DNA of 64,000 nt, from positions 15,624,001 through 15,688,000 of the forward strand of contig NC_043007.1 of the NCBI RefSeq assembly GCF_006345805.1, read 5' to 3'. Positions 1 through 64,000 of this stretch are shown here, one piece after another. The stretch's first letter is position 1. Each line of letters opens with the position of its first letter. Origin of the DNA: Octopus sinensis. Its lineage: Eukaryota. The translations under genes and the position numbers were made by a program. The notes beneath the pieces are model-generated. The model saw nothing but the letters and a program-made list of their open reading frames with translations, did no database searches and was not told the origin of the DNA.

Positions 1-290
1 TGTATGTATGTATGTATGTATGTTGTATGTATGTAGATGTATGTATGTATGTATGTATGCATGTATGTATGTATGTATGATATATGTATGTATGATGTAG
101 TATGTATGTATGCATGTATGTATGTATGTATGTATGTATGTATGCAGTAGTATGTATGTATGTATGTATGTTATGTATGTATGTATGTATGTGTGTATGC
201 ATGTATGTATGTATGTATGGTGTATGCATGTAGTATGTATGTATGTATGTATGTATGTATGCATGTATGTATGTATGCATGTATGTATGT
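1..290. repeat. (TATG)n microsatellite
   Basis: Imperfect TATG tetranucleotide run; source of the MYVC/HTYI pseudo-ORFs. Similar runs at 2630-2890, 3035-3180, 6875-7036, 14140-14225, 20665-20975, 41385-41525, 44310-44675. Confidence 0.97.
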
Positions 291-507
291 ATAAACATAC
301 GTATAGTTCTGTCCGCTAGAAATATCCACATTTATATGGAGCGCTTCTAGATAAAAGGAAAACAAAAAGCGATAGAAAATTAACACCGATTCAAATAGCC
401 TTTGAATGAAATATTTATTTCGGCAACATTTATATAAACCACAAATAAATCTATATTAGAGAGAAGGGAGAGAAAAGAGAGAGAGGGAGAAGTAGGTAGG
501 TAGGTAA

Positions 508-573
<66 letters not shown>

Positions 574-831
574 GTGTGTGCGTCTGTGTTTGTCCTCCAT
601 CTCTGCTTTTTAAAAAAGGTGGTTGTTTGATTACCTCAAAAATAACTTAATGATCCGGCAAAAGAGAGAGTGGAATGAGTACCAGGCTTTAAAATGAACA
701 TGACTACCCAGACGAATTCATTCGACTAAAAATCTTCAAGGAGGTGCCCCAGCATGGCCGCATTTTAATGACTGGAACCTCAGTATAAAAAGAGAAACCT
801 CAGTATAATCGGGTCATAACACAGTAATCCT

Positions 832-1660
832 TTCTTTACTGACCACAAGGGCCGAACATTTGTGGGAAGGAGACTAGTCAATTACATCGACCCTAGTGTT
901 TCACTGGTACTTAATTTATCGACCCCAAAAAGATGAAAGCAAAGTCGGCCTCGGCGGAATTTGAACTCAGAATGTAGCGAAGGGCGAAATACGGCTAAGT
1001 AGTCCGGCTAGCGTGATAACGATTCTTATTTCTTTATTGCCCACAAGGGGATAAACATAGAGGGGGCAAACAAGGACAGAGAAAGGGATTAAGTCGATTA
1101 CATCGACCCCAGTGCATAACTGGTACTTAATTTATCGACCCCGAAAGGATGAAAGGCAAAGTCGACCTCGGCGGAATTTGAAATCAGAACGTAACAGCAA
1201 ACGAAATGCCTATTTTTTTACTACCCACAAGGGGTTAAACGCAGAGAGGTTAAACAAGGACAGACAAAGGGATTAAGTCGATTATATCGACCCCAGTGCG
1301 TAGGCAGAATCGTTAGCACGCCGGGCGAAATGCGTAGCCGTATTTCGTCTGTCGTTACGTTGTGAGTTCAAATCCCGCCGAGGTGGACTTTGCCTTTCAT
1401 CCTTTCGGGTTCGATAAATTAAGTACCAGTTACGCACTGGGGTCGATGTAATCGACTTAATACCTATGTCTGTCCTTGTTTGTCCCCTCTGTGTTTAGCC
1501 CCTTGTGGGTAATAAAGAAATAGGTACATATTTAATCAACCCCGAAAGGATGAAAGGCAAAGTCGACCTCGGCGGAATTTGAACTCAGAACGTAGCGGCC
1601 GACGAAATACTGCTAAGCATTTCGCCCGGCGTGCTAACGTTTCTGCCAGCTCGCCGCCTT
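832..1660. mobile_element. Cluster of family-B SINE units in mixed orientation
   Basis: Repeats of GTTCTGAGTTCAAATTCCGCCGAGGTCGACTTTGCCTTTCATCCTTTCGGGGTCGATAAATTAAGTACCAG; minus 832-1300, plus 1303-1525, minus 1526-1660. Confidence 0.85.
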
Positions 1661-1791
1661 ACAAGAAACACAGGAATGAAGACAAAATCAGTGTCACAGT
1701 AATAGAAACCTGTTGCCCAATAAATGTCACATAACACAAAATATTACAATCTAGTTAGGAACCTGATGATGTTTTAGCTTTAGCTTTATAA

Positions 1792-2158
1792 CTAGCAGTA
1801 TCGTCCGGCGTTGCTCGGGTTGTTTCGACCCTTTAGAATTGGAATTTTTGAAAAGTAAAAATTTCGGATTATGTAGCTTGTTATTCTCTTTAACTGAACA
1901 TTTTTCTGGTTGAAATACACCGAAAAATAGCGACACAGCAGTCAAAACATCGTAAAAAATAGGGATTTTCATAGAAAAAAAAGCACTTTTTTAATGTAAA
2001 TAATTTTTGGTGTTAACATGGTCCGATTTGAATTTTTTCTTCTCAGAAAGAAGAGCAAGCCTTCTTCTATCATACTCTCAGTTTCGGAGGAGATAGTGTT
2101 AGTTGAAGGCTACCAAACCTGCCACACACAGAAAACTTCAGCTTTATATATATAAAGA
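1792..2158 (-). mobile_element. Non-autonomous Helitron-like element
   Basis: On the minus strand it starts TCTTTATATATATAAA and ends with hairpin CCCGAGCAACGCCGGA followed by CGATACTGCTAG. No TSD; inserted between A and T. Confidence 0.8.
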
Positions 2159-3870
2159 TTGGCCCTAATAAATATTGGTTTCAAGCTCTGGCACAAGGCC
2201 AGCAAGCTTTTGTGAAGGGTAAGACGATTACATCGATCCCAGTAATCAACTGGTACTTGTTTAATCGACGTCGAAGTATGCTGAAGGGCTTAGTCGACCT
2301 CGGAGTTATTTGAAATCAGAACGTAAAGACGGACGCTAATCCTTGTGCCAGAGCAGTAAGGATTATTAGCAATAATAATTAAATGTTATATATGTGTACT
2401 TGATTCAGCACCGAACTCGAGGAACCGAGCTTAAAGAAAAGCATAAGCCTAATTAAATTACATTTATAATTGGAAAAAAATATGGAAAACATTTTAGCAC
2501 TGATGTATGTAATGAGTGCATATACTCGAGTTGGCATGTAAAAAGATTTCAAAAATATTCATATGGACATTTGCACAAGTAAAAAAAAAAACATATGCAT
2601 CTGCATACAGAATACATTTATATTTGTGTGCATGCATACATACATACGTACGTACATACATACATACGTACGTACGTACGTACGTACGTACATACATACA
2701 TACGTAAGTGTGTAAGTACGTACATAGTACACACACATACGTATATGCAAACATGTATACATGCACGCATATATACTCATACACATATATACTCATACAT
2801 GCATACATACATAAATACATGCATACATACATACATACATACATACATACATACATACATACATACATACATACATACATACATACACACTTACATACGT
2901 TTGCTGTTGTCAAGATTCCAATTTAAAAGACTTGTCAGAAAATGGATTTTTGTCTATTGGTGAGAAATACTAGAAATAAAGCCAGAACACACATGAACAC
3001 CTTCATATATACGCACACACACGTACACACACACATGCATGCATACATACATACATACATACATACATACATACATACATACATACATACATACATACAT
3101 ACATACATACATACGTACATTCATGCATAAATACATACGTACATACATACATGCATGCATACATACATAGATACATACCTCTATCGATATGACGTTAGTG
3201 GAAATCTAAGTAATTGATGATGGTAGATGAATTCTAGGTAATTGATGACGCTAGATGCGATCTAGGTAAAATAAGATCTTGATAAAGACGGAAATTAATC
3301 ACAAAGTTAAGAAATTTCTACGTCACATCACTACAGACCGGCTCTACCTAATACCAGAACACGAAAGAGGAGAGCTTTTGAATATGCATCCGTAAATATC
3401 TCTTAGTCTGGAGGGAAAGGTACTTCCCATGACCCTGTATAGTAGTGGTCAAAAGTATAGAATATTTTTTAAAAAATTAAATTGTTATTCCCAAGGACAA
3501 TTCGATTCAAATATATACACCGTAGAGATATGCTTACCTAATAACTGATTCAATGGTTCAATATCTAGAAGAAAAAATATATCAGGCCTATGTATCAAAC
3601 TTTTGGCCAAGTAATAATATATTGCATATCAAATATATCTTTGGGCATATAATATAAAAATAGTAGAATGTCCTCATCTATAAACTGTAAGTTTGGCAGA
3701 TTATATATAAGTATCTGGAATACAATTAACAAAGTGTACACAGTCATAATAGCCAGTTGCCCAACCGCTGTTAACATAACGTCAAAGTGAAAAAGAAACC
3801 AGCTCTACGGAACTAATAATAAATCTGTGGACACTGAACTCCGACTATAACTTTAGATGTGTATTAGTGG

Positions 3871-4254
3871 TGGAAGCACTCCGTCGGTTACGACGACGAG
3901 GGTTCCGGTTGATCCGAATCAACGGAACAGCCTGCTCGTGAAATTAACGTGTAAGTGGCTGAGCACTCCACAGACACGTGTACCCTTAACGTAGTTCTTG
4001 GGGATATTCAGCGTGACACAGAGAGTGACAAGGCCGGCCCTTTGAAATACAGGTACAACAGAAACAGGAAGTAAGAGTGAGAGAAAGTTGTGGTGAAAGA
4101 GTACAGCAGGGATCACCACCATCCCCTGCCGGAGCCTCGTGGAGCTTTAGGTGTTTTCGCTCAATAAACACTCACAACGCCCGGTCTGGGAATCGAAACC
4201 GCGATCCTATGACCGCGAGTCCGCTGCCCTAACTACTGGGCCATTGCACCTCCA
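3871..4254 (-). mobile_element. Family-A tRNA-derived SINE, full length (tail type 1)
   Basis: tRNA-like head with A box (TGGCCCAGTAG) and B box (GGTTTCGATTCC); 12-bp TSD ATGTGTATTAGT at 3857-3868 and 4258-4269; several near-identical copies in the window. Confidence 0.92.
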
Positions 4255-5054
4255 CATATGTGTATTAGTAATTGTTACAGCAATGATATACGTCATTAAC
4301 TGATTGAGCACCAATGTAGGGAAGCTAGACTTGGAGAAGCATTACGTAGAACTTGGAAATTTCAGTTTCGAGGCGTTAATAGAACTGTGAAAATATGAAA
4401 ACCAGAGTTTAGTTATGTACTGTAATCCCTCGACTATCGTGGGTGTTGCGTTCTAAAACGCCCTGCGATAGGTGAAAATTTGCGAAGTAGAAACAGTACT
4501 GTACTGTATATTTTTTTATTACTTTCATAATTTTATATATATTTATCTCTTATTATAAAAGGCAGATTTTATCTGCCTCCCTTTGGGAGTTATACAAATC
4601 TACAATATAGGATTTCTTCAATTACAATTTACCTACCATTTTTGAGAGTACAATGCATCGCGTCATGCCAGGTCCAGTTTTTAAAATTTAAACTCCAATT
4701 AAGCAAAATTTACAGAAAACTCACATTCTGGTGTGTGTGTCAAATGCTTTTTTTAGTCTGGTTTACACCACACGCAAACGCACACACACAGTGGGCAACG
4801 AATAAAATGAAAGTAATTGACTTACTCTAGTGAGTGATTCTTTCACTCTGCCTCCCACTTCCTCTTTCAACACATAGACACGCAAATATATAAATAAAAT
4901 TGTAAGCTAACGTGCGTGTGTGTGAGTGGGTGTGTGTGGGTGTGCGCGTGTGTGTGTGTGAGGGTGCGTGTGTGTGTGTGTGTGTGCGTGTGCGTGAGTG
5001 TGTGACAGGAAAGTTTTTTACAACGAATATAACACCTATATCCAAGTAGCAGAA

Positions 5055-5425
5055 AGATAAGACAGTAAGGTGTGATTTGAGGGAGATTTGGCTGCTATTT
5101 CTACCATGTCTAGCTGCCATGTAGGGGTCTCCCTCATAGGCTCATACATACATATATACATAGATAAGACAGTAAGGTGTGATTTGGGGGAAATTTGGCT
5201 GCTATTTCTACAGGTCTAGCTGCCTTGTAGGGGTCTCCCTCATAGGCTCATACATACATATATATAATAATACAGTAGGTGTGATTTGGGGGGAACTTGG
5301 CTGCTATTTCTACCAGGTCTAGCTACCATGTAGAGGTCCCCCTCATTGGCTCATATATATATACATACATAAGACAGTAAGGTGTATTTGAGGAGATTTG
5401 GCTGCTGTTTTCTAACCAGGTCTGT
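5055..5425. repeat. ~107-bp tandem repeat, about 3.5 units
   Basis: ATAAGACAGTAAGGTGTGATTTG.GGGAGATTTGGCTGCTATTTCTAC...CCCTCATAGGCTCATACATAC recurs at ~5055, 5163, 5271, 5369. Confidence 0.9.
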
Positions 5426-5789
5426 TAGGCCTTCTCATGTAAACTCAAGCTTTCTCATGCCTTGAACATAAGACCAAAGCAGAGAATGTATTCTTTTATT
5501 CTTCTGCTTTTTCCAGCCATTGGTCTGTGGCCATGCTGGGGCAATGCCTTGAAGAATTGTAGTTTAATGAATCAACTCCAGTTTTATTTTTGTAAGCATT
5601 GTACTTATTCTATCTGTTTCCTTTGTCAAACCACTAGGTGACAGGGATGTAAACAAACCAACATTCGTTGTCAAGCAGTGGTGGAGGACAATCACAAGCA
5701 CAGACACGCACACACACACACACATACATGCATACACATATACACACATACATACATACATACATATATATATATGTGTGTATATATAT

Positions 5790-6102
5790 ATTGCAGCCTG
5801 GAAGGTGTTTCTAAGCCATTTAAGAAACACAAAAACCGTTACATTCAACATTTAAATTTAATTTGCCAAAATATTTTCGTCGCTTGAGACGCGCGACCTG
5901 TTCACTGACAAAAATATCGTGCTAACAGGTCGCGGTCTCAAAGCGACGAAAATATTTTGACAAATTAAATTAAATGTTGAAGTGAATCTAACGGTTTTTG
6001 TGTGTTTCTAAATGGCTTATAAACACCTTCAACGCTGCAACTGTTTTCGTTCCAGCACACGATCTCAGATCAAGTCACTGCTATGCAAGTACATCTCTGT
6101 AC
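5790..6102. mobile_element. HHR-bearing inverted-repeat element (Penelope-like pLTR remnant) between (TA)n tracts
   Basis: Arms ~5790-5902 and ~5925-6040 are reverse complements; unique tail 6041-6102. Confidence 0.7.
5862..5912 (-). ncRNA. Minimal type-I hammerhead ribozyme, G3:C8 core variant
   Basis: Minus strand reads TTTGTCA-GTGAACA-G-GTCGC(9 nt loop)GCGAC-GAAA-ATATT-T-TGGCAAA: 7-bp stem I, 5-bp stem II, palindromic stem III. Confidence 0.7.
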
Positions 6103-6199
6103 TATATATATATTTAATATATATATATATGTATATTGGTAAAAACAGTAAGATAACAAAAGAAAGAAAGAGACCTCAATATTATGTAAATAGAGGAAA

Positions 6200-6591
6200 T
6201 CTTTATATATAAAAGTGAGGTTTGTGTCTGTCTCCTACGATTAGATTCCTAACTACTCCCACATTTTGCGGTTGCAGTTTAACCAAAACCGGGTATCTTA
6301 TAGTCGTGATTCATATCGAGACCGTCTGGGTATTAGCGCGCGTCTACGATGAGTCTACGATTTAAAAAAAATTTACCATCAATTTTTCCATTTTTAATCC
6401 ATTTTTGACATATATAAGGGAAGTAACTCTCTAAAATTTATTATTAAATCTCAGAACGTAAAAAGCTACAGTTACACCCCTCCCCCTTTGTGGTTAGCCA
6501 TATTGAGATGGCTATTATATTTTACATCTCTAAAAATGCTTATATAATTATTTCCCTTACAAACTCGAGCAACGCCGGGCGATACTGCTAG
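6200..6591 (+). mobile_element. Non-autonomous Helitron-like element
   Basis: 5' TCTTTATATATAAAAG; 3' CTCGAGCAACGCCGGG hairpin followed by CGATACTGCTAG then T. Same family as 35177-35577 and 55576-55970. Confidence 0.85.
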
Positions 6592-6717
6592 TTTTATTAT
6601 AAATGCAAAACAACATAGCGGAGGGATTGACGTAAGCTTAAATAATAAACCGCGATAGGTGAACCGTGATAGGTGAACCGCGATATGGCGAAGGATTGCT
6701 GTCAACATATGTGGATG

Positions 6718-6876
6718 GGAAGCACTCCGTCGGTTACGACGACGAGGGTTCCGGTTGATCCGAATCAACGGAAGAGTCTGCTTGTGAAATTGACGTGTAA
6801 GTGGCTGAGAACTCCACAGACACGTGTACCCTTAACGTAGTTCTCGGGGATATTCAGCGTGACACAGAGAGTGACA
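6718..6876 (-). mobile_element. Family-A SINE 3' fragment
   Basis: Tail type 1 only, cut off by (CATA)n. Confidence 0.85.
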
Positions 6877-7430
6877 TACATACATACATGCATACATACA
6901 TACACAGACACACACATACATACATACATACATACATACATACATACATACATACATACATACATACATACATACATACATACATACAACATACATACAT
7001 ACATACATACATACATACATACATACATGCATACATACAAACAAACGAAAATATCCTACTGTTGATGTTGAAATTCCAATGAAGAAGCCTTGGATCTAGT
7101 TTAGAAACCGGTTCTTTCTCTATTGGCAAGAAATTTTGAAATAAACTGAATAATGACATGCATACAACATACTAATAAAGATGACATCAACTTTATCATT
7201 GCCAACAGTGAGTGAGTTTCTTGTAGATATTATCTTTGCATGAGGTATAATGCAGGGGCAAGAATTACCTCGTACAGGATAAGAAAAATGAAAACACTCG
7301 AAGACAAAGTTGTTTGTTTTGAAATTGGTCAAAAGAATATAGGCAAAAGTTAAAAATTAAAGCAGCCACCAAGTTCAAACACAATAGGAAATATATCATT
7401 GTGTGGAACACATGAAAAACTGGACACCAG

Positions 7431-7731
7431 TGGAGGCACATTGCCTAGTGGTTAGAGCAGCGCACTCGCAGTCAAGGGATCGCGGGTTCGAATCTCAGAC
7501 CGGGCGATGTGTGTGTTTATGAGCGAAACACTTAAGCTCCACGCAGCTCCGGCAGAAGGTAATGGCTAACTTCTGCTGACTCTTTCGCCATAACTTTCTC
7601 TCACTCTTTCCTCCTGCATCTTGCAGCTCATCTGCGACGGAACGGCGTCCCGTTCAGGTGGGGAACCTATACGCCTAGGAAACCGCGAAGCCGGCCTTTA
7701 TGAGTCAGGCATGGCTCGAGAAGGAACAAAC
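7431..7731 (+). mobile_element. Family-A-related SINE with alternative tail (type 3)
   Basis: tRNA-like head GGAGGCACATTGCCTAGTGGTTAGAGCA...GGGTTCGAATC; A-type body; divergent tail GACGGAACGGCGTCCCGTTCAGG...GGCTCGAGAAGG. Confidence 0.75.
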
Positions 7732-8326
7732 CAATGTGGTCAGAAGATTACAGGAAAAACAAAATGTTCATGGGCCATTGATAGAGAGTTTGCGAATCCA
7801 GTAGCCAAGATACACTTTCACTTTCATAAATATTTTATTACTTCAAGAAAAAGATATGCACAAATCCACTTGGAGCAAACTAGAGCTGAACTTGTTTTCT
7901 TGGTGGAGAAAATGTTGCTCCCAAATTCATACGCTACAAGCGATCACGATAAATAGGATAAAAAAGATGTAGACGGCTCTCTTCAGATTTAAAGAACGAT
8001 AAACAAATTAAAATATTTTTCTTCACAACTTTGCTACCAAGCATGTGGCTGTTCAATGTTAATACTAAATTAAAAAGAGAAAAATAAAACAGGCATTGAG
8101 ACATATCTGCCAAAATGATGTTATCCAAACTAAAATGGCAATAAGCCCATTGTCTCTTTGAGAAATCTGAAAAATAAGCCTGAGTAGCTAGGTACCTACG
8201 TACTTATATATCTCCATATATATACATTTATCCAACGAGGTGTTTAGCGATTTTCTACTATTTTTTTTGAGGCACAGCTAATACAGAGATTTTTTTTTAC
8301 ATGGCTCGAGATAGAAACATATATTA

Positions 8327-8494
8327 GGCGTAGCAGTGGCTGTGTGGTAAGTAGCTTGCTTACGAACCACAGTTCAGTCCCACTGCGTGGCATCTTGGGC
8401 AAGTGCCTTCTACTATAGCCTCCGGGTTGTCAAAGCTTTATGAGTGGATTTGGTAGACGGAAACTGAAAGAAGCCCATCGTATATATGTATATG

Positions 8495-8549
<55 letters not shown>

Positions 8550-8856
8550 TATATATATGCGTGTGTGTATGTGTGTGTTTGTCCCCCCACCATCGCTTGA
8601 CAACCGATGCTGGTGTGTTTACATCCACATAACTTAGCGGTTCGGCAAAAAGAGACCGATAGAATAAGTACTAGGCTTACAAAGAACAAGTCCTGGAGTC
8701 GATTACATCGACCACAGTGCGTAACTGGTACTTATTTAATCGACTCCGAAAGTATGAATGGCAAAGTCGACCTCGACGGAATTTGAACTCAGAACGTAAG
8801 GGCAGACGAAATACCACTAAGTATTTCGCCCGGCGTGCAAACGTTTCTGCCAGCTC
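8327..8856. mobile_element. Family-C SINE (+) fused to family-B SINE (-)
   Basis: Family-C head, CORE-like CTTGGGCAAGT and internal (TA)n run to ~8700, where the sequence switches at GTCGAT to antisense family B. Confidence 0.8.
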
Positions 8857-9203
8857 GAAGCCTAACTGATTGCAAGTGCTGTCACTAGAGTAGGCTGTCA
8901 CCATTTGAAATTAGAAACAAATCTCTCCACACTACTTGGCGTATATCGTTCTATATCAGGTAATACTTCATCTCATATACCATACACTAGTATATAGTTT
9001 ATCTTACATTATGATATACGTACATATATCTATTGACCTATCTATCAAATGAATGTAAAGATTGATAACAAGGGTGCATACACACAGATTCATAATTGTA
9101 TAACCGCACGCATATATTTCGTACTTACCTCTAGGATTTATTAGAATATATAGTGTCTGTGTGTCTTCTGCATGTCTATCTATCTGTCTGTTGTCTATTT
9201 GTG

Positions 9204-9245
<42 letters not shown>

Positions 9246-9726
9246 AGCACGTACATATACATATATATAATATATATATATATATATATAAAGAGCGAGA
9301 GAGAGAGAGAGAGAGGAGGGAAAGAAAGAAAAAGAGAGAGAGAAGGAAGAGGCAGACACTATATATGTACAAAGATTCATGGCACATATAGAGATATATG
9401 CGCGTTGTTATGCACCTATGAATCTGTGTGTGTAGGTATGTCGTACTCGATTGCTATATTCATCTCTGAGTATCGATTGAATAATAACTTCTATCACAAG
9501 TTTCATGCTGAAACATCAGTTTGAATGGAACAAATATCCATACAAAAGCAGAAAAATACTGACATGTAATCATGCATAACATACAGACACACAGAGAAAG
9601 AGTCACAGACACACACACAAACACACACACACATGTGGGTTTCTCAACTGAGTATCTACTCGTACGTGCTACTTTTTAGAGCTTTATGTACTACAAGAGT
9701 AACTGTCCCTATATATATATATATAA

Positions 9727-9860
9727 CATGTGATCTCTTGAGCACCACCAGCAAAAATATTTTTTTCCTCTGTCTTCCCTTCTCCTTTGTTTCCGACAAA
9801 GAGCTCCGCTCGAAATGTTAAACCCTCCTTCCCTTCTTTCCTGAGCGTCAAATAATACTT
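9727..9860 (+). mobile_element. Family-D short element with decayed HHR (9790-9823)
   Basis: TTT-CCGACAA-A-GAGC-TCC-GCTC-GAAA-TGTT-AAAC; homologous to 41790-41995 and 47180-47462; TA-rich flanks. Confidence 0.6.
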
Positions 9861-10201
9861 TAATTATATATGTAAAATATAATATAATATAATATTATAT
9901 AATATTATATTATATTATATATATATGTGTGTATGTGTAATATGTTTGATGTTACACATGAGATCACAAAATTTAAGATGCTTCATGGAAATACAATAAT
10001 TAAAATTTAGAAGCCATCAATTTAACCGCAATCCTTCTAAATTAATGATTCAAAACTATATTAAATTACATGATTCGAATTTCATTTATATTGCGTCCGA
10101 ATAAACTACAAAATTAATCGCTTTTCATTAAAGTATATGTTAATTTAAATATGCTAACGGTAATGCATATCTTAAACATAAGATCTGCTAGGTATCTCTT
10201 A

Positions 10202-10578
10202 GAAGCACTCCGTCGGTTACGGCGACGAGGGTTCCGGTTGATCCGAATCAACGGAACAGCCTGCTCGTGAAATTAACGTGTAAATGGCTGAGCACTCCAC
10301 AGACACGTGTACCCTTAACGTAGTTCTCGGGGATATTCAGCGTGACACAGAGAGTGACAAGGCCGGCCTTTTGAAATACAGGTACAACAGAAACAGGGAG
10401 TAAGAGAAAGTTGTGGTGAAAGAGTACAGCAGGGATCACCACCATCCCCTGCCGGAGCCTCGTGGGGCTTTTAGGTGTTTTCGCTCAATAAACACTCACA
10501 ACGCCCGGTCTGGGAATCGAAACCGCGATCCTATGACCACGAGTCCGCTGCCCTAACCACTGGGCCATTGCGCCTCCA
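10202..10578 (-). mobile_element. Family-A SINE, full length
   Basis: Near-identical to 3871-4254; TSD ATCTGC(T/C)AGGTAT on both sides. Confidence 0.92.
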
Positions 10579-10806
10579 CATCTGCCAGGTATACGGTATG
10601 ATCATTAAACCAAGATGTTACGAAAAAAGCTTACGATCGTAAAATGTACCTGAGATTTCCATTCGTCATAGAGATAAAGGACTCCACTTCGTATTAGTTT
10701 ACAACGAAGTAGACTAAATTGTTGGTAGTTAAGTGCATTGATTATATATTTAGGTATTCTGTCGTTACTATGATGAATGACAACTCACTATATATATATA
10801 TATATT

Positions 10807-11045
10807 TGGCCTATTAGTCAGGGTGTTACACTCACGATTCCCACATCGTGGTTTTAACTCCTAGACCGGTTGGTGCGTGTTCTTGGGCAAAACTCTTCAT
10901 CTCACATTGTTCTCAGATCACTTTGACACCTGTGACACATGGTACACCGTGCATCTGGACAGGCAACTTCGAGTTGATGGAAGGAGTGAGGTAACGTACA
11001 GCTCATACATTTGACCACTATCAACAAATCATTTGTGCGGGTCGT
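10807..11045 (+). mobile_element. Old tRNA-headed SINE with CORE-like motif
   Basis: Degenerate A/B boxes followed by GTGTTCTTGGGCAAAAC; resembles the heads at 48138 and 61023. Confidence 0.5.
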
Positions 11046-11136
11046 ATGTGTATATGCATGCATATATTTATGAATATGTATATATGTATGTATATGTATA
11101 TATATATAGGTATATATATATAGGTATATGTATATA

Positions 11137-11177
<41 letters not shown>

Positions 11178-11443
11178 TTATTTATTTTATAGAAGGAGCT
11201 TCTACGGACTAGAATTGTTTCATTCAAATGAAATCATCAGGAAGCTTGGCGTCAGAATAGTTTTGGCATTTATACATTTAGGCAGATTTGATGGGGTGGG
11301 GTGGGGGACTTTTTTGGGGTAGGCAGGGCACAAACTGTCTTTTCTTCCTTTCTTAGGGGAGTGGTCAAAAGAATCAGTGATAAAATAGATAAATGAATAA
11401 ATAGAAAATAGAATAGAGTTTTAGGTAAATAGGAAGACTATTG

Positions 11444-11486
<43 letters not shown>

Positions 11487-11536
11487 TATATATTATATAT
11501 ATATCTTTATTTTAAGCAGCAAAAATTCAACAAAAT

Positions 11537-11574
11537 CTGTTACTCTGAGTTTCTCGTTGCCGTTCATCAGACAG
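11537..11574 (-). ncRNA. Minimal type-I hammerhead ribozyme (inverted copy)
   Basis: Exact reverse complement of 12105-12142. Confidence 0.75.
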
Positions 11575-12104
11575 TTTTTGCTAGAATGGAACCGATATAT
11601 CAATTCAATCTAGACTCTTACAAACGCTACACCTTTAAAAAGAATGGACTTGTTTGATTGGCCCTTTAGAAAAAAACGGTCAATCTTCGAGCGATAAACA
11701 AAAAGGTCAAAAAATATATGTATATATATATAAAAAATCTTATAAAAAAATTATAAAATCCGAGGAAAAATTCCCTTTTTGTATGTTGATATATTATGCA
11801 CATTTTAATAAAAATATGTATTGCTGTAATATTTATAACATTTAATTTCTATGAATTAATTTATACTTTCTTCATTAACGTCAATATGTATTTTTATTCA
11901 TGTAAGGTTTTTCCTCGGATTTTATAATTTTTTATAAGATTTTTTTATATATATATACATATATTTTTTGACCTTTTTGTTTATCGCTCGAAGATTGACC
12001 GTTTTTTTTCTAAAGGGCCAATCAACAAGTCCATTTCTTTTTAAAGGTGTAGCGTTTGTAAGAGTCTAGATTGAATTGATATATCGGTTCCATTCTAGCA
12101 AAAA

Positions 12105-12142
12105 CTGTCTGATGAACGGCAACGAGAAACTCAGAGTAACAG
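12105..12142 (+). ncRNA. Minimal type-I hammerhead ribozyme
   Basis: CTGT-CTGATGA-ACG-GCAA-CGA-GAAA-CTC-A-GAG-TA-ACAG: canonical core, GNRA-capped short stem II, near-palindromic stem III, GUA cleavage triplet. Confidence 0.8.
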
Positions 12143-12246
12143 ATTTTGTTGAATTTTCTGCTGCTTAAAATAAAGCATTTACTCTACCACTGGTATTTGA
12201 GTACTCTTTTTTCCACCTTGTTTCACATTTATGTGTTTACTACTCC

Positions 12247-12294
<48 letters not shown>

Positions 12295-12552
12295 TACATA
12301 TACATACACATATCATACAATATACATATGTATACACATATACACACACACACATACACATACTCATACACACACACTTATATACATACGCACATACATA
12401 TACACATACATATATATACAGATACACATACACATACATGCCAACATGCACATATATATCTACACATATATATATATATAAGTATATGTATTGAGTACCT
12501 TATTTACTGTGGTTAACCCCGACTCAACCCGGGACCAATATATATATATATA

Positions 12553-12844
12553 GTGGAGGCGCAATGGTCCAGTGGTTAGGGCAGTAAACTCGCGGTTGTA
12601 GGATCGAGGTTTCGATTCCCAAACCGGGCGTTGTGAGTGTCTTTTGATCGAAAACACCTAAAGCTCAACAAGGTGGCGATCCCTGCTGTATACTTTCGCC
12701 ACACTTTCTCTCACTCTTTCTTCTATTGGCCTGCTCTCTTAGCCAGCGGGGTGGCTTCATTTGAAGGCTAACACAATGCGAAACGCATTGTGACCAGCGA
12801 TGTGTATCAACATCTGATAGCCTGGTCGGTCACGGTAATCACGG
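12553..12844 (+). mobile_element. Family-A SINE with alternative tail (type 2)
   Basis: A-type head and body, then TTGGCCTGCTCTCTTAGCCAGCGGGGTGGC...GGTCGGTCACG; second copy at 36357-36666. Confidence 0.85.
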
Positions 12845-12853
12845 TGGTATAGG

Positions 12854-12893
<40 letters not shown>

Positions 12894-13229
12894 GTATGGG
12901 GGATTAGTTCACAGATAATCTAAACGATTAGGTACGCTAGGTAAGTGGTATAATGGATAACTAGGACTCCAAGGTTATAGCTGCGACTGTATGAGACTGT
13001 GGTTATGGAGCCATTGCAGATTGATTTTCGATGCAGCGGATATTTACTATTTAACAATTATATATATATATATATATATGTAATTGCTTATATATATATA
13101 TATATAATAATAATAAATATTAGGGAATAAATCCAAATTTACAGGGAAAAATCAGATTTAGGATTGAATCCAATTTTATAGTAAAATATTATATAATATT
13201 AATTTAAAATTGAATAGAAGGTCTGAAAA

Positions 13230-13275
13230 CCACCTGATGGATGTCCTTAGAAGTGACAAGAAACAATTGTAGTGG
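13230..13275 (+). ncRNA. Minimal type-I hammerhead ribozyme (one core deviation)
   Basis: CCAC-CTGATGG-A-TGTC(9 nt)GACA-A-GAAA-CAATTG-TA-GTGG; lies in a ~260-bp AT-rich insert (13115-13375) between (TA)n tracts. Confidence 0.7.
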
Positions 13276-13482
13276 ATAACTTAATTTTATTTAATTTATA
13301 TAAAAAATTTTATGTATTGGATTAAGTCTTTCTTTGTTTGATTTGCATAATAGTGGTTTTGTCTCTAATTAATATTATATATATATATAAAAGCAATTAT
13401 GAGGATAAACAAATTACACACGTCAAATATATTAACTATATTAAATATATTAAATGCATGAAAATGTGTATACATATATATA

Positions 13483-13876
13483 CAGGGGTTGGACAAAATA
13501 ATGGAAACACCTCGCATCATACCATCACAATTTTGAAATATATATAAAACCGTCAAAAACTAGTTTATTTTTATGTTTTTTTGGTTTATCATTAGTGTTG
13601 CCTAATATGTTTTGATGTAATTGCTGTCTTCTTTTCAGATATCATCAGAAAAAAAAGATAATTAAAAATTCAAGAAACTGACAGTTCTATCGGACATTCA
13701 AAGAGGTCAAATTGTTGGTGCTCGTATTGTAAGCGCTAGCGTAACAAAACAGCTTGAATGTTTGGTGTATCAAAAATTACTGCCTCAATAGTAAAAAGGG
13801 AAAAACCTCCTCGTCGAAACAAAACTTCGGAGGAAAACCAAAACTTTCAGATAGGGACCGTCGGAGTCTTACGCGT
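13483..13876 (+). mobile_element. Tc1-like transposon 5' relic
   Basis: TA followed by TIR CAGGGGTTGGACAAAATAATGGAAACACC; frameshifted peptide LSDIQRGQIVGARIVSASVTK...GKTSSSKQNFGGKPKLSDRDRRSL, typical of a Tc1 transposase N-terminus. Confidence 0.85.
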
Positions 13877-13968
13877 CTTCTCAATAATTTTCATGTGCCA
13901 CGTCCTCGCGATGTTGTTTTTCCTGTCTTTAATTTCCGTTTTTTTAAAATTAATTATATGTATATATA

Positions 13969-14170
13969 AGGCGTATGAGTGACTGTAGGGTAAGTAGCTT
14001 GCTTACGAACTACATGGTTCCGGGTTCAGTCCCACTGCGTAGCAACATGGGCAAGTGTCTTCTACTAAAGCCTCGGGCCGACCAAAGTCTTTTGAGTTGA
14101 TTTCGTAGACGGAAACTGAAAGAATCCCGTCATATGTATATATATATATATATGTATGTATGTATGTATG

Positions 14171-14204
<34 letters not shown>

Positions 14205-14335
14205 TGTATGTATGTATGTATGTATGTGTATATGTTTGTGTGTCTGTGTTTGTCCCCCAACGTCCTCGTAAATTAGCAGTTCGGCAAAAGAGAGCGTTAG
14301 AATAAGTCCTAGGCTTACAAAGAATAAGTCCTGGG
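13969..14335 (+). mobile_element. Family-C SINE, partially deleted
   Basis: Head, GGGCAAGTGTCTTCTACT, internal (TATG)n, partial tail. Confidence 0.85.
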
Positions 14336-14343
14336 ATATATAT

Positions 14344-14378
<35 letters not shown>

Positions 14379-15574
14379 AAGAGAGACAGAGAGTGCAGAT
14401 GCTACTCGGTGGCATTTGAAACTCTTCCGAAACTAGTACGATGTCAGAAAAAGTTCCGTATCATCAGCTTTTCATTCCGAACCTTGGACGCTTCGCCTGT
14501 TTGCGGTGGCGAGAACTGAAGCTATGTTCGTCTGCTGATGGGTTCCTCTCGCATTTTCTTGTCACCTCCATCCATTTAGGGCTGGTTTCAACTGACATGC
14601 TTATATCCTTGGTGTCTTCTTGCAATCGTCTGAGTTACAGACCAACGTTCTACTGGAAATAGCACACCTTCGAAATTATCTGTTCCGGCCTGTTCCCATT
14701 TGCCTTGCATTTTCTCTCTCCCTCTCTACCTCATCTCTCTCTATCTATTTATTTACATGATACTATGTGTCTTTCCTACTAATGCCTAAGTACAAGCCAA
14801 ACCTAACAGTCAAATACATGCGCATGCAAGGTCTTAAAACAATATTTAAACGAAATTTTAATTTAATCTATTTATGCACAAAACGGCATGTTTATCATGT
14901 ACCGTTAATTGCATTTCCGTCCCAGTGCGCAACACTATAGGCAAGACTATTATATCATAGCCTTAGGTTGACTAATTACCTATGAATGGAATTAGATTGT
15001 CGGAGACAAGCACGCACACGCGCAAATACACACTCACATGCACACACACACACACATACATATAAGTACTGTTGTCCTCGGGATGGTCATTTTATCTATT
15101 ATTATTTTTTTCCCCAAAAAGATGTGTGACGAAAGATTTCCGGACAATAGACAGGCGTCAAGATAAGAAAAATAATAAAATAACAGTAATAAACGAGAGA
15201 AGAAAAAAATAGTGTGGATGTTTCTTTGGCAAAAAACAAACAATAATAATAAATAAATGACCATCTCAAAGTAGAACAATTTCTTTTCAACAATCGATTT
15301 CACATCAAGAATCTGCAAAAAATTGATAAACGTTATATATAATATATATATATATTATATAGTATATATATATATATATATATAGATATATATATATACA
15401 TATATATATATAAACAAAGATAAATGCGATACAATAAAATTAATTATAATCGCCGGTGTACCAGTACACGCCATATATTATACATATCATTACATTCAAG
15501 GCGAAGAGGCCCTAGATACACAATAGCTGGATAAATTAGTGAGATGAAAATTAAAACTTTATAAACTTAACTTT

Positions 15575-15646
15575 TCTTATACTGAAGTTTCGCCAATTCA
15601 GTAATAAAAATAGTATTTATTTACTCAGGCTGGCTCTTCAGTAAGA
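15575..15646 (-). ncRNA. Type-I hammerhead ribozyme
   Basis: Minus strand TCTTA-CTGAAGA-GCCA(long loop)TGGC-GAAA-CTTCAG-TA-TAAGA. Confidence 0.85.
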
Positions 15647-15970
15647 TTCCTGTTAATGATGGGAAGACCATATCAAAGACCCATGTGCGTCTATCGAAAT
15701 GCTCTTTCTAAACTATTCAAAACACTGCGCAGACTCAGAACAAACCCGACAAATAGGGGATGTGGTATATCGTCTAACGGTCAGAAATTTATCGAGAGAT
15801 ATGTAAACAAAGATAATGCGATACATGAAATTATTATAATCGCCGGTGTCAACCAGTACACGCCATATATTATACTATATCATTACATTCAAGGCGAAGA
15901 GTGCACTAGATACACAATAGCTGGATAAATTTAGTGAGATGAAAATTAAAAACTTTTATAACTTAACTTT

Positions 15971-16040
15971 TCTTATACTGCAGTTTCGCCAATTCAGTAT
16001 AAAAATAGTATTTATTTACTCAGGCTGGCTCTTCATAAGA
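15971..16040 (-). ncRNA. Type-I hammerhead ribozyme, second tandem copy (C3 missing in this assembly)
   Basis: TCTTA-TGAAGA-GCCA...TGGC-GAAA-CTGCAG-TA-TAAGA; stem III is the perfect palindrome ACTGCAGT. Confidence 0.7.
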
Positions 16041-16139
16041 TTCCTGTTAATGAAGGGAAGACCATATATATATATTATATATATATATATATTAATATAT
16101 ATAATATAATATAATAATATACATATATCTATATATACA

Positions 16140-16181
<42 letters not shown>

Positions 16182-16205
16182 CCACACACACACACACAAC
16201 ACACA

Positions 16206-16239
<34 letters not shown>

Positions 16240-16269
16240 TTATATATATAGTGAAAGTACATCACATTA

Positions 16270-16508
16270 AAATAGAGATGTTATTGTTTCACTTTTGACG
16301 CGTAATACCGAAATAGTGTAAGTGATAAGAGATTGCTCTAGGCTCTCACTGGGCAAGAAGTTGAAGACTGTTTTGGCCCATGACAATGCATGTACCCTAA
16401 AATATGGTATGTGTACAATCAGAATGAAATCGGTTATGTAGTTTCCGAGTTTGAAGGATTCACACAGACAGGCAGATAGATACACATTCTCAGTTTTATA
16501 TATTAAGA
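16270..16508 (-). mobile_element. Probable Helitron 5' fragment
   Basis: Minus strand begins TCTTAATATATAAAACTGAGAATGTGTATCTATCTGCCTGTCTGTG, like the other Helitron 5' ends; no CTAG end seen. Confidence 0.5.
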
Positions 16509-16829
16509 TGTATATACACATACACAAACACATACACATACGCATATATATGAGTTGGCGGTTGTAAATCGCTGTGTATCTCGGGATGCGTGTCTGGCTG
16601 TGTTCGGTTTAGCGTCTGTAGCTTCGGGTTCGTGTGTTAAAAATATTAATTAAATGCATTTTTAAAAAAAATCATATTATTATGTCATGTATGTTAAGGT
16701 TTACTCAGGTGTGAAATTAATATTAATTAAATTCTACGTATTTTTGAAATACTATCTTATGAATCTTAGAATTATATTTTAGAATATAGATCTACATTTC
16801 ACGTATTGAAAATATTCATTCGTACAAAT

Positions 16830-17175
16830 ATATGTGTGTGTATGAGTGTGTGTATATATGTGTGTGTGTGTGTGTGTGTCTGTGTCTGTGTCCTGTATGT
16901 GCGAGTGTGTGTATCTGTGTGCCTGAGTATGTGTGTGTATTTGTGTTTGTGTGCCTGTGTGCATGTGTGTGTGTCTGTGTGCGTGTGTGTGTCTGTGTAT
17001 GTCTGTGTGTATGTCTGTGTGTGTATGTGTGTGTATGTCTGTGCGTGTGTGTGTGTGTATGTGTGTGTTTGTGTGTGTGTGTCTGTGCGTGTGCGTGTGT
17101 GTGTGTGTGTGTATGTGTGTGTTTGTGTGTGTGTTCGTGTGTGTGTGTCTGTGTGTGTGTGTTATGTGCGTGTCT
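16830..17175. repeat. (GT)n-rich microsatellite
   Basis: Long imperfect TG run; source of the VCVC/THTH pseudo-ORFs. Confidence 0.95.
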
Positions 17176-17494
17176 ATCGCTCACTACTAAATGTGTGGTA
17201 TCTTTTATAATGCATCTTATGATATATAGGTTAGAGAAAGAAGGCGGATATGAGAGTTCGATTGTATTGATCGTAATACAGAGTGATATATCAGTGGAAT
17301 CGGATTAGCATGGATGTTAAGCAACACACACACACACCACACACACACACACACACAAGCACACCGATAGATAAAGGTATAATAGAGGACTTTTGAATAG
17401 ATCTCTTCAGATTGTTACCCTGCAACCAGGTGTTTTTTACCATTTAGCATTCTACAGAGATAACAGCATTCTTCCGTCATTACTCTTTGTTGCG

Positions 17495-19085
17495 AAGGCG
17501 GCGAGCTGGCAGAGACGTTAGCTCGTCGGGCGTAATGCTTAGCAGTATTTCGCCTGCCGTTATGTTCTGAGTTCAAATTCCGCCGAGGTCGACTTTGCCT
17601 TTCATCCTTCCGGGGTCGATTAAATAAGTACCAGTTACGCACCGGAGCAACATGAAATAAAGTATCTTGGGGTCGATGTAATCGACTTAATCCGTTTGTA
17701 TGTCCTTGTTTGTCCTCTCTGTGTTTAGCCCCTTGTGGGTAGTAAAGAAATAGGTATTTCGTCTGCCGTTACGTTCTGAGTTCAAATTCCGCCGAGGTCG
17801 ACTTTGCCTTTCATCCTTTGGGGGTCGATTAAATAAGTACCAGTTAATCGACTTAATCCGATTAGTAAAGAAATAGGTATTTCGTCTGCCGTTACGTTCT
17901 GAGTTCAAATTCCACCGAGGTCGACTCTGAGGTTGACTTTGCCTTTCATCCTTTCGAGGTCGATAAATTAAGTACCAGTTACGCACTGGGGTCGATGTAA
18001 TCGACTTAATCCGTTTGTCTGTCCTTGTTTGTCCTCTCTGTGTTTAGCCTCTTGTGGGTAGCAAAGAAATAGGTATTTCGTCTGTCTTTACGTTCTGAGT
18101 TCAAATTCTGCTGAGGTCGACTTTGCTTTTCATCCTTTCGGGTTCGATAAATTAAGTACCAGTTACGTACTGGGGTCGATGTAATCGATTTAATCCCTTT
18201 GTCTGTTCTTCTTTGTCCCCTCTATGTTTAGTCACTTGTGGGCAATAAAGAAATAAGTAACCTTAGCACGCCGGGCGAAATGCTTAGCGGTATTTCGTCT
18301 GTCTTTAAATTCTGAGTTCAAATTACGCCGAGTTCGACTTTACCTTTCATCCTTTTGGGGTCGATAAATTAAGTACCAGTTACGTACTGATTTCGATCTC
18401 ATCCAATGCACCCCCACCCCACCCCAAAAAAAATTGTGCCTAGAGTAGAAAATTATTCTTTGATGTGAGGTGGCAAGCTGGCAGCATCGTTAGCACGCCG
18501 GGCAAATTACGGAGTGGCATTTTGTCCGTCTTTATGTTTTAGTTCATATTCCGCCGATATCGACTTTGCCTTTCATCCTTTTGAAGTCGATAGAATAAGT
18601 ACCAGCTGATCACTGGGGTCGATAAAATCGATTTATCCATCTCTCCCGAAATTGCTGGCCTTGTGCCAAAATTTGAAACCAATATGACAGTGATCTAAGG
18701 CGGCGAGCTGGCAGAAACGTTAGCACGCCGGGCGAAATGCTTAGCGGTTTTTCGTCTGCCGCTACGTTCTGAGTTCGAATTCTGCCGAGGTCGACTTTGC
18801 CTTTCATCCTTTCGGAGTCGATAAATCAAGGACCAGTTAACAGGCACTGGGGTCAATGTACTCGACTTAATTCCTCTGTCTGTCCTTGTTTGTCGTCTCA
18901 TGCAAAATACTTAACGGCATTTCGTCCGTTTTTATGTTCTGAGTTCAAATTCAGCCGAGGGCGATTTTGCCTTTCATCCTTTCTGAACCGCCGAAATAAG
19001 TACCAATTGAGGAATGTTGAAATCAGTAATCGGCGTACACGCGCCCCTGAAATTGCCGGCCTTATACCAAAATTTGAAATCAATA
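17495..19085 (+). mobile_element. Tandem array of family-B SINE units (about 9 units)
   Basis: Heads at 17495, ~18470 and 18697; repeated GTATTTCGTCTG...GAGTTCAAATTCCGCCGAGGTCGACTTTGCCTTTCATCC units, all in the same orientation. Confidence 0.9.
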
Positions 19086-20379
19086 TTCTTTGTTACAACA
19101 CATTATGAATTTGATGCAATCATAGCTGTTTGGTTATGAACTTCAATTTGGAAATATGAAGTCCGGTGTTCGATTACATTTCTCTGCTCTCTAGTTTTTT
19201 GTAGGAGCACGCGATCATATCTCGGTACTCATACATAAAATATAGATTTTAAAAAAAAATTACTGACATCTGCTATCTTCATAAATTTGGCATTAGTCTT
19301 TGTATTGAACTTAATATTTGTTTTTAATATTCTATTCCTGACAGTAGAATAAAGATAGGAAGAACTATATGTTAAACTATGGGGTGTTGCCAAAGTCGAG
19401 ATAGATATGCTGTCGGCAAAATAATTGAAACAAAGCTATCATGCTTTTTGTTTTGTGCGTGTTTATGCGTAAACCTTATTCAAGCCGCAGCATGGAGAGG
19501 GCGAGTCATAATTTTCTGCATTGCCTGGTGGATGATAAGATGCCGATGGTATTTAAATAACAATGTCATCAACGGAGATCAACAATTATTTTGGCGTGTT
19601 TCCATAGAAAGTTCACCCATTGCATGCTTTGTAGCTTAATCTAAAACCTGAAGCCCATGGGAAGTTTGCTGAAATTCTTCAGCCATGCATTATTGCTGCT
19701 TCGGGTGCAGGAGGTTAAACTTTAATTAAAACAAATAAGATAATTAAACAAATAAAAAACATAGTTCCAAAACAATTCTCTTCTGCATAGCAACGTCAGT
19801 GTTATTGATTGTATAGCTTTGAACCCTATAACTTTATGCTCATTAACTCGCCTTCCTCGACTAGTAACTGAATTACACAGATACCACCTCCATATTCTCA
19901 GCCTGTGTTACTTCCAACTCCTCAGTGTACACATGCAATGCAATCCTTTTCAACTAACCCGGTTGTTCTTCATCCTACCAATTTCAATAAATGGTACACA
20001 GCAGCCGGAGAAAGGAGCTCTAAGTGGTTGCACAATGTGACGAAAATGACAGCTAAACAGCCCCCAGACTATACTAAACCATTTTTGTTAAAGAACAAGG
20101 CGTTAGAATATGTCGTCTTGCAAAACGCTCCAAAAGGCCACCACCTACAATAACTGATAGTAGACTTTCTTGTAAATACACACACACACACACACACAAA
20201 ACACGCACGCAAACACCACACACACACACACACACACAACACAAAACACGCACGCAAACACACACACACACACACACACACCACACGCGCACAGAGGGGC
20301 TGCCCTACAGTTACCGTCTTCCAAATTCATTCACATTCGACAAAAGGCTACTTTAAAAGACCGACAGAAAGAGAATATG

Positions 20380-20465
20380 ATAGATAGAAAGATAGACAGA
20401 CAGATAGATACATAGATAGATACATAGATAAATAGATAAGTAGGAAGATAGATAGATATGTAAAT

Positions 20466-20555
<90 letters not shown>

Positions 20556-20605
20556 ACAGGTAGGTATGTAGGTAGGTAGGTAGGTAGGTAGGTAGGTAGG
20601 TAGAC
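20380..20605. repeat. (GATA)n/(GGTA)n microsatellite
   Basis: Direct inspection; another (GATA)n run at 510-573. Confidence 0.95.
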
Positions 20606-21170
20606 ACACGGACAGACAGAGACTGACAGATCAAGCGGCAGACCAACTAATAAACGGTTCTGACTATGTATGTATGTATGTATGGATGTATGTATGTATG
20701 TATGTATGTATGTATGTATGTATGTATTTATGTATGTATGTATCTATATATGTATATATGTTATATATATATATATATATATATTATACATATATATATA
20801 TATATAATATATAGATACATATATACATATATATATATATAATAGATAGATAGATAGATAGATAGTAGATAGATAGATAGATAGATAGTAGATAGAGAGG
20901 TAGATATAGACAGATAGATAGATAGATACATACATACATACATACATACATACATACATACATTCATACATACATGGTCAGAACCGTTATTATTTGGTCT
21001 GCCGCTGGGTCTGTGTCTGTCATTGTTGACAAATTAAATACAAATATAATATTATATATATATATATATAATATATATTATATAATATATCAATGTATGT
21101 ATGTATGTAGTGTGTGTGTGTCCGTCCATATGTATGTATGTATGTATGTATGTATCTACAGATATATATA

Positions 21171-21211
<41 letters not shown>

Positions 21212-21813
21212 CTGTGTGTATGTGTGTATGGACACACACAAATGCCTACTTGCACAATAACAACAATAAACAGAAAGAAATAAAGAAATAAACAAACAGA
21301 CATTTGATCCACACGCACAGTTTTATTTATATATACATAAAGAAGGAATAATTTTGAGAATAATACCGAAATTGTATCCGCTTCACCAGGTAATAATAAA
21401 AAATAAATATCTACGAACGGGCTTGGCTGTGTCAAAATATTGCGTGTCTAAGTGTGCATATAAATACGTGTAAGCATACATACACACAGACAGAGAAACA
21501 AGCTGGGTTTAAAGATGGCGCGAATGCATTGCTTTTAATGGAGGCTACGGTATACAGAAGATTTCTGCAGAGGAAAAGGTACTCCGTCAACATGTACAAT
21601 TAATTTTCGGTCCAGTTATCACACACACACAACACACACACACACACACACACACAGACACACGCACACACTGCTTTTGATTCATCTGTCTGCGCTAATC
21701 AATTCATCTACTCGTTTGCGATTCTTGGTGTCAGAGGTCACAGTTGGTAGTCTCCCACAGCGTGCCTTGTTTCAACGATGGGTTCCCTTTCTTTTAATAT
21801 ATGTATATATTAT

Positions 21814-21859
<46 letters not shown>

Positions 21860-21888
21860 TATATAGATATATACACATGCATATTTGT

Positions 21889-21988
21889 NNNNNNNNNNNN
21901 NNNNNNNNNNNNNNNNNNNNNNNNNNNNNNNNNNNNNNNNNNNNNNNNNNNNNNNNNNNNNNNNNNNNNNNNNNNNNNNNNNNNNNNN
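21889..21988. other. Assembly gap (100 N)
   Basis: Run of n; the right side starts inside a family-B SINE (21989-22138). Confidence 0.99.
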
Positions 21989-22351
21989 AAATTCCGTCGA
22001 GGTCGACTTGCCTTTCATCCTTTTGGGTCGATAAATTAAGTACCAGTTACGCACTGGGGTCGATGTAATTGACTTAATCCGTTTGTCTGTCCTCGTTTGC
22101 CCCCTCTATGTTTAGCCGCTTGTGGGTAATAAAGAAAAATATATAGTAAAACTGCGTCTGTTCAAAAACACGTCAGAAACACTAGCATATAATTTAACTA
22201 AAAATGTGGTTAAAAACAAGAGATATTTTTGCCTCAGTTACTATAACTGATGACTCCAAACGTGGTAGAAATTAATACATATTGAGATACCACTGGCACA
22301 CGGTGGGTACTAGAATTAGAACTCGCTTTAATACTGTCTATAATAATTGAA

Positions 22352-22730
22352 AGGCGCAATGGCCCAGTGGTTAGGGCAGCGGACTCGCGGTCGTAGGATC
22401 GCGGTTTCGATTCCCAGACCGGGCGTTGTGAGTGTTTATTGAGCGAAAACACCTAAAGCTCCACGAGGCTCCGGCAGGGATGGTGGTGATACCTGCTGTA
22501 CTCTTTCACCACAACTTTCTCTCACTCTTACTTCCTGTTTCTGTTGTACCTGTATTTCAAAGGGCCGGCATTGTCACACTCTGTGTCACGCTGAATATCC
22601 CCGAGAACTACGTTAAGGGTACACGTGTCTGTGGAGTGCTCAGCCACTTACACGTTAATTTCACGAGCAGGCTGTTCCGTTGATCGGATCAACCGGAACC
22701 CTCGTCGTCGTAACCGACGGAGTGCTTCCA
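22352..22730 (+). mobile_element. Family-A SINE, full length
   Basis: Complete head, body and tail 1; TSD ATAATTGAAA on both sides. Confidence 0.92.
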
Positions 22731-23104
22731 ATAATTGAAAAATGAGGGCATGACATTGCTGTATAAAAACTAATCTATATAGAAAGACAACAGCTGTAGT
22801 ACATTGAACCAACGTGGAACTATCTAAGCGCAACGACGTGACATTACAGACGCGGCAGCCAAAGTTGGCTGAAAATATTGCATCATACTTTGTTAAACTA
22901 AAATTAGGCCGTATTAGGAAATGTTGATCTCGGTACACTAGTTTTGAAAAAAAATGGGATTGTCTTTGCTAGATCGCCATCCATTATCGATTTGTTTGAT
23001 CAGGTTGATGTAATGCTAAGTATATATGTAAAACAAAAGACAAAGCCAGGTGTAGGTGCAACAAGCAGGTATAATAGTTTAACACTCGGGAAGAATGGAA
23101 ATGT

Positions 23105-23140
23105 CTTTTACGTTTCGAGCCTACGCTCTTCAGCAGAAAA
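23105..23140 (-). ncRNA. Family-D minimal HHR-like motif (A6C variant)
   Basis: Minus strand TTTT-CTGCTGA-A-GAGC-GTAG-GCTC-GAAA-CGT-A-AAAG. Confidence 0.55.
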
Positions 23141-23253
23141 GATTGAAAGGGAAAAAAACGGACAGAGAAAAATGTGTAGAGATTAACAGTTCAACATTAC
23201 ACACACACACACACACACAGATATACATATATACACATAATTATAAACACACA

Positions 23254-23330
<77 letters not shown>

Positions 23331-23677
23331 TAGATAAGAAAGTTTGTTTGGTAAAGCACGTGGGTGAATATATAAGAAAATAGTAAAGTGTGAAAAAACG
23401 ACTCCAGACATTTTGACACAAATATATATATTTTTTAACATTTAAGCCTTCTGTCGTTTTTTCACACTTTACTATTTTCTTATATATATATATATATATA
23501 TATATATCTTTTATTCTTTTACTTGTTTCAGTCATTTGACTGCGGCCATGGTGGAGCACCACCTTTGCTCGAAGAAATCGCCCCCAGGATTTATTGTTTG
23601 TAAACCTATCACTCATTCCATCGGTCTTTTTTGAAGAGGACGTAAACATAACCAACATATATTTATATATTATATAT

Positions 23678-23716
<39 letters not shown>

Positions 23717-23726
23717 TATTATATAC

Positions 23727-23781
<55 letters not shown>

Positions 23782-23816
23782 TTAGTTTCCACAAAATAGA
23801 CCGAGTATCCAATAAT

Positions 23817-24178
23817 ATATCGTAAAACAACAAAAAATTACTGATTATGGCATATAACAGGTTAGAATATTCCCGTTCGTTTTGCGTCGAATATTGCCAT
23901 TATACAATGTTGCCAATTGTTACCACGCCGGAAATTCTTCCAACGTTCTCTGTTCAAATGCTTCCAGGGTCGACTTTATCTTTCTTTTCTAAAATATGTA
24001 CTCGTTGAACACTGGTGTTAAGTGATTCAACTGATATACCTCATTCCTGGAATAGCCTCGAAATGTTTTATCAAACATTGAAATCAATATTGTCTCGTGG
24101 CAATATTCGGTGCTAAACCGACTGTAACGTTATAACTAGTTATAACCACAATCAGTAATACAGTGTTTGACGATATAC
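23817..24178. mobile_element. Old MITE-like element with degenerate ~85-bp inverted ends
   Basis: TATCGTAAAACA..TTACTGATTATGG..CGAATATTGCCA mirrors TGGCAATATTCG..CCACAATCAGTAA..TGTTTGACGATA. Confidence 0.5.
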
Positions 24179-24435
24179 GTATGTAAACTTGTAAGATATT
24201 TCATTTAGAAAACAGAAAATCTGCTTTCAGAATCATTAGCAATGTGGATGTTACTGAGAGACACAGCGTTAAGATTCCTGTCAGAGGTAGTACAAATGCT
24301 TCTGTGATATTGTGTGTACAAGATAATTTGTAAATTATCGTGTTTGGGTCAATCTAAATTGAGGAGGTTAAGAAGTATTGAGTATATGGGTATGACCAGT
24401 TATTTTGTATGGTTGGTTAGTAAAAATTACAATGC

Positions 24436-24718
24436 CTTTTAAACATACGAAGGAGCATTGTCTGTCAAGGTTCTCACCATATCTTCATGGATTTCTGATG
24501 GAGTCATGCCTTTCAAATGAAGCTACTTTATGACAGCACGATACTCAGTTTTCTCCATTTTCCTTGTAATCTGCAACAAAAAAAAAAAAATTAAAATATC
24601 AAAATCATGAAAATGAGCAAGAATACTCCGAAAAGACTATCCTTACCAGAAAAAATTGTTTCAGCTACCTAGCAGACCCGTTTCTAGGTTAGGCTCAACA
24701 CTTTTTGTACACCCCTCG
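24436..24718 (-). mobile_element. mariner-like transposon 5' relic
   Basis: TA followed by TIR CGAGGGGTGTACAAAAAGTGTTGAGCCT; minus-strand peptide MEKTEYRAVIK*LHLKGMTPSEIHEDMVRTLTDNAPSY. Confidence 0.85.
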
Positions 24719-25404
24719 TACAAGACCATATCGAGCGTAAACACAATATTGATATGGGGTATTCTAAAGTCAGAAAATAATATCTCAAACATACTTTTTA
24801 AGATATAAACAAAAGGTGAATGCCATTATACTACTTAATAACGTCTTGATTTTGAAACAAAATGCTACTGTGTTCGATATTAAATTAAGATACCGCGAAA
24901 CATGTAAATCATAGACAAATTTGTTTTATATATAGCTGAATATAGTCCTATATACATAAATCCCAACAAATCTGTCTATTGTGTAGATATAAAATCAGAG
25001 CTCTCCAGCAAGTATCACCACTTCCAGAAATACATACTGAAATGCTTTACCATTGACGCTCATACGTATACTTTTCATCCGCTAATTTATCCTTCTGTGA
25101 ATTGCTCTCCAACTTTACAGCTACGTCGTCACTATGGCATATTGCAGTACTCACATGAACACATAAGATCACCTCCTCACCCATAACCTGCATCGTTTTA
25201 TACTAACAGATACAATCACGGAGTTACAACGGTAACATTACAAGCAAGTTGAATAAAGATATTGATAATGAATTTTAGCTTTCTCTCTTTGTTGCTCCCT
25301 CTGTACTCTCAGACATATATCTGTATAAATCAATATACATATATGTTTGTGTGTTTATATAAGTAGAAATATATACATTGTACGTATATATGTATACATA
25401 TTGT

Positions 25405-25632
25405 AGGCGCTGGCAGAGTCGTTAGCACGCTGGGCGAAATGCTTTGCGGTATTTCGTCTATCGTTAGGTTCTGAGTTCAAATTCCGCCGAGGTCGACTTT
25501 GCCTTTCATCCTTTCAAGGTCGATTAAATAAGTACCAGTTACGCACTGGGGTTGATGTTATCGACTTAATCCGTGTGTCTGTCCTTGTTTGTCCCCTCTG
25601 TGTTTAGACCCTTGTGGGGCAGTAAAGAAATA
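25405..25632 (+). mobile_element. Family-B SINE monomer
   Basis: Head plus one unit ending GTAAAGAAATA. Confidence 0.88.
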
Positions 25633-25657
25633 GCTATATATTATATATATAATAATA

Positions 25658-25704
<47 letters not shown>

Positions 25705-26028
25705 CACGACCATACACAACTCTCATAGAGATCTACGCGCACGCACGTACACACATACGCACACGCACAAATTGCTACTTCAATTTGAATTGCACGCCAA
25801 TTAATCAATGTTTAGAACTCCAAGTGTATTCGTGTATACCCGGAGAGAAACTTTTAAGAGGACTCTTGTTATATAGTCTGTGTTTCATTTGACTGCACTT
25901 GTACAGTTGAATAGGTCAGCCAGTGCAGAGAGACAGCCAAGTAAAACAGGAGAGTTTCAACATAAAATATTTAGCTTCGTAATTAAATATTTATGAGCAA
26001 TTTTTCCCTCTTTCCTGCTTTGTTCTGC

Positions 26029-26096
<68 letters not shown>

Positions 26097-26313
26097 ATGT
26101 CTGTGTGTGTGTGTGCGTGCGTGCGCGTGTGTATGTGTATGTACGTATGCGTATATATATATGTGTGTCTATGTATGTATATTTACGTGTGTGTATGAGT
26201 GCATACCAATAAAGTCAATGCAGCGTACTATAATCTATCTATCTATCTATCTATCTATCTATTACCTACCACTATATACATACGTGCATAAATACATACA
26301 TATATATATAATA

Positions 26314-26351
<38 letters not shown>

Positions 26352-26382
26352 TATATATAATATGTGTATATTATATATATCG

Positions 26383-26454
<72 letters not shown>

Positions 26455-26702
26455 TTTATTGTTTCATTCTTTATTTGTTTCAGTTATTTGGTGCGGCCAT
26501 GCTGGAGCACCGCCTTTATTCGAGCAAATCGACCCCCAGGACTATTCTTTGTAAGCCTAGTACTTGTTCTATCGGTTTCTCTTGCCGAACCGCTAAGTGA
26601 CGAGGACGTAAGCACACCAGCATCGGTTTGTCAAGCGATGTTGGGGGAACAAACACAGACACAGAAACATATACATACATACACAACACACACACACAAC
26701 AC

Positions 26703-26759
<57 letters not shown>

Positions 26760-26785
26760 CCATGTACTATATATATATAACATAT

Positions 26786-26827
<42 letters not shown>

Positions 26828-27395
26828 AATATATTATATATCAATACATATAATTATAATTACATGTGTATATTTACAGGGCAAGACTGCTAGGTAGTCT
26901 GCCGCATGCTAGAAATAGATCATCAACGATCAAACTACAAAGAACAAAGTTCTCTAGGGGAAAAAATTCAGCGAACCCAGAACCAAATTTGGCGGGCCAG
27001 GACAGATGAAAAATTATATAAAAAACAGAATTAATTGCATACCTCGGTTTCGGCCTTTAACAAAAGAAGTACTTACATAATTCAAATGTCCGTGGCTTCA
27101 TCAGTGCAATCGTTCAGAGTAAATGCAATCTGAAAAAACTAACCCCAGCTTTCTGTGCCAAAACAGACACGTGTTTAGTTTTACCGATTACATTAGGGAT
27201 AAAATTTCAAATGTCTTAGTTCCAGCGCGCTAAAAATATATATACATACGACGGGCTTCATTCAGTTTCTGTCAACCAAATCCACTCACAAGCTTTGGTT
27301 GGCCAGAATCTACAGTAGAAGACACTTGCCGAAGCTACCACGCATTATGACTGACCCTGAACTATGTGGTTGTTAAGAAAGCTACTTACCACACA
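26455..27395 (-). mobile_element. Family-C SINE interrupted in its internal microsatellite by an HHR element
   Basis: Tail at 26455-26670, head at 27248-27395; (TA)n and a unique insert (~26875-27235) lie between them. Confidence 0.75.
27034..27110 (-). ncRNA. Type-I hammerhead ribozyme, canonical core
   Basis: Minus strand ATTGCA-CTGATGA-AGCC(long loop)GGCC-GAAA-CC-GA-GG-TA-TGCAAT: 6-bp perfect stem I, GUA cleavage triplet. Confidence 0.88.
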
Positions 27396-27417
27396 CACGG
27401 TGTTTAGTTTTATATAT

Positions 27418-27646
27418 CTATTTCTTTATTACCCACAAGGGGCTAAACACAGAGGGGACAAACAAGGACAGACAAACGGATTAAGTCAATTACAACGACC
27501 TCAGTGCGTATCTGGTACTTAATTTATCGACCCCGAAAGGATGAAAGGCAAAGTTGGCCTCGGCAGAATTTGAACTCACAACGTAACGCAGACGAAATAC
27601 GCTAAGCATTTCGCCCGGCGTGCTAACGTTTCTGTCAGCTCGCCGC
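27418..27646 (-). mobile_element. Family-B SINE monomer
   Basis: Antisense match to the family-B head and unit. Confidence 0.88.
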
Positions 27647-28037
27647 ATCGAGTAGCTGGTGAACTGTTTTCAATAGATTCCCAGAGGCCGTTCTGTAACG
27701 TTGTTGTTTAGCCCATGGCATCCATGGCTAAGCAGCCCTGCTATTTAAGCAATTTCTCGTCGTAATCCTACCGTTTTTCATTAAGGTATATCGTATTCTT
27801 GGAACCATTAACCGCCATACACACATGCCTCTTCCTCTCTTTTTTGACAGCGAATCTCGAGGAATATTTAGTTTTGCGCTTCCAGTAGGAGATCAAACCA
27901 CCACGTTACGACCCTTATTTTATTTATTTATTTATTTATTGTGCAGCTAATACAACCTGACTGATTCCCCAACATAAGTTCAAGTTTGGAGGTAAAAATT
28001 AGACATTAAGGCACTGAGTGTTTACACATCTTTTAGA

Positions 28038-28046
28038 CTGCTGCTG

Positions 28047-28093
<47 letters not shown>

Positions 28094-28118
28094 GCTGCGG
28101 CTGCTGCTGCTGCTGTGG

Positions 28119-28169
<51 letters not shown>

Positions 28170-28319
28170 TGGCTACTACTACTACTACTACTACTGCTGC
28201 TGTGGCTGCTACTACTACTACTACTACTGCTGCTGCTGCTACTACCACTACTACTACCACTACTACTACTACTACTACTGCTACTACTACTGCTACTACT
28301 ACTACTGCTGCTGCTGCTG

Positions 28320-28412
<93 letters not shown>

Positions 28413-29207
28413 CGGTTACCAGTACCCCAATAACCGCAATGGTGTGATATTTTAATGTTTGCTTGCTTCCATTACCATAGTAAAAGCATTTAGTGCCCAC
28501 CTCACCATCATAACCGTCACCATCATCACCGTCATCATCCCCACGACCACGACCACGTCCAACACCACCACCACCACCATCATCATCATCACCATCATCA
28601 TCGTCATCGTCATTATCATCATCGTCATCGTTGTCATCATCTTAACTATAATCGTCTTGAATATCACCGTCATCATCATCATCATCATCATCACCATCAT
28701 CACCATCACACCATCATCATTGTCGTCATCATCAACATCATCATCATCATATCATCATCACCTTTCTTCTCCTCCTCCTCCTCATCATCATCATCACCAT
28801 CACCATCATCATCATCATCATCATCATTATCATAATCATCATCACCATCATCATCGTCGTCGTGTCGTTGTCATTGTCGTTATTCTGATCATCTTCATCA
28901 TCTCAAAACTGCCATGCACATCGCCATTAGCATCAACATTATCATTACCATTATGAGCACCATTATCGTAATTTACATCCTGATCCGTCCCCGCCGAAAC
29001 CACCACACCACCACCACCACCATCACCACCCACCACCACTACCACCACCACCACTACTTTCATCACCATCTTCAGTGGCGATTATAGCAGCATGTTCTGG
29101 TGTGTAGTGATGACAAAATATGTAACAGCAGTAAGAACCGGAGACGCAAACACGAAAGTCCAACATTAGCAGCAGCAGCAGCAGCAGTAGCAGCAGCAGC
29201 AGTAGCA

Positions 29208-29240
<33 letters not shown>

Positions 29241-29262
29241 TAGTAGTAGTAGTAGTAGTAGA
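28038..29262. repeat. Trinucleotide repeat cluster: (CTA/CTG)n 28038-28410, (CAT/CAC)n 28500-29070, (AGC/AGT)n 29168-29262
   Basis: Direct inspection; gives poly-Y/C/T/A/H/I ORFs in several frames. Confidence 0.95.
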
Positions 29263-29354
29263 TAGTCTGGTGACGCGTAACTTACGACTAAAATTAATAG
29301 AAGCCTCAACAGTAATACTTGCGTTCATGCTCTGCTTCTTTCTGTAATGTATTA

Positions 29355-30060
29355 GAGTTTGGGGTTAATTGTGCTATGCTCATTATCAATGGTAATAAAA
29401 TCTGGGATTAGTGATTGAGGCAGGGTTAATGCTAGGTTTAGGTTTGATATTAGAATTATTATTAGGCTTGGTTAAAAATTAATGTTAGGATTAGGTCTAG
29501 GTTATGGTTTAGTCTTAGTTTGAAAAGGGTCACCGTTTAGTATTAATTTATATTAATTTAGGGTTAGAACTGAACCTAGGTTTAATCTGAGAGCTAGATT
29601 GCGTTTAAGGTTCATGGTAAATGTTCGATATAATTTTAAGTACTGGTTTAGGATTAACATTTGTTCAAGTTTTTGGATTCGATTTTAACTTAAATTTCGA
29701 TTTCAGTTTGGGGTTTGATTACAATTAAGAATACGTTAGAGTCAGAGTTTAATTAATGTTTAGCAAGGTTAAGATTAGGTTTCGAGTTAGAGCTACGTTT
29801 CCTTTAATAGTTAGTATTAATGAAAGGTTAGTTTTAAAATTGAGATTAAAATTAGCTGCAGGGCTAAATTTAGGACTGTTTTAGGGGCAATGTTATGCAT
29901 AAGTAGAGAATTAGGGCTGGTATTAGGATTAAATTTAGGGTTAAGATTAGAGGCAGATTATATCTTTTTTGTTTTATTGTTGTTTTACTCAGGGTTATAT
30001 TAACGTTTTGTGTTATGGTTAAACTTCATTTTAATAATTAACATTATGATTAGGGATATA
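29355..30060 (+). repeat. Highly degenerate TTAGGG-like tract
   Basis: Dense TTAGGG/TTAGGT/TTAGGA/TTAAGG hexamer variants; strongly C-poor on the + strand. Confidence 0.6.
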
Positions 30061-30197
30061 ACTAAAAATCTGTTTTAGATGTTGTTAACTGCAAGATTAA
30101 ATGTAATGTTAATAATAGAAGCACTTACCCAACCTCAAAATCATTAATAAATTCATTTGTTAATACATTTCTGTATGGAAATATATGAATACATATA

Positions 30198-30605
30198 CAG
30201 GCGCAGGAGTGGCTGTGTGGTAAGTAGCTTGCTAACCAACCACATGGTTCCGGGTTCAGTCCCACTGTGTGGCATCTTGGGCAAGTGTCTTCTGCTATAG
30301 CCTCGGGCAGACCAATGCCTTGTGAGTGGATTTGGTAGACGGAAACTGAAAGAAGCCTGTCGTATATATGTATATATATATATATGTATGTGTGTGTGTT
30401 TGTGTGTGTGTGTTTGTCCCCCTAGCATTGCTTGACAACCGATGCTGGTGTGTTTACGTCCCCGTCACTTAGCGGTTCGGCAAAAGAGACCGATAGAATA
30501 AGTACTGGGCTTACAAAGAATAAGTCCCGGGGTCGATTTGCTCAACTAAAGGCGGTGCTCCAGCATGGCCGCAGTCAAATGACTGAAACAAGTAAAAAAA
30601 AAAAA
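30198..30605 (+). mobile_element. Family-C SINE, full length
   Basis: AGGCGCAGGAGTGGCTGTGTGGTAAG head, B box GGGTTCAGTCCC, CORE-like CTTGGGCAAGT, internal TA/TG repeat, tail GCAGTCAAATGACTGAAACAAGTAAAA. Confidence 0.92.
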
Positions 30606-31028
30606 TACATCGTACGCATATACACTCACAAACACAAATTCTTAATTATAAACCAATGAAGAAACCTTTTTCTTGGCCCTCTACAGACTTCGAAAGAAAA
30701 TATATGTTGGGTAATGTTGTACTAAGTACACTATGTTTCGGGGAGTCAGTTAGGGTGTAGCTTGAATGTCTTTGATTGCGGGTCTACTTGATCAGGACAA
30801 AGAAGACGCCTTAATAAATAGAAATCCTCACGAATTTAAATGCGTAGAAGCATATTCACGTTTTCATTGAAACAAAACGTACAGAGACACATTATATTCA
30901 TTGAAGACATACCACATACACTCAGCCACAAGTAAAAATACACACATACACACGTAACACTTCAACACGACACATGTGTGTCTTTACAAACAGGGATATA
31001 CATACACAATGTTAGGATCACAACATAC

Positions 31029-31447
31029 AAGGCGGCGAGCTAGCAGAAACGTTAGCATGCCGGGCGAAATGCTTTGCGGCATTTCGTCTGCCGCTACGTT
31101 CTGAGTTCAAATTCCACTGAGGTCGACTTTGCCTTTCATCCTTTCGGGGTCGATAAATTAAGTACCAGTTACGCCCCGGGGGTCGATGTAATCGACTTAA
31201 TACCTATGTCTGTCCTTGTTTGTCTCCTCAATGTTTAGCCCCTTTGTGGGTAATAAAGAAATAGGTATTTCGTCTGCCGCTACGTTCTGAGTTCAAATTC
31301 CGCCGACGTCGACTTTACCTTTCATCCTTTCAGGGTCGATTAAATAAGTACCAGTTACGCACTGGGGTCGATATAATCGACTTAATCCGTCTGTCTGTCC
31401 TTGTTTGTCTCCTCTGTGTTTAGCCCCTTGTGGGTAGTAAAGAAATA
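31029..31447 (+). mobile_element. Family-B SINE, two-unit form, with 18-bp TSD
   Basis: TSD GTTAGGATCACAACATAC at 31011-31028 and 31448-31465; central GCCTTTCATCCTTTCGGGGTCGATAAATTAAGTACCAG resembles the Meta/MESC SINE domain. Confidence 0.92.
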
Positions 31448-31887
31448 GTTAGGATCACAACATACCACACATGCGTGTAGTTATAAGTAGGGCTATACAT
31501 GCATAAATTCTAAGTAGTTCATGCACATACTGCTACAAGCATATACACACGCACATTCATGCACTCACACATACATGCACTCACACATACACGTGCATAC
31601 ACCTATACACACGCACATTCATGCACACATACGCGTGCAAATAGACTTATACGCGATCGAAATTCATGCATAATAATTCACTGGGAAATGTGATAATGTA
31701 TATATGGCTTAACATAACATTACATTTGAACAGCACGACACATTCACAGACAGACACACACATGCATATACACATATGCACACATACACACACATATTAG
31801 CCACACTCTCATATATATATACATATATATACACACACACAAATATATATATATAATATATAATACCTGTACATCATCTCCAAACCT

Positions 31888-31926
<39 letters not shown>

Positions 31927-31989
31927 AGCTACTTCCTCATACATTTTCTTTGCATTTCTTTCCCACAATCTCCATCTAAAAATAACATT

Positions 31990-32049
<60 letters not shown>

Positions 32050-32752
32050 CTGTCTCTCTCTCTCGGAAAACATTCGCTCGCTCGTCCGCACACCTTCGCC
32101 CATACCATACACACGCACCTATACATATAGTGTGGAAGCTGCTTTTGTTTTGCGTCTTAAATAACAATAAGTGATATTATTCATGATAATGCAGGCGACA
32201 ACAACTGAAATAAGAGCAATATGCACACATTACACACACACACACATGGTTTGTTTGTATATACGTATGTATAATTTGCTTAACTATGTCAGTATTTCAT
32301 TCTTAAAACCTGTCACACTATATAACATAATTTTATATATAAAGATATACACTTCTTCCCTTTCGTCTCACCCCCTCTCTCTCTCCCGTTCTCAGGCTAT
32401 TCGTCATTCCGTATTTACTATTTTATTACCAATGTTTCATGTATTTTCTCCCATCACCTCTCCCCATCCCCTTCACTTACTTTCTCTTCCTCTTTCGCCC
32501 TCACTTCTGACATCTTTCTCACCCTCTTTTTCTATCTCTCGTATGACTTCATCTGTCAATTATGTGCTGTTTGTATCTAATTGTTCTGGGAATGTTCATT
32601 TACATATATACATACATCCATCCATATACATACCTACATCCGTCCACACACATACATACATACATACATACATACATACATACATACATACATACATGCA
32701 TACATACATACATACATACATATATGAAAGGTTTGTATTTAACCTGACATAC

Positions 32753-32802
<50 letters not shown>

Positions 32803-32847
32803 CCTGAAATCACATCATGACATACAAAAATGTATATTTAACAAAAA

Positions 32848-33050
32848 CGCCGGTAATTATTCAACATTCTGCCAAAGCGCAACAGAGATTAGCGAGGTAT
32901 AGATGTGGAGGTCTTTAAAGAGCGCCGGAACAAACTTCTGAGATGACAGGTGAGCCCACATAATAGGGAGAGACGCAGAGAAGAGCAGTTCCGTCTACCT
33001 CTCCACTCGACCGCAAACAGTACAGAAAAGCGAAGCAATTATACCAAAAG
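32848..33050 (+). pseudogene. CR1-like LINE ORF2 C-terminal relic
   Basis: Translates LFNILPKRNRD*RGIDVEVFKERRNKLL, resembling the LFNxLP...FK..LD end of CR1/L2-group ORF2. Confidence 0.55.
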
Positions 33051-33057
33051 GCGGTGC

Positions 33058-33218
33058 GGATCTTTTCACTTTGACTGGCAGATTCTTAAAATAATTTCTT
33101 TGTAACTAAACACTTTTAAACTTCGTGTACTGGTAGAATGTGTTACATAAAACATATTTTTCTCTTGGCTTTCTTGTGAAATTATTTTAAAAATCTGCCG
33201 GTCAAAGTGAAATGATCC
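33058..33218. mobile_element. Short GGATC-ended MITE with 8-bp TSD
   Basis: TIRs GGATCTTTTCACTTTGACTGGCAG / CTGCCGGTCAAAGTGAAATGATCC; TSD GGCGG(T/C)GC. Confidence 0.85.
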
Positions 33219-33375
33219 GGCGGCGCAAGAGCATGACCTCAGTCTCTGGTTGAGACCAATAAATCCTAAAAGATAATAGATAATGCATATGATAAAGTGG
33301 CACCACATACCGGCAAAAGAACAAACTACACAAGGTTTGAGTGTCTTTGCTCATACAACTTCTCGTTCAGCACTG

Positions 33376-33759
33376 GTGGAAGCACTCCGTCGGTTGCGAC
33401 GGCGAGGGTTCCGGTTGATCTGAATCAACGGAACAGCCTGCTCGTGAAATTAACGTGTAAGTGGCTGAGCACTCCACAGGCACGTGTACCCTTAACGTAG
33501 TTCTCGGGGATATTCAGCATGACACAGAGAGTGACAAGGCCGGCCCCTTTGAAATACAGGTACAACAGAAACAGGAAGTAAGAGTGAGAGAAAGCTGTGG
33601 TGAAAGAGTACAGCAGGGATCACCACCATCCCTGCCGGAGCCTCGTGGAGCGTTTTAGGTGTTTTCGCTCAATAAACACTCACAACGCCCGGTCTGGGAA
33701 TCGAAACCGCGATCTTATGACCGCGAGTCCGCTGCCCTAACCACTGGGGCCATTGCGCC
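33376..33759 (-). mobile_element. Family-A SINE, full length
   Basis: TSD TTCAGCACT on both sides. Confidence 0.92.
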
Positions 33760-34139
33760 TTCAGCACTAACCTGTGGTTAAACAACTACAGCATGAATTC
33801 AAAGTTTCAGGGTCCCACAGAGACGTGCATAAGCAAACACATTTACCCAATGCTATCTTAAGTATATCGGATGTCGCACTGACGTTGGACTTTTTGCAGA
33901 ATGATCAATCAGTATATATTATTGTGCATATGTTCACGGGTGCATGTCTGTGTGTCTGTGTGTCTGTGTGTCTGTGTCAGTGTGTAGCTATGTATGCATA
34001 TATAAGTATGTCTATGTGTTATGTGATAAATATAAATACAAGCACACAAGCCCAAATATAGATATGTATGTATAATGTATATGCACATACATATACACAC
34101 ATACATATGTGCATAAATACATACATACATACATACTTA

Positions 34140-35043
34140 GGAGGGGTGTATGAAAAGACTTGAGCCTCAAAAAAACAAAACGTAGTACAAGACTTCTGAT
34201 AATTTATTTTTCAACAAAGTCCCCCTGATGGATGAACACTTTCTCCAGCGGTGCTGAAGCACCATTATCAGGGCGTAGAGGAACTCTTTTGTTTGAGACT
34301 CCAAGGAACTTTTTACAGCGTCTATGACGTCACTGTCACTGACAGAATGGCGACCAGCCAGGGCTTTTTTCAATATTTGGAATAGATGAAAGTCAGAGGG
34401 AGCTAAGTCTGGCGCATAAGGCGGATGGGGAAGGAGTTCGTATCCACAATCATGAATTGTTGTCATGGCAACCACTGAGGTGTGGGCTGGAGCATTGTCG
34501 TGATGAAAAAGGACTCCCTCTGGTGAGCATTCCCGGCCATTTTTCTTTGATTGCTTCTCTGAGAATAATACAGCCCTGTCACGGTGTGGCCCTTTTCAAG
34601 GTAATCGATCAGCAAGATATCTTGAAAATCCCCCCAAAAAAACTGACGGCATGACCTTACCAGCTGACGGAATGACCCTGGCCTTCTTTGGGGTAGGAGA
34701 AGATGTGTGCTTTCACTCCTTTGATTGTTCTTTGGTTTCAGGCTGGTAATGACGAACCCATCTTTCATCCATAGTAATGAAACGAGCAAGAAAAGTCAGT
34801 TCATCGGCTTCAAACAGTTCCAGATTGCTCGTGGACAAAGTGCACCTGGTGTGTTTCTATTAAGGAGTCAAAAGGCGAGGGACCCACCTTGCAGAAACCT
34901 TTGAGAACCCAAGTTCTTTTGGCACAATGTTGTCTGCTCTTTCAGTTGAGATGCCCAGTCTCTCGGCTATCTGATTAGTTAAAACAATTCATGAGAATCA
35001 TGGCAGTATTAGTTTCAAGACGAGTGGCAGCACCGTTGACGGC
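34140..35043 (-). pseudogene. mariner transposase pseudogene (central and C-terminal part) with 3' TIR
   Basis: Motifs VSARWVPRLLTP, LLIDYLEKGHTVTGLYY and HPPYAPDLAPSDFHLF across frameshifts; TIR GGAGGGGTGTATGAAAAGACTTGAGCCT after TA. Confidence 0.92.
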
Positions 35044-35176
35044 TTCTATGTGCTTATCCCGTTGTTATTTCTTCATTTGAGGCATTAGTGTCATTAGTAC
35101 AGTATATAGAGACACATATTTTCGTTTAACACAGGTGCTTGTTTAAAGAAAACTTGTTAAATTAATCAACGATAAA

Positions 35177-35577
35177 TCTTTATATATAAAAGAGACGTTG
35201 TGTGCTGTCTGTCTCCTACGATTTAGATTCCTAACTACTCCCACATTTTGCGATGCAGTTTAACCAAAAGCGGGTATCTTGTAGTCGTGATTCATATCGA
35301 GCCCTTCTGGGTATTAGCGCGCGTCTACGATGAGTCTACGATTAAAAAAAAATTTACCATCATTTTTTCCCATTTTAATGCATTTTCTTCGCTATTATAT
35401 AAGGGAAGTAACTCTCTAAAAATGTCTACGATGAGTCAACGATTTAAAAAAAAAATTACCATCATTTTTTTCCCATTTTTAATGCATTTTTTTGCTATTT
35501 TTTGGCTATAACTCTCTAAAAATGCTTATATAGTTATTTCCCTTACAAACCCGAGCAACGCCGGGCGATAATGCTAG
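35177..35577 (+). mobile_element. Non-autonomous Helitron-like element
   Basis: A|TCTTTATATATAAAAG ... CCCGAGCAACGCCGGG-CGATAATG-CTAG|T; carries an internal ~100-bp duplication. Confidence 0.85.
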
Positions 35578-36356
35578 TTAATAATAAAACATATGGGAAA
35601 ATGTTTCGTTCTGAGCCCCCAGGTTGTCCTCATTGTTGCGGATGATTGCTTGGGTGCGCTTTTGCATTCTAAGCAGAATCCTTGATTGACCGCTGACCTA
35701 TTATTAAATATGAACAGTTCAGAGTTAAATATACCCTCTTAATTGGATCACTGTTGAATGAATCAGTAATAAACGAAAATGAATGCACTGTGATATTTTC
35801 AGAGAGTTCGACATTTTTCAGAGTGAAGATTATCTATGGTGATACTTTCAAATTATACTTTAGTTCAGAAGACGTATTTTTGAATCTAATAAATATGTTA
35901 GCGCTAACATTCCCTTGACGACGAATCGCGATTAGATCTTCTCGCAATGTTACCTTTACTGTCGTCTATTGTCTAACACTTCTGAGAAGTCAAATTAATT
36001 ATGAGACAAAATAATCAAAACATTCGTAACTATGGTTACCTGTCGTATACGAAATGATTCAAAATTAACACATTGTCTTTGTATGACTCTAATTATATAG
36101 ATACACCATCTTATCAGAGACTTCGAAGTTTCGCCGTTGATTACTCGGCGAAACTTCGAATTCGCAGTCAACGTTTTCGTTCCGACGATAAATCTTATAT
36201 TCTATTCTGCTGCATCCCTTGATTCCTCAATGTGATATAAATATTCGTGTATGGTTGTATGTAAGAAACAGACACACAAAAACACACACATGTGTTTCAT
36301 GTATATATATATAGTGTGTGTGTGTGTGTTGTGTTTTGTGTGTTGTGTGTGTGGTG

Positions 36357-36666
36357 TGGCGGCGCAATGGCCATGGGTTAGGGCAGGGAGCGGACTCGTG
36401 GTCGAAGGATCGCGGTTTCGATTCCCAGACCGGGCGTTGTGTGTGTTTATTGAGCGAAAACACCTAAAAGCTCCACGAGTCTCCAGCAGGGGGTTGTGAT
36501 CCCTGCTGTACTCTTTCACCACTCTTTCTCCCAATCTTTCTTCTGTTGGCCTGCTCGCTTAGCCAGCGGGGTGGCGTCATTCGAAGGGTAAAGCAATGCG
36601 AACGCATTGTGACCAGCGATGTGTAGCAACATCTGATGATCTGGTCGGTCACGTGATCACGTGATA
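36357..36666 (+). mobile_element. Family-A SINE with tail type 2
   Basis: Homologous to 12553-12844; ends GTCACGTGATCACGTGAT. Confidence 0.85.
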
Positions 36667-36739
36667 TATGTCGTATATATATACATAAAACCGCTAGCGA
36701 CTAAACGCATTTTTTCTGTCCTTGTTTCTTTCCGTATTC

Positions 36740-36775
36740 CTTTCTGTGGAAGAGCTTAGGCTCGAAACGTTAAAG
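36740..36775 (+). ncRNA. Family-D minimal HHR-like motif (core deviant)
   Basis: CTTT-CTGTGGA-A-GAGC-TTAG-GCTC-GAAA-CGT-T-AAAG within element ~36690-36866, which ends in (TA)n. Confidence 0.5.
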
Positions 36776-36865
36776 ACTTTCTCAATTCCCGAGCGTTATA
36801 CTAATACATCTGTGTGTTTTCTACCCTACCTGTCTTCGTCTTTTGTTTTTTTCGTGAATTTTCCC

Positions 36866-36899
<34 letters not shown>

Positions 36900-36911
36900 A
36901 GTACATATACA

Positions 36912-37270
36912 TGTGGCTGTATGGTAAGTAGCTTGCTAACCAACCACATGGTTCCGGGTTCAGTCTCACTGCGTGGCATCTTGGGCAAGTGTCTTCTGCT
37001 ATAGCCCCGGGCCGACCAGTGCCTTGTGAGTGGATTTTGGTAGAGGGAAACTGAAAGAAGCCTGTCGTATACATGTATATATATATGTATGTGTGTGTGT
37101 TTGTGTGTCTGTGTTTGTCCCCCTAGCATTGTTGACAACCGATGCTGGTGTGTTTACGTCCCCGTCACTTAGCGGTTCGGCAAAAGAGACCGATAGAATA
37201 AGTCCAGGGACCGATTTGCTCGACTAAAGGCCGCAGTCAAATGACTGAAACAAGTAAAAGAGTAAAAGAG
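36912..37270 (+). mobile_element. Family-C SINE
   Basis: Head to tail, with terminal GTAAAAGA-GTAAAAGA repeat. Confidence 0.9.
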
Positions 37271-37313
37271 TATATATATATTATATATATATCTATATAT
37301 TATATATATATAT

Positions 37314-38047
37314 CAACAATTGAGGGTAAAATTAATTAGTTATTAATCAATTTCACCAAGTATTCAGTATGTAAAAGGACCATTTAAGGCGAATTCAAAA
37401 TATTACATTATATAATTAGGGCTTAGTAAAATAAATTACTTTGCCACATACTGAATTTGCTAGAAATAGCAGCCAAAAAGTTTTTTTGCCATTTCCACTA
37501 CTTAAAGAAAATTTCTCTCAGATAATGTTTACTCAAAATAACTCACGAAGGTATGGAGGTAAAAACAGAAAAATATCACAAGTACAAAGATTATTTGAGA
37601 ACGGTAACGTCATATTGCCTCGGTTCTCACCGTTAAAATATAATGTTTGCTAGATAACCCACGTGGGTGGAAGGGGAGAGCAGGGAATCTTCGCTTGCAC
37701 ATTTTGAATTTGTTGGTACTGGCAGTCTGAACGGGTCATCCGAGGTGATAAGTCGCCAAAGGGTATGTTCTTTCTTTTTAGTGCTTCCAAATCCAAAATA
37801 AGAAATGTTGAGCTGACGAAAGAAATGCTGAGTTTATTTGGCTAATCTAGAAACGTTAACGTTCTCAAATAATCTTCGTACTTGTGAAATTTTTCTGTTT
37901 TTACCTCCATACTTTCGTGAGTTATTTTGAGTAAACATTATCTGAGAGAATTTTCTTTAAGTAGTGGAAATGGCAAAAAAACTTTTTTGCTGCTATTTCT
38001 AGCAAATTCAGTATGTGGCAAAGTAATTTATTTTACTAAGCCCTAAT

Positions 38048-38055
<8 letters not shown>
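37314..38055. mobile_element. Long inverted-repeat element between (TA)n tracts
   Basis: Arms ~37407-37610 and ~37853-38055 are reverse complements; ~240-bp spacer; unique tail 37314-37406. Confidence 0.8.
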
Positions 38056-38094
<39 letters not shown>

Positions 38095-38198
38095 GTGAAG
38101 GCTTCGAATGACTTGTCTGTTTTCCGTGTTCGTCACTTCGTGTATTTCACGTTCTTTATATATAAAGTTCTTATTATATATATATATACAATATCTAT

Positions 38199-38244
<46 letters not shown>

Positions 38245-38474
38245 CATATATATATATTGTGCAGGGGTGGCTCTATGGTATACGAAGCTTGCTTCCCAAC
38301 TACATGGTTCTGGATTTAGTCCTAATACGAGACACCTAGGGCGAGTGTCTTCTACCTTAGCCACACGCCGACCATATTTATGTGTGTGTGTGTATGGTGT
38401 GAGTATGTGTATATGTATGTGTGTGTATGCGTGTTTGTGTGTATATGTTTGTGTTTGTGTGTATGTATTATACA

Positions 38475-38802
38475 TGGAAGCACTCCGTCGGTTACGACGA
38501 CGAGGGTTCCGGTTGATCCGAATCAACGGAACAGCCTGCTCGTGAAATTAACGTGCAAGTGGCTGAGCACTCCACAGACACGTGTACCCTTAACGTAGTT
38601 CTCGGGGATATTCAGGGTGACACAGAAAGTGACAAGGCCGGCCCCTTGAAATACAGGTACAACAGAAACAGGAAGTAAGAGTGAGAGAAAGTTGTGGTGA
38701 AAGAGTACAGCAGGGATCACCACCATCCCCTGCCGGAGCCTCGTGGAGCTTTAGGTGTTTTCGCTCAATAAATACTCACAACGCCCGGTCTGGGAATCGA
38801 AA
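38475..38802 (-). mobile_element. Family-A SINE lacking most of its head
   Basis: Tail and body match; the match stops at the B box. Confidence 0.9.
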
Positions 38803-39366
38803 TGTCTATTTATGTATGAATGATACAACAGCTACATATTGTGCAGGGCAAACAAGAATGAACAGCTCGAAACAACATTCCACTCACATTTGTTTACTCT
38901 GTGTCGGGGTGGGGGCGGGGACTGTGTGTGTGGGGGGGTGTATGTGGGGGTGCGTATATGTGTGTGTGTGTGTTTTGTATTTGCACAGAGAAGACAACAA
39001 ATGAAGGAATTTTATTTACTTATATACGTAAGAGTTTATTTCTTACTTTTCCAAAATGTACTAAGTACACCTGTCCGGTTTAAGTAATAGGTAATTATTA
39101 TTGAATGTAATACAAAGCAGCAGCTGTAAGTTTTATAAAACAACAGCTTGTACGAAGGAAGAAGATGCACGAACAAGATCGTAGAAATGAATTGTACAAG
39201 CGTTGATGTATCAATTTGCGTTAAGTAATTCATGTAAAGATAATGTGTTATACAAATATGCATCAATGTTAGTTTGCCATAGAACAGTACATACAAAAGG
39301 AGGAAAATAAACATTTTTGCATAAGCTATCAGGAATATTTTTGGGTACGTACTCACCTAAGTTTCA

Positions 39367-39783
39367 TATTTCTTTATTGCCCACAATGGGCTAAACATAG
39401 GGGGGACAAACAAGGACAGACGAAGGGATTAAGTCGATTACATCGACCCCAGTACGTAACCGGTGTTTAATTTATCGACCCCGAAAGGATGAAAGGCAAA
39501 GTCGACCTCGGTGGAATTTGAACTCAGCACGTAGCGGCAGACGAAATACTTATTTCTTTACTACCAACAAGGGGCCAAACACAGAGAGGACAAACAAGGA
39601 CAGACAAACGTATTAAGTCGATTATATCGAGCCCAGTGCGTAACAGGTACTTATTTAATCGACCCCGAAAGGAAGAAAGGCAAAGTCGACCTCGGCGGAA
39701 TTTGAACTCAGAACGTAGCAGCGGACAAAATACTGCTAAGCATTTCGCCCGGCGTGCTAACGTTTCTGCCAGCTCGCCGCCTT
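39367..39783 (-). mobile_element. Family-B SINE, two-unit form, with 18-bp TSD
   Basis: TSD GTACTCACCTAAGTTTCA at 39349-39366 and 39786-39803. Confidence 0.92.
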
Positions 39784-41555
39784 AGGTACTCACCTAAGTT
39801 TCAGAGTAAGGAAAGCCTTCGATCGAAAAGGATATAACGCTAATCTAAAGATGTCTTACTGTAAGTGCAATGGCTTGTAACAGTCACCTAAGCTGCAAAT
39901 TGTTTTATAATTGTATATTGTGCGGAAGCACATATTAGTAGTCATGATAACTGCGTAATTCGCCCAAGGAGTCGAAGAACGTTTGTGTATTAGTCGAATT
40001 AGGTTGTAGTACACTGGTTGATAAATGATTTTCATAGCAATGGGCTGGAGTAATGTTTGATGAAATGTAAAGGATCTGTAGCTTATTTTTGATAAAAGGA
40101 GCTATCGTATAAAATTATCAAAAGCCACGTTACTCTATAAAATCGTGATTAACTGCAGCCATTCTCTTGTGAAATTGAAGCGGGGATCAACAGATCCTTA
40201 TATCCTTCTTTTAGAATAGACCCTTGTCTTGCTAATCCATCTCAAAACTGAATAATTTAATTTCCTTTGCTTAGGAATATATTTGTCGACGTAGATTCAA
40301 ATATTAAAGCGGGTATATTAATGGAAGATACCATAATTTTTTCCTTAAAGAAGAAGAAGAAAACAAGAAGCAAGGAAGCATTAATAACTTAAAGGAAGAC
40401 CCGATAACACCAAGGGTTACTATAGTCAACATGTAGGCACATCAGTATTGGTATTCAATAAAATAACCCGCTAAACCTCAAATCAAATATGTAGTCGAGA
40501 ATTTTAACATAAGCAATTACTAGACATTATATATTTGTATGTGTTTGTGAATGTGTGCACATTTGTATATATATTTATATTCATTATATTTTCATTTACA
40601 TGTTTTCACTAAGCTCGTTTCGTCGTTTCGACCCCAGCTAATCCTCAGTTGCACGATTAAGGCGAAAAGATTGGAATGCAAGCTATTAAATATAAAACAA
40701 ATTATGAAAACCTACACTCGTGTTCTGTATTGAGTTTTACACATGAAAGTAGCCCACTTCCATTGAACGAATTTCAGCGAAGTAAATACATTAACATATT
40801 CATGTGACTGTATGTATACATGTATATATAATATATATATATTAATATATATATATATATATACATGTGTGTGTGTGTGTGTGGTGTGTGTGGTGTGTTG
40901 TGTGTGTGTGTGTGTGCGTGTAAAGCCGTTATTGTTTATTAGCATAGAAATTCCTTGGTAGAGTATTATATACTTCAAAATGAACAGAAATAGCTGCTCT
41001 GGTAATTTTTCCATTTTAATAATTAGATGTTTATAAATCGATTTATAAACATCTAATTATCAAAGTGGAGAAATTATCAGAAAGCCATTTCTATTACTTT
41101 TTTCCATATATATGTATATATATATATATACGCGAGAAAGAAGCAACAAGAATGGATAGGTTTTTAGTACAATCGTTTCATACAAGGACAGGCTTTATTT
41201 ATGTATGAAGACGATGTACTAAAAAACCTATCCATTCTTGTTGCTCTTCTCGCTTATAATCACCCCACATTACTGTATTGTTAAAACAGTATAGTTTTTT
41301 TGGTGCATCTAAGTTAGGTACCATATTCAAGTAAATTCATTTAAATTAACTTGAATCTTTATTGCTTTTTGTATATATATATATATGTATGAATGTATGT
41401 ATGTATGTATGTAGTATGTATGTATGTATGTATGTATGTATGTATGTATGTGTATGCATGTATGTAGTGTCGTATACGTATGTATATACGTATGTATGTA
41501 TGTGTGTGTATGTATGTATGTATATAAATACTCACATACATGCATATATATATAT

Positions 41556-41605
<50 letters not shown>

Positions 41606-41789
41606 AGATAAGAAAATGGAGAAATACATCTAAATCCAAATATCAATTACCAGATAATACTCAATCACATACTTTTTAAACCACCACATAAGAGACTGTA
41701 GGGTTAAACATAAAAAAACAGAACAAATCAGTGTACATAAAAGAATGGGCCTGTGTGTGTGTAATATATATATATATATATATATATAG

Positions 41790-41995
41790 TTATCCAACAT
41801 GAAAACACAAAGAGAAAACACACAACAACGCGAGGACGTGGAACAAATATAGTATTATTGGACGCTCAGGAAGGAAGGGAAGAAAGGAGGTTTAACGTTT
41901 CGAGCGGAGCTCTTCTTCAAGAAACATAGGAAAAGGAAAGATCCAGAGAAGGGAAGCCGGAGGAAAAAACGCCAACGGTACACACTCGGTCACGT
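41790..41995 (-). mobile_element. Family-D element with HHR-like motif (41891-41924)
   Basis: Minus strand GTTTC-TTGAAGA-A-GAGC-TCC-GCTC-GAAA-CGT-T-AAAC; flanked by (TA)n. Confidence 0.6.
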
Positions 41996-42017
41996 GTTTG
42001 TGCGTATATATATATAT

Positions 42018-42057
<40 letters not shown>

Positions 42058-42125
42058 GTGTGTACATATATGTATGTATGCATGGATTTATGTGTATTTG
42101 TTCCTCTATTATATATATATATATA

Positions 42126-42660
42126 CAGGGGTCCCCAAAAAATGTATACACATTGAACAGGAAGAGTTTTGAACAGCTTTGAACAAGACTTTGAACAGCA
42201 AGAGTTTTTATTTTCCAGCAAGATGGGGCACCTCCACACTATACCATCGCGATGTTAGATCCTTTCTTGATGGGATCTTGCCAAACAGGTGGATTGGACG
42301 GAGAGGTTTTGTCGAATACCCTCCACGTTCACCAGACGTCACACCAATAGACTTCTTTTTATGGGGATACCTAAAGGACAAAGTCTACGCACAGAAACCT
42401 GCAACAGTCGTTCAATTGAGGGCAACCATTGAACTTGAATGTACGAATATCCCAAGGGAATTGTTCCATGATGTGTGCTATTCCATCGCTTCGCGTTGTC
42501 AGCAGTGTCTGGAGCAGAACGGACATCAGTTTGAGAACATGCGATAACAAGACAATAGAATGATATTTGTAAATTCTTTTACATGTTGAAAATTATTCGA
42601 ATTATAATAAACCCCAAATTTACAATTATTTAAGGTGTGTATACATTTTTTTGGGACACC

Positions 42661-42663
<3 letters not shown>
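42126..42663 (+). mobile_element. Internally deleted Tc1/mariner element (DD41D-like) with both TIRs
   Basis: TIRs CAGGGGTCCCCAAAAAATGTATACACA / TGTGTATACATTTTTTTGGGACACCCTG within (TA)n. Peptide FQQDGAPPH/YHRDVRSFLD..RWIGRRG..YPPRSPDVTPIDFFLWGYLK has 41 residues between the aspartates after fixing one frameshift. Confidence 0.9.
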
Positions 42664-42700
<37 letters not shown>

Positions 42701-42899
42701 GTCATAGTAACTACCAAATCCTGAGAGCTTACCCACAAATTGACAAATACCCAACTTATAGCATTGTTATGGTACTAATAATGAAATGATGAAATCAATG
42801 ATAGAAATTAAACTGAATTTAACTTTATCGTTTTTGAAGAGCCTCTATATTTAATTGAACAATCGGGATCGAACGTATCTGAAACATTGTTTTATGTAC

Positions 42900-44185
42900 C
42901 TTTCAGAAATACATTTGGCGCCTATATGATCGATTTGAACGGAAATGAATTAAATCATTATTATGAATGTGACGGGTTCTTTTACTTTGACCAGAAAATG
43001 TAAGTTTGTCGCAATGATGTTATGTGACGTGTGGGCTCGATATCTGTAGAGGATCCATAGCTCTGAGGTCGAGGCTACATTGACATAAGGAATTGATATG
43101 TGTATCGTTTGGACAATATTGCTGGAATGTTTTCCACTTTGTTCAAATTATGTAGCGCTTATGAACAGAAGGAAGAAGAATGAGCTTTTTTAGAGCTGAT
43201 CCTAATAATTAAAGCCTGTCATGTTATCTATATTTTTGTGATCAACTTCTAGGATGCTTCAGTTCTCATAATGTTTTGTCTGCGTACAGAGACCATAGTG
43301 GGCAGCAATATTCATTCTGCTTGACAAACGTAGAGAAACAATGATTAATGATATGAATATCTCTGGCCTGGAATGTTCTAAGAACCCATAAGCAGAGTAT
43401 GCGGACCGTATCAACATTATTGTTGGGTGGGGAGGTCGCTCCAGTATTGGTTGTTGTCCGCAGTTACATCTAAGTATCTAACGACACCAATAACTCGTAT
43501 GTCGGAAGAAAATATGATTAAGTATATATTTTTTTTTCCTAAGTGAATGAGCTCACATTTATTTATCGTGCTTCTGCATGTTATTTGTTTGTTTGTTGAT
43601 TCTCTGTTTGCCCATTGACTCAGTGTATAAATTGGAGTGAAGTTCTGTTCGGAAACATAATCTCTTGATGGCTGTCTGAAACTCTATGTCATCAAAATAG
43701 ACATCAATTTATTATACGTAATACTATTCAATATCATGATGGCGTTTACAATGTCATTTATGTAAATAGTAAACAGAACAGGGCGTAACACATTATTCCG
43801 TGAGACAACACCAGTGAATTTTGTTGGTCATCTGTAAATTCCATCGATCACAACATGCTGGGTTCCTTCTGTTAGGAAACACTTAAATCTACTAAAATAG
43901 CTAACCATGGACTCCAATGCTGGATAAGTTCGTAAGCGGCATTGTGCGGCTGATTCCCATCGAAAGTTTTGGTGAAGTGAAGAGAAATAACACGTCAATC
44001 GTAACCTTCTCTCAGAGCTTTTACAATGATATCAAAGTGTTCAATGAGCTGCGTTACTCAGTCTCTGCCAACACAGCACCCGCACTGGTTGGGCCCAAGG
44101 AGTTGAGTTTTCTTCAAGATGGCAGTTAGTTTTGTTCTGATATCACCACCTTCTTCAATACATTAATGTGAGGCGTCCTCGGACA
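42900..44185 (-). pseudogene. CR1/L2-group LINE reverse transcriptase relic
   Basis: Ordered degenerate RT motifs on the minus strand: FTKTFD (DFxKAFD), FL..TQHVVIDG, GVV..NVLRPVLFTIYIND, YFDD, RYLDV. Confidence 0.8.
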
Positions 44186-44269
44186 GTAATTCATACGATC
44201 AACTTATTTCTCTTTATATATATACACGTACATACATATATATACACACGTATATATACGTGCATAAAT

Positions 44270-44316
<47 letters not shown>

Positions 44317-44677
44317 GTACATGCAAACATGCATGCATGCATACATACGTACGTGCTTACGTACGTCAATACATACATACACACATACATATATATATAT
44401 ATATACAGACATACAAACATGCATACATACGTACGTGCTTACGTACGTAAATACATACATACACACAGATACATACACGCATACATACATGCATACATAC
44501 ATGCATACATACATACATACATACATACATGCATACATACATACATACATACATACATGCAAAGATACATACATACATACATACATACATACAGACAGAC
44601 AGACATACAGACATACATACATACATACATACATACATACATACATACATACATACATACGTACGTACGTACGTACA

Positions 44678-45315
44678 CACGAAAAGTTATCAAAAGGTTC
44701 CCGGGCTAGTAATATTTGATAAGAGTTAACTTATTTACGTAAGTCCTATCATCGTCTCCTTCGAAATAATTAACTTGCGCAGCAGTACACGAGTTCCAGC
44801 GTTGAAGCCGCTTTTAGAATCTGGCCTGGAAGTTCTATTCCGTATTTTCTGTGATTCTCTCTGGATCTCAACAACGGTGTTAAAACGGTGACCTTTGAGC
44901 TGCCTTTTCATCTGGGAGAAAACATGAAAGTCCGCTGGTTCTAAATCTGGCGTATAGAGCGGGTGCTGAAGCGATACTATGATCTTTTGGGCCAGAAACT
45001 CACGAGTGAGGAGTGCTCACAGAAAAATTTAATTCTTCGCACTCCAATATAATAGTAAAACTTTCAATTGACGACGTAACACTGGGGGAAAATTCTCGAT
45101 GCACAATACCACATTTCCGGGAGTGACGCTCATGGCTAGTCTATCAGATCACTCATCGTCTTCCATGCCGTTTTTTCGCTTTTGAAATGACCGTACCACT
45201 CGAAACATGACGTACCACCCGTTACCTCGTCACCCTAAGCTTGCCGAAGCATGCTCAGTGTCTCTGTAGAAGACTTCCTAAGTTCAGCGCAAAAGGCTAC
45301 GTTGGTTCTTTGTTC
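44678..45315 (-). pseudogene. Internally deleted mariner transposase relic
   Basis: N-terminal EQRTNVAFCAELRKSSTETLSMLRQA*GDE..CFEWYGHFK; C-terminal QHPLYTPDLEPADFHVFSQMKRQLKGHRF and RWNSCTAAQVNYFEGD. Confidence 0.85.
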
Positions 45316-45319
45316 CTAT

Positions 45320-45503
45320 TACTCTTTACACTATTACTCTTTTACTTGTTTCAGTCACTTGACTGTGGCCATGCTAGGGCACTGCCCTCAGTCGAATAGA
45401 TCGACCCCAGGACTTATTCTTTGTAAGCTTAGTACTTATTCTATCGATCTCTTTTGTCGAACCGGTAGGTTAAGGGGGCGTAAATACAGACACACAAACA
45501 TAT

Positions 45504-45542
<39 letters not shown>

Positions 45543-45667
45543 CGACGGGCTTTATTGGGGCCGGGGCTATAGGAGAAGACACTTGCCCAAGGTGCCACGC
45601 AGTGGGACTGAACCCGGAACCATGTGGTTCGTTAGCAAGCTACTTACCACACAGCCACTCCTACGCC
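45320..45667 (-). mobile_element. Family-C SINE with internal deletions
   Basis: Antisense tail, internal TA repeat and head. Confidence 0.85.
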
Positions 45668-46021
45668 TATATATATATATGTATATATATATACATGCAT
45701 ATATAGCTACAGGGCTCACCAACGGTGCACAAAACATAAAATACGTAAACAACGAGGTAAGAATAGAAAACAGGACAAGTTAACACAGAAAAAGAACCCT
45801 TCATCAGTTGTTGCCTGTCTATCTAATCCTCATTTTGAGCATTCAACGACAATATGAGTCTTCGAAGACAGTTGCTTCCATATATATGCATACGTGTGCA
45901 CGGTGAATAAATTGTCGTCTAAATTATGCAAAAATGGAAATAATACTGACATTTCATTTAACAGGTATATTTGTCAAAATTGTATAAAAATACTGAAGTG
46001 TACATTGTATATATATATATA

Positions 46022-46389
46022 TCTCTATATATAAACGGCAGTTTGTCTGTGCGTGTTTCTGTGTGTCTGTTTGCTTGTACCCTCACCCTGACCACGGCTT
46101 TCAACCGATTCTGATGAAACTTGACACACACATAGCCCAATGTCATAATTCAAAACTAACGCAGCGAAAATTTTGAAAAGTTCCCCCAGTTCTGAAAAAA
46201 ATCGATAAAATCGACATGGGGTCGAGAATCAGAAACATACCACAGACTGTCTAGGGGACGCAACTCAACCTTTTTTAACTCAAAAAAAATTTACCATCAT
46301 TTTTTTGCTATTTTTTGGCTATAACTCTCTAAAAATGCTTTATAGTTATTTCCCTTACAAACCTGAGCAACGCCGGGCGATACTGCTAG
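46022..46389 (+). mobile_element. Non-autonomous Helitron-like element (different body, shared 3' end)
   Basis: TCTCTATATATAAACGGCAG...; 3' CCTGAGCAACGCCGGGCGATACTGCTAG|T. Confidence 0.82.
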
Positions 46390-46477
46390 TATATATATAT
46401 ATATCTACATACATTCATCTATCTATATATATACGTATATATATATATACATACATATATATGTATATATATATATA

Positions 46478-46745
46478 CTCTTTTACTCTTTACTCTTTTA
46501 CTTGTTTCAGTCATTTGACTGCGGCCATGCTGGAGCACCGCCTTTAGTCGAGCAAATCGACCCCGGGACTTATTCTTTGTAAGCCCAGTACTTATTCTAT
46601 CGGTCTCTTTTTTGCCGAACCGCTAAGTGACAGGGACGTAAACAGACCAGCATCGGTTGTCACACAAACACACACACATATATATATACATGCATATATA
46701 CGACAGGCTTCTTTCAGTTTCCGCCTACCAAATCCACTCACAAGG
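46478..46745 (-). mobile_element. Family-C SINE, 5'-truncated
   Basis: (TACTCTTT)3 tail followed by the antisense body. Confidence 0.88.
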
Positions 46746-46929
46746 CATATATATAGAGAGAGGGGGGGAGAGAATAACAGAGAGAAAGATTCATATATTA
46801 ACACACATAATTGCAGTTATATGCGCATTAATGCACCGACATACAAACACGCAAACACACATACACATTCGAATAGCAATGCAGATGCAATATAGGTTTA
46901 AAGCTAGCATGTATTTTTTTTTTTTTTTT

Positions 46930-47147
46930 TGTACTTGTTTCAGTCATTTTGACTGCGGCCATGCTGGAGCACCGCCTTTAGAGTGGTGAAAGAGTACAGC
47001 AGGGATCACCACCTCCTGCCGGAGCCTCGTGGAGCTTTTAGGTGTTTTTTTCGCTCAATAAACACACACAACGCCCGGTCTGGGAATCGAAACCGCGATC
47101 CTCCGACCGCAAGTCCGCTGCCCTAACCACTAGGCCATTGCGCCTCC

Positions 47148-47148
<1 letters not shown>
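46930..47148 (-). mobile_element. Chimera of family-A head/body and family-C tail
   Basis: Family-C tail 46930-46980 directly abuts family-A sequence 46983-47148 in the same orientation. Confidence 0.75.
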
Positions 47149-47179
<31 letters not shown>

Positions 47180-47188
<9 letters not shown>

Positions 47189-47462
47189 AATCCAAAAGGG
47201 AAACAAAAAACAACAACAACAGAACAATTACAGTATTATATTAATAGGCGCTCAGGGATGGAAGCAGGGAGGTATGACGTTTCGAGCGGAGCTCTTCGTC
47301 GGAAACATAAAGAAGGAGAGAGAGGAAAGAAAGATCCCAGAGCGGGCAACAGGGAAAGAGAAAAAAGACGACTGGTATTTACGAGTTGCACATGGTGAAG
47401 GCGGATGTTGACGATAACAAGAGCAAAGTGGGTTTTTAAAGGCAAAAGAGTGGAGACAAGGT
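47180..47462 (-). mobile_element. Family-D element with HHR-like motif (47272-47306, U4C variant)
   Basis: Minus strand GTTT-CCGACGA-A-GAGC-TCC-GCTC-GAAA-CGT-C-ATAC; long (TA)n on both sides. Confidence 0.62.
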
Positions 47463-47494
<32 letters not shown>

Positions 47495-47587
47495 ATATAT
47501 ATATATATATGATATATATATATATATATATTATATATATTATATATATATATATATATAATATATATAAATAAATATGTATATATT

Positions 47588-47637
<50 letters not shown>

Positions 47638-48137
47638 ATGTACTGCGCTGAATGCACTGAGTGTACCTAACAAACTGTAGATTGAAGCAGGAAAACAGAA
47701 GACATATTTCTGAGATACGTCAGCGCACGCGCAGTACTCTCACGCTCACACATTCACTCTCATACTTAGCAACTCTGAATCACACACACAAACACAATCA
47801 CGCGCACACACACACACACACACACAACACATGCTAAGAGACACACTGAAACACATTCACGCAAATACACAGCTGCATGTACAAACATACGCAAACGCAC
47901 ATACGCATGCATTTACTTAAGTAGACATACACACACGCACATATATAAGCACGGTCTTTCTCTATTTCTTTCCCTTTCCTTCTCTCTCTTTGTCTTTCTC
48001 TTTCTCTGTTTCCCTCTCTCTTCTCCCCTCGCTTTCTCTGTCTTTCTCTCCCTATCGTTGGTTTTCCTTCTATCCCCTTCTATATAACTACCTACGTCCC
48101 TATTTCTCTATTTACTTATATGCGTATTTGTACATGC

Positions 48138-48385
48138 GGATGCGCGTGGCCTAGTGGTTGGAGTTGTTGCACTCATGAGCGTAAGATTGTGGTTTCGATT
48201 CCTGGACCAGGCAATGCGTTGTGTTCTTGAGCAAAACACATTATTTCAAATCACTTCAATCCACCTATCTGGCAAAAGTAAGTAACCTTACGGAATACTG
48301 GCATTCCGGCCGGATTAGGGAGTATATACACCACAGAATCCGGGAAACTGGCTCTATGATTCTATGGCTCCGGAGGACCGTTGAT
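48138..48385 (+). mobile_element. Old SINE: tRNA head, CORE-like body, type-3-like tail
   Basis: GCGTGGCCTAGTGGTT...GGTTTCGATTCC...GTTCTTGAGCAAAACAC; tail resembles 7635-7731. Confidence 0.6.
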
Positions 48386-48409
48386 CGTTTTTTCTTTGTT
48401 TGTTTTCGT

Positions 48410-48826
48410 ACTCTTTTACTATTATACTTGTTTCAGGCATTTGACTGCGGCCATGCTGGAGCACAGCCTTTAGTCGAGCAAATCTACCCCAGGACTTATT
48501 CTTTGTAAGCCTACTACTTAGTCTATCGGTCTCTTTTACCGAAACGCTAAGTTACAGGGACGTGAACACACCAGCATCGGTTGTAAAGCGATGTTGAGGG
48601 GACAAACACAGACACACAAAAGTATATACACACATACATATATGTATATATATACATATATACGACGGGCTCCTTTCAGTTTCCGTCTACCAAATCCACT
48701 TACAAGGCTTTGGTCGGCTCGCGGCCATAGTAAAAGTCACTTGCCCAAGGTGCCACGCAGTGGTACTGAACCCGGAACCATGTGATTCGTAAGCAAGCTA
48801 TTTACCACACAGCCACTCCTACGCCT
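48410..48826 (-). mobile_element. Family-C SINE, full length
   Basis: Complete antisense copy. Confidence 0.92.
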
Positions 48827-49207
48827 ATTACTATAAATATCTTTTCATACCAAGTTACAGGTAAATTTTTCACGGTATAAATGACTGAATTTATGACAGT
48901 TGTGAGCATTGCATAATGGATTAAAGCCGGGAAATGAAATAGAAAATATAATTACTCATTATCATCAAACAACAATCTCTTTCACCAAGATGCACACCAC
49001 GAATTGTTGTCCCTCATCCAGAACATCCCAACTAAATGATTCTCCAAGTCCCCAGAAGAAACTATCTCTCGTCCAGAATATACTCTTCAGAGGATGACTC
49101 GATAATCTTAATCTGCAGTGATTATTAGCCCTTTTCGCTCCATATTCATGTTACACCGCTCCCACACATGCACAAAAATAAACATGCACGTATATGCATA
49201 TATGATG

Positions 49208-49353
<146 letters not shown>

Positions 49354-49799
49354 TGTATATATATGTATATCTAAATATATATATATAGAGAGAGAGATAA
49401 TGGTGTCAGTAAGACTCAAAGGTGTCAGGTAATGCTAAGTGCTATGGATAGACGATAGTTAAGCTCAAGGTTCGGTGATTATGCAAATAAGGAGTCCAGT
49501 ATAGGTCATATATCAGCGAGTGTAATATATACAAGGATTGATGTAATCGAATTATCCTCTTCATTAAAGTTGCTGGCCTTGTGCCAAAATTAGAAAGACT
49601 AAAGAGTTGGCGAGAGAATATATTAGTTAATATTTCCATTGTTATTCGAATGTTTACTTTATCTTAATTATAAACAGAATGTGGTCGTTTTCTGGCAAAT
49701 ACCGGGTTGCTCTAATCAATTGCTCACTTCGTCAGAAATGCAAGCTTTGATGCTGATAACCCGAATCAATGCTTTTGGAACATAGAGGCAGTAAATTTA

Positions 49800-50700
49800 G
49801 AGGTAGTCTACACCATCCAACAGTGTCGTGGGGCACTGGACGAACGGATCGGTTAAATTATTCTGGCATAGTTTGGTAAGATCTCCAGGTGGAGAACCGA
49901 GATGAGGTAACGAGCAGATCTATTTTACACACGGATGAAAGCTATCCTTGAATATCAGCCAGGCGTGATCGTCCTCACAGTGTAACCAAGGTGCCTTATC
50001 CTAGTTCATGTCTGATCAGACTGGCGTGTTTGGTCTTCTGCTTTTTATATAAAGCACGGGTTCCACTGACCAGGTGCATAATTTAATATCAACACTCATT
50101 GTGTGAACGAGTGGACATGCCGTGCCTGATGATGCACACACATGCGTTTAGACTGTAACATCTCTAACGATCCCTCGACTATGCACACGTACGGTTACTG
50201 TTTTACAGATATGCGTTTCTATAGCTAGTCCCTTTCACAAAGCTGCGGTGCTGGAGCAAGCACAGACTGATACGAGGTACCTGCCTACCACACTACCCTT
50301 CTACTAGTCGGGGTAATACTGTAGGCAGGAATTCCACGTCAGCGTTCTATAGAAGAGTAATGTCGGGCAAAACGACGAAAATCTCGTGGAAGCTCTGTGC
50401 ATCTATAAAAATCAATTGGCTGGACTTTTCCTGAAGACGTTTGGGAAGAGACTCGTAGAATTTTTAGAAATCCTTGTTCTGGCAATGCTACAGAGGGACA
50501 TTACTGGTTCGAGGTTATACACTACAAGCTAACAAGTGCCGCAAGCCAGGCCTGCTCGAGATGTGCGTGGAACGCCGAAACCATTCTAGATGTGTTCGTC
50601 CTGTACACGAGTTTTGCTTATTTGTGATTTATGTTGACGGAGGCAACTTTCAGTTGACACCATTGTAAAAATCATAGGCCTCCTTCCTTTGGCCAGGAAT
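49800..50700 (+). pseudogene. Tx1/L1-clade LINE ORF2 relic (post-RT region and zinc knuckle)
   Basis: Fragments LVFCFLYKARVPLTR..DMPCLMMHTHAFRL*HL, KSLFWQCYRGTLLVR and ACSRCAWNAETILDVF (CxxC..ET..H-like). Confidence 0.65.
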
Positions 50701-51171
50701 GGAAAGCAGTTCTTTTGTGGGCTGGTGGTTTTAGGAAAAGTGGTAGTGTGGTGGACATGATTGCAAGGGCTGAAGGCAGAGGATTTCCTCTTTGTCTAAT
50801 ATGTACCAAACTTTAAAAAAAGTACTGCATGGCTCATTACAAGGATGGAAATGAATAAATTACAAGAGATCAGCCAATTTCTTGGACTCTCTTTTCCTCT
50901 ATGAGCATCACATTGTGACCTTTTTCGAGAAAATTCTATATCTTGATAGCATAGGGCACAAGATAGAGTAAAAAGAAGTTCTGAGGGGAGGAACTCATCT
51001 TTTTGATGTCCTTTATGCTTCAGTCCTTCCGTTTCAGTTAAAACCTTATAAGAAAGAAATGAATTTCACAAATAGTTATTGTACACGTTTAAAGATATCA
51101 GAACCTATGTCTTTAAGTCATGTGGGCAAACTCTATTACTACAGCTACTACCACTACTGCTACTGCTGCTG

Positions 51172-51376
51172 TTGTTGTTGTTGTTAAGCAACAAGACGGG
51201 TAAGGGTGATTAGGTGATGGTCTAGGTCTTAGGGGCAGGAGAACCCAGACCTTGGAAAAATATAACCTTGGTCGTATTGTTGTAGTCGGGGGCTCTTCGT
51301 TGAGGCCCGAGACCACTGGGAGGTGGTCCTCGAAGTCGCTTGAAATGGAGATCTCCTGGTCCAAATTCTTGAACGG
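51172..51376 (-). mobile_element. 5'-truncated retroposon 3' end with (CAA)n tail and 15-bp TSD
   Basis: CTGCTACTGCTGCTG at 51157-51171 and 51377-51391; (TTG)n at the left end. Confidence 0.7.
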
Positions 51377-52924
51377 CTGCTACTGCTGCTGCTTTAATAT
51401 GTACACGAGAGGTAAATTGTATGATTGAATCTCATATTTAACTCCGCAATCATGGATGATGAGTTTGTATGTAAACTTAGCTTGAATATTGATTTCTAAT
51501 ATAGTTACACAACGATATACTTTCGAGCAGATTATAATTGTTTAAATCCAAACGCGCACATTAATGGTAATTATCTTATTCCTGTCGACTCCATTACTTG
51601 AATGGTAGTTATTTCTTTCTCCTTTAATCGTTCACAACAGCTAAATTACATAAGCAACGAATTAGATGAATCGTTAGAGCGTCGGATAAAACATGTTGCA
51701 GTATTTATTCCGGCTCTTTACCGTCGGTGTTCAGTTCCTGCTAAAATCCAATTAGCTCATCAGCTTTCCGGTGTCAATAAAGAAAGTGTCTGAAAGTGGC
51801 GATTTGACAGAACAGAAACCTTAGCATGCCAGGTAACATTACTAGCGGCATTTCGTCCGTCTTTACGTTCGAATTCCGCCGAGGTCGAATTTGCCTTTCA
51901 TTCCTTCGAGGACGATAAATTAATACCGGATGAGCAGTGGGCTCGATGTGATGGAATTACTCTTCCTCAGAACTTGCTGGCCATGTGCCAAAATTTGAAG
52001 CCAATAACAACAGTACTTGTCATTTTTTTCTCTCGAACCCTAGGACTTATAAGGCCGGTCACCCGAGTTCCATGGTCACCCGAGCTACAGGAAATTCCAG
52101 CTTAAAGGAGACACCGGTCTGTTTCAGGGTTCAAAGCCAGTCTTCTTATAAAGAAGGGGCAAGTCAATTAAATCACCTACAGTTCTTAACTGATACTTAA
52201 TTATAGCGACCTCAAAAGTATGATAGGCAAAGTTGACTTCAGTGGATTTTGAGCACATAACATAAAGCGTCAGGAGAAATACCGCTAAGAATTTTGTTTG
52301 ATGTGCTAACGAGTCTACCTCCTACTAGTTAATTACTGGATTGAAGTGATCAACAACAAATCAGATGCTGTAGCCTCTAAGATTACCTGAGATTGTCTTC
52401 AAATTCGCCTTGGGAGCATTCGTAAATTGTATTGAAGCTTACACATCCTTTGTGTAACTTCATTGGTGTACAGAGATGAGACTTGCTACAAGGAGATTTG
52501 GGAATCTTCACAAAAATAACCTCGTCCGAGCCTATTCTATTAAATGGGAACGATATTGTTGTCTCTCCCTGTACTCAACCAGCACAAACTGAAATGGGAA
52601 AATTTTTCAAGTGCAGCTGAAGGGTTGCACCACACAAATTTAAACTCTCTCTCTCTCTCTCAAAAACACACACAAAAACAAATACACACACTCAAACACA
52701 AACACACACATACACACACAAATACACACACACACACACACAGATATACATATATTGATTAATTCACTTTGTGCGTTGGTTAAACCACTTCAGCTACATT
52801 TCCCAGCGACGCAAAAATTATGTCTATCATAACATACACCTTAAATTCCAATATATATACATACAAACACATATATATCTGTATATATACATGCACACAC
52901 ACATACACACACACGCCCCCATAT

Positions 52925-52976
<52 letters not shown>

Positions 52977-53493
52977 CAGACACACGTACTTTTGTGTATG
53001 TAGATAGAGAAAAATTAGTAGAGAGAAATTGAAATCTTATAATTTATTGTCAAAATATTACCTTTAAAGTACATTAGTACAATTATGGGGTTTCAATAAG
53101 TTCTCTTGAATACAATTGATTATAGAAAATAAGAGAGTTAAAATAAAATGATAAAAGAAAATGGATAAACACGTCCCTCACAGTTATTGAGGTATGAAAT
53201 TAAACAGACAATATAAATAAATCAACAATGTTCTCGATTTATATAATATTTGCAGAACAATTTTATATTGACTTTTTAAAACACACCAAATATAAAAGAA
53301 ATAGCAGAAGAACAATGAACATAATAAAGGTTATTGATCCTACCGTAAAAAAAAAGCCAATCTAAGGAAAAGAAAACAAGATGCTTTCACTACGGTTACT
53401 GCATTGCCTATTTTGTTGTACAGTTTAAGATTTTATTACCTGTTGGGGGGGGGGGGTATGCGGATATAGTTTTGCTTTTAAAATACATTGTGG

Positions 53494-53929
53494 GGATCTT
53501 TTCGGTTTGAACGGCAGTATTTTCTAGCGTTGTCATATGAAATTGTCACCCATAATTATGACCCTAGTATCGATCAATTGCATTTCAATCTGTTTTAGGG
53601 TTAGGGTTAGTTAGGGTTGGGGTTAGGGGTGGGGGGAAAGGTATCTTTTTTTTTTCTTCACATATGTAAATAAACCCAATCTGTTTCTTAAACGAGGGAC
53701 ATATTCATACGGCACAGAATGTTTTTTTACCTCAATACACGTCACTGATTGGTTGAAATTGCAGAAATTGAAGAAAAACACAACAAATATCTTACAAACT
53801 ATAGAATTTTCTCAATAAAGCCAAGAGAAAAAGATATTTTATAAACACATTCTACCAGTATACGAAGTTTAAAATTTTTTAGTTACCTAGAAATTATGTT
53901 AAAAGCTGCCGTTCAAACCGAAAAGATCT
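53494..53929 (+). mobile_element. GGATC-ended MITE containing TTAGGG-like repeats
   Basis: TIRs GGATCTTTTCGGTTTGAACGGCAG / CTGCCGTTCAAACCGAAAAGATCT; inverse copy at 62568-62979. Confidence 0.9.
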
Positions 53930-54648
53930 TAGTTTTGCTTTTGAAAGACATTGTGGATTTCTTTTATATAACACTTACATATAATATATCTAATATAAAT
54001 TTCGTAATTATTCGATAACGTTTCCTTTAATGCATTTCTCTTAATGAGATCTACGGCTTATAATCGCATTTTTTCCCTTCCTAATTAATTCTGTATTGTT
54101 GAGGAAAGCATGTTTTGTAAATCTCTTTATGATGCAGACACATGCAGTTCGTTATTGATATGTTCCAGTTCTGTCTGGTGGCGGAATGCTTTGCCATACA
54201 AGTAGTCTTATTAAACATTCCCTCTAAAGATTTTAGTCATTTACTATCCGTGGAAAACTACTACGTTATGGTTTAAAGGAATGTGATTGCGTGTAATGCT
54301 AATGTATATGTTGACGTCTACGTGTTTGCGTAGCCCCACTCTCTCTCTCTGTCTCTTCCTTTCTCTCTGTCTCCTCCTCTCTCTTTCTCTCTCCCTCTCT
54401 TTTCCTCTCTCTTCCTTTCATTTTCTCTCCCCCTCTCTCTATCTCTATCTCTCTCTGTTTTTCTCTTTCGCAGCCTCTTTCTCTACTCGACTCTCTTTCT
54501 CTGTGTGTCTCTCTCTCCTTCTCTTGGTAGCTAGCTACAGACCCAGACGACCAAATGGATAATACAACGATATTTCAGTCGAAATATCAGTCGTTCGAAT
54601 ATTGCTACTGCCATTGTCTTGTTGCTGGGGGTAATTGATATCTTAAAT

Positions 54649-55220
54649 AAGGCGGCGAGCTGGCAGAGACTTTAGCACGCCGGGCGAAATACTTAGCAGT
54701 GTTTCGTCTGCCGCTACGTTCTGAGTTCAAATTCAGCCGAGGTCGACTTTGCCTTTCATCCTTTCAGGGTCGATTAAATAAGTACCAGTTAAGCACTGGG
54801 GTCGATATAATCGACTTAATCCGTTTGTCTGTCCTTGTTTGTGCCCTCTGTGTTTAGCCCCTTGTGGGTAGTAAAGAAATAGGTATTTCGTCTGCCGCTA
54901 CGTTCTGAGTTCAAATTCCGCCGAGGTCGACTTTGCCATTCATCCTTTCAGGGTCGATTAAATAAGTACCAGTTATGCACTGGGGTCGATATAATCGACT
55001 TAATCCGTTTGTCTGTCCTTGTTTGCCCCCTCTGTTTGTAGCCCCTTGTGGGTAATAAAGAAATAAGCATTTCGTCCGCCTTTAATGCTCTGAGTTCAAA
55101 TTCCGCCGAGAACATCGACTTTGTCTTTCATTCTTTTGGGATTGATAAAATAATTACCAGTTGAGCATTGGAGTCGATACAACCCATTTATCCCTCTCCA
55201 GCAAAATTGCTGGCCTTGTG
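54649..55220 (+). mobile_element. Family-B SINE, three units
   Basis: Head, two young units and one older unit ending GGCCTTGTGCCAAAA.TTGAAACC. Confidence 0.9.
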
Positions 55221-55575
55221 CCAAAAATTGAAACCAATATTAATATTCGTCAAACAGACGGATGAACAAATCCAGTTATATGAAAATAGAGACCCAGTAG
55301 TAGGAAAAATGGCAAGAGTTGCCACTTATCCAACAAATGGCATCTCTTTAGGCAGAAACCCAAATTTACAAATGAATCTCTATTTTATATTGCTAATTCT
55401 CCTAGAAGCATACGTTTGATAGTTTCCCATTAAACATTTCATAGGTATGGAAACTTTTATTGGTACGCCATGTGAATAAAGAGATTAAAGAACTTGCTTC
55501 TAGGTAATCTTCAATTACCATGTGTGTTTAATTTTATGGAGCTATGGATATTTCCAATATATATATATATATATA

Positions 55576-55970
55576 CTAGCAGTATCGCCCGGCGTTGCTC
55601 GGGTTTGTAAGGGAAATAACTATAAAGCATTTTTAGAGAGTTATAGCCAAAAATAGCAAAAAATGCATTAAAAATGGAATAAAATTGATGGTAATTTTAT
55701 TTTTAAATCGTTGACTCATTGTAGACATTTTTAGAGAGTTACTTCCCTTATATTTAAAAAAATATGCATAAAAATGGAAAAAAAATGATGGTAAATTATT
55801 TTTTAAATCGTAGACTCATCGTAGACGCGTGCTAATACCCAGAAGGGCTTGATATGAATGACGACTATAAGATACCCGGTTTTGGTTAAACTGCACCGCA
55901 AAATGTCGGAGTAGTTAGGAATCTAAATCGGAGTAGACAGACACACAACCTTTCTTTATATATAAAAAGA
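55576..55970 (-). mobile_element. Non-autonomous Helitron-like element
   Basis: Antisense copy of 35177-35577. Confidence 0.85.
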
Positions 55971-57625
55971 TATATGTGTGTGTATGTGCGTGCGTGTGTG
56001 TGTTGAGGCACATGGACTAGTGGTTAGAGCAGCGGACTCGCGGACGAGGGATCGCAGGTTCGACTCTCAGAACGGGTGATGAGCGAAATACCTAAGCTCC
56101 ACGCGGCATATCTTATCGAATCGGAAAGAATGAAAGGCAAAGTCGATCGCGACAGAATTTGAACTCAGAACGTAAGGAGTCACAATAAATGCCGCTAAGC
56201 ATTTTTTGTCCGGCGTGCGAACGATTTTGCCAGTTGGCCGCATATATATTTGTGTATAATAAAATGATGAATAACACATTTTTCAAAACGTCCATGTATA
56301 ACTTATGGATGTTCTGAAAGAACAAATCAAATATTATTTTAAAAATCCGTGGCGTACTTAGACATAACTTCTGACGCTCAGTACACTTAGGTACTTCTTA
56401 CAATACGCAAGAGCACCTTAGTCTTGCACCAGTGGGCCCAGTTACTTTTTGTGAGGCGGTAGTGGTCCTAGATACTCCTTACGATGTGCCATTGCGCCTA
56501 GAAAATCCTCGCTGCACTTCAGTGCATATAGATACGGCGAACCAGTGTCCTCTACTCCCAGAACACTCTTGCGGCAAGCCAGTGCTCCCAGTTACTCCCT
56601 TACAACGGTCCAGTGCGCCATGATACAGCATACATCCTGCTGCGTCACACTAATTGAAAACCGTTGATAATGAGGCGCCCTCGTCGATATTCTGTTATAG
56701 CGTATTACAGAACTTGAATTCCTTTTGATATATTTTATTCTGATCTACAGAAACAGCACCAGCAAGCAATATTATTTTACGTAGGCAAACCTGTTTGCTG
56801 TACGTCTATAGAAAAAAAGTGGAGGCATCTACATTGCTACTCCTTTTGTAATGTTATCCTATTTAAACATACAAAATACTGTATAAGTCAAACAAAGAAA
56901 GAAGCTTGGAATATAAATAATCATCTTCGTTATGTTGTTGTTCTGGTACTCATGCTGTAGTGTGATAGAGTTCAGTTTTTTTTTTTGTTTTGTTTTCTTG
57001 TTTCATGTTGCTTCTTTTTTTTTCTTTCATTTATTTTCTACGTATTTTTTTTTTGTTCTCTTTATCAGAAAGTAACTTCTGAAAGTGACTAATAACTAGG
57101 TTTCGCTTTCATAAGTAAACAAGAGCAAACGTTTTACACTGCTGCGAAAACTTCGATTAAAGGGGAGAAAAATCACTATTTAGAAAAGGAAAGAAACAAT
57201 AATTAGAGATCGAAGATGTTTATTGAGAACGTTAGATGACTAGATAGTTATTATGTACCTTATTATTAACTCGCTGCTGTTCGCTTTCAGAAAGACTTGG
57301 CCATTTTTAGGTAGAACTTGAATAATACCTATTGATCTTACGTTAATTACACTGTATCTTTCATATAACATGCACATAAAAGATGCAATTTAGTGTAGAA
57401 TGGATTTAAGGTTTTAATAACGTCGAACGAACTGGTGTCGACAATTACCTATCTTCTCGTGAACAGCAGCTTTATCAGCAGTTAGCGTTGCCTCTACACT
57501 TTTCTAATAGACTGAAGAGCACTTCTTCGTTTCACGAGAATAGAATCTAAATTCATGGAAGCAAAGCTTAGACGTACGCATCAAATTTATATAAGCTTAA
57601 CCAAACTTTTATGATTTGCTTGTTT

Positions 57626-58304
57626 CTGTGATCGGACTGCGGCTTTGCTGGAGCATCGCATGGAAAGGCTTAGTAATCGCACTGCGGCTTTGCTGGAGCA
57701 TCGCATGGAAATGTTTAGTGATCGCACTGCGGCTTTGCTGGAGCATCGCATGGAAAGGTTTAGTGATCGCTCTGCGGCTTTGCTGGAGCATCGCATGGAA
57801 AGGTTTAGTGATCAGACTGCGGCTTTGCTTTAGCATCGCATGGAAAGGTTTAGTGATCGGACTGCGGCTTTGCTGGAGCATCGCCTGGAAAGGTTTAGCG
57901 ATCGCACTGCGGCTTGGCTGGAGCATCGCATGGAAAGGTTTAGCGATCGGACTGCGGCTTGGCTGGAGCATCGCATGGAAAGGTTTAGTGATCGCACTGC
58001 GGCTTTGCTGGAGCATCGCATGGAAAGGTTTAGCGATCGCACTGCGGCTTGGCTGGAGCATCGCATGGAAAGGTTTAGTGATCGCACTGCGGCTTTGCTG
58101 GAGCATCGCATGGAAAGGTTTAGCGATCGCACTGCGGCTTGGCTGGAGCATCGCATGGAAAGGTTTAGTGATCGGACTGCGGCTTTGCTGGAGCATCGCA
58201 TGGAAAGGTTTAGTGATCGCACTGCGGCTTTGCTGGAGCATCGCATGGAAAGGTTTAGCGATCGCTCTGCGGCTTTGCTGGAGCATCGCATGGAAAGGTT
58301 TAGT
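57626..58304. repeat. 45-bp minisatellite (about 15 copies) inside an old family-C SINE
   Basis: Unit TGATCGCACTGCGGCTTTGCTGGAGCATCGCATGGAAAGGTTTAG; flanks continue as the antisense family-C tail to ~58440. Confidence 0.93.
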
Positions 58305-58710
58305 CGAACAAATTGACCCCTGTACGTATTCCTTTATGATCTGGTACTTATTCTATCGGTTCCTTTTGGCGAACCGTTACGCTACAGTGACGTAATGAGA
58401 CCAACACGAGTTGTCAAGCGGTAGTGAGCACAAATACAAAACACGCACGCACACACACAGTCACACGGACGCACACACACACATGTGCACAAACGCCCAT
58501 GTATGTATTAATGTTTTGTTCCATGTTATAATAGAAACAATTTCCCATTAAGCTGAAGGGTTACACAATAACTTTGATGGAGAGCAAATTCATTCGAAGA
58601 GTCGTTGGCTAGCTAAGCCATAATCGAACTGTCCGATGATGGCTTAGCTGATAGAAACTTCGAAGTCAGTGTCAGTACTATTCTTGTTAAAAAATTATAT
58701 GTATGTATGT

Positions 58711-58751
<41 letters not shown>

Positions 58752-58776
58752 CATATATAAAGATGTTACACACACA

Positions 58777-58857
<81 letters not shown>

Positions 58858-58944
58858 CATATATCACATATATATATCAAAATGTAACTACATGTGAATC
58901 GTTGGCGATGTTCTTCCTCCGTCTTCCTTTTCTATTGAACAAAT

Positions 58945-59114
58945 AGGGGCTACAATAAGGGTGGAGCACTTGAACCACTGCTTGGAACCGCTCGAATACT
59001 CCGGAAGGTGCTCGAAAAATAAGAGGTGTTACCTTAGTTCACTGGTAGTGAACAGCTGACACTGTAGTACATACATCTTCAGCGTTAGAAGCTGTGCAAT
59101 GACGATAATAATAA

Positions 59115-59117
<3 letters not shown>
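58945..59117 (+). mobile_element. Dong/R4-like LINE 3' end
   Basis: LLGTARILRKVLEK* followed by a short 3' UTR and an (AAT)n tail. Confidence 0.75.
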
Positions 59118-59145
<28 letters not shown>

Positions 59146-59294
59146 AAGAAGAAGAAGAAGAAGAAGAAAGAAAGAAAAGAAAGAAAGCAAACAGAAAGAA
59201 AGAAAGAAAGAAAGAAAGCAAACAGAAAGAAAGAAAGAAAGAAAGAAAGCAAACAGAAAGAAAGAAAGAAAGAAAGCAAACAGAAAGAAAGAAG

Positions 59295-59700
59295 AAAAGG
59301 CCGTGGACCCATTGTTGAAACATACGTAGAAGGCCAGTGTCATTAAAATTGAAATATGTGTAATGAAAGAAAAATTTAATGAAGAAATGAACACAAAAAA
59401 TGAAAAAGCATGGAAGGTAAAAAAAAATGTATGGTCAGTTTGCAAGAGATGTAAACGCCATGACAGATGCAGAGGACCGGTGGCTATGGATGAAGAGGAT
59501 TGAACCGAAGGTAGAGGCAGAAACGCTCATATGCGCAGCTCAAGAAGGAGAGTTAAGGATCAACTGTGAAGTACAGAATAGGCAACACTACAGACAGCGA
59601 CAAATGCAGAATCTGTAGTGAGAGTGGTGAAACGCTTCAGTGAATTCCCGGAATTGGCACAACGCGAATACAAAAGACGACATGCAAGAATGATCCTTTG
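59295..59700 (+). pseudogene. Dong/R4-like (RLE) LINE post-RT relic
   Basis: MYGQFAR...RWLWMK...EAETLICAAQE, then TDSDKCRICSESGET and LAQREYKRRH. Confidence 0.8.
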
Positions 59701-59975
59701 GCAGTTGTTGTACTAGCAAGTAATGTTCGTAGCCACGTCAACATGGCTGTTCGGTTTGAACAGAAATGGCCCGAAACCATGCTGATATATTGGTTCCGTT
59801 GCTAGAAGGTGGTAGGGGTTCGTTCCCTTGTTCGCAATATATCTGATGCAGCTGCGCATCGTTAACCAGCTAGATAAGATGTTCTTTTCAGGTTAAATCC
59901 TCGCAGTAGAGTCCGCTCGAACGGAACAGCCATGTTGAAGTGGCTACGAATATTACTTGCTGGTACAACTACTGC
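59701..59975. mobile_element. MITE / fold-back element with ~60-bp inverted ends
   Basis: GCAGTTGTTGTACTAGCAAGTAATGTTCGTAGCCACGTCAACATGGCTGTTC mirrors GAACAGCCATGTTGAAGTGGCTACGAATATTACTTGCTGGTACAACTACTGC. Confidence 0.8.
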
Positions 59976-60114
59976 AATCATCTCCTAGAGAGATTTTAGA
60001 ACTAGCGTTTTAGCTTGTTCCAAAATAGCACATGCTAGAAATAAGAGCTAAAATTATAGTTAGACATGATGAATATAAGACCATATCCACTTGGGCAATA
60101 TTTGGCGGAAATTT

Positions 60115-60925
60115 AAGTCAGCGAACTGTTACCAGAAACGTTAGCATGGCGGGCGAAATGCTTTGCGGTATTTCATATGCAGTTACGTTCTGAGTTCAAA
60201 TTTCGCCGAGGTCGACTTTGCCTTTCATCCTTTCGGAGTCGATTAAATAAGTACCAGTTACGCACTGGGGTCGATATAATCGACTTAATCCGTTTGTCTG
60301 TCCTTGTTTCTCCTCTCTGTGTGTAGCCCCTTGTGGGTAGTAAAGAAATAGGTATTTCATCTGCCACTACGTTCTGAGTTCAAATTCCGCCGAGGTCGAC
60401 TTTGCCTTTCATCCTTTCGGGGTCGATTAAATAAGTACCAGTTACGCACTGGGGTCGATATAATCGACTTAATCCGTTTGTCTGTCTTTGCTTGTCCTCT
60501 TTGTGTTTATTTCCTTGTGAGTAGCAAAGAAATAGGTATTTCGTCTGTTTTTACGTCTGAGTTCAAATTCTGTCGAGGTTGACTTTGCCTTTCATCATTT
60601 GGGGGTCGATAAATTAAGTACCAGTTGCGTACCGGAGGCGACATAATCGACTGCCCCGCCCTCTTCCAAAATTTCAGGCCTTATGCCTAGAGTAGAAAAG
60701 AATATTTGCCGGAGATTTAAGTCAGCGAGCTTACAGAATCGTTAGCACGTCGGGTGAAATGCCAAGCTGCATTCCACCCTTCTTTACGTTCAAAATCTGC
60801 CGAGGTCAACTTTGCCTTTTATCCTTTCGGACTCGACAAGATACGTACCACTGAAGAACTGGGGTCGAAGCAACCGTCTTATCCCATCCCCCCAAATTCC
60901 TAGCCTCATTCCAAAATTTGAACAC
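60115..60925 (+). mobile_element. Family-B SINE tandem cluster
   Basis: Three units to ~60700 plus an older monomer at 60720-60925. Confidence 0.88.
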
Positions 60926-61022
60926 AATAATCGAAAGAGACCTGACTGCAATTTCTGAAAGATAGTGCAGACGAATGAGCGGTCCCTGTCGTTGGTTCGT
61001 TATGTTGTATTTGGAGATAGGT

Positions 61023-61346
61023 GAGGGCGCGTGGCTTAGTGGTTAGGGCATTCGGCTCATGATCGTAAGGTTGTGAGTTCGATTCCCGGCGACGCGTTCT
61101 GTCCTTGAGCAAGACACTTTATTTCACGTTGCTCCAGTCCACTCAGCTGGTAAAAATGAGTTGTACCTGTATCTCAAAGGGCCAGCCTTGTCACACTCTG
61201 TGTCACGCTGAATCTCCTTGCGAACTACGTTAAGGGTACACGTGTCTGTGGAATGCTCAGCCATTTGCACGTTAATTTCACGAGCAAGCTGTTCCGTTGA
61301 TCGTATCAGCTGGGACTCTCGTCGTCGTAACCGACGGAGTGCTCCA
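61023..61346 (+). mobile_element. SINE with CORE-like body and family-A tail type 1
   Basis: Head GCGTGGCTTAGTGGTTAGGG, body CCTTGAGCAAGACACTT, tail GTTGTACCTGTAT...CCGACGGAGTGCTCC; TSD ATTTGGAGATAGG. Confidence 0.85.
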
Positions 61347-62475
61347 ATTTGGAGATAGGCTTTTACGTTATAAGTTCTGGTCCTGTCCAGAACATTCATC
61401 GTTAATAAAGATAAAGTATTTGTAAAATGCCAGGATGAACTCTATATACGCTTCGCTAAAACCATATATGAATCTGTGCTAATATTATTTAGAAAGCAAT
61501 AAATTCATAAAAGACAAGTTCTTTAAAGCAGAACTGTTACAATCGTTGGTTTAAGTTATTTCACTTTTCTTTTACACTTTAATGACTTTAGGGAATTGCA
61601 TTAACACGATGAATTTCATCTCTTCTTCTTTGTTTTTCTCTTTCTCGCCTTCTCTCTTTCTCTTTGTCTGTCTGTCTTTCTCTCGCTCTCGCACACACAC
61701 ACACATACAACTTTTCAAGGAAACCAGCTGTGATCAGATATTGGGGTGCGATAGGCTTGGCCAGATCTAAATAGTTCAATATGCGCTGTATATTGGAGTA
61801 ACACCTCAAGACTCCCTTACGAATTGAGGCCCCATGGCTTACGTCATACGCATGGGTGTGCGTATGCATGTGAGAGCGTGTGTGAGTTTAAGCATGTGCG
61901 TGTGTGCATGCGTATGTGTGCATGTGTCTGTACATGTGCATGTGTATATTCTAAAACACACGGCCTTTATGACTGAGAAAATAAACCGATACATGCATGG
62001 AATGCGCTGCGTAAAATGCATTATTCCCTAGTGAGCATCTCATGAACAGTATAACGAATCCCGGAGGTAAACATGTCATATCATTGACGTCATAGGCCAT
62101 CATAATGTCATTGGCAATAGTTTATATCTTTTCAATCGAAACTCTTTCACGAATACCAAGATAAAGGATACTCAAATACAGGAAATGCGATACAAAGGAA
62201 AGCAAAGCTGTGCTGTTAGCGCTTCTATTACAACACGCGTTAATAATTCTCTTATATGTTATACTTGTGTCGCTCACTGGACTGCGATCCCGCTGTGGCA
62301 CCACCTTGGATGGTTTAATCAAGCAAATTGGCCCCAGCATGTTTTATTTTATGTCAAGTCTGTGAGTTATATCATTTGCCGAACCACTAGGTGCTGGTAA
62401 AAAACTGGACTAAACCCAGAACCATGTGGTTGGTAAGTATGCTACTTACCACACAGCCACTCCTGCGCCTAAAGA

Positions 62476-63014
62476 CGTTTACAGCACCTAGGTTTCCCAG
62501 GCGGTCACCCATCTAAGTACTAATTTGGCTCGACTTTGCTTAACCTCGGTGATCAGACGAGAACCGGGGATCTTTTGGTTTGAACGGCAGTTTTTAACGT
62601 AATTTCTAGGTAACTAAAAAATTTTAAATTTCGTATACTGGTAGAATGTGTTTATAAAACATCTTTTTTCTCTTGGCTTTATTGAGAAAATTCTATAGTT
62701 TGTAAGGTATTTGTTGTTGTTTTTTTCTTCAATTTCTGCAAGTTCAACAATCAGTGACGTGTATTCTGTGCCGTATGAATATGTCCCTCGTTTAAGAAAC
62801 AGATTTGGTCTATTTACATTTGTGAAGAAAAAAAAGATACCCTTCCCCCACCCCTGACCCTAACTCTAACCGTAACTAACCCTAACCCGAAAATAGATTG
62901 AAATGCAATTGATCGATTCTAGGGTCATAATTATGGGTGACACCGCTAGAAAAACCTGCTGTTCAAACCGAAAAGATCCAGAACCGGTACTTTCAACGTG
63001 ATATGGCCGTAAGT
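62476..63014 (-). pseudogene. 5S rRNA pseudogene interrupted by a MITE
   Basis: Removing 62568-62987 gives ACTTACGGCCATATCACGTTGAAAGTACCGGTTCTCGTCTGATCACCGAGGTTAAGCAAAGTCGAGCCAAATTAGTACTTAGATGGGTGACCGCCTGGGAAACCTAGGTGCTGTAAAC, a metazoan 5S-like sequence. Confidence 0.92.
62568..62979 (-). mobile_element. GGATC-ended MITE with perfect 8-bp TSD
   Basis: TSD AGAACCGG at 62560-62567 and 62980-62987. Confidence 0.93.
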
Positions 63015-63409
63015 TTTTGTTAATGATAATAACAGTTATAACCCGGCATTTCTTGTCTGCTTTCTAATATCGGTAAATTCGACTTATCTTCTAGTACCGA
63101 GCTTCAACAGAAAACATGAATGCGATAACACCTATCCACCCCACCACACTACGCAACCTAACCACTAAATACAGAATAATAAATAAAATCCCTATTATAT
63201 ACTGGAGCGATTTTATCTTACGCACGCCTTCACCAGCAAATATGCAGTTTTTGTGCTTATATTGAAAAATAAATTTTATATTTACTACTACTACTACTAC
63301 TACTACTATTACTACTACTACTACTACTACTGCTGCTGCTACTGCTACTACTACTACTACTATACTACTACTACTACATTTCTATTATTTACTTAATATT
63401 TCTCTGATC

Positions 63410-63640
63410 AAAATGGCGACGAACTGTCTGAATCGTTACGGCACCGGAAAAAAAAAGATTGCTTAGCGACATGTCTTCCGACTTTACATTCTGAGTTCAA
63501 ATGCTGCCGGGCTCGAGTTGCACTTTCATCCTTTCGGTGTCGAAAAATAAGTACCATTTGTGTACAGGGGGGGGGTCGATGTAATTGACTTTTACACACA
63601 CCCAACAACTGCTGGCCTTGTGCTAAAATTTGAAACCAAT
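63410..63640 (+). mobile_element. Old family-B SINE monomer
   Basis: Diverged head and unit; similar old copies at 2170-2340, 51795-52005, 52140-52320, 56112-56235. Confidence 0.75.
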
Positions 63641-64000
63641 ATTTCCCAAATCACAAATATACTACAGCTATTAATACTCTGACTACTACTACTACGGCTC
63701 ATACAACTGCTTTTACTGCTGCTGCTGCTCCTATTACTATTGCAGTGACAATTTACCTTTAAAATATATGATACTGAAATGAATAACTTCATAACTCATT
63801 ATTAAATTATTGCTAATAATTATAATGGCTGCATAATTTCAGTGAGAAACAAAATTTAATTATAAGTTATTGGGGCTGCAGTGTATATAAATTATAGAGT
63901 AGAAGCGTGTATAATTTCCAGGCTGTAATCTATAGTTTAATCTGACGTGAGAAAGGAATATTATTCATAAAAGAAAAAGAAATCAAGTGAAGTATAAGTG

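Follow-up and report, generated by a model that had tools for sequence, protein, structure and literature searches.

A dispersed 404-nt tandem repeat with a type I hammerhead and retrozyme-like features in Octopus sinensis

A 64,000-nt stretch of Octopus sinensis NC_043007.1 (hereafter the window, in whose numbering the coordinates of the locus are given) carries on its minus strand, arranged head to tail, 0.66 plus 1 unit of a repeat that is 404 nt long, dispersed, and contains a type I hammerhead. The family to which this locus belongs has been dispersed by retrotransposition, and we assign it with high confidence to the metazoan non-LTR retrozymes, among which it represents an apparently new family. 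No description of the 404-nt family or of any cephalopod retrozyme was found in the openly accessible article texts searched.

The locus and its two hammerheads

A preliminary description of this DNA proposed two direct repeats, each with a minus-strand hammerhead, flanked by (TA)n and lacking a real ORF. The repeats are present (15413-15673 versus 15806-16067; 257 identities, 5 mismatches, 13 gap columns, E = 7e-106), as are both hammerheads, of which the upstream one lacks C3. The predicted cut sites, 15580 and 15976, lie 396 nt apart, (TA)n occurs on both sides (15334-15412 and 16064-16250), and ATG frames in the family unit, taken as a circle, reach at most 59 aa in the sense and 79 aa in the antisense direction. 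The locus consists of family positions 137-404 followed by 1-404 (1.66 units; 262 nt plus 393 nt). An arrangement of two terminal repeats (LTRs) around a spacer was rejected, as the "spacer" (15672-15805) is the first third of the 404-nt unit. The features of the locus are as follows.

15334..15412, no strand: (TA)n target tract, 3' side; the 3' flank is TA-rich in 73 of 75 family loci
15413..15805, minus strand: full unit, family positions 1-404, 393 nt, 96.3% identical to the reference unit (L005:1501-1904), ending at the fixed 3' end
15575..15646, minus strand: type I hammerhead, downstream copy, with an intact core, a long interrupted stem II, and a private G>T in the stem III palindrome
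15626..15652, minus strand: putative loop-loop pairing between the stem I-adjacent CAGG (15652-15649) and the CCUG (15629-15626) of the stem II internal loop
15799..15812, minus strand: head-to-tail unit junction; 7 of 75 loci extend past the 3' end into TACA of the next unit
15806..16067, minus strand: 5'-truncated upstream unit, family positions 137-404, 95.2% identical to the same reference unit
15971..16040, minus strand: type I hammerhead, upstream copy, with C3 missing between 16036 and 16035 and a perfect stem III palindrome
16064..16250, no strand: (TA)n tract, 5' side; the 5' flank is TA-rich in 54 of 75 family loci

The downstream hammerhead was the only match of a type I scan covering both strands of the 64-kb window. 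Its stem I comprises 5 bp (15646-15642 with 15579-15575), its core consists of CUGAAGA (15641-15635) and GAAA (15591-15588), its 4-bp stem II continues through an internal loop into an outer stem of 9 bp, and its stem III has two pairs closed by a four-base loop. Cleavage is predicted after GUA at 15580 and, in the upstream copy, after 15976. The Rfam hammerhead models gave no match at gathering level in the window, and none when two reference units were searched at E values as high as 10; the long stem II is the probable cause.

The preliminary description also regarded stem III as self-complementary, such that the two copies could pair. This applies to ACTGCAGT but not to ACTTCAGT, which occurs at this locus only (1 of 52 units) and weakens the computed inter-copy stem III duplex from -11.1 to -4.4 kcal/mol. 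The loss of C3 is likewise confined to 1 of the 52 units examined; the full core and stems were matched in 48 of 52, the upstream unit of this locus being an exception. In addition, both units of the locus share two private changes (family positions 214 and 249), as expected from a single template.

The anticipated product of about 396 nt was not borne out, since the family unit is 404 nt and this locus is short through scattered one-base deletions. Compared with the reference over 672 positions, it has 19 deleted and 2 inserted bases and 6 substitutions, and with 3.1 indel columns per 100 nt it ranks fourth from the top among 75 loci, of which 25 are free of indels. Deletions outnumber insertions family-wide (527 versus 141). 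The deletions at this locus look like unpolished long-read assembly error, an interpretation that we consider probable; at the indel rate of the locus, the chance that at least one of 22 core bases is struck is 47%. Position 16035 is covered by short-read contigs of sister families only.

Hammerhead geometry implies that, without C3, one of the two cuts would fail in either monomer or dimer mode, and a C3G change is reported to abolish cleavage in a Penelope hammerhead (PMC11167929). As assembled, the locus thus presumably could not release a unit-length RNA, because its modeled inter-copy pairing is 0.0 and one cut relies on the core without C3. It would act as a source of RNA, as first suggested, only if the deletions are assembly errors. 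The locus is one of the worst-preserved copies of the family.

The surroundings are rich in repeats. No host exon was recognized among 17 long frames between 5 and 30 kb of the window, all of which appeared repeat derived by eye. A worn copy (~82%) of a second (TA)n-inserted hammerhead repeat lies in an inverted arrangement at 13090-13390, with the near-core CTGATGG...GAAACAATTGTAGTGG on the plus strand (~13231-13275), and a further fragment lies at 23653-23778; this second repeat has at least 204 candidates in the genome, and its 5' copies are often inverted. The window also contains a 5S rRNA gene or pseudogene (62479-62589, minus strand; 50.7 bits), a 184-bp interspersed repeat in short tandem arrays (17459-19000, 39367-39734, 54702-55179, and 60167-60652), and a 45-bp minisatellite repeated 15 times (57628-58304).

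Genomic copies, insertion ends, and ribozyme conservation

A search of the genome (2.72 Gb) with 15415-15805 returned 647 candidates, and the best 40 of these gave at least 113 matches, which form head-to-tail arrays of the 404-nt unit. The preliminary description had allowed that other copies might never occur in tandem; arrays of up to nine full units were found elsewhere in the genome. Copies are located on many chromosomes and are mostly <3% diverged. The retrozyme-like identity suggested earlier is supported by these family-wide features: the unit is noncoding, 404 nt long, 34% GC, and without an LTR-flanked layout, and it occurs as 1 to 10 pieces per locus (75 loci). Exact-pattern counts gave 249 motifs in which N7 is not T (100 of them individually listed) and 51 in which N7 is T, of which 49 are family members. 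There are thus approximately 298 intact family ribozyme motifs genome-wide (249 plus 49) versus 0 for reversed patterns, which excludes a chance origin of the motifs.

Short-read contigs of 404, 425, and 434 nt from three studies span the unit junction and are identical to the reference array L005, and a sequencing run of another organism contains a head-to-tail joint going back 397 nt. Since these come from independent runs, the 404-nt unit and its tandem form are not artifacts of assembly. The contigs give no strand, ends, or level of RNA, and the longest one (one unit plus 30 nt) would look alike whether derived from a circle or from a genomic tandem. None of the runs recorded as containing the sequence is listed as RNA, which counts neither for nor against expression, since the RNA labels themselves are guesses.

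Insertion ends were mapped at 75 distinct loci, for which overlapping fetches were merged, the chimeric L177 was excluded, and only the last block of L176 was used. A common 3' end (family position 398-404) was found in 73 of them, and in 7 the sequence runs on beyond it into TACA, the initial four bases of the following unit; TA-rich sequence is more frequent in the 3' flank (73 loci) than in the 5' flank (54 loci), and (TA)n at both ends of the insertions hides any target-site duplication. The 5' ends range from position 8 to 370, compatible with a uniform spread (Kolmogorov-Smirnov P = 0.21). Target-primed reverse transcription characteristically leaves such a pattern, in which the 3' end is fixed and the 5' ends are ragged. 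Insertion lengths range from 109 to 3,652 nt; their distribution is biased, as loci were chosen for having the best match or an intact motif.

The fixed genomic 3' end sits 173 nt downstream of the cut site. Because the RNA extends beyond this end, which does not coincide with the cut site, the start of reverse transcription is internal. At least one cut site is crossed in 72 of the 75 loci, two in 45, three in 27, and five in 11; the template was therefore unbroken at the cut site in these 72 insertions, being either a circle or an uncut multimer. Jumps between linear monomers would pile up 5' ends at the cut site; no such excess was observed (2 ends within 5 nt versus 2.0 expected), although L159 and L183 could start there.

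Several loci have unusual structures. The nine-unit array L108 (G000:C7:75.73 Mb) contains a four-unit (1,620-nt) higher-order repeat in which small indels are repeated too, and which reflects either a later duplication or an assembly duplication. L100, L119, L156, L158, and L166 have short duplicates of the element 5' end with TA bases between, which suggests aborted and restarted 5' joining. L177 contains a 1.68-kb near-perfect palindrome (L177:1765-3445; G000:C3:162.24 Mb) whose arms combine family positions 97-240, 555 nt unique among the loci compared, and the second hammerhead repeat's 3' end. It may have arisen by template switching plus inversion and, as a single case, hints at machinery shared with the second repeat.

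Two sister families, B and C, form tandems of about 400 nt (398-402 nt) that are 84% and 83% identical to the present family (A) and share its 3' end and targets (L221-L250); a 21-mer used to trace them had 129 exact matches, the control having 0. All 35 positions of the core (11), stem I (10), stem III (6), and the putative loop-loop pairing (8) are identical in A, B, and C, versus 252 of 327 positions outside the ribozyme. Within family A, none of the 32 recurrent substitutions falls in the core except at N7 and H17, which are free positions. Among 18 aligned variants, 95.7% of cells are paired versus 34 to 48% for slid structures, with double changes at two stem II pairs; a shuffle control on these variants was inflated by relatedness. 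These sequence patterns suggest that the ribozyme is under selection in the family, which we count in support of the explanation preferred below. In family C, the base of stem II contains an A.C mismatch.

The complementary CAGG and CCUG segments are invariant in all 18 variants, and family C alone adds a fifth pair, also G-C. No double change occurs within the four pairs, and the evidence is thus one of conservation, not covariation; it suggests a pseudoknot of the kind described in PMC3088659. By eye, such a pairing was not evident in a 503-nt family with a similar extended stem II. This 503-nt tandem family and another of roughly 350 to 400 nt with a compact stem II belong to a set of 602 additional type I motifs that share the stem III word (4 in the control; L251-L290); both are mostly in (TA)n, often with inverted copies. 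A lone related hammerhead of type I, whose stem II is long and stem III palindromic, lies in a duplicated segment (L153 and L154; G000:C6:110.06 and 110.23 Mb) with neither tandem nor ORF.

In the modeled monomer circle, stem II forms with a probability of 0.93 to 0.95 and stem III with 0.0, and in the best fold the start of the core (C3-U4-G5) is paired away with stem III. In two-unit RNAs, inter-copy stem III reaches 0.56 to 0.60 in the natural L005 dimer and 0.69 to 0.75 otherwise, and intra-copy stem III is 0.0. The dimeric hammerhead suggested for this locus is hence predicted for the family (0.56 to 0.75) but not for the locus as assembled (0.0). The swapped stems I of a full double hammerhead were not predicted (probability <0.01), and the circular unit folded no better than shuffles (z = -0.9). 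A switch that is on in the dimer and off in the monomer is plausible in these models and accords with PMC4209133 and with axolotl data in PMC7229834, as far as the available parts of these papers show.

Candidate mechanisms of amplification

Haplotypes were compared across 61 multi-unit loci after substitutions within 4 nt of an indel were dropped. Of 242 calls of variants shared between loci, 217 were present in all covering units, 3 in a subset, and 22 in one unit; among locus-private variants, 9 were fixed in all units, 16 were shared by a subset, and 95 were single. Full units were on average 2.96 substitutions apart within arrays (159 pairs) versus 7.70 between arrays (4,306 pairs). Several nested sub-haplotypes each own arrays of five to nine units. 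Such pure nested sub-haplotypes with long arrays point to repeated one-unit bottlenecks and re-expansions, both of which are given directly by laps around a circle. Some of the 16 subset-shared private variants show a period of 2 or 4 (L017, L107, and L108), which is impossible from a monomer circle; such a circle is thus not the sole process, and local duplication, multimer templates, or assembly duplication also act.

For the present locus, we favor, with some confidence, an explanation in which a Penelope-like enzyme nicked (TA)n and, beginning at a fixed internal point, reverse-transcribed an RNA of unit length that was probably circular, leaving the 1.66-unit insertion. Multi-unit loci would be transcribed, with six runs of at least four T's arguing against polymerase III. 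Neighboring hammerheads are predicted to pair via an 8-nt palindrome and to cut after GUA, yielding a 404-nt monomer that a host ligase would close into a circle; cleavage and circularization are reported for coral, mussel, and axolotl elements (PMC7229834). In the folding models, this circle would be stable, as stem III is not formed and C3-U4-G5 is paired away. The TA-like bases immediately beyond the 3' end might anneal to (TA)n at the nick. Reverse transcription by the putative enzyme would begin at the fixed 3' end, 173 nt downstream of the cut site, pass the cut/ligation site of the circle, and stop at random after 0.3 to 9 laps, in this case after 1.66.

More tentatively, the family as a whole could be a record of rolling-circle target-primed reverse transcription, combining a dimer-gated hammerhead with a loop contact, a stable 404-nt circle, priming by TA pairing, and up to nine laps. 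A rolling-circle step has been proposed for animal retrozymes, and no demonstration of it was found in the parts of the retrozyme literature available to us. Counted against the preferred explanation, eight of nine Xenopus dimer elements were uncleaved in vitro (bioRxiv 10.64898/2026.07.22.740005).

The involvement of a Penelope-like element (PLE) is suggested by the PLE-type insertion anatomy of the family together with co-occurring intact PLEs that have the same (TA)n target; the family itself is likely a nonautonomous derivative of such elements. The genome has 5,029 GIY-YIG candidates; the best 150 were scored and include intact reverse transcriptase (RT) plus GIY-YIG ORFs of 775 to 781 aa with a Cys linker, ending in (TA)n. 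We take these ORFs to be Neptune-like on the basis of the linker described in PMC8557442 rather than of a tree. No sequence shared with the unit beyond AT-rich words was found in 30 plus 12 GIY-YIG loci (among the best 150 of 5,029), no autonomous partner was found in 40 other hammerhead loci (10 of the second repeat and 30 with the stem III word), and the unit and family loci lack an RT plus GIY-YIG ORF. A young PLE family of 781 aa (L061:174-1613 and L069) has a separate upstream frame of 479 aa, which is unusual for single-ORF PLEs.

According to PMC11167929, the Penelope enzyme cleaves AT-rich DNA and initiates within its RNA; the start site has no homology to the DNA that is cut, and hammerhead cleavage is not needed. 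A microsatellite bias is reported for PLEs (PMC8557442). The former study supports the enzyme class, weakens the idea of priming by pairing, and lends weight to a second explanation that retains the element and the Penelope-type enzyme but takes as template an uncleaved linear multi-unit transcript, with the ribozyme trimming transcripts or acting late. We regard this explanation as less likely than the preferred one, though as a serious rival. In it, insertions of 1.x units give the bottleneck and long arrays grow later by local duplication. The internal start, the normal insertion of hammerhead mutants, and the reported lack of RNA sequencing reads ending at the cut site (PMC11167929) agree with it, as do the partial tandems that are the normal PLE layout (PMC8557442) and the subset-shared private variants in eight arrays, which show some local duplication or multimer copying. 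However, 27 of the 75 sampled loci cross at least three cut sites although copies are mostly <3% diverged, mosaics account for only 3 of the 242 calls of inherited variants, and every young sub-haplotype would have to have expanded independently many times.

It is improbable that the unit is instead a detached pseudo-LTR of an unsampled autonomous PLE whose 5'-truncated by-products are the copies seen here. Such an origin has precedent in Xenopus, where 24 of 57 retrozyme families match transposable elements, mostly PLE ends (bioRxiv 10.64898/2026.07.22.740005), and the GIY-YIG loci scored were the best 150 of 5,029. However, the unit is not continued upstream by an ORF at any of the 75 loci, what lies before position 1 is always either position 404 or flanking sequence, and the 3'-terminal 90 nt yields 618 candidates versus 647 for the whole unit. 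Finally, an assembly duplication at this error-rich locus (3.1 indel columns per 100 nt), or a passive minisatellite with a chance hammerhead, is highly improbable and for the family largely refuted, given the same architecture at dozens of loci, the independent short-read contigs and the run of another organism that cross the unit junction, and a core conserved across families 16 to 17% apart.

Relation to known elements

The family most resembles the metazoan non-LTR retrozymes of PMC7229834 (coral, Mytilus mussel at 350 to 390 bp, and axolotl at 330/350 bp), with which it shares, in the available account, noncoding tandem units of a few hundred bases, a GC content below 50%, a type I hammerhead with a short palindromic stem III, the absence of an LTR-type layout, and coexisting PLEs. 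At 404 nt, it lies at the upper end of their unit size, and it differs in that, where they have a small terminal loop, its stem II has an internal loop followed by a long outer stem; strict (TA)n targeting, the fixed 3' end, and random 5' truncation were mapped here. With the animal retrozymes treated as nonautonomous PLE derivatives by Li, Clavereau and Pollet (2026; bioRxiv 10.64898/2026.07.22.740005), it shares monomer, dimer, and multimer copies and co-occurrence with PLEs. Unlike those, it had no matching pseudo-LTR in the loci compared. In the available parts of that study, which sampled 31 vertebrates, three insects, and one anthozoan, most families have up to about seven units and local satellite-like amplification is favored; by its rule of two consecutive complete hammerheads, the present locus as assembled is not "active."

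Partial tandems, a fixed 3' end, 5' truncation, microsatellite or AT-rich targets, an internal start of reverse transcription, and a hammerhead in the repeat are shared with EN+ PLEs, as portrayed in the available parts of PMC8557442 (Neptune/Nematis-type linker) and PMC11167929 (Poseidon PAc). The 404-nt family differs from them in having no ORF, a canonical rather than minimal hammerhead, a 3' extension of 4 nt instead of a 30- to 40-bp tail, and no inverted 5' copy in 75 loci (the chimeric palindrome L177 set aside). Without an RT plus GIY-YIG ORF, it is not an autonomous PLE, and its type I topology and tandem units rule out a plant LTR retrozyme, which has a type III hammerhead in two LTRs. 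About 40% of the hammerheads in PMC3088659, across all three types, are predicted to have stems I and II joined by base pairs; relative to the pseudoknot-stabilized examples available there, the contact suggested here would connect stem I's flank or loop to the internal loop of an extended stem II and is based on conservation.

The class of element is already known, and the value of the family lies in its youth, its clean insertion ends, and its pure haplotypes within arrays. It could decide between a circular template, as proposed in PMC7229834, and an uncut linear RNA, in line with the in vitro preference of Penelope in the available account of PMC11167929. It would also offer a natural hammerhead predicted to be on in the dimer and off in the monomer. 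Finally, it provides a (TA)n-targeting template whose enzyme can be sought among several intact PLE families of the same genome.
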